Below, one piece after another: positions 1-45,001 of a stretch of DNA of 45,001 nt. Within the stretch, counting starts at the first letter, position 1; each line of letters begins with the position of its first letter. The stretch spans positions 1 to 45,001 of the forward strand of contig SDNY01000011.1 of assembly GCA_004524535.1 (NCBI GenBank), given 5' to 3'. This DNA is from Promethearchaeota archaeon. GTDB lineage: Archaea > Asgardarchaeota > Lokiarchaeia > Sigyniarchaeales > SOKP01. The notes below the pieces were generated by a model, which saw nothing but the letters and a program-made list of their open reading frames with translations, was not told the DNA's origin and ran no database searches. A program made the translations under genes and the position numbers.

Positions 1-2
1 AA

Positions 3-857
3 TATGAACTTGAATCCTCCTATACAGACAACATAGATTCGATAGGGCATAAGGAAGAAACTTTAAATAAAAAGATTGAATTAGATACTTCTTTAAATAA
101 GGAAGCCTTAGTTGATATTCCTATATCTGATCATATCGTGTTTGATGTAGATGATTTATTTTATTATGATACGAATAAAAAAGAAAGAAAAATAGCTGAG
201 CTAAGGGAAGCTGCTGAGGAATCAATTTATGAAGGCAATCTAGCATTTAAACAAAAAGATGCATTTATGGGTGTTCAAAAATATCGCGCAGGAATAGATA
301 AATATAAGAAACTCAACGATTACGATAGAATTCTTGAATTACTAAGAAATCTATCAGAAAATTGTATTGTAACAAATCATCAAATCTTAGCCGAAGAATT
401 TACTGAAGAATTATTTAAGATATCTGTTAAACAAGATCATTTATTTTATAGAGGTGAAGCAAATTATTTAATTGGATATTTGATGCTTAAGAAGGGAGAT
501 AATCAACTTCTTGAAGATGCATTAAAAAGAATCCAACAAGCTTCAATTGATTACGAAAAAGCGGGTGATTATGCTGGAGCAGGTGTTTGTTATAATAAAA
601 TCGGAACAATATATCAGTCAAGGTTAAATCAAATTTTTAATTCTGCTCTTTTTTATACACAAGCGATTAGAAGCCTTAATGAAGCAATCTTGAGAGGTCA
701 TCCTTTAAGAAAAGCTTTATGGGGTAAACCTGAATCGCTTTCTAAAAAAATTTTAGAAATAAAGGATATAGTAGAAGAATTAATTTCAAGAATTCAAAAT
801 CCAGATGATAGAGAAAAAATTAAAAATGACCTGAATTCCATAGAATTAAATTTTTAA
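3..857 (+). CDS. TPR-like helical repeat protein, 5'-truncated by the window edge
   Basis: The frame of ORF 138..857 stays open back to position 3 (YELESSYTDNIDSIG...). TPR-like helices: GEANYLIGYLMLKKG, AGVCYNKIGTIYQ, SALFYTQAIRSL. Confidence 0.6.
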   Translation, partial: YELESSYTDNIDSIGHKEETLNKKIELDTSLNKEALVDIPISDHIVFDVDDLFYYDTNKKERKIAELREAAEESIYEGNLAFKQKDAFMGVQKYRAGIDKYKKLNDYDRILELLRNLSENCIVTNHQILAEEFTEELFKISVKQDHLFYRGEANYLIGYLMLKKGDNQLLEDALKRIQQASIDYEKAGDYAGAGVCYNKIGTIYQSRLNQIFNSALFYTQAIRSLNEAILRGHPLRKALWGKPESLSKKILEIKDIVEELISRIQNPDDREKIKNDLNSIELNF

Positions 858-936
858 GTGATATCCTAATTTTTATTTGCTAAATCTCAATATCATAAAA
901 ATTAAATTTTAAGTTATATTATTTTAATTACTCTTT

Positions 937-1626
937 TTGGTGATAATTATTCCGCGAAGGAAACAAAAAATAAAATATTCTCGAAAAACAGCTTGTAAGC
1001 ATCTTGAGCCAAAAGGCGATATTTCTAATAGTCTTCAACCTTTATGTTATTGTCCTGAGAGAGAACTTATACTTGGGCCACGGGCTTATGTTTGTCAAGT
1101 ATGCTATTTATATGAACCTCATTCAAATGTAAATATGTCAGAAGTTTATGAAAAATCCAAAAAAATCGCAGAGAAAAAAATCAAGGAGGAATTAAAGGAA
1201 TTTGAGATTGAAGATGTGGAAATAGATGAGGATGTAGATTTATCCATTGACGAATTTGAAGAAGATGAAGATCAAATTCCTCTCAAATTTGAAAAAAGAA
1301 AAGCAGGAAAGGAAGCGTTAGAAGAAGGAGAAGATTTCGCAATTAGCTTGGAATGCCCTTTCTGTGGTGAACAATTCTCAAATCTCAGCAGCCACATCCA
1401 AGAATGCGAATTTGCCCCTGATGATGCAAGCTTAGAAGATATATTACCGTCTAAGCCTAAGAAGAAAAGAAAACGAGGTGTATCCAAAGCAAAAACCGGT
1501 AAAGCAAAAGAAGGAACTGAATCAACAGAAACAAAAAAATGTCCTTATTGTGGAAAGGAATTTATTAGGCTTGGTCGTCATTTAAATTCTTGCAAGAAAA
1601 AACCTAAAGACACTGAGAAAGAATAG
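937..1626 (+). CDS. Zinc-finger protein with an N-terminal Cys cluster, an acidic tract and two C2HC fingers
   Basis: CPFCGEQFSNLSSHIQEC and CPYCGKEFIRLGRHLNSC (both Cx2Cx9Hx3C). N-terminal CKH..CYC..CQVC. D/E-rich centre and a basic linker. Confidence 0.7.
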   Translation: MVIIIPRRKQKIKYSRKTACKHLEPKGDISNSLQPLCYCPERELILGPRAYVCQVCYLYEPHSNVNMSEVYEKSKKIAEKKIKEELKEFEIEDVEIDEDVDLSIDEFEEDEDQIPLKFEKRKAGKEALEEGEDFAISLECPFCGEQFSNLSSHIQECEFAPDDASLEDILPSKPKKKRKRGVSKAKTGKAKEGTESTETKKCPYCGKEFIRLGRHLNSCKKKPKDTEKE

Positions 1627-1689
1627 AATGAGAATTAAATTAACTTAAGATTTTTTCTATCTAAGTCTACAATTTTTAAAATAAAAATT

Positions 1690-2613
1690 ATGCCTCTTAA
1701 TGAAAAAATATATTATTGTCAACCCGTCTTTAGACCTCCCAGTGAAGCGTATTCTCTATTAATTCAACTTACAGAAGGTTGTACATTTAAATGCGATTTT
1801 TGCGTGTCAAATCTTCGAAAAAAATTTATTGTAAGAAAAAGTGATGATGTCAAACATGATATAAACATAGCAAAAAAAATCTACGGGCCAAATATAAGAA
1901 GAATTTTCTTTTTAGACGGAAATGCAATGGTTACTCCTACAGAAAAACTTATGGAGGTTATTAAATACGCAAACAAAATATTTCCTCACCTTGAAAGGTG
2001 TAGTGTTTATGCTCATGCTAAAGATATTTTAAAAAAAACTGATGAACAATTGATGCAATTGTCAGAAGCAGGACTTAAATTGGCTTATGTTGGATTCGAA
2101 TCTGGGTACGACGAACTCCTTAAATCGATAAATAAACATGCATTAAAAAAGGATTACATTGAGGCCTCGAAAAAATTGTTTGCAGCAAACATAACTTTAT
2201 CCGCAACACTTATTAGCGGTTTAGCAGGCGCTGACAATCCAGAACTCTCCAAAAAGCACGCACTAGAATCTGCCGATTTAATAACTAAAATTTGCCCTGA
2301 AGATGATCGAATTTGGTATATAGCTTTTTTAACTCTTATGATACCCCAGGGGACTGAAATTTTTAAAAGAAAGTCGAAAGGTGAATTTAAAGAGATGAAT
2401 TCTATTGAAATTTTACAAGAATTAAAATTATTCATTGAAAATATAGAATTTCAAAATAATAAAGCTAATTGTGTATTCAGAAGTAATCATGCTAGTAATT
2501 ATCTGCCGATAAAAGGAATTTTAGCTCGTGATAAGGATAAAATCATCTCAACAATAAATTATGGTTTAAAAAACCCTGAAATATTAAGACCCGCCTTTTA
2601 TAGAGGATTGTAG
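1690..2613 (+). CDS. Radical SAM protein
   Basis: CxxxCxxC motif (CTFKCDFC), N-terminal FRPPSEAYSL, FFLDGNA, YVGFESG and FRSNHASNY. Confidence 0.9.
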   Translation: MPLNEKIYYCQPVFRPPSEAYSLLIQLTEGCTFKCDFCVSNLRKKFIVRKSDDVKHDINIAKKIYGPNIRRIFFLDGNAMVTPTEKLMEVIKYANKIFPHLERCSVYAHAKDILKKTDEQLMQLSEAGLKLAYVGFESGYDELLKSINKHALKKDYIEASKKLFAANITLSATLISGLAGADNPELSKKHALESADLITKICPEDDRIWYIAFLTLMIPQGTEIFKRKSKGEFKEMNSIEILQELKLFIENIEFQNNKANCVFRSNHASNYLPIKGILARDKDKIISTINYGLKNPEILRPAFYRGL

Positions 2614-2717
2614 ACTCAAATATTTATCGAGTAATAATCATATCACACCTATGATGAAGGGAGTACAAATTATAAAAATCTGGTACATTTTTAAAAATTT
2701 AAAAATTATTATTCTTT

Positions 2718-3344
2718 ATGAGTTCTAAAATAACTTTAATTGTTGGTTCACCAAGAAAAAAGAGAAGCTGTAATTTTTTAATCGATAACGCAATAGAAGG
2801 AATAAAATCTGTATCTAATGAAATTACAATCAATAAAATTTTTATTACTGATTTTAAAATAACTCCATGTAATGGGTGTGATCAATGTTTAAGACCTCCT
2901 AACGATTGTCCTCTTGCAGAAAACGACGATACTAAAAAACTGGAAAATTCAATCTTGGATTCTGATGCTATTATAATAGCGGCACCTAATTATTTCGGTA
3001 GTGTATCCTCTCAAATAAAAGTTTTCATAGATCGTTCTAGACCGTGGAAGATGAAAAATTATTTATTAAAAGATATAATTTTAGCTCCAATGGCTTCAAC
3101 AGGTTTGCGAAATGCTGGTGAGGGGGTAATTTCAGATCTAATAAATTTTGCCCTTATTCAGGGTATGATCTGTGTTGGTAGTTTAGGAAATCCTGTTATT
3201 GAAGAAAATATAGCAATTACTACTCTCCAAAAATATAATTTAAAAGAATTTATAGGCAAAGAAGAAGTTGACTCGTTAGCTGGAAAAATCGCTTATAATC
3301 AAGGAAAAAGAGTAGCAGAATTACTTTTTAAAATAAAAAAATAG
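2718..3344 (+). CDS. Iron-sulfur flavoprotein / NADPH-dependent FMN reductase (flavodoxin family)
   Basis: GSPRK FMN loop, CNGCDQCLRPPNDC cluster motif, APNYFGSVSSQIKVFIDR. Confidence 0.88.
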   Translation: MSSKITLIVGSPRKKRSCNFLIDNAIEGIKSVSNEITINKIFITDFKITPCNGCDQCLRPPNDCPLAENDDTKKLENSILDSDAIIIAAPNYFGSVSSQIKVFIDRSRPWKMKNYLLKDIILAPMASTGLRNAGEGVISDLINFALIQGMICVGSLGNPVIEENIAITTLQKYNLKEFIGKEEVDSLAGKIAYNQGKRVAELLFKIKK

Positions 3345-3410
3345 AAATTTAAAATAATATTTTTATTAACTATTTATTATATCGTTTAGGCATAACTCTT
3401 AAGATTCTTA

Positions 3411-4415
3411 TTATTTTAGCTCAATATCTTCTGGGATTTCTTCTTTTTCTTCTTTTTTGTCTATCTCTGGCTTAGGTTCTTCCGAGATTTCTTTTTTCTT
3501 TTTCTTTTTCTTTTTGGCTATCTTTAGCTTAGCTTCTTCCAAAACTTCTTCTTTCTTTTTATCTTTGTTGATTTCTCCTTCAAGCTCTTCCTTAATTTCT
3601 CCTATCTCTTTTTTTTTGGCGATCTTTGGTTTAGGTTCTTTCGAGATTTTCTTTTTCTTTTTATCGATCTTTGGCTCAGGCTCCTCTGAAATTTCTTCTT
3701 TCTTTTTCTTTTTGTCGCTCTTTGGTTTAGGTTCTTTCGAGATTTTTTTTTTCTTTTTCTTTTTTTCGATCTTTGGCTCAGGCTCCTCTGAAATTTCTTC
3801 TTTCTTTTTCTTTTTGTCGATTTTTGGTTTAGGTTCTTTCGAGATTTTCTTTTTCTTTTTATCGATCTTTGGTTTAGGTTTTTCCTTAATTATTTCTGGC
3901 TCTTTTTTTTTGTCGATCTTTGGTTTAGATTTTTCCGAAATTTTTTCTGACTCTTTTCTTTTGGAGATCTCTTGCTTAAGCTCATCCATCATTTCTTCTG
4001 AATCTGTTTTTTTTTCGATCTTTAGCTCAGGCTCCTCTGAAATTTCTTCTTTCTCTTTCTTTTTGTCGATTTTTGGTTTAGGTTCTTTCGAGATTTTCTT
4101 TTTCTTTTTATCAATCTTTGGTTTAGGTTTTTCCTTAATTATTACTGGCTCTTTTTCTTTGTCGATCTCTGAGATGTACTTTTCTCCAGGCCATTTACAA
4201 TTAATAATAACACCAGCTACAATTAAAGCAACAAAAATTATAATATATATCATCAAATTATCATTTGGAAAGAATTTCAGTAAAAAATCGATCCATATTA
4301 CCATAAACTGACCTATTGGATAAACAATTGGTTTAAAAACTGACAAGAGCCATGCCATTACATCAGCAATAAATTGCCAAATTGGGCTTCTTTCAAAAGT
4401 TTCTTGAAAAATCAT
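3411..4415 (-). CDS. Membrane-anchored Lys/Glu/Pro-rich repeat protein
   Basis: Hydrophobic N-terminus with a TM segment (LMIYIIIFVALIVAGVII), followed by repeats ISKEPKPKIDKKKK / ISEEPEPKIxKKKK. Abuts the upstream gene. Confidence 0.75.
   Translation of the reverse strand: MIFQETFERSPIWQFIADVMAWLLSVFKPIVYPIGQFMVIWIDFLLKFFPNDNLMIYIIIFVALIVAGVIINCKWPGEKYISEIDKEKEPVIIKEKPKPKIDKKKKKISKEPKPKIDKKKEKEEISEEPELKIEKKTDSEEMMDELKQEISKRKESEKISEKSKPKIDKKKEPEIIKEKPKPKIDKKKKKISKEPKPKIDKKKKKEEISEEPEPKIEKKKKKKKISKEPKPKSDKKKKKEEISEEPEPKIDKKKKKISKEPKPKIAKKKEIGEIKEELEGEINKDKKKEEVLEEAKLKIAKKKKKKKKEISEEPKPEIDKKEEKEEIPEDIELK
3440..4165 (-). repeat. Coding mosaic tandem repeats (units of about 45-57 nt), including a duplication with 249-nt offset
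   Basis: Recurrent TTTGGTTTAGGTTCTTTCGAGATTTT and GCTCAGGCTCCTCTGAAATTTCTTC. GGTTTAGGTTTTTCCTTAAT occurs at 3871 and 4120. Confidence 0.85.
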
Positions 4416-4934
4416 CTATTTTTGACCTCTCTCAAATTTAATTTTATCTCTATTGATAATAAAATCAATTAAATCATATGCCTTCAGGATCACAGTTAGA
4501 AAATAAATCCCTATATATGTTAGAATCAGTTGTTGTAAATTGATTTCTACAATTCCGAGATCTACTATTATTACTTCGATTTCAAGGGCTCCAGAAAATT
4601 TATATGACCATAAATAAAATAAATTTAAAATTATCTGTATCAGAGAAAAAATCCCTCTCCTTATTGATTGAGCTGGTGCAGAATATCCAAAAAATGCGGT
4701 TCCACTAATAAGTAAACCAAATGCGATTACAAAGAACAATATCTGAGCATACTGTTCTTCATACAATTCCAAGTCTAAACCCTCAACCTCTAACCTCATT
4801 ATCCAACTAAATGTCATAAAGGGAATTATAATTGTTATAAGAATGTATATCCCTGCGAATATTGCGCCACGAACCATGTTTTTAATACGCGCATTTTCCA
4901 TTTTCTTTTTAATTTTTTCTTTCATCACACTCAT
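4416..4934 (-). CDS. Hypothetical integral membrane protein (about 4 TM)
   Basis: Four hydrophobic segments. Overlaps the upstream gene by 4 nt and abuts the downstream gene. Confidence 0.75.
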   Translation of the reverse strand: MSVMKEKIKKKMENARIKNMVRGAIFAGIYILITIIIPFMTFSWIMRLEVEGLDLELYEEQYAQILFFVIAFGLLISGTAFFGYSAPAQSIRRGIFSLIQIILNLFYLWSYKFSGALEIEVIIVDLGIVEINLQQLILTYIGIYFLTVILKAYDLIDFIINRDKIKFERGQK

Positions 4935-5515
4935 TCAAGTTCACCTTGTTCTAGTTTGGCTACTGAATATTTTTCAATCTCTACTCTAAATTCAATTAAA
5001 CTTAAAGAATACTTTCCAGTAATTATGATATCTCTAGCAATAATTTCCACAATTGGTTCATTGTCAGGAGGATTTTTATCATAATTATAACGAATATCTG
5101 TTACATTACATAGTACATCGCTTCTTACTATCTTAAAGTTGTCTCGTAATGTTAGACCGCTCTCACAATCTCCAAAATCTTCCTCTCCTTCGTAGGCCTT
5201 TATCTCGCGGCGAACGCTTTTCCCTGGGAGATAATCCTCATGATAATATCTGACATATACTTCTAACTCAAGTTCAAGATCTTCTAGGTCAAAATATCCT
5301 ACATTTTTAAATTTAAATTCAACCCTAAACTCCAGGGTTGTATCATTTACATCTAATATACGCCCCTTATAACTGTAATCAAAATCTATGTTGTCCTCAT
5401 CAGATAATATTAATACAGCTGAATATCCCCCAAGAAACGAAACTAACGACATTGTTGATGCTAATATCAAAAGCAATAATCTTGCAATCGACCTAATCAA
5501 TCGCGCTGTTCTCAT
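4931..5515 (-). CDS. Single-pass membrane protein with a beta-rich (LEA_2/Ig-like) domain
   Basis: N-terminal hydrophobic helix, then FRVEFKFKNVGYFDLEDLELELEVY alternating strands. First gene of a three-gene operon. Confidence 0.65.
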   Translation of the reverse strand: MRTARLIRSIARLLLLILASTMSLVSFLGGYSAVLILSDEDNIDFDYSYKGRILDVNDTTLEFRVEFKFKNVGYFDLEDLELELEVYVRYYHEDYLPGKSVRREIKAYEGEEDFGDCESGLTLRDNFKIVRSDVLCNVTDIRYNYDKNPPDNEPIVEIIARDIIITGKYSLSLIEFRVEIEKYSVAKLEQGELE

Positions 5516-5678
5516 ATAATTTCGACCTTCTTCAACGTAATTATTTTTTTTCGTTTAGATTTTTAGATAAATAAGTTTTACTTTAATATCTTCAAAATTA
5601 TTTATAAAACTTTTGCAAATTTTTTAAAAACAAATCATCTTTTTAGTATATTTTAAGTATATGGGACGGCCACATCCG

Positions 5679-5721
5679 TAAATCACTTATCTTCGATCAT
5701 TTTTAAGATAAGTTCATTTTT
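5679..5721 (-). promoter_or_regulatory. Eukaryote-type SECIS element in the 3' UTR
   Basis: Minus strand reads A-UGAA-CUUAUCUU-AAAAAUGAUCG-AAGAUAAG-UGAU: AUGA core at 5717-5714, perfect 8-bp stem (5712-5705 / 5693-5686), unpaired As at the 5' side of the loop, 3' UGAU at 5685-5682. It follows an ORF with an in-frame UGA. Confidence 0.8.
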
Positions 5722-6099
5722 TTAACCATATACATTGTTTTCTTTTTTAATAAACAATAATCCGATTTTTTCACTAGTTTTAGTCTCAGCAATATATGCA
5801 TCAATTACAATACGATTCTTCTTTTTCAATTCATTTATCTCATTTTTTTCAATGTATACTTGCAAATTAGCACCGACAGATGAAATACTATCAAATTCTG
5901 TCCATTTAATAAATTCCTCTTTATCATCGAGAATTTTATGCAATTCTACCAATTCAATAGCATTGCCACAAAAAGCCATAGTTCATGAATCTGATGAATA
6001 ATAAAATATAGCAACAACAAGCTTATCTAAATCAGATTTAATGTTTTCATTTTTTTCGGAGATATAATCTAATGCAGTTTGAGTGAATGATACTTTAAA
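5722..6099 (-). CDS. Putative selenoprotein (about 125 aa, Sec39, UxxxxC; possibly HesB/IscA-like fold)
   Basis: The frame of ORF 5722..5979 continues through TGA (5985-5983) to 6102: (F)KVSFTQTALDYISEKNENIKSDLDKLVVAIFYYSSDS-U-TMAFCGNAIELV...LQVYIEK. SD-like AGGTGAT at 6111-6105 and SECIS downstream. No canonical start codon (TTT at the expected position). Confidence 0.7.
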
Positions 6100-6104
6100 A
6101 TTTT

Positions 6105-6111
6105 ATCACCT
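6105..6111 (-). promoter_or_regulatory. Shine-Dalgarno-like AGGTGAT for the putative selenoprotein
   Basis: Complementary to the archaeal 16S 3' AUCACCU. GGTGA lies 6 nt before codon 6099, the same spacing as GGTGA-to-ATG at 27221 and 28451. Confidence 0.55.
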
Positions 6112-6341
6112 ATTTTATTTTTTTTGATTTTCTATAATAAATAAGAGTAATATATTAAACTAAAATATTTAGGTTCTATTTTTAAATTGCTAATTTTTAA
6201 GAATCTTAATAAAATTAAGGGAAATTATGACGTACATAAAAATATTTAAGAAATAAATTTTTATTGAACTTATATTTTTTCTGACTAACAGAAAATGTTA
6301 ATATTTTTTTAAAAAATCTATATAAAAAAAAAGATAATTGA

Positions 6342-9179
6342 ATGATTATGGAAGAAATCAATGCACACGCGATTAATGTCGAGGAAGTAATAAAAAAATT
6401 AGCTACTTCAATTGAAACTGGTTTAACCGAGAAAGAGGCTTTAAAAAGAATCGAGATTTATGGAAAAAATGAAATTATTAAAGAAAAAGGGAAAACAGCT
6501 TTACAAATCTTCATTGGTCAATTTAAAGATTTCCTTATATACCTTTTATTTTTAGCAATTGCAATATCTATTATTATTGGATTATATGAAGCATCAAGAC
6601 CTGGTGCTGAACCTTGGTCTACTGAATATACAGATGCGATTGTAATTGCAGCAATTTTGATAATCAATGCAATACTAGGGTTCTATCAAGAATATTCAGC
6701 TGAGAAATCCTTAGAGAGTCTTATGAAAATGGCTCCTCATTTCGCAAGAGTAAGAAGAGAGGGAAAAGTTGAACAAATTGGAGCAGAAAACCTTGTTCCA
6801 GGAGATATTATTTTAGTAGAAGAAGGTGATAAATTTCCCGCAGATATAAGATTTTATAAAGAGTTTTCATTATATGCTGATGAGGCACTATTAACAGGAG
6901 AGTCTAAACCGGTTAAGAAAACATTAAAACCCGTTGATTTAGAATTAATATTAGCAGATAGAACCAATCTAGGGTACATGGATACAATTATAACGAGAGG
7001 AAATGGAGAGGGAATAGTAATAGGGACGGGTATGAACACTGAAATCGGAAAAATTGCCGGAAGCTTACAATCAGAAGAACTTGAGCCAAGCCCATTTCAA
7101 AAGGAAGTAGATCGATTTGGAAAATTACTTGGAATCCTAATAATGATAATTTGTATCGCTGTTTTTGCTATTGAATTAGTATTAGTTATTTTTTTTGGAG
7201 AATTTGGGATTCAAGAGGATGATTTAGATGAAATTATTCATGCATTTGAAATTTCAATAAGCTTGGCAGTTTCTGCTGTGCCTGAAGGACTTGTTGTCGT
7301 TATTACGGTAGTGATGAGCATAGGAATGCGAAAAATGGCAGATCGAAATGCGTTAGTAAGAAAATTAACTGCCGTAGAAACGTTAGGAAGAGTAAATGTA
7401 ATTTGCTCAGATAAAACGGGAACATTAACAAAGAACGAAATGACTGTAGTTAAGATGTTCTTAAATAATAAGGTTCTAGATGTAGAAGGTGTTGGATACA
7501 ATATAAAAGGAAATATTCTGGAAGAGGGAAAAACAATGGCTTTGAATCCAGATCTCAAAAAATTTTTAGAGATCTGCCTTCTTTGTAATAATTCTAACGT
7601 AAACATCTTAAATCAAGAAACTGGAGAAACATCAGTAGTTGGTGATCCAACGGAAATTTCCATGAAAGTATTGGCTTTAAAAGGTAAAATTGATCCAACA
7701 TTTGATAAAACCGATGAAATTCCTTTCAATTCTGACAGAAAAATGATGACATCAATTGGAAAACGCGAGGGAAAAATAATTGCCTATATTAAAGGTGCTC
7801 CAGATGTTATCATGAGGAAAGCATCTAAAGTATTATTAAATGGTCAAGAGAAGCCAATGGGCGAGATGAAGGATAAAATCTTAAAACAGAATGATGAGTT
7901 TGCCGCAAATGCATTACGAGTTTTAGGCGTTGCGTATAAAGAACTACAAACAGGATTTAATATTGATACGGTTGAACAAGATTACACATATGTAGGTTTA
8001 GTCGGAATAATAGATCCTGCTCGAGATGAAGTAAAAGATGCTATTGCAGAAGCAAAAATGGCGGGTATCAGAACAATTATGATTACAGGTGATCATAAAG
8101 TTACAGCTTTAGCGATTGGGAAACAAATCGGTCTAACAGAATCAGATGAAGTTATTACTGGAATAGATTTGGAGAAAATGACAGACGAAGAGTTGCGGGA
8201 AAAAGTTCAAACAGTAGATATTTACGCTCGTGTTACTTCCGAACATAAACAGCGAATATTAAAACGTTTGAAAGACTTAGATAAAATCGTTGCTATGACA
8301 GGAGATGGCGTAAACGATGCTCCCGCAGTAAAACGCGCTCATGTTGGTATTGCTATGGGCATAACAGGCACAGAAGTCACTCAAGAAGCATCAGAAATGA
8401 TTTTGATTGATGATAATTATTCCACCATTGTAAATGCGGTAGAAGAAGGGAGAGGTATATTTGAAACAACTAAAGGTTTTTTTCGATTCATGCTTAGCAC
8501 AAATTTCGACGAAATTTTTATGATTTTAGTAGCATATATCGTAATGAAGTTCTTTGTTAATGTCTTTCTAGCCTTACCAGTAACACCTATACAAATACTA
8601 TGGCTTAACATTGCAACAGACGGCATACCCGCTATGGTCCTTGGTTTAACACCCACAGATCCAGATGTTATGAAAGATAAACCTCGTGAGGGATTTACGC
8701 TTTTACCAGAGATAAAAGGACCTGTGTTGTTCCTTGGAATTTATACATCTATAACAGATATCCTTCTTTATTTAGCTCTCTGGACATGGCTAATCCCTCT
8801 ATGGAGCACAACTAATCCAATGTTAGCTGGATATACAACTGTTGGTTCGGATGCCCGCTTATATGCTATTAAACTGACACAGACAATTATTTTTACCAAT
8901 CTAGTTATTTGCGAGTTGATGTTCGTTTTCACCTGCACTAGTAACATTAAACCATTCTGGTTATTTCCAAATAAGCATTTATTTTGGGCTACTGGGTTAT
9001 CTTTTGCGCTCCAACTTTTAATCCTTTACACTCCATTAGGATTAGTTTTTGGAGTCGTACCCCTAACTCAATGGTATCACTGGTTTGTAGTGTTTCTGGG
9101 AGCATTCAGCGTCTCGTTATTTGATGAGATTAGAAAATATTTACTTAGAAGAAAAAGAAGATTAGGATTAGAAACTTGA
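6342..9179 (+). CDS. Cation-translocating P-type ATPase (type IIA, Ca2+-ATPase-like)
   Basis: TGES, VPEGL, DKTGTLT, KGAPD, MITGD, TGDGVNDAP and QILWLNIATDG motifs. Confidence 0.95.
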   Translation: MIMEEINAHAINVEEVIKKLATSIETGLTEKEALKRIEIYGKNEIIKEKGKTALQIFIGQFKDFLIYLLFLAIAISIIIGLYEASRPGAEPWSTEYTDAIVIAAILIINAILGFYQEYSAEKSLESLMKMAPHFARVRREGKVEQIGAENLVPGDIILVEEGDKFPADIRFYKEFSLYADEALLTGESKPVKKTLKPVDLELILADRTNLGYMDTIITRGNGEGIVIGTGMNTEIGKIAGSLQSEELEPSPFQKEVDRFGKLLGILIMIICIAVFAIELVLVIFFGEFGIQEDDLDEIIHAFEISISLAVSAVPEGLVVVITVVMSIGMRKMADRNALVRKLTAVETLGRVNVICSDKTGTLTKNEMTVVKMFLNNKVLDVEGVGYNIKGNILEEGKTMALNPDLKKFLEICLLCNNSNVNILNQETGETSVVGDPTEISMKVLALKGKIDPTFDKTDEIPFNSDRKMMTSIGKREGKIIAYIKGAPDVIMRKASKVLLNGQEKPMGEMKDKILKQNDEFAANALRVLGVAYKELQTGFNIDTVEQDYTYVGLVGIIDPARDEVKDAIAEAKMAGIRTIMITGDHKVTALAIGKQIGLTESDEVITGIDLEKMTDEELREKVQTVDIYARVTSEHKQRILKRLKDLDKIVAMTGDGVNDAPAVKRAHVGIAMGITGTEVTQEASEMILIDDNYSTIVNAVEEGRGIFETTKGFFRFMLSTNFDEIFMILVAYIVMKFFVNVFLALPVTPIQILWLNIATDGIPAMVLGLTPTDPDVMKDKPREGFTLLPEIKGPVLFLGIYTSITDILLYLALWTWLIPLWSTTNPMLAGYTTVGSDARLYAIKLTQTIIFTNLVICELMFVFTCTSNIKPFWLFPNKHLFWATGLSFALQLLILYTPLGLVFGVVPLTQWYHWFVVFLGAFSVSLFDEIRKYLLRRKRRLGLET

Positions 9180-9310
9180 TTTTTTTAGTAAATCTCCTTT
9201 TTTCTTATTTTTTATTTTAATTTTTCATTCTGTTATTCATTAATTTTAAATTTTTTTTATTATTAGTCTTATTACATTTAATATTTTAAGATTAAATTGG
9301 TATAATTTAA

Positions 9311-10003
9311 ATGAATATTGCTGAACTTTTAACTAAAAAAATTGATTCTAATCAGCTTGTATTAACTGAGTTTGAATCAAAAGAATTGCTTCAAGAGATT
9401 GGGATAGAAATACCCCCTCAGAGCTTAACTTCTACTAAAGAAGAAACTATATCTACCGCTGAAAGAATTGGACTTCCCGTAGTTCTAAAACTTATGGCAG
9501 AAGATATAGTCCACAAATCTGACACTGGAGCCGTTAAATTAAACTTAAAAAGTAAGGATGAAGTCGAAAAAGCTTTTGAAGAGTTAATGAATATCCCATC
9601 TAAAAGTGAGAAAAAGATTTCTGTTCAGAAGATGGCAGACGAGCCAATTACGGAGCTCATCATTGGGATGACTACCGACCAGCAATTTGGCCCAGCTCTC
9701 ATGTTCGGAATCGGAGGCATCCTAGTTGAGCTATTAGAAGACGTTAGTTTTAGAATTGCTCCAATCGAAAGATATGATGCTCTAGAGATGATTCATGAAA
9801 TTAAAGGATTTCCGATTTTAGACGGATATCGAGGAAAACCCAAGGCAGATATTGACGCAATTGTCGATACATTATTAAAAATCTCTGATCTTGTCGTGAA
9901 ACACGAAGAAATTCACGAAATGGATTTAAATCCCGTGTTTATTTATGATAAAGGGTTAATTTGTGTTGACGCAAGAATTATCTTAAAAAATAAGGAAGAG
10001 TAA
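9311..10003 (+). CDS. ADP-forming acyl/acetate-CoA ligase beta subunit (ATP-grasp)
   Basis: IGLPVVLK, HKSDTGAV, ELIIG, FGPALMFGIGG, EMDLNP, VDARI. Confidence 0.9.
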   Translation: MNIAELLTKKIDSNQLVLTEFESKELLQEIGIEIPPQSLTSTKEETISTAERIGLPVVLKLMAEDIVHKSDTGAVKLNLKSKDEVEKAFEELMNIPSKSEKKISVQKMADEPITELIIGMTTDQQFGPALMFGIGGILVELLEDVSFRIAPIERYDALEMIHEIKGFPILDGYRGKPKADIDAIVDTLLKISDLVVKHEEIHEMDLNPVFIYDKGLICVDARIILKNKEE

Positions 10004-10014
10004 TATTAATTTCC

Positions 10015-10914
10015 CTATATTTTTATTTTCTTAATAAATAAATTATCTAAAATTTCTTTATAACGTTTACAAAGAGTTATATTGGTAATTTTTGCTATTT
10101 TTGCTATTTTTTTTTGACTAACCCTTATATTAATCATTTTACAAACTAAATATAACGCACCAGCAGCAATACCTCTTGGATCCCTTCCTGCTGAACATCC
10201 TCTTGATGTAAATGCTCTTATAACTTTAATTGTTGGTGATTCTACTTTAGGATGTAAATCTAACTCCGCAATTAATCGAGGTACATACGAGACCGGATCA
10301 GGTGGTGGAGGTTTTAAATTCAATTCTTTAATTAATGCCTTATAACAACTATATACTTCTTTAGTAGTTTCTTGGTTTAGTGAAGATTTATTTGAAATTT
10401 CTTTAAGAGCCCTTGAAATTTTATTTTTCCTGCAAGCATAATATAAACAAGCAGTAGCCATCCCACTTATAGATCTTCCACTAAGTATATTTCCTTTTAG
10501 ATATTTCTTATACAACAACATAGACATATCTTTAACATAATCCGGCAATCTCAAAGTTGCTGCAATTCTTTTTATTTCATTAGCAGCATTTATTAAATTT
10601 TTTTGATGCCAATCTAACCAATTATTTTGTTTAACAGCTCTCTTTAAATCAGGATTTTCTTGAAAATCTTCCTTTAAAAATGTGCTATGATGAATATCTA
10701 ATAAGATTTTCTGTGGTGGACATATTCTACTTTTCATTACCATCTCTTCTGTGTTAAAATACCTTTCTCCTTCATCTATTATTTCTATATTACTCTCACT
10801 TAATATTAATCCACAATTATTGCATATTAAATCCCCTCTTTCTTGAATTAGAGTAATATTGCCACCGCATTCTAGACATGCATTTATCTTATTAACAGGA
10901 TATTCGATTTCCAC
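10015..10914 (-). CDS. tfb: Transcription initiation factor IIB (TFB) paralogue
   Basis: Zn ribbon CLECG...CNNCG and two cyclin repeats (GRSISGMATACLYYACR; GRDPRGIAAGALY...SQKKIAKIAKITNITLCKRYKEI). Confidence 0.9.
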   Translation of the reverse strand: MEIEYPVNKINACLECGGNITLIQERGDLICNNCGLILSESNIEIIDEGERYFNTEEMVMKSRICPPQKILLDIHHSTFLKEDFQENPDLKRAVKQNNWLDWHQKNLINAANEIKRIAATLRLPDYVKDMSMLLYKKYLKGNILSGRSISGMATACLYYACRKNKISRALKEISNKSSLNQETTKEVYSCYKALIKELNLKPPPPDPVSYVPRLIAELDLHPKVESPTIKVIRAFTSRGCSAGRDPRGIAAGALYLVCKMINIRVSQKKIAKIAKITNITLCKRYKEILDNLFIKKIKI

Positions 10915-11229
10915 TATAAAACCTTTTATGCAATTTTATGCAATAAATCTATATTAAAAAAATAATCTTAATTTTTATAATACTAAGAAATTGTAATAAG
11001 TTTATCGAATAAATCCCCAATTTCAGAATTTAATCAACATATAAATGTAAGTAAAATTATTAATATTTTGTTATTATTACATGTTTCTAATTTAAATTCT
11101 TTCCTATTCTTTAATCTTTAATAGAGAGAGAATTTTTATGCTTCGTTAATATTTTTTTAAACATTTATATATCAAACTTTTGAAATATAATGTAACCTTA
11201 ATTAATAAAAAAAAGGATTTTTTATTAAT

Positions 11230-14200
11230 ATGAATCAATCTACAAAAAAAAATAAAAAACGAATATTTATCTTTCTAATTATTTTCGTTGGATTAACCTT
11301 TACTAACATTGCTGCGATTAATCTACTTAGCTTTTCTGGTATACCATCAACCGAAGATGATACAAATGATAATATCATTCAAATAAATGATGATAAACCC
11401 AAATTGGCTGAGTATGAGAGAACGGTTGAAGATACTGGAAATGATATTAATATAACATTACACCAATCGATTAACAATATGGGTGATCCTCTATATGAAA
11501 TTGTCGATTTTAACAGTGTTGCTAACCGAAGCTTTGAAATTGATTCCCCTATAGATACTGATTTTAACTCATCATATACAGAAATAAAAGTTGAGGATAT
11601 TTATGCTCCAAATAAGACATTGGAACTTGAATCAGCTAATTCTGATACTTCTTCTAATCTGGGGTCAGGTAGATGGTTTGGTTCATTTGTAGCCCCTTCA
11701 AATTGCATAATGACAAATGCTTCTTTTTTAATTTCCAATGTATGGAACGGAATTACTATAACAATATATTTAATAAATTCAACAAATACAGGAGAACCGT
11801 ATAATCCATCAGATTTTACTCCTTTCGTAATAGGTAGTTTTAATCCTATTAACTTCGCTGGAAATAGATGGTATAGTGTCGATTTTACTGACCAATTTCT
11901 AAATAATACTTTAACATACGATAATAAGTGGTATATCGGATTAACTAAATCTGTGGGAGCTGGAGGTGAAGATCCATTTTGGATTGCAGGATGGGATTCT
12001 ACTGATAGTATCGATAATTCAGACTCTTACAGATATTCTAGTGGAACTTACACACCCTTCGCTATTGATTATCGTTGCGACATGAAGTTAGTTCCGACAA
12101 GTGAGACTGGATCAATTGATAATAAACCTGCACCTGTAGCAATAAATATGGAAATAAACGGAACTGGAGTTGTAAACGGGGATGAAAATGCTGGAACATG
12201 GTTTAACAATACAGCTTTACCAAGTTCAAATAACCAATTGAATTTTACTCTTGATGCGGGCTGGTGGGATGTGACTTGCAATATTACTATGATTCAAGTC
12301 AATTATACAAAAACCAGCATATGTGGGATTGCTAATTTTACAGTTACAGCAAATCAGCCCGTGGTTCGCTGGAATGTAACAATGAGCGAAGTTTTAGATG
12401 ATTTTGAAGATAAGTTTAAATGTTACTATATTAATTACACAATACCGTCTCATTGGGGTGATGTAGAAGTCTGGAACGGCACCACACAAATGACCAGAAA
12501 TGTAACGAGGTCGTTAGGCACGGGCTATGATGAATTACAGATATTTGAGGCCGGAAATGGTACTAACTGGTTCCTAACGGCAAACAATACGAATCTCCTT
12601 GCTGAATCCTTGGGAGGTATAGTCCATACATATGTTTCTAAAAATGATGTTAGTTTTATCAATTTTACAAATATTGTGGATATAAATATTACTTTAATAC
12701 AAAATATTACTCAAAATAATGGAGAAATTATTACAGATGTATTTGAAAATAATCCACCAGATTATGATGAGAATTATACAAGTGATCGTTCAACATTTGA
12801 AGGAACCAAAGAAATAAATGCGACAATATGGTATGTGAATAGCACGGTTGATGTATATGGACATTTTATCGTACAAGTAGGATGGCTTAACGGCACTGCC
12901 GTTGCTTTTGGAGAGAAGAATATAACAGTTTTAGGAGAGACTGAACTCACAATTGAACCTCTCGCTGTAGATATTTTCGATTCTAATGAAATATTTAATA
13001 TAACAATTAATTCTACTGATATTGGTAAAAAAGAAAAATTTGATCCTGATGAGATAATATATTCTCTTGATGATGGGGTCTCATGGAGTAGTAAAAATAT
13101 AACAGTATTTGCGATTGGACAAGCAAATATTACAATAAACTGTAGTGATGTTAATGGATATGGTCCTCAAACTATTATCATTAATATGAGTAGTCAATAC
13201 TACCATAATCAGTCCGAAACTGTCACTATTACAATTTTAGCCCTTACAGAATTGATTTTCATGGAACCTACTCAGTTTGAATATGATTCAAATGAAGAAT
13301 TCAAGATTTTGTTTGAATATAGAGATAAAATTCGAGATTCACCTGTTAACGCAGACCAAGTTAACTATAGTATTGAGAGTTATAATTGGCGCAATGATAA
13401 TATAGATAATTATGGAGTAGGGTTATATAATATATCGATACTTTGCAATGACTCTGAATTTGATGATTATGGAGAAAAAACTATTTTAGTTCATATAAAT
13501 AGGACTTATTACCATAATCAGACGGTGGAAATAAAAATTAATATTACAGGAGTGACTGATATGTATCTTGTAGGATTTGTACCTCCTTATGTGTATAATT
13601 CTGACGGAAGTTTCGATATTTTCCTCTACTTTAACGATACTTCAAGGAATACAGGAATAGAGGGTGCTACAATTGAATATCGTCTAAATAATACGGGGGC
13701 ACAATTTCGCACAGATAACTGGGTCGATCTTGGAGGGGGTAATTATAGAATAACCGTCTATTGTAATACAAGCGAATTTTATCCCTATGGAGAACCTATA
13801 ATCACTATTCATATCAACAAAACATTTTATATTAACCAGAGTCTTAGTACTTCACCCGGAGATATAACAATAAGAGGAGTGACTGATATGTATCTTGTAG
13901 GATTTGTACCTCCTTATGTGTATAATTCTGACGGAAGTTTCGATATTTTTCTCTACTTTAACGATACAGTAAGAAATACGGGAATAGAGGGTGCTACAAT
14001 TGAATATCGGCTAAATAATACGGGGGCACAATTTCGCACAGATAACTGGGTCGATCTTGGAGGGGGTAATTATAGAATAACCGTCTATTGTAATACAAGC
14101 GAATTTTATCCCTATGGAGAACCTATAATCACTATTCATATCAACAAAACATATTATATTAACCAGAGTCTTAGTACTTCACCCGGTGAAATAACAATAA

Positions 14201-17200
14201 TAGGAGTCACTGAAGCATCGGCTGTTGCAGATCCTTTCAAGCTAGGTTATGAATCAAATGAACTATTCAATGTTACAATCTACTTTAATGATAAAGTGAG
14301 AGATGAGGGTATAACTGATGCCGATCTCGTCGTAGATGTGAATGGAACCCAATATTATCCTTATATTTTTGATAATGGGGATGGATATTACAATATAACA
14401 GTAAATTGTAGCGATCCAATCTTTAGCGGTATGGGATATGGAAACTTTATCTACCGAGTCAATATAAGCAAGCACTATTATGAGAACAAAACGAGAGAAG
14501 TGGAAGTTTATATTGGAGCTGCGACTAATCTTACGTTAGATATATTTCCAATTAAGGCTTCATATGATTCTGGTGAAACATTTAATATTACTGCTTTTTA
14601 TCAAGATGTGGGAACTGGGGATGGGGTTGATGGCGCGGCGATTACGGTCAGAATAAATAATCAAATATATGCACCATTAGACTTCCAAGACTTTCTTGAT
14701 GGATATTACAATATAACTATAGAGTGTAATGCACCCCAGTTTGGTAATTATGGCACTGCAACTGTTAAAATAACAGCCTCCAAGACCAACTACAACCCAT
14801 CAGAAAATATAACAAGTGTCGATGTAATTGGCGAGACCTCCTTTTCTATACAAAAAGTGCCTGATGATCTTTACTATTCCTCAAGTAATACTTTCAATAT
14901 TACAGCATATTTCTATGACATTACTCGGAATCAAGGCATTAACGGCTCATCCATTAGTTTGTATGTAGAGGGAACTGAGTATGATCCACTCGAAATTTTT
15001 GATAATGGAGATGGATATTATTACATAAAAATTAATTGTAGTGCTGATGTATTTAATCCCTATGATAATTTGACAATAAGGGTAAATGCGAGTAAAATAT
15101 ATTATTATAATAAAACAGACACATTAAAAGCGTTTATTGTTGGCAATACTACATTGACTGTGCTTAGCCCATCTGAATATGTTCAAATCGTTCAAGGGAC
15201 AACTTTTAACATAACAGTTAATTTTGAGGATGTTGAGTTAATTACAGGGGTAGCCGGAGCATTTATTAATTATACTCTTAATGGAACAGGTTATCGAATT
15301 GACAAGTGTAACGATAATGGAGATGGAACATATAATATAACAATTGATATAGATGATCCGGATTTTGGAATTTATGGAATTATTAACATAACTATAATTG
15401 CTTCCAAGTATGCATATATAAATCGTTCAATAAACTTTACCATTCATAGGCAAATTCAAACATCGCTAAACCCTCCTGGGACTATCGTGGATTTAGGTAG
15501 TATCTTTAGAAGTCAGCATGTTAATTTTACATTTAACTATTCAGACACTAACTTTAAGCCAATACGTGGTGCTCTTTGGGATATAGTTGAGAATGATGCG
15601 GGATTTACCCCTAATTGGGTAGAACTCGGAGATGGAGAATATAATTTGACCTTAGATTCGACTGGTGTTTTTGCACAAGTAGCTTCTTATAATTTTATTT
15701 TTAATATCTCCGCTATAGGTAATGAAACCCAAGAAATAACATTGATAATAAGGGTTCTCTTACCGAAAACAAGAATAGATTTGGACAACAATATTATTGG
15801 CTTAATAGTTCCTATACGCACGAATATTACTTTAAAGTTCAATTTTACTGATGATCTTAGGAACGAGAGAATTGAATCAATTACAACCGAAAACGTTTCC
15901 ATTGAAATTCTTTCTGGAGCCATATGGAATGATTATAATGAGTCACGTGGAGGCGATCCTAATTTTGCTAATGGAGCATGGGAGTTATTTAATCTCACTA
16001 AAGGACAGTATATTTTAAGAATTTCAACTCTGAACTTAGATAAATTTCAAAGTTATACCATACGAATTACAATTTCATATACTTCAACGAATCCAGGACC
16101 ATATAATGATAGTATAATCGAAATAACCAACTTTTTATATGGCGAACCGATAGATATATCTTCTGATGGAGGCGGTGATGATGGCGGCGTTACGACTGGA
16201 ATTGCGTTCGAAGACCTTTTGCTTTGGATTATAATAATTGCCGCCGCGGTTGGAGGAATAATTGCGATAGTAGGAATCCAAAAAGGCATAATTGCACCTA
16301 AGAAACGAGAAAAGGAAAGAGTTTTACGCGAAGTTACTACGATTTTTGACGATGCTGTTAATTTAGAGCATCTCTTAGTCATTTTCAAGGGAACTGGGAC
16401 TTGCGTTTTCTTTAAGTCATACGGCATGGAGGAAATTGATCCTGAATTAATTAGTGGCTTTCTAACTGCTGTATCTTCCTTTGGACGAGAGATGGATTCA
16501 CAGCAGGCGTTAAACGAAATTCAATACGGAGATAAAATGCTATTATTAGCTGACGGGGAACATGTAAGAGTTGCGCTTGTATTAGATAAACAGGCATCTG
16601 TATTTTTACGTCAACATTTAAAAGAGTTCATAGAAAATTTTGAAGCAATTTACGCAAATAGTTTAATAAATTTTAGAGGTCAAATAGATGTTTTCAGTAA
16701 TGCAGGAGAACATGTTGACAATGTTTTTCAGACTTCAATTATCTTACCTCACGAGATTAGTCCCGATATAGGAAAAATAAAATCTTTGAAAGGCCCCCAT
16801 TCCAAGGATGTACTTAAAATTGCGCGGAGATTGATAAAAGGTTCAGAGAGGAAGTTCTTCTTTATCGCAACGCTTTTAACTGAAGCGATTGAAAGAACAG
16901 ACAAAGATAAAGCGGAAGTTTTTATGGGTATTAAAGAGCTGAGAGACAAGAAAGTTTTATCCCCAATTCAAATTTCAGCCATCGAAGGAAAGGAAGTCTC
17001 ACAGCAAGAATTAAACATGATTCGACAACAGGTTTGTACTTTACCGGGATTATCTGAAGAGGAAATAAATAGACTTGTAAATGACTTAGCCAGAAAGACT
17101 CCCGCAGAAAGAGAAGCTTATCTTGTAAGCTGTAGAGAAAAAGAAGAAATCGTTTCAGCTCCTATTAAAACTACAACAATCGGTGAAAAAGTTATTGATT

Positions 17201-17580
17201 CCCCTAAATCTGCGAAAAAAGAAATTAAAAATTTGAAAAAAGCCGCAAGTGTAAAATTAAAAGAAGGGGATCTTAAAACTACTCTTGAAATTTATAGAAG
17301 CGCAGCTGTAATCGCAACTGATTGGGGTTTACAAAAAGAGGCTGAAAATTTGGAGAACACGACCAGAGTTACGCAAATTAACGGTTTAAATCAATTAAAA
17401 AATATTTTAGAGAAAGAAGCTAAAAAAGCGGAAAAAAACAAGGATTATGCTACCGCAGCTGAGAAGTACAAGAAAGCTTCCAAAACAGCTTCGGAGATTT
17501 TTAAGTTGGGTGTTACTGAAATGTATTCAGAAGTTAAAAAACTGACGAAAAAATCGAATGAATTAGAAAAATTAATTTAA
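11230..17580 (+). CDS. Large cell-surface glycoprotein: Ig-like repeats, TM helix, cytoplasmic longin-like domain and helical tail
   Basis: N-terminal signal/anchor, many NxS/T sequons, repeated DNGDGYYNITxxC modules, TM LLLWIIIIAAAVGGIIAIVGI, then IDPELISGFLTAVSSFGRE (longin-like) and a TPR/MIT-like C-terminus. Confidence 0.85.
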   Translation: MNQSTKKNKKRIFIFLIIFVGLTFTNIAAINLLSFSGIPSTEDDTNDNIIQINDDKPKLAEYERTVEDTGNDINITLHQSINNMGDPLYEIVDFNSVANRSFEIDSPIDTDFNSSYTEIKVEDIYAPNKTLELESANSDTSSNLGSGRWFGSFVAPSNCIMTNASFLISNVWNGITITIYLINSTNTGEPYNPSDFTPFVIGSFNPINFAGNRWYSVDFTDQFLNNTLTYDNKWYIGLTKSVGAGGEDPFWIAGWDSTDSIDNSDSYRYSSGTYTPFAIDYRCDMKLVPTSETGSIDNKPAPVAINMEINGTGVVNGDENAGTWFNNTALPSSNNQLNFTLDAGWWDVTCNITMIQVNYTKTSICGIANFTVTANQPVVRWNVTMSEVLDDFEDKFKCYYINYTIPSHWGDVEVWNGTTQMTRNVTRSLGTGYDELQIFEAGNGTNWFLTANNTNLLAESLGGIVHTYVSKNDVSFINFTNIVDINITLIQNITQNNGEIITDVFENNPPDYDENYTSDRSTFEGTKEINATIWYVNSTVDVYGHFIVQVGWLNGTAVAFGEKNITVLGETELTIEPLAVDIFDSNEIFNITINSTDIGKKEKFDPDEIIYSLDDGVSWSSKNITVFAIGQANITINCSDVNGYGPQTIIINMSSQYYHNQSETVTITILALTELIFMEPTQFEYDSNEEFKILFEYRDKIRDSPVNADQVNYSIESYNWRNDNIDNYGVGLYNISILCNDSEFDDYGEKTILVHINRTYYHNQTVEIKINITGVTDMYLVGFVPPYVYNSDGSFDIFLYFNDTSRNTGIEGATIEYRLNNTGAQFRTDNWVDLGGGNYRITVYCNTSEFYPYGEPIITIHINKTFYINQSLSTSPGDITIRGVTDMYLVGFVPPYVYNSDGSFDIFLYFNDTVRNTGIEGATIEYRLNNTGAQFRTDNWVDLGGGNYRITVYCNTSEFYPYGEPIITIHINKTYYINQSLSTSPGEITIIGVTEASAVADPFKLGYESNELFNVTIYFNDKVRDEGITDADLVVDVNGTQYYPYIFDNGDGYYNITVNCSDPIFSGMGYGNFIYRVNISKHYYENKTREVEVYIGAATNLTLDIFPIKASYDSGETFNITAFYQDVGTGDGVDGAAITVRINNQIYAPLDFQDFLDGYYNITIECNAPQFGNYGTATVKITASKTNYNPSENITSVDVIGETSFSIQKVPDDLYYSSSNTFNITAYFYDITRNQGINGSSISLYVEGTEYDPLEIFDNGDGYYYIKINCSADVFNPYDNLTIRVNASKIYYYNKTDTLKAFIVGNTTLTVLSPSEYVQIVQGTTFNITVNFEDVELITGVAGAFINYTLNGTGYRIDKCNDNGDGTYNITIDIDDPDFGIYGIINITIIASKYAYINRSINFTIHRQIQTSLNPPGTIVDLGSIFRSQHVNFTFNYSDTNFKPIRGALWDIVENDAGFTPNWVELGDGEYNLTLDSTGVFAQVASYNFIFNISAIGNETQEITLIIRVLLPKTRIDLDNNIIGLIVPIRTNITLKFNFTDDLRNERIESITTENVSIEILSGAIWNDYNESRGGDPNFANGAWELFNLTKGQYILRISTLNLDKFQSYTIRITISYTSTNPGPYNDSIIEITNFLYGEPIDISSDGGGDDGGVTTGIAFEDLLLWIIIIAAAVGGIIAIVGIQKGIIAPKKREKERVLREVTTIFDDAVNLEHLLVIFKGTGTCVFFKSYGMEEIDPELISGFLTAVSSFGREMDSQQALNEIQYGDKMLLLADGEHVRVALVLDKQASVFLRQHLKEFIENFEAIYANSLINFRGQIDVFSNAGEHVDNVFQTSIILPHEISPDIGKIKSLKGPHSKDVLKIARRLIKGSERKFFFIATLLTEAIERTDKDKAEVFMGIKELRDKKVLSPIQISAIEGKEVSQQELNMIRQQVCTLPGLSEEEINRLVNDLARKTPAEREAYLVSCREKEEIVSAPIKTTTIGEKVIDSPKSAKKEIKNLKKAASVKLKEGDLKTTLEIYRSAAVIATDWGLQKEAENLENTTRVTQINGLNQLKNILEKEAKKAEKNKDYATAAEKYKKASKTASEIFKLGVTEMYSEVKKLTKKSNELEKLI
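13548..14213 (+). repeat. Near-identical 327-bp in-frame tandem duplication (109 aa)
   Basis: AGGAGTGACTGATATGTATCTTG starts at 13548 and 13875, with only a few substitutions between copies. A third junction AGGAGTCACTGA sits at 14202. Confidence 0.95.
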
Positions 17581-17584
17581 AATA

Positions 17585-17620
17585 TTTTTTTTTTTTCACT
17601 TTTTATTTTATTCCTTTTTC
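17585..17620 (+). terminator. Oligo-T tract between convergent genes (archaeal-type terminator)
   Basis: A run of about 12 T plus further T runs immediately after the stop at 17580. Confidence 0.5.
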
Positions 17621-17683
17621 ATTTATTTTAGAGAAGAAATATAAATCATTCTGTATATAAAAGCCATATTCTTTTAGTTTATT

Positions 17684-18919
17684 TTATCCATCTTTTATTC
17701 CGTCTTCCGTTATAGCGAATACTGCTTCGCTCTCTGGGAGCGATGGCGAATCAACAATCTTAGCAACTCTCTGTTCTCCTTTTCCTTTTCTAAGATAGAC
17801 TCTAATAGTGCTGCCGTGAGCCACTACATTACCACCAGCTGCCCGTAAGGGATTTCCATAAAAAACATCTGGCTTCGATTGTACCTGATTAGTGACAACT
17901 ATTGCCAATTCAGGATAAATATCGCATAATCGGAGTAAGTCATGGAGATGTTGATTTATTAGCTGCTGCCGATTTGCTAACGTTCCCCGTCCTATGTATT
18001 CACTTCTAAAATGACCAATTAAGCTGTCAACAATAATCAGTTTAATATTCTTCTCTTTAATGATATTTGCAGCCTCTTTAATTAGTAGAATCTGATGATC
18101 TGAGTTATAAGCACGCCCAAAAACGATATTTTTTAACACTTTTTGATAATCCAAATCCTTTGCTTCTGACATTTGAATTATTCTTTCGGGTCTAAATGTT
18201 CCTTCTGTATCAATATATAAAGCATTGCCTTCAAGTCCTCCTTGTTCTTTAGGTAATTGAACATTCACACATAATTGATGACAAATCTGAGTTTTTCCTG
18301 TCCTAAATTCTCCAAAAAACTCGATTACACTACCTGTTTCGATTCCAGATCCTAATAAATCATCTAATTCTTGACTAGTTGTAGTAATTCGAGCGATATT
18401 CTTTCTGCGCTCCCATATATCCTCAGCAGATTTGAATCCAATTCCTAAACGTTCCATTGAAGCCTTGATAAGTTTCGCCGTAGTTTTCTCTCCAAGCCCT
18501 GAATCGTTAATTATAATATTTGGAGGAGTGTAAGCTATTGATTCAAGGCTATTAAATCCAGATTTTATAAGCTTATTAAGAGTAGCTTCTCCGACTCCTG
18601 GAAGGCTCTTTACTGCTTTTATGCACTCTTCTCTGTCTTTTGAAGCATAAATTTCCTCTTCAAGATCCTCCTCCTCGTTAAGTTGTTCCAATTCATCGAA
18701 GGCTTCAATTAATTCTTGGTCGTCATCATAATCTTCAATATAATCTTCTATATTTTCTTCCTCGACCTCATCATCATCTTTTTCTTCTATGTTTGCATCT
18801 TCAGCATCGTCGTCTTGAGCATATTTTAAATGATCTTTGTAGATCTTCCCTTTTATATGCGTTCTATTACATTCAGCGCAAAAATAGCCCCCATTTTTTA
18901 TTTCTACTGCTTTTGCCAT
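17684..18919 (-). CDS. radA: DNA repair/recombination protein RadA with an N-terminal Zn-binding and acidic extension
   Basis: HhH LPGVGEAT, Walker A GEFRTGKT, YIDTEGTFRPER, Walker B LIIVDS, TNQV, GGNVVAH, DSPSLPE. Confidence 0.95.
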   Translation of the reverse strand: MAKAVEIKNGGYFCAECNRTHIKGKIYKDHLKYAQDDDAEDANIEEKDDDEVEEENIEDYIEDYDDDQELIEAFDELEQLNEEEDLEEEIYASKDREECIKAVKSLPGVGEATLNKLIKSGFNSLESIAYTPPNIIINDSGLGEKTTAKLIKASMERLGIGFKSAEDIWERRKNIARITTTSQELDDLLGSGIETGSVIEFFGEFRTGKTQICHQLCVNVQLPKEQGGLEGNALYIDTEGTFRPERIIQMSEAKDLDYQKVLKNIVFGRAYNSDHQILLIKEAANIIKEKNIKLIIVDSLIGHFRSEYIGRGTLANRQQLINQHLHDLLRLCDIYPELAIVVTNQVQSKPDVFYGNPLRAAGGNVVAHGSTIRVYLRKGKGEQRVAKIVDSPSLPESEAVFAITEDGIKDG

Positions 18920-19137
18920 AATTAATCACATCATAAATTTTTAATTTCATTTCTAATTATGTTATATGTATAAAACCGCTTATTTTAAAAGCAATAGACT
19001 TAAAAATTTCTAATTTCTAATTTATTTTTTTACAGAATAATTAAAAAAGAGATTATTTCAATATTCATTGAATTTTTTTTTAATACTGGTTTGTTGGGTA
19101 AACAAGTCTTGAACTTAGAAAGAATTCAAATAAGCTC

Positions 19138-19500
19138 TTAAGTTATATTTTTTATCTGTTCGCTAACTTTTCTTAATTCTATAAAACATGTATCCATACG
19201 AGCCTCAACATCTAGACACACACATATAATGAGCTCTTCACCCGCTTCCATGATTGCGAAATTTCCTTCGTTGCCTTGAAGGATACACACATCCAACGTT
19301 CCTGATTTCAATTCGAGGAGTACTCGTTCAGACACACTTAAAATTGTCGCGGTCATGGCTGCTAATCTAATATCTGAGATACCTTCTTCTAGTATAGCTT
19401 GTATAATAAGACCTTCTGCTGACACTACTGCAGAACTCTTTACGCCTTCAATATTATCATGGAGAGTTTGCAAGAGATACAAGAGTTGCTGATCAGACAT
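19138..19500 (-). CDS. Roadblock/LC7 (LAMTOR2-like) domain protein
   Basis: GVKSSAVVSAEGLII, RLAAMTATILSVSERVLLEL and ILQGNEG pattern; 120 aa. Confidence 0.9.
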   Translation of the reverse strand: MSDQQLLYLLQTLHDNIEGVKSSAVVSAEGLIIQAILEEGISDIRLAAMTATILSVSERVLLELKSGTLDVCILQGNEGNFAIMEAGEELIICVCLDVEARMDTCFIELRKVSEQIKNIT

Positions 19501-19645
19501 TATTTACTTATTTTAAAGTTCAATTAATTATTTATAAAATAATCATTATCTAATTTAAAACTATAGATAATCATTTATATGAATATAATTATTAAAATAT
19601 AGCCTTGTAAAAAAAATTATTAATTTTATGATCGGTGAGATTTAA

Positions 19646-20881
19646 TTGAGTTTAAGATTAAAATTTGAATATTATCCAAAAATAGAGAGTGCTCTACTTA
19701 AAGATGCAAATAAAGTCATCCAACAAAATAAAGAAAAATGGGATCCTCCTTTCTTTACTGATACAAAATCTCATATAGACATAGAAAAAATCCAAAAGAC
19801 AACCAAACATGTTATAAATAAAGATTTAAGAAATGTTATTGTTTTAGGAACGGGGGGATCAATTCAAACTTTGTTGGCACTAAAACATTTAGCTATGAAA
19901 AAAATTTATCCTATAACGAGTTCACGGGCAGTTGAGTTAAATAAATGTCTGAACGAGACAAATCCGGAAGATTCTATTGTGATTCCTATTTCTCGAGGTG
20001 GGGAAACACTAGATGTAAATTCTACTATAGGAACTTTTCTTAAGGAGGATTATAAATTTATTGGTCTTTCTTCAATGGGTACTATGAATGAAATATTAAA
20101 AAAAATAAACTGTCCTATTTTAGATGTTCCTGATTTGTCAGGTCGGTATGCTGGTTCCATTTCCAACGTAGGAATTGTTCCTGCGTATCTCTCAGGGATT
20201 AATATTGAAGATTTTATAAGAGGATTAGAAGAAGGATATAAATTATATATGAACTCTGAGAACAACATTGCTATAGAATTTTCATGTTATCTTTTTAATT
20301 TATATAAAAAAGGGTATAAATTAGTATTTTCTATGCCATATTCAAAGAACCTTGAAGGAAGTGTGGGATTATTTGTTCAATGTATATCAGAAAGTACAGG
20401 TAAAGATGGGAAAGGTTTGATGGGTACATTCCAATCTGCCCCTATATGTCAACATTCTGTATTGGAGTATCTCTTAGGAGGCACTAAAGGCGCTACAATT
20501 CCTATCTTATGGACCATTAACAACGAAAATTCAGATTTAACGCTAGAATCTTCTATTAACTACATCCATGGTCAAACAGCACAGAGAATTATAAATTACC
20601 AGGCAGATGCAACATTCCAAGCGTTAATCGAGCAAAGTGTGCCTTCTGTTAAAATCTCAATCGATACTCCTAAAGAAATTGTCATTGGGCATCTAATCTC
20701 TTTTATCCTATCCACGATATACTATCTATGTATATTTTTAGATGTAAATTGGGCTAATAATCCAAAAGTTGTTATTGGAAAGAAAATCTGCAATAAAGCT
20801 TTAAAGGATAAAGTTTCGTCTGAAGAAAGAGAAAAAATAAGAGAAAAAATAGCTGACGATATTTTTAGAAATTTTTTCTAA
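19646..20881 (+). CDS. Glucose-6-phosphate isomerase-like double-SIS protein
   Basis: LGTGGS, ISRGGETLD, SGRY, QCISESTGKDGKG and QHS match PGI-family motifs. TTG start with upstream GGTGA. Confidence 0.7.
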   Translation: MSLRLKFEYYPKIESALLKDANKVIQQNKEKWDPPFFTDTKSHIDIEKIQKTTKHVINKDLRNVIVLGTGGSIQTLLALKHLAMKKIYPITSSRAVELNKCLNETNPEDSIVIPISRGGETLDVNSTIGTFLKEDYKFIGLSSMGTMNEILKKINCPILDVPDLSGRYAGSISNVGIVPAYLSGINIEDFIRGLEEGYKLYMNSENNIAIEFSCYLFNLYKKGYKLVFSMPYSKNLEGSVGLFVQCISESTGKDGKGLMGTFQSAPICQHSVLEYLLGGTKGATIPILWTINNENSDLTLESSINYIHGQTAQRIINYQADATFQALIEQSVPSVKISIDTPKEIVIGHLISFILSTIYYLCIFLDVNWANNPKVVIGKKICNKALKDKVSSEEREKIREKIADDIFRNFF

Positions 20882-20915
20882 TCTTTTTTTGTTATAAAAT
20901 TTTATTTTATTAATT

Positions 20916-22355
20916 CTAATTTTGGTTTATGAAAGCAGTGTATAAAACATTTACCGCTTTTTTACAATCTTTCCTTTCAATTATGAAAGTTATATTTAAT
21001 TCCGATGATCCTTGAGCAATTGCTCTTACGTTTATATTATTATTACCCATTGTAGTAAAAACTTTTCCAGCAATACCAGGAGTTTGAAGCATTCCCGCAC
21101 CAATTACAGCAATTAAAGAAATGTCATTATCAATTTTTATGGAAAACCACTGCTTACCAAAAAATTCAGAATTTCTTAATAAAAAGCTTACTCTCATTGA
21201 ATCTTCTAAATCAATTCCAAATGTAATATTATTTTCCGAAGAACTTTGCGATATAAATTTAATATTTACATTATTATCCCCAAGAAGAGAAAATAATTTT
21301 GATACTGTACCATGTAAAGATATCATAGTTCCACTTTCAATTGTTACCATTGTCAGTCTTTCGATTGAGGTTATAGCTTTAATTTTTTTATCGTCCTTAA
21401 CAATTTCTTTAGTAATAATGGTAAATTCGTTTGTTTCTGGATCATTAAAATCTCTAATTTCTGATGGAATATCTCTTTTTTCGTTAACATCAAGACATAC
21501 AGGATGTAGTACTTTTGAACCAAAAAAAGCTAATTCCTTTGCTTCAATGTAAGATATTTGCCTTAATAGATCTGTTTTATCTGAAATTTTTGGATCAGCA
21601 TTTAAAAATCCTTTAACATCTTTCCAGTAAATGACCTTAGTGTTATATTTTGGCATTAAACAAAAAGCCAAAATTGCTGCTGTTAGATCAGTTCCTCCAC
21701 GACCTAAAGTTGTAATTTTTTTATTTTTAGTTGCCCCATAATACCCAGTCACACAAATTAGATCAATTAAATCTGATTCTAATATTGGAACTATTTTTTT
21801 CTCAACTAATTCTTGACACTCGTCTAAGATTGGGAGGGCATTACCAAAGTTTTCGTCAGTAATGATAATCTCTTCAGATGATATAAATTGAGATTTAAGA
21901 TCTTTATCAATTGAATTAAAATATTGAGAGAAAATAAAAGTGCTTAGTCGTTCTCCATAAGATACTATTATATCTTGAATATCCATACTCGGTCTCAATA
22001 AACGAACAATTCGTCCTAATTGACTTAATTCTTCAATATTATCGTCTAAGAAATCCAATGTATCATTATATTCAAGTTTAGTTTCATCAATGATCTCATC
22101 GATTATTTTTTTATGAATATTGTAAATATTTTCTATGATAAAATCACATTCAGTAGCTTCCTCACACGATTTTGTATAAAAATCTATAAGTTTATCGGTT
22201 ATCCCTTTTATAGCGGATGTAACTATTATTAATTTTTGATTCAAGTATTTTTTTATAATTTGAGTTGTTTTTTCAAATGATTTTGTATCTTGTAAGCACG
22301 AACCACCAAATTTCATTACAATAAGGTCTTTTTTTTTAATCGTCAATTTAAACAC
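20916..22355 (-). CDS. lysC: Aspartate kinase with two ACT domains
   Basis: MKFGGS, SYGERLS, TTLGRGGTD, KDVKGFLNADP, EAKELAFFGSKVLHP, and C-terminal ACT (GAGM..PGIAGKVF, AIAQGSSE). Confidence 0.92.
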   Translation of the reverse strand: MFKLTIKKKDLIVMKFGGSCLQDTKSFEKTTQIIKKYLNQKLIIVTSAIKGITDKLIDFYTKSCEEATECDFIIENIYNIHKKIIDEIIDETKLEYNDTLDFLDDNIEELSQLGRIVRLLRPSMDIQDIIVSYGERLSTFIFSQYFNSIDKDLKSQFISSEEIIITDENFGNALPILDECQELVEKKIVPILESDLIDLICVTGYYGATKNKKITTLGRGGTDLTAAILAFCLMPKYNTKVIYWKDVKGFLNADPKISDKTDLLRQISYIEAKELAFFGSKVLHPVCLDVNEKRDIPSEIRDFNDPETNEFTIITKEIVKDDKKIKAITSIERLTMVTIESGTMISLHGTVSKLFSLLGDNNVNIKFISQSSSENNITFGIDLEDSMRVSFLLRNSEFFGKQWFSIKIDNDISLIAVIGAGMLQTPGIAGKVFTTMGNNNINVRAIAQGSSELNITFIIERKDCKKAVNVLYTAFINQN

Positions 22356-22498
22356 CAGTTAAGTATCTTATAATAATAATCAATAAGAAACAAAGTAAAT
22401 AGATTTTTTTATAAATCATTAAAAAAGAATGGAAAAAATTAAAGAATTTAGAAATTAATTCTTTTTTATAATAAATAGGAAAAAAAAAAATATTTTCG

Positions 22499-23290
22499 AT
22501 GAAGTTAAGTATAATTATTCCTTGCTATAATGAAGAATCTACTCTTAAAAAATTATTAGAGCATCTATTTAAGGTTCAATTTCCTATAGAAAGAGAGATT
22601 ATTGTTATTGATGATGGATCTGCAAGAAATCATAAAGAATTTATTAAAGAAGAGATAAATTCAAATAAAATTTCATTCATAAGGTTACCTCAAAATCAAG
22701 GAAAAGGATTTGCAATTAGAGTTGGATTAAAATATGCTTCTGGTGATGTTTTTATAAATCAAGATGCTGATTTTGAATATATTCCTTCCGATATACCTAA
22801 GCTATTAAATCCAATATTAAAAAATAAAGCTAATGTAGTTTATGGCACAAGATTTGCTACAAGACCAAAATTTATGTCTAAGTCCCATTATTTAGCGAAT
22901 ATAGTTCTAACAAAAATAGCCAATTTCATATATCATACTAATTTAACAGATATGGAAACAGGGTACAAATTATTTACTAAGAAAGTCTTAAGTAAAATTA
23001 AACTTAACGCTCGACAATTTGAATTTGACCCAGAAATTACATCTAAAATAATTTTAAGTGGCTTTAAAATTCATGAAATACCGATTCAATATAAATATCG
23101 TGATTTTAGTGACTCTAAAATCAATTGGCTTGATGGAGTTGAATGTTTATTTATTCTTCTTCAACAAAGATTTTGTCCAAAATCAAATTTATATCAATTT
23201 ATATATGAAATCTTTAAATATCACTTTAAAAAAATCATTCTTAAATTAACAAAATTTATAGCTAAATTTGTTTATATGCGTCGAGTTTAA
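22499..23290 (+). CDS. GT2 glycosyltransferase (dolichol/polyprenol-phosphate hexose synthase-like)
   Basis: IIIPCYNE, IDDGS, NQGKGFA, QDADFEY, VVYGTRF, TDMETGYK. Confidence 0.9.
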   Translation: MKLSIIIPCYNEESTLKKLLEHLFKVQFPIEREIIVIDDGSARNHKEFIKEEINSNKISFIRLPQNQGKGFAIRVGLKYASGDVFINQDADFEYIPSDIPKLLNPILKNKANVVYGTRFATRPKFMSKSHYLANIVLTKIANFIYHTNLTDMETGYKLFTKKVLSKIKLNARQFEFDPEITSKIILSGFKIHEIPIQYKYRDFSDSKINWLDGVECLFILLQQRFCPKSNLYQFIYEIFKYHFKKIILKLTKFIAKFVYMRRV

Positions 23291-23291
23291 T

Positions 23292-24668
23292 TCATTTTAA
23301 ACTATCAATAAATCTATTCAAAAGAGCCCAAAAATGCTTAAGTGATTGAATTTCTTTAAGAATTCCAATAATAATTTTAGGTCTAAGATAGAACTCAAGA
23401 TAGGCTCTTCTTTGCATATTTTTCATCATCTTTCGAGTCATACCATCTGGGACATATCCCACATCATGCACAAAAAAGTGGTCATAGTTGATTTTTTTCA
23501 TTCCCTTATCCATTATTTCCTTATAAAGCTCGGATCCAGGCAACGGCATAAAATTATTAAATTGAGCTCTATTAATGTTTACTAATTTTGATAATCCAAT
23601 AGTTTGAAGCATTTCATATTTAGTTTCTCCAGGTATTCCAAACATAAAAAAGCCTGTAGTTTTTATATTGATATTATTAAAAATTTTCATTTTTTCTATA
23701 ATTTTCTTAATTGAAAGATGTTTTTTTGTAATATTATGTATACGCTGAGAGCCAAATTCAAGGCCTAATGCCAAAGAATGGCACCCTGATCTCTCCATAA
23801 GTTTTAACCCATCTTCATCTAGGGTATCAATCCTCACGCCTGAAGGACAACTCCATGTGATATTCATCTTTAATTTTATTAGAGTTTCACAAAATTCCGT
23901 TAAAAGTTTCTTGAATAAAGTGAAGTTTTCGTCTTCTATTAAAAAATCTCTTACTCCATAATTTTTTTTCAAAAACTTCATCTCCTTAATCACATTTTCT
24001 ATAGATCTTTTTCTAATTCGACGTGTGGTAACTGCTTTACCAGCACAAAAAGTACATTCCATTGGACAACCTCTTGTTATAATTATCGGAGCTGTGGGGA
24101 AGCTTTTGAAGAATCCACCATGGGGCATTGGGGGGTAATTTCTTGGATCCATTAAATCCCAAGCTGGAAATGGAATAGTATCGAGATCTTCAACTATTTC
24201 TATTGGATTAATTATTATTTTGTTTCCTTTCCGCCATATTAGATTTGGTACTTCTTGGAAATTTGGATTATTTGATTGAAGCTGAGACAAGAGCTCAGGA
24301 AAAGCAATTTCTGCCTCACATATTAAAGCAAAATCCGCTCTTGGAAAATCTTTTAATATTTCTTCATGAACTCCTGAGGGATGATAACCACCAAGAACTA
24401 TAATCGTATCCGGTTGAAATTTTCTTATGATATTTATATGCTTTCTTGTAGGAGTTACATCAAAGGTAAACATTTGAATGCCAATAACATCAAAATCATT
24501 GTTTTTAATGTAATTTTGAAAATCACCAAATGTAAAATTTTTTTGAAGACAATGCAGTATTGTAACATCATGTCCAGACTCTCTTAAAACAGATGCAATA
24601 TAACCAATGCCGAGACTTGGCATTATAACATAGCTTCTGTTTATTGGCATCATCAGCAAGATTTTCAT
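23292..24668 (-). CDS. Cobalamin-binding radical SAM protein
   Basis: PSLGIGYIAS, VLGGYHPS (B12-binding domain), TRGCPMECTFC, EDENF, GLEFGS, FMFGIPGET. Confidence 0.92.
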   Translation of the reverse strand: MKILLMMPINRSYVIMPSLGIGYIASVLRESGHDVTILHCLQKNFTFGDFQNYIKNNDFDVIGIQMFTFDVTPTRKHINIIRKFQPDTIIVLGGYHPSGVHEEILKDFPRADFALICEAEIAFPELLSQLQSNNPNFQEVPNLIWRKGNKIIINPIEIVEDLDTIPFPAWDLMDPRNYPPMPHGGFFKSFPTAPIIITRGCPMECTFCAGKAVTTRRIRKRSIENVIKEMKFLKKNYGVRDFLIEDENFTLFKKLLTEFCETLIKLKMNITWSCPSGVRIDTLDEDGLKLMERSGCHSLALGLEFGSQRIHNITKKHLSIKKIIEKMKIFNNINIKTTGFFMFGIPGETKYEMLQTIGLSKLVNINRAQFNNFMPLPGSELYKEIMDKGMKKINYDHFFVHDVGYVPDGMTRKMMKNMQRRAYLEFYLRPKIIIGILKEIQSLKHFWALLNRFIDSLK

Positions 24669-24889
24669 TTTAGTGATCCAGTGGCAATTTTATTTCCTAG
24701 TAAAATTTGGTAATCTTGTTTAAATTTAAAAATATAGGTTTTTAAATTAAGTTTCTGTGACTATTTGATTTTCTATTAAAAAACAGATTAAAATCAATTG
24801 GTAAAATTCAATAAATATAAATATTAAATATATTTTGATATTTCAACTTAGAAATTATTGCAATATAAATAATAAAGAACTAAGAGAAA

Positions 24890-25888
24890 ATGAAAGAAAT
24901 AACAAAGAGAATTTTGATTGGAATCTCTACAATCATGTTAATTATTGTCATGATTCTCTATGTTGATATAAAGGAAATTCTAAATAATTTAAATAAAATT
25001 TCAGTATTAGGAATATTCTTATTTATACTGATTTATACAACCACATTTATTTTACGTTCATTTAAACTAAAACAAGTATTTCATGGTTTAAATCTTAAAT
25101 CTTCACTCTTAATATTATATTGTTCCTATGGTGTTGGATTTGCCATTAATGAATTAACACCAGGTAAATTTGGGGACCTAGCAAGAATTGAATTTATACA
25201 ACAAAAGGAAAAAAATATATCATTATCTAAGAGTCTTTGTGGTGTATCAATCGAGAGATTTATAGATTTACTAGTACTGTTTTCATTTATTAGTTTAGTT
25301 ACTATTTATTTATATTTAAATAATTTCAAGGGAACCTCCAATCTAAACTTACATATTTATTTAGGTATTGGTGCACTTCTCCTATGTGGAGCCATAGTGG
25401 TGTTAATTTTACTTTTTTTCACATCTAATTGGATCTTAAATATTATTGGTAAGATTTCTTCAAAGTTTAAGCATAGATTGGAGCTTTTTCTTGAGAATTT
25501 TTTGAACGGAGTGAATGAATTTAGAAAAAATAAGAAAAGTTTAATTAAAGTTATTATCCTGAGTTTTCCAACATGGTTTTTGGATACGCTTACTCTCGTG
25601 CTTCTTTTTTATTTACTTGGATATGAAATTCACATATTCATAATTATAATGGCTCAAATAATAGTATTCTTTACAAAAGCATTTCCTATTACCCCTGGTG
25701 GATGGGTTATTTCGGAAAATGTAGGTTCCTTATTAATTTTTTTATTTTATCCATCAATTCCTTATAATATTATATTATCTATTTTTATTTTGGATCATTT
25801 AATAAGATCTGCCTATATATTTGTTTATGGAGTATTTTCTTCTGTTGGTTTTAATTTTAAATTTGAAAAAATGATAAAACAGATTTAA
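24890..25888 (+). CDS. Flippase-like membrane protein (lysylphosphatidylglycerol synthase TM / UPF0104 family)
   Basis: NELTPGKFGDLAR, IERFIDL and PITPGGWVISE motifs; multiple TM segments. Confidence 0.85.
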   Translation: MKEITKRILIGISTIMLIIVMILYVDIKEILNNLNKISVLGIFLFILIYTTTFILRSFKLKQVFHGLNLKSSLLILYCSYGVGFAINELTPGKFGDLARIEFIQQKEKNISLSKSLCGVSIERFIDLLVLFSFISLVTIYLYLNNFKGTSNLNLHIYLGIGALLLCGAIVVLILLFFTSNWILNIIGKISSKFKHRLELFLENFLNGVNEFRKNKKSLIKVIILSFPTWFLDTLTLVLLFYLLGYEIHIFIIIMAQIIVFFTKAFPITPGGWVISENVGSLLIFLFYPSIPYNIILSIFILDHLIRSAYIFVYGVFSSVGFNFKFEKMIKQI

Positions 25889-25946
25889 AGGAACCAAATG
25901 AGAATTTATATGATGGAATAAAGAGATTTTAAGACTTAAATTCAAA

Positions 25947-26063
25947 TTAATACAATAGAATAATTATTAAAATTAATATAAATACTCCAATTAAAGAAAA
26001 AAATAATGCCATAAGATGATTATCTACTTTTATCTCCCTTTTTATCAATTCTAAATTTAAATT
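25947..26063 (-). pseudogene. Relic 3' fragment of a third paralogue of the GT-C-like genes
   Basis: Translates NLNLELIKREIKVDNHLMALFFSLIGVFILILIIILLY*, aligning to KLNLGVIKREIIVNNHLLTFYLSFIGVFYSILIIIFYL* of 27402..28451. Confidence 0.75.
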
Positions 26064-26159
26064 GCTTAGGAGATTTATGTACTTATTTTAACAAGTTTAA
26101 GTTATTGATTACAATGAAAAAAACTCTGAATTAGTATGATAAAAAATATTTTTATTAAA

Positions 26160-27221
26160 TTAATAGATTGGAGTTTTAAAAATAAAAATAATTATAATAT
26201 ATGATAAAAATACTCCAATAAATGACAAATAAAACGTCAGCAGATGATTATTTACTATTATTTTTTTTTTTAAAAATTTTAAATTCAATTTAAACCTAAA
26301 AAATTCTCTCTCCTTTAAAATTCCATAAAAAATTATAGATTGAAACCATCTTAAATATGGCCAGCTGAAAAATAAATAAGTACCGAGCGCAATCATTGAA
26401 ATTATGATTATTTCAAAAATATCAGAATTTTTTAATCTAAATAAAAGAAATAAAATAAATATACATATAAAAGGAATTAATCTTATATATATAGGCACAT
26501 AAGAACCTCTCTCATTCCACTCTGCTAATGATTGATAATAGTAAGGTAAGTAAAAAAGGGGTAAAACTATAAAAATGAAAATTAATAACGGGATAATGGT
26601 AAGAGAGATTTTTAAATCTTTCCAGTCTTTTTCATATAGAAATTTAATAAATAGAAATCCTATTGCTGGTATGGTATAAAACTTAATACACATTGATAAA
26701 CCTAAAAAGAGATAAAATAGATATCTCGCATAGATCTCTTTTTTTGGGTAAAATATCAATGCTAATAATAAAAAGAAGAAGAAGAAAGAATCTGTAATAT
26801 GATATCCGCAATTTTCTAAGCTAAAGGAATTATTTAGAAACCAAAACGGATTTAGCAAAAATAAAGCAAATGCATATTTTGTATTATTAATGTTAAAACT
26901 CTTTAAAACGAAATAAAACATCAAACATATCAATAGATCCCAAAAAAAAGCCCAAAAAGCAAAAATTTCAATACTTCTAAAAGATAAAAACACAAATACC
27001 AAAATAAAAATTTGAGTCAGTATCGGATAACCTCCCCATTGCTTAGAATAATTTAATTGAACATCTCCCCAAGATTTTTGAGGATTTAACATATGGATAT
27101 AATAATAATAAAATAACATAATTATTCTTGCCATAATACCTAAAAAAATAAAGATTAAAGCCTTTTTGGCAAAAATTTTATCCAAAATTCTTTTTTCTTC
27201 TATAACAACTTCATTTTCCAT
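26160..27221 (-). CDS. Polytopic membrane protein, putative GT-C glycosyltransferase (GT87/PIG-M-like), paralogue 1
   Basis: About 10 TM; WGDV...YP loop after TM1; FLLNPF, HITDSF, GLSMCIKFY. Family assignment is inferred. Confidence 0.65.
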   Translation of the reverse strand: MENEVVIEEKRILDKIFAKKALIFIFLGIMARIIMLFYYYYIHMLNPQKSWGDVQLNYSKQWGGYPILTQIFILVFVFLSFRSIEIFAFWAFFWDLLICLMFYFVLKSFNINNTKYAFALFLLNPFWFLNNSFSLENCGYHITDSFFFFFLLLALIFYPKKEIYARYLFYLFLGLSMCIKFYTIPAIGFLFIKFLYEKDWKDLKISLTIIPLLIFIFIVLPLFYLPYYYQSLAEWNERGSYVPIYIRLIPFICIFILFLLFRLKNSDIFEIIIISMIALGTYLFFSWPYLRWFQSIIFYGILKEREFFRFKLNLKFLKKKIIVNNHLLTFYLSFIGVFLSYIIIIFIFKTPIY

Positions 27222-27243
27222 AAATATTCACCATAAAGAACAT

Positions 27244-27260
27244 CTTATAAAGTTTTTTTT
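27244..27260 (-). promoter_or_regulatory. BRE/TATA-like promoter, duplicated upstream of both paralogues
   Basis: Minus strand AAAAAAC-TTTATAAG lies 23-30 nt before the ATG at 27221, with the same element before the ATG at 28451. Confidence 0.55.
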
Positions 27261-27401
27261 AATTGAGAATTTATCCTAAATTAAATTTACTAAAGAAAAT
27301 TCTGTATTTATTTTAACAAATTTAATTTATTAAATCTAATGAAAAAAATTCTGAATTAGAAGTATAAAAAAAAAATCTCATTAAATTAATAGCTTGAAGT
27401 T

Positions 27402-28451
27402 TTATAAATAAAAAATAATAATTAAAATTGAGTAAAAGACTCCAATAAATGACAAGTAAAAAGTCAATAGATGATTATTTACAATTATTTCTCTCTTTAT
27501 AACTCCTAAATTCAATTTAAACCTAAAAAATTCTCTCTCCTTTAAAATTCCGTAAAATATTATAGATTGAAACCATCTTAAAAATGGCCAACTAAAAAAG
27601 AGGTAAGTACCGAACGCAACCATTGAAATTATTATTGTTTCAAAAACATCAGACTTTTCTAATCTATATACAATAAATAAAGTAAATATACATATAAAAG
27701 GAAATGCTCTTATAAATCTTGGCACATAAGAACCTTTTAAATTCCATATTGCTAATGCTACATAATGATAAGGTAAGTAAAAAAGTGGTAAAACTATCAA
27801 TACTATCAATAGTGGGACGATGAGAATTCCCATTATTTTTAATTCTTCCCAGTTTTTTTCATATAGAAATTTAATAAATAGAAATCCTATTGCTGGGATA
27901 GTGTAGTATTTTATACACATTGATAATCCTAAAAAGATGTAAAACAAATATCTAGCATAACGCTCTTTTCTTGGATAATATATCAATGCCAGGAAAAAAA
28001 AGAACAAAAAGAATGATTCTGTAATATGATATCCACAACCCTCTAAGCTAAAAATATTGATAAAAAATAATAATGGATTGATTAAAAAAAACCCAAAAGC
28101 ATAACCTTTATTTTTAATATTAAAACTTCTTATAACAAAATAGAACATCAAACATGTCAACAATTCCCAAAAAAAAGCCCAAAAAACAAAAACTTCAAAC
28201 CTTCTAAAAGATAAAAACACAAATACATCAATAAAAATTTTACTCACCAAAGGATAATGCTCACTGGATTCATGATGATAATTTCTATAAACATCTCCCC
28301 AAGATATATAAGGATTTAACAGATGAATGTAATAATAAAAAAAAAGAATGAATACTCTTGCTGTAATACCTAGAAAAATGAAGATTAAAGCCTTTATGGC
28401 ATAAATTTTATCCAAACCTTTTTTTTCTTCTATACTAACCTCATTTTCCAT
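27402..28451 (-). CDS. Polytopic membrane protein, putative GT-C glycosyltransferase, paralogue 2
   Basis: Colinear with and highly similar to 26160..27221; start codons are 1230 bp apart. Confidence 0.65.
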   Translation of the reverse strand: MENEVSIEEKKGLDKIYAIKALIFIFLGITARVFILFFYYYIHLLNPYISWGDVYRNYHHESSEHYPLVSKIFIDVFVFLSFRRFEVFVFWAFFWELLTCLMFYFVIRSFNIKNKGYAFGFFLINPLLFFINIFSLEGCGYHITESFFLFFFFLALIYYPRKERYARYLFYIFLGLSMCIKYYTIPAIGFLFIKFLYEKNWEELKIMGILIVPLLIVLIVLPLFYLPYHYVALAIWNLKGSYVPRFIRAFPFICIFTLFIVYRLEKSDVFETIIISMVAFGTYLFFSWPFLRWFQSIIFYGILKEREFFRFKLNLGVIKREIIVNNHLLTFYLSFIGVFYSILIIIFYL

Positions 28452-28576
28452 AAATATTCACCATATAAAACATCTTATAAAGTTTTTTCTTTATTGACAT
28501 ATTTATCCTAAATTTAATTTACATGGATACATAAATATTTATGGAAAGAATATTAACAATTGGTATTTATATTAAA

Positions 28577-29839
28577 ATGAAAAAAGTTGAACTGTTAGCC
28601 CCCGCAAAAAATTTCAAGGCAATAAAAGCAGCTTTAAAATATGCGGATTCTATTTATTTTGGAGTTAAAAAGCTTAATATGAGAATGCGGTCAGAGAATA
28701 TAGCTTTAGAAGATCTAAATAAAATAGTAGATTATTGTGAGAAAAATAATTTAAAAACAATATTAGCAACAAACGTTCTCGTATACGATAACGATTTGGA
28801 ATTACTTCGTGAAATATTAGAGAAAGCTAAAGATGCAGGAGTCAATGCGGTGATTGTTCATGATTTAGCAGCAATACAAATATCTAGAGAAATTAAATTA
28901 CCCTTTCATATATCCACACAATGTAATGTATCTAATTCAATATCTGCTGAATTTTACGAACAATTAGGTGCTGAACGTATTATTTTAGCTCGCGAATTAT
29001 CACTAGAAAAGATTAAAGAAATTAAAAGAAATATGACAAAAGCAGAAATCGAAGTGTTCATTCATGGTGCAATGTGTACATCAATAAGTGGTAGATGCTA
29101 TTTTTCGCAAGATATTTGTGGTACAGAAGAAAAATCAGCAAATAGAGGTAGTTGTATTCAACCTTGCAGAAGAAGATGGTGGTTGAAGGGTGAATCCGGA
29201 GAAGAATACATTTATGATGGAGTTCGATTCTTGAACTCAAGAGATTTATGTACTATAGCTTACATACCGCAATTAATCGAGGCTAACATTGATGCGTTTA
29301 AGATCGAAGGGCGAATGAGACACCCTCATTATGTTGAAATTGTGAGTAAAACATATCGAGAGGCAATTGAAGCTTATTATAGTGGAACATTTACGGAAAA
29401 AAAAGTGGGTAGATGGATTACAGATTTAAAAAAAGTTTATAATAGAGGTTTTACGCCTGGTTTTTATTTCAAAAGGATGACTGAAGATGACCATCAACAT
29501 AAATCACCTGCAAATTTATCTCACTTTAGATATATCAAAGTTGGATGGGTTGAAAAATATAATCAAAAAACCCAAACCGCACTTATTTTCTTAAATAATG
29601 GATATTTAACTAAAAACGATGATTTAATTATAATGGGTAAAAATACTGACACATATATTCATCAAAGAGCTAAATCAATAAAATACAAAGGAAAAAATGT
29701 CATCAAAACACCTCGAGGAAAACTAAATAATATTATTAAAGTTGAATTAAAACTCGATGATAATGCGGTTGGTAATGTGGAAGATCGGATTTATATATTT
29801 ACAGATAAAACATACGGAAAAAAAAAATATTCTTTATAA
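28577..29839 (+). CDS. Peptidase U32 family protein (TrhP/RlhA-like Fe-S RNA hydroxylation family)
   Basis: ELLAPA, HISTQ, RIILARELS, HGAMCTSISGRC, ANRGSCIQPCR, FKIEGR. ATG 28577 is a more likely start than 28541. Confidence 0.92.
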   Translation: MKKVELLAPAKNFKAIKAALKYADSIYFGVKKLNMRMRSENIALEDLNKIVDYCEKNNLKTILATNVLVYDNDLELLREILEKAKDAGVNAVIVHDLAAIQISREIKLPFHISTQCNVSNSISAEFYEQLGAERIILARELSLEKIKEIKRNMTKAEIEVFIHGAMCTSISGRCYFSQDICGTEEKSANRGSCIQPCRRRWWLKGESGEEYIYDGVRFLNSRDLCTIAYIPQLIEANIDAFKIEGRMRHPHYVEIVSKTYREAIEAYYSGTFTEKKVGRWITDLKKVYNRGFTPGFYFKRMTEDDHQHKSPANLSHFRYIKVGWVEKYNQKTQTALIFLNNGYLTKNDDLIIMGKNTDTYIHQRAKSIKYKGKNVIKTPRGKLNNIIKVELKLDDNAVGNVEDRIYIFTDKTYGKKKYSL

Positions 29840-29891
29840 GCACTGGAAAACAAAACAATGGAGGTACTTAATGATATTTTCGTCAAAATTA

Positions 29892-31649
29892 TTATTTAAA
29901 GATTTTCACTCCACGTTTTTCTAATTTATCTAATGAGTCTGGGATTTTAATTATGTTATTTTTTTCTAAATTAAGATATTTAAGTGATGAAAGCGACTTT
30001 ATCGACTCTGGCAAGGTTTTCAAGGTGTTAGCTCTTAAAAATAAATATTTGAGAGACGAGAGAGAACCAATAGTCTTTGGAAGTTCCATTAAATTATTAT
30101 TACCTAAATATAAATATTTTAAAGATTGGAGTGACCCTATTGAGTCTGGGATTTTTTCTAATTTATTATAATAACAGTATAAATATTTCAGTGCAGTAAG
30201 GGATCCAATTGAATCAGGAATCTTTATTAGATGGTTCTTTCCTAAATCTAATATTTCAAGTGTAAAGAGAGAACCCATTGAATCAGGTATAGTTTCTAAT
30301 TTATTAAATCCTAAGATTAAAGTTTTTAATTTATGAAGAGATCCTAATGATGCTGTTAGAGTGGTTAATCTATTACTTGATAAATCTAGTTCTTTTAAAG
30401 AAGATAACTGTCCGATTGATTCTGGGAGCATTGTAATATTGTTTTTACTCAAATCTAAGATTTCTAAGGAAGATAGTGATCCTATCGATTTCGGTAACTC
30501 CTTTAACAAATTATCATATAAATCAAGTTCTCTGAGTGAAGTAAGCAACCCAATTGATTCAGGAAGCGTTTCCAGATGATTAAGACCAAGTTTTAATTCT
30601 TCAAGTGAAATCATTTTTCCTATTGACTCTGGAAGATTCTTTAAATCATTTCTCTGCAAATTTAATCGCTTCAGGGAATCTAATCCTCCTATTGTTTCTG
30701 GAAGTGATCTTAATTTATTATTATGGATGTCTAATCTCACTAATGATTTTAAATTGCCTATGGATTCAGGTAATTCAGTTAAATAATTAGATGATAAACT
30801 TATATTCTCTATAGATGAAAGTGAACCTATAGTCTTTGGAATAGATTTTAGCTTATTTTCCATCAAACCTAAATATTTAAGGTTGCTAAGAGCTCCTATT
30901 GATTCTGGTAAAGTTTCTATATTATTTCCTTTTAAAAACAAAGCCGTTAAAGAGGTTAATGAACCTATCGATTTAAAAATAGATTTTAAATTATTATTTC
31001 TAATATTGAGTCTTTTTAGTGATTTTAATGAACCAATAGATTCAGGTAAAGTTGATAATTCATTATTTCCTAAATACAATATTTCTAATGAAAAAAGAGC
31101 ATTGATGGATGTTTTAAAAATTTCAAGTTTATTTCCACTTAAATCTAGTGTTTTTAAATTTGATAAATTGTTTAGAGATGAGGGAATATCTTTTAATTTA
31201 TTCTCACTTAAATCCAAGAATTCTAAAGAAGAGATAGATCCTAAAGATTCTGGTAAACATACTAAATTATTCGATTCAAGGTGTAATTCCTTTAAGGAAG
31301 AAAGATTACCTATTGATTCAGTCAATTCTGATAATTGATTCTCACTAAAATCTAAAATTTCAAGAGAATCGAATGAAAAAAATTCATCAGGGACATTCTC
31401 TAAATTATTTCCTCTTAAATATAACTCTTTAAGAAAACTCAAAGAAAATATTGATTTTGGAATAGATGTTAACCCACAAGAAAAAAGTCCTAATCCAGAG
31501 ATATGACCTTCATGAGTAAAAAAACCAATATTATAATATTGTAGTTCAGTAAGTTCAGGTAAAGGTGATCCAATTATTTTTTCTAAAACTCCAATTACTT
31601 CTTTTTCTTCCACTGGAATTAAATCTTCAGAACTTCTTTCTTCTGGCAT
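29892..31649 (-). CDS. Leucine-rich repeat protein (about 23 repeats of 23 aa)
   Basis: Continuous LxxLxLxxNxLxxLPxSIGxLxx repeats. Confidence 0.95.
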   Translation of the reverse strand: MPEERSSEDLIPVEEKEVIGVLEKIIGSPLPELTELQYYNIGFFTHEGHISGLGLFSCGLTSIPKSIFSLSFLKELYLRGNNLENVPDEFFSFDSLEILDFSENQLSELTESIGNLSSLKELHLESNNLVCLPESLGSISSLEFLDLSENKLKDIPSSLNNLSNLKTLDLSGNKLEIFKTSINALFSLEILYLGNNELSTLPESIGSLKSLKRLNIRNNNLKSIFKSIGSLTSLTALFLKGNNIETLPESIGALSNLKYLGLMENKLKSIPKTIGSLSSIENISLSSNYLTELPESIGNLKSLVRLDIHNNKLRSLPETIGGLDSLKRLNLQRNDLKNLPESIGKMISLEELKLGLNHLETLPESIGLLTSLRELDLYDNLLKELPKSIGSLSSLEILDLSKNNITMLPESIGQLSSLKELDLSSNRLTTLTASLGSLHKLKTLILGFNKLETIPDSMGSLFTLEILDLGKNHLIKIPDSIGSLTALKYLYCYYNKLEKIPDSIGSLQSLKYLYLGNNNLMELPKTIGSLSSLKYLFLRANTLKTLPESIKSLSSLKYLNLEKNNIIKIPDSLDKLEKRGVKIFK

Positions 31650-31810
31650 TATTACTTTCTATAAAAATTTTTTATATATTTTTCTCAAAAAAAAAATATT
31701 CATTTCTTGTATATGTAATATAATAATAAAATTATTTCATAAATTAGATTGATAAAATTTTAACTTTAATTATGAAATAGAAGAAAATATATTCAAAAAA
31801 TAAAATTCAA

Positions 31811-32563
31811 TTAAAAATAAAGATCCATTGATTGAGCATATTTATAAGACATTTGTATATTTTTATTTCCTTCGTCAGAGATATTCATATGGCCAGGTAA
31901 TAAATATTTCACGTCTAAATGATTCGCTATAAATTTAATTGAGTTTTGAAGATCTTTTAAAGAACTTCCTGGGAAGTCGAACCTGCCTATGCTACCGCCT
32001 GTAAATACTAAATCCCCAGGAATTAATATCTTTTTGGAGGGTTCGTAGTAAGAGATCGACCCTAAAGAATGTCCAGGCGTATAATGAATTTGAAAAATGA
32101 ACTCAGAATTAATACTAATTTCTTTTAGATTGGTTAAATCTTTGATTTTAAGTGGTATTATCTTAGCTCCAAACATTTTAGGAGTTATTCCAAGAGCCCC
32201 AGGACAAATTTTTGATTCATCCCCTTCAGATAAGATTTGAACAGTTTCTCCATACGCAAAAATTTCAGGAGGATTATCTTTCATCTTCTCCATTAGAGGA
32301 TAAAGTCCAATAACATGGTCAATATGCTCATGAGTTAGAAAGATTTTCTTTATGTTATTATGATCAAGACCACAATTTTCCATTCCTTTCAATAGCCCAG
32401 ATACAGCTAAACTATTCCCAGCATCAAATAAAGCGATTTCTTTAGTATCGCTGTCGATTATACAATACTGATTACAATCTAACATTTGATTTTCTGAAAA
32501 ATAATACAAATTTTTTAAGATTTCTTTACCTCTTTTTTCAGAACTACTGCTTTTAAAAAACAT
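31811..32563 (-). CDS. MBL-fold metallo-hydrolase
   Basis: THEHIDH, TPGHS, GDLVF, GRFDFPG, LLPGH. Confidence 0.92.
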   Translation of the reverse strand: MFFKSSSSEKRGKEILKNLYYFSENQMLDCNQYCIIDSDTKEIALFDAGNSLAVSGLLKGMENCGLDHNNIKKIFLTHEHIDHVIGLYPLMEKMKDNPPEIFAYGETVQILSEGDESKICPGALGITPKMFGAKIIPLKIKDLTNLKEISINSEFIFQIHYTPGHSLGSISYYEPSKKILIPGDLVFTGGSIGRFDFPGSSLKDLQNSIKFIANHLDVKYLLPGHMNISDEGNKNIQMSYKYAQSMDLYF

Positions 32564-32641
32564 TTTATTGAAAGAAGTTAGCTTAACTTTAATGTTTTTT
32601 CTTTATAAAGTTTAATAAATTCTGCAAAATAATTATATATT

Positions 32642-33037
32642 ATGTCTAAAGAGCCCAATATTGATGATTTAAAATCCAAAATAGATTTCGGAATAAAAAT
32701 ATGGTTAGAATTTAAGGAAGGTGATAAAAAAAAGAATATCTTGGGCTCTGGATGGGCAAAACTTTTAGAAAGTTTAGATAAAACCGTGAGCGGATCATTA
32801 ATTCAAGCTGCTGAAGAGTGTGGATATTCGTATAAATATGCTTGGAATATTTTAAAGCGCATTGAAAAAAGAACAGGATTCTCACCCGTAGAGACACGCA
32901 AAGGAGGTCGTGGAGGAGGGGGTTATGTCGAATTAAATGAATGGGGGAAATATCTTTTAAAAACTTACAATAATTTACTATTTGAACTTGAAAAAATAGA
33001 AAAAAAACTTGGAGAAACTTTTAAAATTAATGAATAA
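32642..33037 (+). CDS. ModE N-terminal-like winged-helix regulator
   Basis: GSLIQAAEECGYSYKYAW and RKGGRGGGGYVELNEWG. Confidence 0.88.
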   Translation: MSKEPNIDDLKSKIDFGIKIWLEFKEGDKKKNILGSGWAKLLESLDKTVSGSLIQAAEECGYSYKYAWNILKRIEKRTGFSPVETRKGGRGGGGYVELNEWGKYLLKTYNNLLFELEKIEKKLGETFKINE

Positions 33038-33332
33038 ATACATTTTAATATAAAATAGCATTTCCGCACAATAATTAATTTAATTTGAAACAATCATGGG
33101 AGGTAATCTTAAGCAATTTGGCGAAATATATTGGTTTATCTTATAAAAGGATATTTTTATGAAACTGCTAGAACTTTTAAATTAATAATTTATTAATTAA
33201 TCAGATTAAATGAATTTAAAATGGGTTGAAAATGTTATAAGTAAAATTAAGAATAATTTTAATAATTAAGTGATTATAAGATCTAATAATAATAATTATA
33301 AATATAAAAAAAATTGAGGCTATAACCGTAGA

Positions 33333-34817
33333 ATGGCTTTACCGCTTCCAGGAACACCAGTTATAATTGATATCGGTAGTGCTTATGTTAAATTAGGTTT
33401 TGCTGGTGAACCTACACCTCGTTTTGTTTTTCCTTGTATTGTTGGTACCGAAAAATATAGAGCAGTAATGGTTGATGTTGGTGGTCAAAGGAATTATTAC
33501 GTTGGAAATGATGCTATGAAAATGAGAGGCGTCCTTAAAGTAAAATATCCTATACAGAGAGGCGCTATTATGGATTGGGAAGCGTACTACGAGATTTTAA
33601 ACTATATTTTTTATACTTTACTTAGAATAGAAAATCTTTCAAATTATCCCATAATTTATGCTGAGCATCCTTTTGTACCAAAAGAAACTAAAGAATTTAT
33701 AGCAAGAGTTTTGTTCGAAACGCATAAAATTAATTCTTTAATAATGTTGCAATCCCCATTTTTATCATTGTTTTCCGTTGGATTGACAACAGGATTGGTA
33801 ATTGAGAGTGGTGACGGGCTAACTTGGATTGTTCCAATCGTCAATGGGGTGATCCAACATCAAGCAATCCAAAAGTTAAATCTTGCTGGAATAGATGTAA
33901 ATCACAATTTAAGAACATTAATGATGAGAGAAGGAATTAATATTGAATCTTCAGCAGCAGAAGAAATATTAAAAGAGATAAAAGAAAAAAACTGCTATTT
34001 TGTATTAGATCCTAATAAGCCTCCAAGTTCGCAAGGTTCCTACAGTTTTCCAATGCCTGATGGCTCAGTTAAACAAATTCCAAGTAATGTTTTGCATGAA
34101 GCTCCTGAGGTGATGTTTCAACCTGGTATGTTAGGTTATAATATAATGAATATCCCCCAAGCGATAATATATTGTTTACAGATGATGGATAAAGCCTATT
34201 GGAATGATTTATTATCACACATTGTACTTTCAGGTGGAAACCTGTCTTATAGCGGATTTGAAGAACGATTAAAACAAGAATTAGGAGCACTTTTACCTCA
34301 ATTAGGCCCTATTCCTAAACCTCAAGTTCAGCAAACTCCTATTAGTAGCCAAGAAACTAAACTTGAAGCAATTAAAGTAAGAGAAAAAACAAAGGACACA
34401 TGTCCTGAATGTGGAGAATTAGTGGACTTATCTGATGGAAAAGAATCCTGTCCTAATTGTGGAGCGAGTATGAAATTGCCACAAGTATCCATAGATATAG
34501 GAAAGTCAGTTGATAAGAAATCGAAGAAATGTCCCCATTGTAATAAGAAAATTATTGATTCAACATCCGTCTTTTGCCCATTCTGTGGAAAAGGAATTGC
34601 TGATAACTTTACTAGTGTGAAGGAGTTTACAGATGTCTCAGATTCAGATGAGATAATTAAATTTTTTATTCCTGATAATCTTCAATATTCTATTTTTAAT
34701 GGATCCGCAATACTTGGAAGCCTTCCTAGCTTTCAGAATCTATTCGTTACATACGACGAATTTCAAGGTAATCCAAATGCCTTATACAGAGAGATTTCTG
34801 ATGTTTTTAAGTTATAA
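33333..34817 (+). CDS. Actin-related protein with an inserted tandem zinc-ribbon region
   Basis: IIDIGSAYVKLGFAGEPTPRFVFP, YVGNDA, KYPIQRG, ESGDG, LAGIDV, EIKEKNCY, PEVMFQP, VLSGG and GSAILGSL; insertion carrying four CxxC. Confidence 0.92.
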   Translation: MALPLPGTPVIIDIGSAYVKLGFAGEPTPRFVFPCIVGTEKYRAVMVDVGGQRNYYVGNDAMKMRGVLKVKYPIQRGAIMDWEAYYEILNYIFYTLLRIENLSNYPIIYAEHPFVPKETKEFIARVLFETHKINSLIMLQSPFLSLFSVGLTTGLVIESGDGLTWIVPIVNGVIQHQAIQKLNLAGIDVNHNLRTLMMREGINIESSAAEEILKEIKEKNCYFVLDPNKPPSSQGSYSFPMPDGSVKQIPSNVLHEAPEVMFQPGMLGYNIMNIPQAIIYCLQMMDKAYWNDLLSHIVLSGGNLSYSGFEERLKQELGALLPQLGPIPKPQVQQTPISSQETKLEAIKVREKTKDTCPECGELVDLSDGKESCPNCGASMKLPQVSIDIGKSVDKKSKKCPHCNKKIIDSTSVFCPFCGKGIADNFTSVKEFTDVSDSDEIIKFFIPDNLQYSIFNGSAILGSLPSFQNLFVTYDEFQGNPNALYREISDVFKL

Positions 34818-34948
34818 CTAAAACTAATTGTTTTTCATCAAGAATCATAAAAAAATCTACTTAAATTGTTTTAAATTTCGATAATTTTTAATTTCAAGTT
34901 GAATTTAGAAATTTAAGTTTAAAAGATTAATCTAAGGTAATTACTTAA

Positions 34949-36106
34949 TTGAAAATATCGAAAATTCGATTATTAACAATTTTTATGTTATTCCTTGTGA
35001 TCTCTTTGAGTTTATCACCATTCGCATTAGCAAAAACACGAAAAACGTATTTATCTGATTTTCTCTTAGATAATTTTATCGATGATGAAGGTTTTTCAAA
35101 CTGCAATAGAGAAGATTATCGTGATGATAGTAATGAGGTCTCATACGAAGCAACCGCTTATGCTTTAGAAATTCTTGGAAAATATAATATGTTAGAAGAA
35201 AAAGATCTGTTTGGAAAAGTTGAAAAGAGATATAATTCTTCAGATCTTCAAGACGATTTAGAAGAACACCTTAACTCCATGTATACGTCTGGTATTAAAG
35301 ATATATATGATACATATTATATCTTAAAATCTTTAGAAGAAATGGACGAAGAAATAGATTCAACTTTGGCCCTTCGAATTAAATTATATCTCGATGGTGC
35401 TGCCCAGAGTAATGGAGGTTTTGCTGCTACAGATACTTCTACATCAGCTACTCTAATTTCAACCTATTTTGCGTTACAAATTTATGACTTAATAGATCAA
35501 CCTCTCCCAGATCCAAGGGGTTTTGTCTTGTCGTGTGGTAATCCTGATGATCCTGATGGGGGATATGGAGGTGAACCTGAATCTTCCTCAACTATCGCCA
35601 ATACTTTTTATGCTATTTTAATCATGGATTTCTTAGATGATTTCGATGCTTTAATCTCAGAAAGTTTGACGATTAGTTATCTTAATTCGTTTTATATAGA
35701 TGATGAGGAAGATGAAGATAATTACGGGGGATATTTACCTGATCAAAATGCTAAATATGCATTAATTAGTAGTACTTACTATTGTCTAAAAGCCATTTCT
35801 TTACTCGATAAAGATGAAATAGAAGATGAAGATGCTACTTCAGAATGGCTTTTAGATCGACAGAATTTCCAAGACGGAGGTTTTGTTGATCAAAGTGAAG
35901 GATACGAACAAAAATATTCTTCAGTAATTAGTACTTATTTTGCCCAAGAAGCGTTAGATTTACTAGGTAAGGAAGATTTATTAGAAGAGAAGGTGTTCAT
36001 GCTGGAGTGGGAATGGTACGATTTTTTAATATTCTTTATTATCTTGATTGCTCTTATCACATTGGGAATAATAGGTCTTTATATTAGGCGAAAGAGAAGA
36101 CTATAA
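34949..36106 (+). CDS. Secreted, C-terminally anchored prenyltransferase/squalene-oxidase repeat (alpha/alpha toroid) protein
   Basis: Signal peptide (SPFALA), repeats QSNGGF, DGGYGG, YGGYL and QDGGF each followed by STY.AL, then a C-terminal TM and RRKRRL. Confidence 0.8.
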   Translation: MKISKIRLLTIFMLFLVISLSLSPFALAKTRKTYLSDFLLDNFIDDEGFSNCNREDYRDDSNEVSYEATAYALEILGKYNMLEEKDLFGKVEKRYNSSDLQDDLEEHLNSMYTSGIKDIYDTYYILKSLEEMDEEIDSTLALRIKLYLDGAAQSNGGFAATDTSTSATLISTYFALQIYDLIDQPLPDPRGFVLSCGNPDDPDGGYGGEPESSSTIANTFYAILIMDFLDDFDALISESLTISYLNSFYIDDEEDEDNYGGYLPDQNAKYALISSTYYCLKAISLLDKDEIEDEDATSEWLLDRQNFQDGGFVDQSEGYEQKYSSVISTYFAQEALDLLGKEDLLEEKVFMLEWEWYDFLIFFIILIALITLGIIGLYIRRKRRL

Positions 36107-36213
36107 AGCATTTTTATATCTGGCGAAGGAGGAAATTATAAAATAACATAATATTTATAATTATTACTAGTTAATTTATTTATATTAGGCGAAAAAGAAG
36201 ATTATAAAACATT
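36078..36213 (+). repeat. Three imperfect copies (about 33 bp) of the gene's 3' end
   Basis: TTTATATTAGGCGAAAGAGAAGACTATAAAGCATT (36078), TTTATATCTGGCGAAGGAGGAAATTATAAAA (36113), TTTATATTAGGCGAAAAAGAAGATTATAAAACATT (36179). Confidence 0.75.
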
Positions 36214-36222
36214 CATAGCGAT

Positions 36223-37092
36223 TTGGTAATAATGGGAAAAATTCTCGATGGAAGGAAACTGGCAAATCAATTGAATTTAAAATTAAAAAATGAAATTCTT
36301 GGAGTCATAAAAAGGACAAAGATTAAGCCAAAATTAGCCACAATCTTGGTTGGAGAAGATCCAGCATCAAAAATATATGTGAATATTAAACATAAAACAT
36401 GTACTCAAGTTGGGATTGACTCATCTCAAGTTAATCTGAGTGGAGATATAAACAAGACAGAATTATTTAATGAAATAGAAAAATTAAATCAAGATGCAAC
36501 TATTCATGGGATATTATTACAATTGCCTCTCCCCTTGAAAATTCGAGACTTTACCCCTCAATTTCTTGAAAAAATTTCACCAATTAAAGATGTAGATGGT
36601 TTTCATCCTATAAATAGAGGTAAACTCTTTGATTATAACGAAGAATTAGCCCCGTGTACCCCTAAAGGCATAATCGCACTATTAGAACATTATAATGTCG
36701 AAATAAAAGGAAAAGATGTAACCATAATTAATCGGTCCAATCTTGTAGGGAAACCATTGATTTTTATGCTTTTAAAAAGAAATGCTACACCGACTATATG
36801 CCATACATCTACTAAAGACTTAGACCGCTGTATAAAACAGGCGGATATTTTAGTAGTCGCTGTAAGCCGGCCAAACTTTATTACTAAAGAAAAGATTAAA
36901 GAGGGTGTAATAATAATTGATGTCGGAACCAATAGGGTAGAAGGTAAATTATGTGGAGATGTAGATTTTGAAGATGTATTAGAAAAAGTTAGTATGATTA
37001 CGCCAGTTCCAGGTGGTGTTGGTCCGATGACTGTAAGTTATTTGCTTCGAAATACTTTCAATGCGTTTAAAAAACAAATAAATATAAATTAA
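36223..37092 (+). CDS. folD: Bifunctional methylenetetrahydrofolate dehydrogenase/cyclohydrolase
   Basis: ILDGR, VGEDPASKIY, HGILLQLPLP, KDVDGFHP, PCTPKG, RSNLVGKP, TPVPGGVGPMT. Confidence 0.96.
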   Translation: MVIMGKILDGRKLANQLNLKLKNEILGVIKRTKIKPKLATILVGEDPASKIYVNIKHKTCTQVGIDSSQVNLSGDINKTELFNEIEKLNQDATIHGILLQLPLPLKIRDFTPQFLEKISPIKDVDGFHPINRGKLFDYNEELAPCTPKGIIALLEHYNVEIKGKDVTIINRSNLVGKPLIFMLLKRNATPTICHTSTKDLDRCIKQADILVVAVSRPNFITKEKIKEGVIIIDVGTNRVEGKLCGDVDFEDVLEKVSMITPVPGGVGPMTVSYLLRNTFNAFKKQININ

Positions 37093-37203
37093 ATAAAAAT
37101 CGAAGAAAAAAAATAAATTAATAAATTATTATTTTAACATTATAAAATAAACAATTAAAGAATATTCCAAAATTTAATTAAATATGTTTGTATAATTTGG
37201 GTT

Positions 37204-37656
37204 ATGGCTGTTCTTGAATGCGGAATTAATATAGGTAATAGGAATCTAATAGAGGTTCGATACTACGCATCATCAGATGTTTTAGATCCAAATCTCCGTG
37301 CAGGATTTCTATCTGCTTTAGAAAGTTTTACTACTGAAGTATTCTCTGACAGCATCAATGTGGTCTCCCTTGCTTCTTTTAAATTAGTTTGTTTCTGTGA
37401 GATGGTAGCATTACCCGGCGAAGACAAAGATAATACTCAACCTTTATTAGCATATGCCATAATAGAAAAAGAAACAGAGTCAGAAGTAGTTAAACGTCTT
37501 TTAAATAAAATTATTATGACCTTCCAGAATCGCTATTCTGTGTTAGATATTTTCGAAAAAAAACCTAAATATTTCAAAAAATTTGATATAAGGATTAGCG
37601 ACATTCTCGGTGATTTAAAAATGAAGACAGAAGACCGGTTCAAATCTCTCTTCTGA
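37204..37656 (+). CDS. Stand-alone longin-like domain protein
   Basis: DPNLRAGFLSALESFTTEVF helix resembles DPELISGFLTAVSSFGRE in the 2116-aa protein; beta-beta-alpha-beta-beta-beta-alpha-alpha pattern. Confidence 0.55.
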   Translation: MAVLECGINIGNRNLIEVRYYASSDVLDPNLRAGFLSALESFTTEVFSDSINVVSLASFKLVCFCEMVALPGEDKDNTQPLLAYAIIEKETESEVVKRLLNKIIMTFQNRYSVLDIFEKKPKYFKKFDIRISDILGDLKMKTEDRFKSLF

Positions 37657-37693
37657 AGTAATGATTTAATTTATTTTTTAGTTGTGATATAAT

Positions 37694-38887
37694 TTGAGTT
37701 CGAATATTGGACCTGAAGCGCAAGCTGCTTACCAGAAGTATCTTGATGCTGGTTCTTTAGATGAAAAAATTAAGAGATTAGAAGAATTTCTATCTCTAGT
37801 TCCTAAACATAAGGCAACCGAGAAAATTGTAGCTCTCAATAGATCTCGTCTTGCTAAATTAAAGCGCCAACAAGAAGAACATAAACAGAGATTGAAATCC
37901 TTAGGTAAAAAAAGCCCATTTTCAATCAAAAAAGAAGGTATTCAAGTAATTCTGATAAGTGATTATTATAATCCCGGTGTTGGAAAGAGTTCAATTTTAA
38001 ATTACTTAACCGGGGCAGCTAAAAAGAAAATTGGTAAATTTACATCAATTCCTGAAATAGGTATATATAAATTTAAAAAAATAAAATTTCAAATAGTTGA
38101 TATGCCCTCTATAATGGAAGGTGCGTCAAAAGGAGTAGGCAATGGTAAAGAAATTCTCGCACAAATTAGATCCTCAGATTTAATATGTTTTTGTATTGAT
38201 TTATCACGAAATTTTGAAAATCAGATGAATTTAATACTAACCGAACTTTCTAACGCAGATATTAAAATAAATATTCCGCCTCCCCCTATAACTATTGAAA
38301 AAACGGGTTCCAACAAAATCCAAATATTTTATTTATCAAGTGAAGCTCAAAATATGGAAAACATGGAGGATTTAAACGAACAAATAATTGAAGTTGTCCA
38401 AGAAGCTGGAATCCGAAATGGTATTGTAAAAATTTATGGTGAAATCACTCTTGCTCAAGTTGTCGACGCTTTAACTCCTTCAGTAGTATATAAAGACGGA
38501 ATAATTTTAGCAACTAAAGGAGATCTCCCTCACACTGAAACTGCTTATCTTAATTTAAAAAATCATTATTCTTCTCAATTTCCGCTAATTATTGGTACAA
38601 GCATTAAGAAAAACAACTTTCCTAACAAATTTGGAGAAATTATTTTAGAGTATTTAGATAAGATAAAGATTTATACTATGAACATTTCTGGAAAGGTTGC
38701 TGAGAAACCTCTTATAATGGATAAGGGTTCTACTGTAAAAGATGTAGCATTTCGGATTCATAAAAGTTTCAAAGAATTATTTGATTATGCTGTCGTTATT
38801 AGAGAAGGAGCTCGTCAAAAAAAGAAAAGAGTGGGTATAGATTATAAATTAAAAGATAATGATATTATAGAGATTCATACTGTTTAA
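37694..38887 (+). CDS. DRG/OBG-family GTP-binding protein with a TGS domain (divergent G motifs)
   Basis: PKHKATEK N-terminus, PGVGKSS, FQIVDMPSIMEGASKGVGNG, C-terminal TVKDVAFRIH...RVGIDYKLKDNDIIEI. Confidence 0.88.
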   Translation: MSSNIGPEAQAAYQKYLDAGSLDEKIKRLEEFLSLVPKHKATEKIVALNRSRLAKLKRQQEEHKQRLKSLGKKSPFSIKKEGIQVILISDYYNPGVGKSSILNYLTGAAKKKIGKFTSIPEIGIYKFKKIKFQIVDMPSIMEGASKGVGNGKEILAQIRSSDLICFCIDLSRNFENQMNLILTELSNADIKINIPPPPITIEKTGSNKIQIFYLSSEAQNMENMEDLNEQIIEVVQEAGIRNGIVKIYGEITLAQVVDALTPSVVYKDGIILATKGDLPHTETAYLNLKNHYSSQFPLIIGTSIKKNNFPNKFGEIILEYLDKIKIYTMNISGKVAEKPLIMDKGSTVKDVAFRIHKSFKELFDYAVVIREGARQKKKRVGIDYKLKDNDIIEIHTV

Positions 38888-39115
38888 AATAAAAAATAGC
38901 TATTTTAATTTAAAACTAGAAGAATAAAATAATTTAATTTTTATTATTTCAATGCGACGTTATAAGTTCAATTATTTGAGGAATTTTAGAGATTTGATCT
39001 ATATAAAGTTGATTTAATTTAGAAATTCCTCCTGAAATATTTTTAATACTTTCAAACGAGTAAATTAAATTCTCTAGATAATCAATTATACTAAAGAAAA
39101 AGATAAAAAGAATTT

Positions 39116-39445
39116 TTATATTGATTGATAGTGATCTCTAAAATGAAAAATTAGACTAACGATTTCTTTTCCTCTGTTATTCAAGATAAACTTAGTAGGA
39201 TTATAAGCTCTTCCACCAATAATATCTACATATTGTTTGATAAATTTACTATTTCTCTCAAAGAAATTAAGTATAGTTGAGTTGTCTTTTATTCCTATAT
39301 AGTTCATTAAAGAGGTTGTTGTGGCGACATTTCCCTGTTTTGAAATTTCATAAATCGCTGTTAGATATCTCTCAAAACTCCCATGAATTCGATAAGATTT
39401 CTTTAAAGGATTAATAATTGAAATTGTACTACTGATAGAGTATAT
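39116..39445 (-). pseudogene. Frameshifted C-terminal continuation of 39403..41382, encoding a DtxR-like winged helix
   Basis: The frame of ORF 39116..39307 is open from 39445 and overlaps the upstream ORF: ISSTISIINPLKKSYRIHGSFERYLTAIYEISKQGNVATTTSLMNYIGIK...FILNNRGKEIV. Confidence 0.7.
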
Positions 39446-41382
39446 CTACTATTGGTATTATTATAATCGTCAATTATTTTCTTAGCAATATTTTTATCTT
39501 CATAGATTCTATGCGATAGATGAATGAATTTATTGTGAATAACTTTATGACAATTCGCACAAATATATCCGACTTTTTCTTGTTCTAAAATCTTAACAAT
39601 CTCAGAGCAAGAAAGATCATATAGTTTAGAAGCATTTATTGTCTTAGTCTTTTTATCAGCATGATGACCGACAATAGCTGGTAGGTGTTTTACTACACTA
39701 AATTCCTTACAAGCTGAACAATATTTCCCATAAAAAGTCTCTATTATATGCTTTCGCTTTAGTTTTCTTTTAATATATTTTCTTATCTCTCTTTTATCTT
39801 CTAAGGATTTATTCTTTGTCTTACGAAAGTTGTTTATTGATGTCCTAATAAGTATGTGAATCAATTCTGCGGGTAAGGAAAAAATATTTTCCCAGTTGAT
39901 AAGATATTGAAAATAACGATAATATTTATTGTGATATTTAACTTTATGATGGTTTCTACATACAAGCTTCACATTTTCTGATTCCATCAATTTTATCATA
40001 TAATCTAAAAAATTTGGATTAGCTCTATTCTCAGAAAACAAATGGTATAGGTAGCTTTCATTAAATTCAATCTTTTTCTCTTTTTTATGATGGAATTCCA
40101 AAGCACTTAATCTAGAAATATCTGTATTAATTACCAAACCTTCTTTCGAACATTCAAGACATTTTCCTTTTCCATCTTTAAAATACTTCCCTCCATAAAT
40201 GTTTTTAATTGCGTAAAGCAATAATTTACTTCCGATAATCTTTCTATACTCACGAGAAATTATCCGATTTGCTTTCAATTGATCCTTAGGCTGATCTTTT
40301 GAAGCGGTAGAACGATTTGGAAAAAAATCGGAATGTCTGGATTTCTTCAAAAAATCAACAATGTCGATAACATTCTTGTGAAAATTGGCAGATGTCGATA
40401 ATAAGTTTATACCTTTTTCTTCCAAAAAATCTGTTAATGGTTTAATTACGAGAGTAGCACCAATCTTTTTGTGAATATTGCTTGTAATAATCAAAAGTTT
40501 TATTAGCTTACCTAAATCAGTAAAGTATTTAATAAATTTGTCTTTATCTTGATTAACCATCTGTTGAAGTACTTTAATGTCTTTTTGTGTTAGTTGCTGT
40601 GGAAGCTCAATGTTTTTTTGGACATTATCTTTTAAACGCATAACTAATTTGGATATTTTAATCTCGTTACTCATTATTTCTTCAAAAAAAAATAGTGAAA
40701 TGATTTTTTTAATATTATCAAATCCCCATGTAGTATAAGATAATCCAATTCTCGGATATAGATGTTTAAAGTATTTATTATAATATCTAGCAATATTATC
40801 TGAACTTATACCACTTATATTAGACATATATGACGTGGTAATTTTAGGCATGTTTTCGTTTGAAGAAGCAACAGTATAAATAATATTAGCAGCAATATTC
40901 TTAAGATTTGCGGTTATACGGATTGTAAATCCGCCTTTTTCTGCTCTTGAAATATGGCTATCTAATATCTTTTCAGATTTCAATAAAAGATTCTTCTTCT
41001 GTTCCGCCGTACATTCAATTAAATCAATAAATTTTTTAAGATATTCTAATACAATTTCTCGAAAATTAAGAATATGAATGGCTAAAGAATCGGTTATATC
41101 ATCTTCAATAGGTTCTTCAGAGATAAATCTCTTTTCATTTGTCAGAAGGGGGATACTACATTCTTCATTTGGACAACATATAGGTTCTTCATTCCAGTTT
41201 AAATCTTCTGTAGAATCTTCAATAGTCAATTTTTTCATGGGGAGGTCAATATTTGTATTCATGTTATTATTAGGTAAATCATCCCTTCTCTTAGCTGGAG
41301 TTTGAAGAGATTTATTTTCGCCGATACAAAATGGATCATCATCATGATATTCTCCAAACTCATCATCTTTATCTTCGGGCAC
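39403..41382 (-). CDS. Multidomain protein with a TFIIB/cyclin-like repeat and two HNH-like Zn-binding domains (apparently frameshifted near its 3' end)
   Basis: NIAANIIYTV...ITTSYMSNISGISSDNIARYY (TFIIB-like); CLEC...ALEFHH...VCRNHH and CSAC...IVGHHAD...ICANCHKVIH (HNH-like). Confidence 0.7.
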   Translation of the reverse strand: MPEDKDDEFGEYHDDDPFCIGENKSLQTPAKRRDDLPNNNMNTNIDLPMKKLTIEDSTEDLNWNEEPICCPNEECSIPLLTNEKRFISEEPIEDDITDSLAIHILNFREIVLEYLKKFIDLIECTAEQKKNLLLKSEKILDSHISRAEKGGFTIRITANLKNIAANIIYTVASSNENMPKITTSYMSNISGISSDNIARYYNKYFKHLYPRIGLSYTTWGFDNIKKIISLFFFEEIMSNEIKISKLVMRLKDNVQKNIELPQQLTQKDIKVLQQMVNQDKDKFIKYFTDLGKLIKLLIITSNIHKKIGATLVIKPLTDFLEEKGINLLSTSANFHKNVIDIVDFLKKSRHSDFFPNRSTASKDQPKDQLKANRIISREYRKIIGSKLLLYAIKNIYGGKYFKDGKGKCLECSKEGLVINTDISRLSALEFHHKKEKKIEFNESYLYHLFSENRANPNFLDYMIKLMESENVKLVCRNHHKVKYHNKYYRYFQYLINWENIFSLPAELIHILIRTSINNFRKTKNKSLEDKREIRKYIKRKLKRKHIIETFYGKYCSACKEFSVVKHLPAIVGHHADKKTKTINASKLYDLSCSEIVKILEQEKVGYICANCHKVIHNKFIHLSHRIYEDKNIAKKIIDDYNNTNSRYTLSVVQFQLLIL

Positions 41383-41527
41383 TATAAAACCTCAAGTCAG
41401 TTTCTAATAAATATATTCTTTTAATCATTTAAATATGTTTTATCTTAATAAAATAAAACAAAAAGTTATTATAAATAAAAAGAGTTAACAGATTTTCAAA
41501 AATCGAAAATTAGAATCTTACTTCTAA

Positions 41528-44197
41528 TTAATCTTTTATTTTTTCAATAATTTCTGGAATCTGAGATATTTGAATTTTATACTTTTGATCTAAGTTGTTG
41601 AGACCTTCTGAGATATTTTTAATGCTTTCTAAACTATAAATTAGATTCTCTAGGTAATCGATCGTATCTCCTCGATAAATTTTTATTTTATATTCTTCTT
41701 CTAAGTATTGAATTATTTGTTCTATTGAAAATCCTTCAGTTCTTAAATTAAGGATTAAATTTTCAAGATTCAATCTTCCACAATCGCAATACGGATTATC
41801 TTTACATTTACAATTAAAAATATCTTGGATAATTTTCATAATGAAATCAATGAATTCTTGCGAGAATTTTTTTCTCTTTTTAATGTTCTCAGCTGAGAAT
41901 AATGATAACACTGATGCACTAAATAAATTGTTAGAAAAATATTTCATACTTACATTTTTAGATAAATCTGCTACGATCTTTTTAGAGATATATACATTCT
42001 TTAACGGTTTTAAGTCAAGTGCCAAATCTAATACGCTTTCAATTTTATTTAATTTTAATTTTTCTATAATATCTAAACTCTGATCAACTGTAAGAAAAGA
42101 TTTCGATACAGATTGTCCTAAATTAGTTGGTTTATGAATGAAATTTTCTTTTATTTTTATCAATTTCAAAGAATTTAATTTTTTTAATATTTGGTCGAGA
42201 TTATAATCTTGATTAATTAATAAATCGTAGAACGCATAAATTTGATCTAATTCAATTCCTTGATTAAACATTGAGATAAACGCGAGCAATTCCGTAATTG
42301 ATTTATCTTCGTCGGGAATTAATTCGAAATCTTTAATTTTTCCATTTAATAATTTAATTGCTATATTTTCTTCTGTAATTTTCATTTTTGGCGAATAAAT
42401 TTTCCCAGGCTCAACAAGTAAATATGTCAACCCCAAATCATGCTTTCCTAATCTACCAGCTCTTCCTAACATTTGCTCAAATTCGGCTACTGTTAACCAT
42501 TTTATTCCCATCGCTAAAGATTCGAATATTACTTGTCGTGCTGGAAGATCTACACCTGCTGCTAAAGCTGCCGTTGCCACCACTCCAGCTATTTCCTGTT
42601 TTTGAAATTCTAACTCAATTGCTTTTCTTTCTTCACTTGTTAGACCACTATGGTATGATCTAACGTAAATATTCCTATTCTGAAGATATGCTGTTAAGGC
42701 TTCGCATTTTTTCCGTGTATTTGTAAATATGATTGATTGTCCTTTAAAACCATAGTTTGATTTTCTTTTAAAAGCCGCTCGCACAATTTTCGAAATTAAT
42801 TGATGTTTTCTTTGTTCATTTAAAGCTAATATTAGATGCCGCTCAATTGGAACAGGCCTATTATTATATTGAATTAAAGAAGCATTTAATTTTTGTGCAA
42901 GTGTTTTTGGTTCTCCAATAGTAGCACTAAGATATAAATATTGAGAATTTCTATACAGCGACTTTAACCGAGCGATAAAACCGTCTAATAAAAAACCTCG
43001 GTCAGGATCGATCAAGGTTTGAATTTCATCAATAATAATTGTACCAATATTTCCTAATCGCTCTTTGTTTCCACTTCTTAAGATATAATCGATTGCTTCA
43101 TAAGTAGCTATAATGATGTCGGCATTTATTAAATCCTCTAAATTATCCTCTTCTTCCTTTTTATCAAGCAAAGATTCTCCTACTCTTTTAATAATTCTCA
43201 GATTAAGAGGCTTATACTTTTTCTTGAACTCTTCTGTTCTTATATTAGCTAACGCAACAATGGGAACCAAATATAACATTTTCTTTTTATCATTTAATAT
43301 CTTTGAAACTCCTGCCAATTCTCCAACTAAAGTTTTGCCTCCTGAAGTTGGCGCCATTATTAATTGATCCATACGGTCTGAAAGCAGACCATTATCTATA
43401 GAAATCGCTTGAATTGGTAAAAGCGTAGATATCTTTAAATCTTCTATAACTCTTTTTAAGGATTCTGGCACATTAAGATTTTTTACTTTATAATTAAGAT
43501 ATTTTTGGCTTACAGCTGGATTCTTTTCGACGTCATATAGTGTAATTTCTCTATTGCCAACAGGATTAAAATCAGATTTAAAAGCGCTTAAAACTTTCTT
43601 AACATCTTTAAATTTCAAAATCATGTGATTAAAGAAATTTTTCAATTTAGGATTAATACGCTGATCCATGGTTAACAGACCAATAAGCTGTGCTTCTCTT
43701 ATAATGATATCCATAGCACACTTAGAACAAATTATATCATTTTTATACGATTTTATCTGAATATTTTTATCCAATATCGTAAATTTTCCATCATCTAAAC
43801 ATAATTTACAAAATGTTAATTGAGTTATCTTATCTTTATCTAATTGAAGATTTTTAAGCATCTCTATTATAGGTGCAAATTCTTTTGATTCTGTTAGACT
43901 CGAAAACGCTATAAATTTATTTTCCTCAGCAACCAAGAATTTTTTAAAAAGACGAGGATCTATAGGTATTTGATTTTGTTTTCCCTCCTCCTGAGTTTTT
44001 GTAAATTTTAAGGGGCGCATTTTATTTTTAATATCTAAACCGAATGTAACTACTCCTCTAAAGAATGGCTCATTCACATAAGACATGGTTTTCGAGCGCG
44101 ATTTTAAATAGAAAAAATTAACATTAAAAATTAACTCGATTTTTTGCTTCTGTATTTTATCAATAACTATAAAGTAATTCTTTAAAGGAATAGTCAA
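41528..44197 (-). CDS. Archaeal superfamily II (Ski2-like) helicase with a C-terminal Cys-rich (DUF5814-like) domain
   Basis: LLPIQ, APTSGGKT, DEIQ, LSAT, YHSGL, ALAAGVDLPA, QMLGRAGR, CKCKDNPYCDCG. Start uncertain (TTG 44197 or ATG 44086). Confidence 0.92.
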   Translation of the reverse strand: MTIPLKNYFIVIDKIQKQKIELIFNVNFFYLKSRSKTMSYVNEPFFRGVVTFGLDIKNKMRPLKFTKTQEEGKQNQIPIDPRLFKKFLVAEENKFIAFSSLTESKEFAPIIEMLKNLQLDKDKITQLTFCKLCLDDGKFTILDKNIQIKSYKNDIICSKCAMDIIIREAQLIGLLTMDQRINPKLKNFFNHMILKFKDVKKVLSAFKSDFNPVGNREITLYDVEKNPAVSQKYLNYKVKNLNVPESLKRVIEDLKISTLLPIQAISIDNGLLSDRMDQLIMAPTSGGKTLVGELAGVSKILNDKKKMLYLVPIVALANIRTEEFKKKYKPLNLRIIKRVGESLLDKKEEEDNLEDLINADIIIATYEAIDYILRSGNKERLGNIGTIIIDEIQTLIDPDRGFLLDGFIARLKSLYRNSQYLYLSATIGEPKTLAQKLNASLIQYNNRPVPIERHLILALNEQRKHQLISKIVRAAFKRKSNYGFKGQSIIFTNTRKKCEALTAYLQNRNIYVRSYHSGLTSEERKAIELEFQKQEIAGVVATAALAAGVDLPARQVIFESLAMGIKWLTVAEFEQMLGRAGRLGKHDLGLTYLLVEPGKIYSPKMKITEENIAIKLLNGKIKDFELIPDEDKSITELLAFISMFNQGIELDQIYAFYDLLINQDYNLDQILKKLNSLKLIKIKENFIHKPTNLGQSVSKSFLTVDQSLDIIEKLKLNKIESVLDLALDLKPLKNVYISKKIVADLSKNVSMKYFSNNLFSASVLSLFSAENIKKRKKFSQEFIDFIMKIIQDIFNCKCKDNPYCDCGRLNLENLILNLRTEGFSIEQIIQYLEEEYKIKIYRGDTIDYLENLIYSLESIKNISEGLNNLDQKYKIQISQIPEIIEKIKD

Positions 44198-44395
44198 GTG
44201 GTAACACAGCTATAAGTTTTCTAAATTTAAATCAGTATATAATGCTATAAGGATTTATCGAATGTTAATTTTATTATTTCTTAATAATAAATTCTTTTTT
44301 TAAAATTATTTTAACAAGATACAAAAAGTTGAAAAACAAACAGTTTTAAAGGTCAAAAGTGAACACAATAAGAAATATAAGTTAAAATATAAAGG

Positions 44396-44557
44396 TTAAA
44401 AGCCAAATATTTGTTTAATTTTATCATAAACTGCTTTTATTTGTCTAAGTTTAGTCTCATCACCCAAGTTTAAAAAATGCTCAATCCATTCGGCAAAGCT
44501 TCCACCTTTAATCCAATCCACAAAATACTGTACAGCTAATTTTTCCTCGTCCGACAT
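44396..44557 (-). CDS. Small hypothetical protein (53 aa), below the ORF-track cutoff
   Basis: MSDEEKLAVQYFVDWIKGGSFAEWIEHFLNLGDETKLRQIKAVYDKIKQIFGF*; higher GC than its flanks and amphipathic helical composition. Confidence 0.7.
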   Translation of the reverse strand: MSDEEKLAVQYFVDWIKGGSFAEWIEHFLNLGDETKLRQIKAVYDKIKQIFGF

Positions 44558-44695
44558 TGTTACTCAAAGATAATTTTAATTTTCTTATATTATTTATTAA
44601 TTAAAAGTTCTTATTATAAAAAAAATAACATATTATACTTATAATTTTTTATAAAAAAGAAATTGATAATTTTGAAATAATGGAGAAAATAAAAT

Positions 44696-45001
44696 ATGCC
44701 AGATGTACGTATTAAGACCCCAAACCTCGATGATATCTTCGAGAGATGGAAAGATAAAGCAGGGAGGACGCAACGTAAACAAATGGAAAAACAGTTTGGG
44801 ACAAAAGGCTCTGTGTTTACATTAGATGCGATCTCTGCCGCTGAATATGTCATCCCGCCTGCCCTTAAAGGAGCAGCTATTTATTTTTCAATAAAAAAAA
44901 CTGTTGCGGCTTCTTCGGTTAAAGAAGAAAAAATAGTCCTCGCACCAAGATTAGGTCGTGAAACTTTTTATTCTTTCAAAGGAAGCAGGGATATTGATAA
45001 G
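44696..45001 (+). CDS. Hypothetical protein, 3'-truncated by the window edge
   Basis: Open from ATG 44696 to the end: MPDVRIKTPNLDDIFERWKDKAGRTQRKQMEKQFGTKG... Confidence 0.75.
   Translation, partial: MPDVRIKTPNLDDIFERWKDKAGRTQRKQMEKQFGTKGSVFTLDAISAAEYVIPPALKGAAIYFSIKKTVAASSVKEEKIVLAPRLGRETFYSFKGSRDIDK

Follow-up and report, generated by a model that had tools for sequence, protein, structure and literature searches.

A probable selenoprotein gene with an IscA-like fold and a lokiSECIS element in a Lokiarchaeial genome

On the minus strand of the window (the whole 45,001-nucleotide stretch of DNA that was analysed), positions 6102-5725 form one 126-codon frame in translation, and the sole break in this frame is a TGA at 5985-5983 (Table 1). 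From 6111 to 5722, the region translates as RU*NFKVSFTQTALDYISEKNENIKSDLDKLVVAIFYYSSDS-U-TMAFCGN...NVYG*, with a TAA stop at 5724-5722; the predicted N-terminal residues of the read-through protein are FKVSFTQTALDYISEK... ORF calling with translation table 11 lists only the 85-residue tail (5979-5722) at this locus. The original prediction held that this ORF is the tail of a frame of 125-126 codons broken at the TGA, and that the locus hides a selenoprotein with an in-frame UGA, missed by ORF calling. The first point is confirmed, as the frame has 126 codons, and the second is supported, as its TGA is kept in 42 of 42 distinct orthologues. The Cys of the U-x4-C motif, Cys45, occurs in each of the 20 Sec-containing rows of our 23-sequence family alignment, A1, but in none of its three Cys-paralogue rows. 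No Cys follows residue 45 in the window protein, and A1 has no conserved C-terminal Cys column.

Table 1. Positions of the features of the predicted selenoprotein gene and its 3' RNA domain
Feature	Positions	Strand	Remarks
Shine-Dalgarno-like AGGTGAT, including an out-of-frame GTG	6105..6111	-	In nearly every orthologue, [A/T]GGTG[A/G] precedes the start position by one codon
Family start position; here AAT, no start codon	6100..6102	-	Contigs of runs X2 and X4 also have AAT
Predicted selenoprotein CDS, subfamily A, 126 codons + TAA	5722..6102	-	Translation, orthologues, AlphaFold2 model
In-frame TGA, predicted Sec codon (U40)	5983..5985	-	TGA in 42/42 distinct orthologues; TGT in Cys paralogues
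TGT, Cys45, the C of U-x4-C	5968..5970	-	Invariant in 11 subfamily-A alignment rows
Whole SECIS domain with lower closing stem: last codons GUAUAUGG (5733-5726) pair with CCAUAUAC (5664-5657)	5657..5733	-	MFE fold
lokiSECIS core: AUGA 5717-5714; 9-bp stem 5713-5705/5693-5685; 11-nt loop AAAAAUGAUCG 5704-5694; GA 5684-5683	5683..5717	-	
Second small G+C-rich hairpin: ACGG, loop AUGUGG, CCGU	5666..5679	-	Behind 19/19 aligned elements

The open extension upstream of the TGA is by itself a weak argument against chance, as a 40-codon stop-free extension, at a chance of ~0.04 in 30% GC DNA (a rough hand estimate), is only mildly unlikely. What is decisive is conservation across the TGA. In 40 related genomes, 21 of 24 matches cover both sides of the site with exactly one TGA and span query residues of about 2-126, and all 36 orthologous loci in the searched genome contigs carry the TGA. 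It lies at the aligned column in each of the distinct orthologues, none of which (0/42) has TGG there. The proposed check, that homologues should align on both sides of U with TGA or Cys at that position, thus gave the anticipated result in these 21 matches and in the Cys paralogues; the Trp or Arg codon that would have spoken against the prediction was found in none of the genomic orthologues. Contigs from three other sediment/seawater runs (X2-X4) have no difference at 5983-5985 or 6100-6111, and we therefore reject an assembly artefact at the TGA and in the start region.

The family divides into three subfamilies. Two have Sec and a resolving Cys, and the third has Cys at the Sec site and lacks the resolving Cys; residue 40, U or C, is the only invariant column among the 23 sequences of A1. 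The motif is U-[TS]-x-x-[FY]-C, and USGP occurs in one of the seven subfamily-B rows. The Cys paralogue C has TGT at the Sec column and no SECIS behind the gene. Members were found almost exclusively in one Lokiarchaeial family. As a separate observation, a divergent P-type cation ATPase gene is a neighbour at 33 of 37 loci, together with three downstream genes without a Pfam match. This conserved neighbourhood gives no functional clue, and synteny among close kin is weak evidence.

It might seem that the TGA is a plain stop, and that translation yields the 85-residue ORF beginning at Met 5979; the 40 codons before the TGA would then be an independent small ORF or an untranslated leader. Table-11 calling gives exactly this ORF, there is an ATG two codons past the TGA, and public protein sets mostly hold forms of 81-86 residues (10 of 15 matches). 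However, constraint is equally strong on both sides of the TGA, with a median dN/dS (NG86 omega) of 0.22 upstream and 0.18 downstream over 71 pairs that are not independent of each other. The Met after the TGA is itself variable, with T-T-F-F, T-S-I-F, L-M-S-F and S-G-T-F in family members, and the Cys paralogues run uninterrupted through the site. In addition, the two parts are predicted to fold as one IscA-like domain (see below), and a conserved SECIS element stands behind the TGA-containing genes only, being absent behind the Cys paralogues. A plain stop is therefore highly improbable.

The SECIS hairpin that was predicted to follow the stop codon is indeed present, and it fits the published definition of lokiSECIS, in the available part of that paper, as an AUGA, a 9-bp stem, an 11-nt apical loop with a leading A and a final G, and a GA (PMC4989117). 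The UGA would be decoded as Sec, and the signal would be a K-turn-type AUGA/GA core on the 9-bp stem with an A-rich 11-nt loop. About 268 nt separate the UGA from the element, which lies in the 3'UTR. Elements stand behind all 19 Sec genes that have 3' sequence, at a UGA-to-AUGA distance of 230-278 nt. Two-sided substitutions occur at 7 of the 9 stem pairs, and pairing holds in 94.7% of cells; none of 500 shuffles matches the observed values, and slid controls have at most 52% of cells paired.

This core is part of a three-way domain, in which a lower stem takes in the last three codons and a second small hairpin forms another arm. In the second hairpin, both partners vary at 2 of the 4 pairs, with 84% of cells paired, and the hairpin also stands behind other SECIS elements of the genome. 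For the lower stem, a perfect complement of at least 6 nt is present in 21 of 40 orthologues, 13 of the UAUGG/CCAUA type and 8 of the UACGG/CCGUA type, and these two types point to compensatory change.

As in the lokiSECIS described by Mariotti et al. 2016 (PMC4989117), insofar as the accessible text of that paper gives it, the element has the AUGA, the 9-bp stem, an 11-nt loop that starts with AAAAA and ends with G, and the GA. It also resembles the type I eSECIS-like element, equivalent to lokiSECIS, in the corresponding part of Huang et al. 2024 (PMC11227280), in lying a few nucleotides past the stop codon. However, the penultimate loop base is C in the window, whereas it is mostly A in the material available from these papers and in the orthologues. 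Moreover, the second hairpin and the lower stem with the last codons are absent from the text descriptions of lokiSECIS in the accessible portions of both papers (PMC4989117, PMC11227280).

We searched for related elements with a covariance model, R1, that was built only from the UTRs of this selenoprotein family and that gives the window's core 78 bits. In the genome search with R1, the window element was the only one found among the 150 scored of 4952 first-look candidates. Run with filters off on individual loci, R1 gave 34.9 bits (E 5e-6) behind SelD and 32.3 bits behind HdrA-MvhD on contig C96, as well as three further elements in the genome; the element behind MvhD on contig C27 reached only 11.2 bits (E 1.2). 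A lokiSECIS covariance model recovers the family and points to two further UGA genes of this genome, both uncharacterised. When 5300-6400 was scanned against Rfam with an E limit of 10, only chance snoRNA-like matches were returned, and no SECIS family in Rfam matches the element.

Most of the Sec machinery for which a check had been proposed is present in the genome. SepSecS (485 bits) and SelB/EFSec (246 bits) are above their cut-offs, and SelD itself contains Sec, with one in-frame TGA. A PSTK-like gene has a full-length match (E 5e-42), but its 144 bits are below the equivalog cut-off of 290. The tRNA-Sec was not found: Rfam RF01852 gave three sub-cut-off matches, the best of which coincides with a tRNA-Arg, and ARAGORN found none with or without intron mode. 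However, the MAG (198 contigs) yields only 10-12 tRNAs in total, so that we regard the missing tRNA-Sec as uninformative rather than negative.

The missing tRNA could be taken to suggest that the UGA is read as Trp or Cys, by local reassignment or near-cognate decoding, instead of Sec. Such a reading would also agree with the W found at the Sec site in 13 of 25 library proteins, examined at the protein level; 8 of the 25 have Cys. We take the W to be TGA rendered as Trp by gene callers. Among frames of at least 300 codons in the genome, TGA ends 190 of 1450, similar to TAG (180), and TGA is thus otherwise a normal stop; several family members themselves terminate at TGA. The lack of TGG at the site in the genomic orthologues, the presence of SepSecS, EFSec and a Sec-containing SelD, and the occurrence of the same 3'UTR element behind SelD and MvhD also argue against a Trp or Cys reading, to which we give next to no weight. 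Our main reading is that 6102-5722 on the minus strand is a real, unannotated Lokiarchaeial (Promethearchaeota) selenoprotein gene whose UGA is recoded to Sec via lokiSECIS and whose product has the IscA fold. We put its probability at roughly 0.88.

We investigated the fold of the 126-residue protein with an AlphaFold2 model (pLDDT 86, pTM 0.79). In this model, the parts before and after the TGA form one IscA-like domain, in which strands 3-6 and 28-38 are combined with 43-53. The best nine Foldseek matches are all IscA, SufA, HesB-like or putative Fe-S proteins, the top one being 1r94_A (E 3.8e-3, TM 0.54/0.66). The best seven VIA-align matches belong to the same IscA/SufA/HesB-type families at Z 7.9 to 4.4, with the next at 3.3; these values are below 8, a range in which, by the tool's own warning, a match can reflect a common arrangement. 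We therefore predict an IscA/SufA/HesB-like alpha-beta fold with moderate confidence.

In sequence, the evidence for kinship with IscA/HesB is weak. The window protein has no match to the Pfam and NCBIfam IscA/HesB families even at E 10, and PF01521 matches only 2 of 23 family members, at a best E of 8.2e-5. Using hhalign against Escherichia coli IscA/SufA/ErpA, we obtained E 0.33 and 0.096; the alignment with A-type carriers takes in the N-terminal strand-helix (xIxFTxxAxxxI) as well as the Cys-bearing hairpin, and U40 is opposite Cys35 in these weak alignments. Searches of PDB sequences with the A1 family profile and with a Cys paralogue gave no IscA-type match. For the Cys paralogue, the ESM Atlas gave only neighbours below 0.9; among them are clusters in which PF01521 is assigned to 25% and 13% of the members, and CC_Se_fam to 40%. 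The proposed likeness to HesB/IscA and CC/Se-motif proteins hence stands at the level of the fold, but in sequence it amounts to sub-threshold HMM matches.

Given this fold, the product of about 126 residues would have Sec40 at the tip of a beta-hairpin, where A-type carriers have their first cluster-ligating Cys; the Sec thus appears to occupy the position of IscA Cys35. The C-terminal CxC of A-type carriers is absent, with the invariant Cys45, five residues past the Sec, in its stead. We propose a small carrier or redox protein with Sec40 and Cys45 as its reactive site, most likely a homo-oligomer in which the Sec and Cys of each subunit would bind an Fe-S cluster, a metal or a sulfur/selenium species; alternatively, the protein may cycle through a selenenylsulfide. 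Gene structure, recoding signals, fold and distribution come from the analyses described here, while the insertion of Sec, the oligomeric state, the ligand and the cellular role are inferred.

Methanococcales and bacteria are already known to have HesB-like selenoproteins. The family is listed for archaea and bacteria with the motif UxGP in Table 1 of PMC13188914, in the part of that source available to us. Like this family (TIGR01911), the Lokiarchaeal protein is a small single-domain member of the HesB/IscA fold class without a C-terminal CxC, and its single Sec apparently corresponds to the first conserved Cys of the HesB domain. Residues 1-87 of L016, a subfamily-A member, align full length to positions 1-83 of the 92 in TIGR01911. 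However, the best member reaches only 19.4 bits against a cut-off of 66.35, and only 2 of 23 members match at all. The Lokiarchaeal family also differs in having U-[TS]-x-x-[FY]-C rather than UxGP, in being about 30 residues longer, and in its decoding, which would use the eukaryote-like lokiSECIS where the HesB-like selenoprotein uses the GAA_A archaeal SECIS.

Two other families are relevant to this comparison. The best structural matches of the modelled fold (1r94, 2d2a, 1x0g, 1s98) suggest a resemblance to IscA/SufA/ErpA (PF01521), but the sequences do not match significantly, and the Lokiarchaeal protein lacks the C-terminal Cys-Gly-Cys ligands. It carries, besides Sec, a Cys five residues further on that falls within a two-residue insertion. 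Canonical PF01521 proteins above the cut-off are found in none of 20 genomes, i.e., the window's genome and 19 relatives. The CC/Se family (NF041239) is the most frequent weak HMM match (6 of 23 members, best E 0.0052) and is among the ESM Atlas neighbours of the Cys paralogue, with a score of 0.80. However, the best match has 16.8 bits against a cut-off of 40, and the matches cover only parts of the protein. The motif of that family is CxxU in the available part of Table 1 of PMC13188914; the Lokiarchaeal protein has neither CxxU nor a CC motif, but U-x4-C.

An undescribed Asgard selenoprotein family with an unfamiliar U-x4-C spacing had been suggested. As far as the accessible text of PMC11227280 goes, the family is absent from the seven Asgard selenoprotein families in print, and a HesB-like selenoprotein is not reported in Lokiarchaeia; the novelty is reduced by the HesB-like selenoproteins known elsewhere. 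We therefore regard the Lokiarchaeal family as a distant new HesB-like branch, the first for Asgard, and not as a wholly new kind.

The start of the gene presents a problem. A strong Shine-Dalgarno sequence, AGGTGAT, had been noted at the 5' end of the longer frame and is present, but no canonical start codon follows it: from the upstream TAA (6105-6103) to the TGA, the window copy is devoid of ATG, GTG and TTG, so that conventional initiation cannot yield the N-terminal 40 residues. At the start position, orthologues have TTG (16), ATG (4) or GTG (1), while others have CTG, ATA, ATT, GTA, AAT, CAT, TGT, TTT, GAA or TAG. A canonical start at or just before this position is found in 25 of 42 orthologues; the other 17 lack one, as the window copy does.

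Consequently, the window copy could be a decaying or silent member of a real family, untranslated after AAT replaced TTG or ATG. While this would explain the missing start codon, the 126-codon frame, the Sec codon, Cys45, the Shine-Dalgarno sequence and the SECIS are all intact, and an independent MAG (L059) shares the TAA-AAT-TTT-AAA arrangement. The region is also unchanged in contigs of two other runs; the two differences seen upstream of the TGA (6040 and 6082) are third-position changes and synonymous by hand reading. Furthermore, 17 of 42 orthologues without a canonical start are too many for independent decay of a constrained gene. We thus consider a silent copy improbable.

Returning to a translated gene, the window has a GUG minicistron of four codons and a stop, GUG AUA AAA UUU UAA. 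Five of seven non-cognate start codons end in T, making U_UUU_UAA; by our own rough binomial estimate this has a chance of ~0.1 and is not significant. A general +1 frameshift rule was rejected, given that this bias is not significant and that the GTG frame of L031 is interrupted early by a TGA. In a more far-reaching conjecture, which we regard as doubtful, the protein would be a selenium-dependent, Asgard-specific stand-in for the A-type Fe-S carrier, for which the search of these genomes gave no match above cut-off, and Sec40 and Cys45 from two subunits would jointly bind a cluster or a Se/S species. In some 40% of lineages, the window's among them, translation would start without a canonical codon, either by Shine-Dalgarno placement on codons as remote as AAU, CAU and UGU, or by a +1 shift from the GUG minicistron at U_UUU_UAA.

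Asgard archaea are a reference point for the origin of the eukaryotic selenocysteine system. In their available text, two surveys of the Asgard selenoproteome, which worked mainly by homology to known families, listed first five and later seven families without a HesB/IscA-like one. For the present family, Pfam and NCBIfam offer no usable model, and its protein is truncated to 85 residues by gene callers; homology-first surveys thus miss such lineage-specific selenoproteins. With its two Sec subfamilies and one Cys subfamily, the family is a compact natural set for studying the role of Sec in an IscA-type site, and its absent start codons point to a directly testable problem in translation initiation.

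The frame of the 85-aa ORF is open upstream as far as a TAA and is interrupted solely by one TGA. As the original prediction held, the ORF is therefore the tail of a longer frame, which has 126 codons and reads NFKVSFTQTALDYI...YYSSDS-U-TMAFCGN...NVYG, where U40 denotes the Sec at the TGA. Homologues were expected to align on both sides of U, with TGA or Cys there. When 40 related genomes were searched in six frames, 14 of them yielded 24 matches in total. Of these, 21 had exactly one in-frame TGA with both flanks aligned, and two had no stop and carried Cys at the TGA site; one weak match (E 0.006) is probably spurious. An alignment of 23 family sequences contains three subfamilies: A, to which the window's gene belongs (U-T-M-A-F-C-G-N); B (U-S-G-x-[FY]-C); and C (Q-A-C-A-G-S-Y), which carries Cys at the site but lacks the second Cys. 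The Sec/Cys column is its sole invariant column. Two genomes have the tandem array A, C, B.

Another 36 loci, all with TGA at the site, came from scanning GTDB species genomes; their titles name Promethearchaeota or Promethearchaeia MAGs, 'uncultured archaeon' MAGs and, in four cases, Hermod-, Hod- or Odinarchaeota. Lokiarchaeota are now called Promethearchaeota by NCBI. With identical sequences removed, TGA occupies the aligned column in all 42 subfamily-A genes. Median dN/dS is 0.22 in the part upstream of the TGA and 0.18 in the part downstream (Nei-Gojobori, 71 pairs chosen with overall pS 0.05-0.55), a descriptive figure because of shared ancestry. Contigs from three other sediment or seawater sequencing runs extend over the TGA, and those of two runs also over the start region, with zero differences listed at 5983-5985 and 6100-6111; two differences upstream of the TGA (6040, 6082) are in third positions and were read as synonymous. 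Among long frames in the window's genome (at least 300 codons, n=1450), TGA ends 190 and TAG 180, and TGA is also the terminal stop in several members of the family; there is no genome-wide reassignment of TGA. This conservation demonstrates that the TGA is decoded.

Locations of features in the window and in loci of its genome (R1, covariance model described in the text; L-numbers, fetched loci; C-numbers, contigs)
Feature	Location	Strand	Remarks
SD-like AGGTGAT	6111-6105	minus	
Upstream TAA	6105-6103	minus	
Selenoprotein gene	6102-5722	minus	
TGA (U40)	5985-5983	minus	
85-aa ORF	5979-5722	minus	
Lower stem, last codons	5733-5726	minus	GUAUAUGG
Lower stem, 3' partner	5664-5657	minus	CCAUAUAC
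SECIS core	5717-5683	minus	near stop; AUGA, 9-bp stem, 11-nt loop (five leading A, final G), GA
Second hairpin	5679-5666	minus	also behind all elements found by R1 in the window's genome
P-type cation ATPase	6342-9179	plus	Cation_ATPase_N/C, E1-E2_ATPase; syntenic in 33/37 loci
Downstream gene, 194 aa	4931-5515	minus	syntenic in 25 loci
Downstream gene, 172 aa	4416-4934	minus	syntenic in 22 loci
Downstream gene, 334 aa	3411-4415	minus	syntenic in 16 loci
2116-aa open reading frame	11230-17580	plus	
R1 element, SelD			34.9 bits, E 5e-6; ~245 nt beyond the SelD HMM match, which reaches model position 253 of 311; distance not counted from the stop codon
R1 element, behind HdrA-MvhD pair	C96		32.3 bits, E 2e-5
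R1 element, C103 first	L072 88-17	minus	30.8 bits, E 4e-5
R1 element, C103 second	L073 96-24	minus	27.4 bits, E 2.6e-4
R1 element, C37	L071 661-732	plus	22.2 bits, E 0.004
R1 element, behind MvhD	C27		11.2 bits, E 1.2; weak
85-aa ORF, C37	G000:C37:8277-8534 (L071 378-635)	plus	
143-aa ORF, C103	L072 93-524	minus	
DUF5714 gene, C103	L073 152-823	minus	

The predicted SECIS hairpin was found after the stop, and such an element occurs in all 19 Sec-containing genes that have 3' sequence (two more genes ran off their contigs). These elements consist, in order, of AUGA, a 9-bp stem, a 10-12-nt loop (consensus AnAAAUGnUAG), GA, UUU and a small G+C-rich hairpin, with 230-278 nt between UGA and AUGA. 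Nothing similar lies behind the three Cys paralogues. Changes on both sides were seen in seven of the nine stem pairs, and 94.7% of the stem's cells are paired; for the whole structure the figure is 91.5%, versus 79.0 +/- 1.5 in shuffles (reached by 0 of 500), and pairing was at most 52% when the 3' partner was slid as a control. Among the 36 loci of the GTDB scan, pattern matching evaluated 27 subfamily-A rows and flagged the element in 25; the two others are L033, without 3' sequence, and L049, in which AUAA replaces AUGA. The remaining nine loci were skipped by a motif filter, and the element is visible by eye in their 3' regions, with AUGU replacing AUGA in three. Locus L059 has an insertion of ~50 nt in the SECIS loop. 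In L017 (on contig C60 of genome G018) and in genome G317, an extra TAA precedes the usual end by seven codons (FIK*SQDVYG*), with the usual SECIS-to-UGA distance despite it; it is either an error in sequencing or a slight shortening of the C-terminus.

The window's element agrees on every point with the lokiSECIS, the eukaryote-like 3' UTR SECIS of Lokiarchaeota, as characterized in the relevant passages of Mariotti et al. (PMC4989117), and has the form termed 'type I eSECIS-like' in those of Huang et al. (PMC11227280). The second hairpin and a lower stem go beyond the descriptions in these passages. The lower stem pairs the last codons with a 3' segment, and a perfect complement of at least 6 nt is present there in 21 of 40 orthologues: 13 have UAUGG/CCAUA and eight UACGG/CCGUA, so that the 3' partner changes along with a synonymous change of a Tyr codon.

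A covariance model (R1), built solely from the family's 19 UTRs and applied unfiltered to loci fetched from the window's genome, identified further elements (see table) at places flagged earlier by a crude pattern scan. On contig C37 lies an ORF of 85 aa with a membrane anchor, no Pfam match and a single in-frame TGA (GGGG-U-GC); followed by a lokiSECIS-like element, it is a candidate for a further unannotated selenoprotein. On C103, a 143-aa ORF lies immediately after a gene for a 376-aa SAM methyltransferase with Cys-rich ends (Methyltransf_31, E 2e-41); the ORF has two adjacent in-frame TGAs (G-C-U-U), a lokiSECIS-like element downstream and no Pfam match. The same contig encodes a Cys-rich DUF5714 protein (223 aa, E 1.5e-46) with no in-frame TGA and a lokiSECIS-like element ~55 nt past the stop; the gene may be a Sec-to-Cys convert with a retained SECIS, or the element may act on a different gene.

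Most of the expected Sec machinery is present in this genome. SepSecS (485 bits) and SelB/EFSec (246 bits), whose genes are 3 kb from each other on contig C188, both exceed their cut-offs, SelD has one in-frame TGA, and a full-length PSTK-like match (E 5e-42) falls under its equivalog cut-off. The tRNA-Sec was not found in the genome, which says little because ARAGORN detects just 10-12 tRNAs in this 198-contig MAG. The MAG is rated 99% complete, and many of these tRNA genes have introns; its tRNA complement is largely undetected or unassembled.

An SD at the 5' end of the longer frame had been predicted and was located. The prediction overlooked that none of the 40 codons upstream of the TGA in the window copy is ATG, GTG or TTG. 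In nearly all orthologues, [A/T]GGTG[A/G] stands exactly one codon ahead of the site where the family starts. There, or a little upstream in the same frame, 25 of 42 orthologues have a canonical start (TTG 16, ATG 4, GTG 1, slightly upstream start 4), 10 a near-cognate codon (CTG 5, ATA 2, ATT 2, GTA 1) and seven a codon at least two changes from AUG (AAT in the window and L059, CAT, TGT, TTT, GAA, TAG). ATA and ATT also occur there in subfamily B. A GTG within the window's SD opens a minicistron, GUG AUA AAA UUU UAA. Its end falls within a conserved UUU AAA; a +1 slip on U_UUU would therefore lead into the frame of the gene. U_UUU_UAA is found in five of the seven non-cognate cases, a count that is not significant; L031 is an exception. 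The gene carries a translation-start anomaly.

Searching 1.84 billion representative proteins with the alignment's profile gave 67 proteins at E <=0.001, many of them pieces of 65-87 aa starting right after the TGA or of 40 aa ending before it. Of the proteins found, 25 were fetched: 13 have the full length and carry W at the site, presumably the TGA read as Trp by gene callers, and eight have Cys (one Cys-rich variant included). All 15 matches among 5.8 billion clustered proteins lack a name and a Pfam domain, and 10 of these are 81-86 aa long. The family is cut short in public annotation. A survey of the phylum, using a sample of 301 genomes, gave 26 matches: the window's own genome, 23 of 68 others in its GTDB family and two of six in one other family (both weak, E ~1e-6), with none in the 226 genomes of the remaining 28 families.

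It had been suggested that the family might be undescribed in Asgard archaea, and our full-text literature search found no report of it, although supplementary tables could list sequences under another name. In the pertinent parts of these publications, a lokiSECIS-first scan of two metagenomes yielded nothing further (Mariotti et al., PMC4989117); a study based on homology to known families gives seven Asgard families, namely SelD, FrhA, HdrA, FrhD, Prx-like, AhpF-N-like and DsbA-like (Huang et al. 2024, PMC11227280); and a 2026 review (PMC13188914) has the same Asgard list and 11 archaeal families, with HesB-like among them and not attributed to Asgard archaea.

The proposed likeness to HesB/IscA and CC/Se-motif proteins is borne out by the predicted fold; the HMM matches stay below threshold. 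An AlphaFold2 model using the family alignment (pLDDT 86, pTM 0.79) has a strand, a helix, a long beta-hairpin (28-38 and 43-53, U40 in the turn) and then alpha/beta elements. The best nine PDB matches in Foldseek are all IscA, SufA, HI1723, AQ_1857 or 'putative Fe-S biosynthesis' proteins (top match 1r94_A, E 3.8e-3, TM 0.54/0.66). Independently, VIA-align places seven such chains, DsrR included, on top (Z 7.9 to 4.4; next row 3.3). No relevant Pfam or NCBIfam family matches the window protein (TGA read as Cys) or the 85-aa tail at E up to 10. Among the 23 family members, PF01521 matches two (best E 8.2e-5), TIGR01911 'HesB-like protein' two (19.4 bits versus a cut-off of 66.35) and NF041239 'CC/Se motif family' six (best 16.8 bits versus 40). 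Comparisons by hhalign were not significant (E 0.33 with E. coli IscA alone, 0.096 with IscA+SufA+ErpA); both alignments place U40 opposite Cys35, with the N-terminal strand-helix in register. Sequence-level signals of IscA/HesB kinship are weak but consistent.

Unlike A-type carriers, which have a C-terminal CxC, the family has no CxC, and instead has Cys45, the C of U-x4-C, in a two-residue insertion. No canonical PF01521 protein over the cut-off was found in the window's genome and 19 relatives. The only conserved gene context is the divergent ATPase and three overlapping or abutting downstream genes, the latter with no Pfam matches, and these neighbours offer no functional lead.

With its in-frame UGA, lineage-typical SECIS, genomic Sec machinery and predicted IscA-type fold, we conclude that this is a real selenoprotein gene, decoded by a lokiSECIS. 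Judged by the structural model, its family is a distant, Lokiarchaeia-restricted branch of the predicted HesB/IscA fold with its own U-x4-C site. Sec40 would occupy the place of the first cluster ligand and act as the reactive residue. All 20 Sec forms also have Cys45, which the Cys paralogues lack, and for this reason it is probably the partner of Sec. The main alternative for their function is a selenenylsulfide redox couple. We tentatively favor, at roughly one chance in three, a carrier of an Fe-S cluster, a metal, or a sulfur or selenium species; its working form would most likely be small and homo-oligomeric, with the cargo bound via Sec and Cys.
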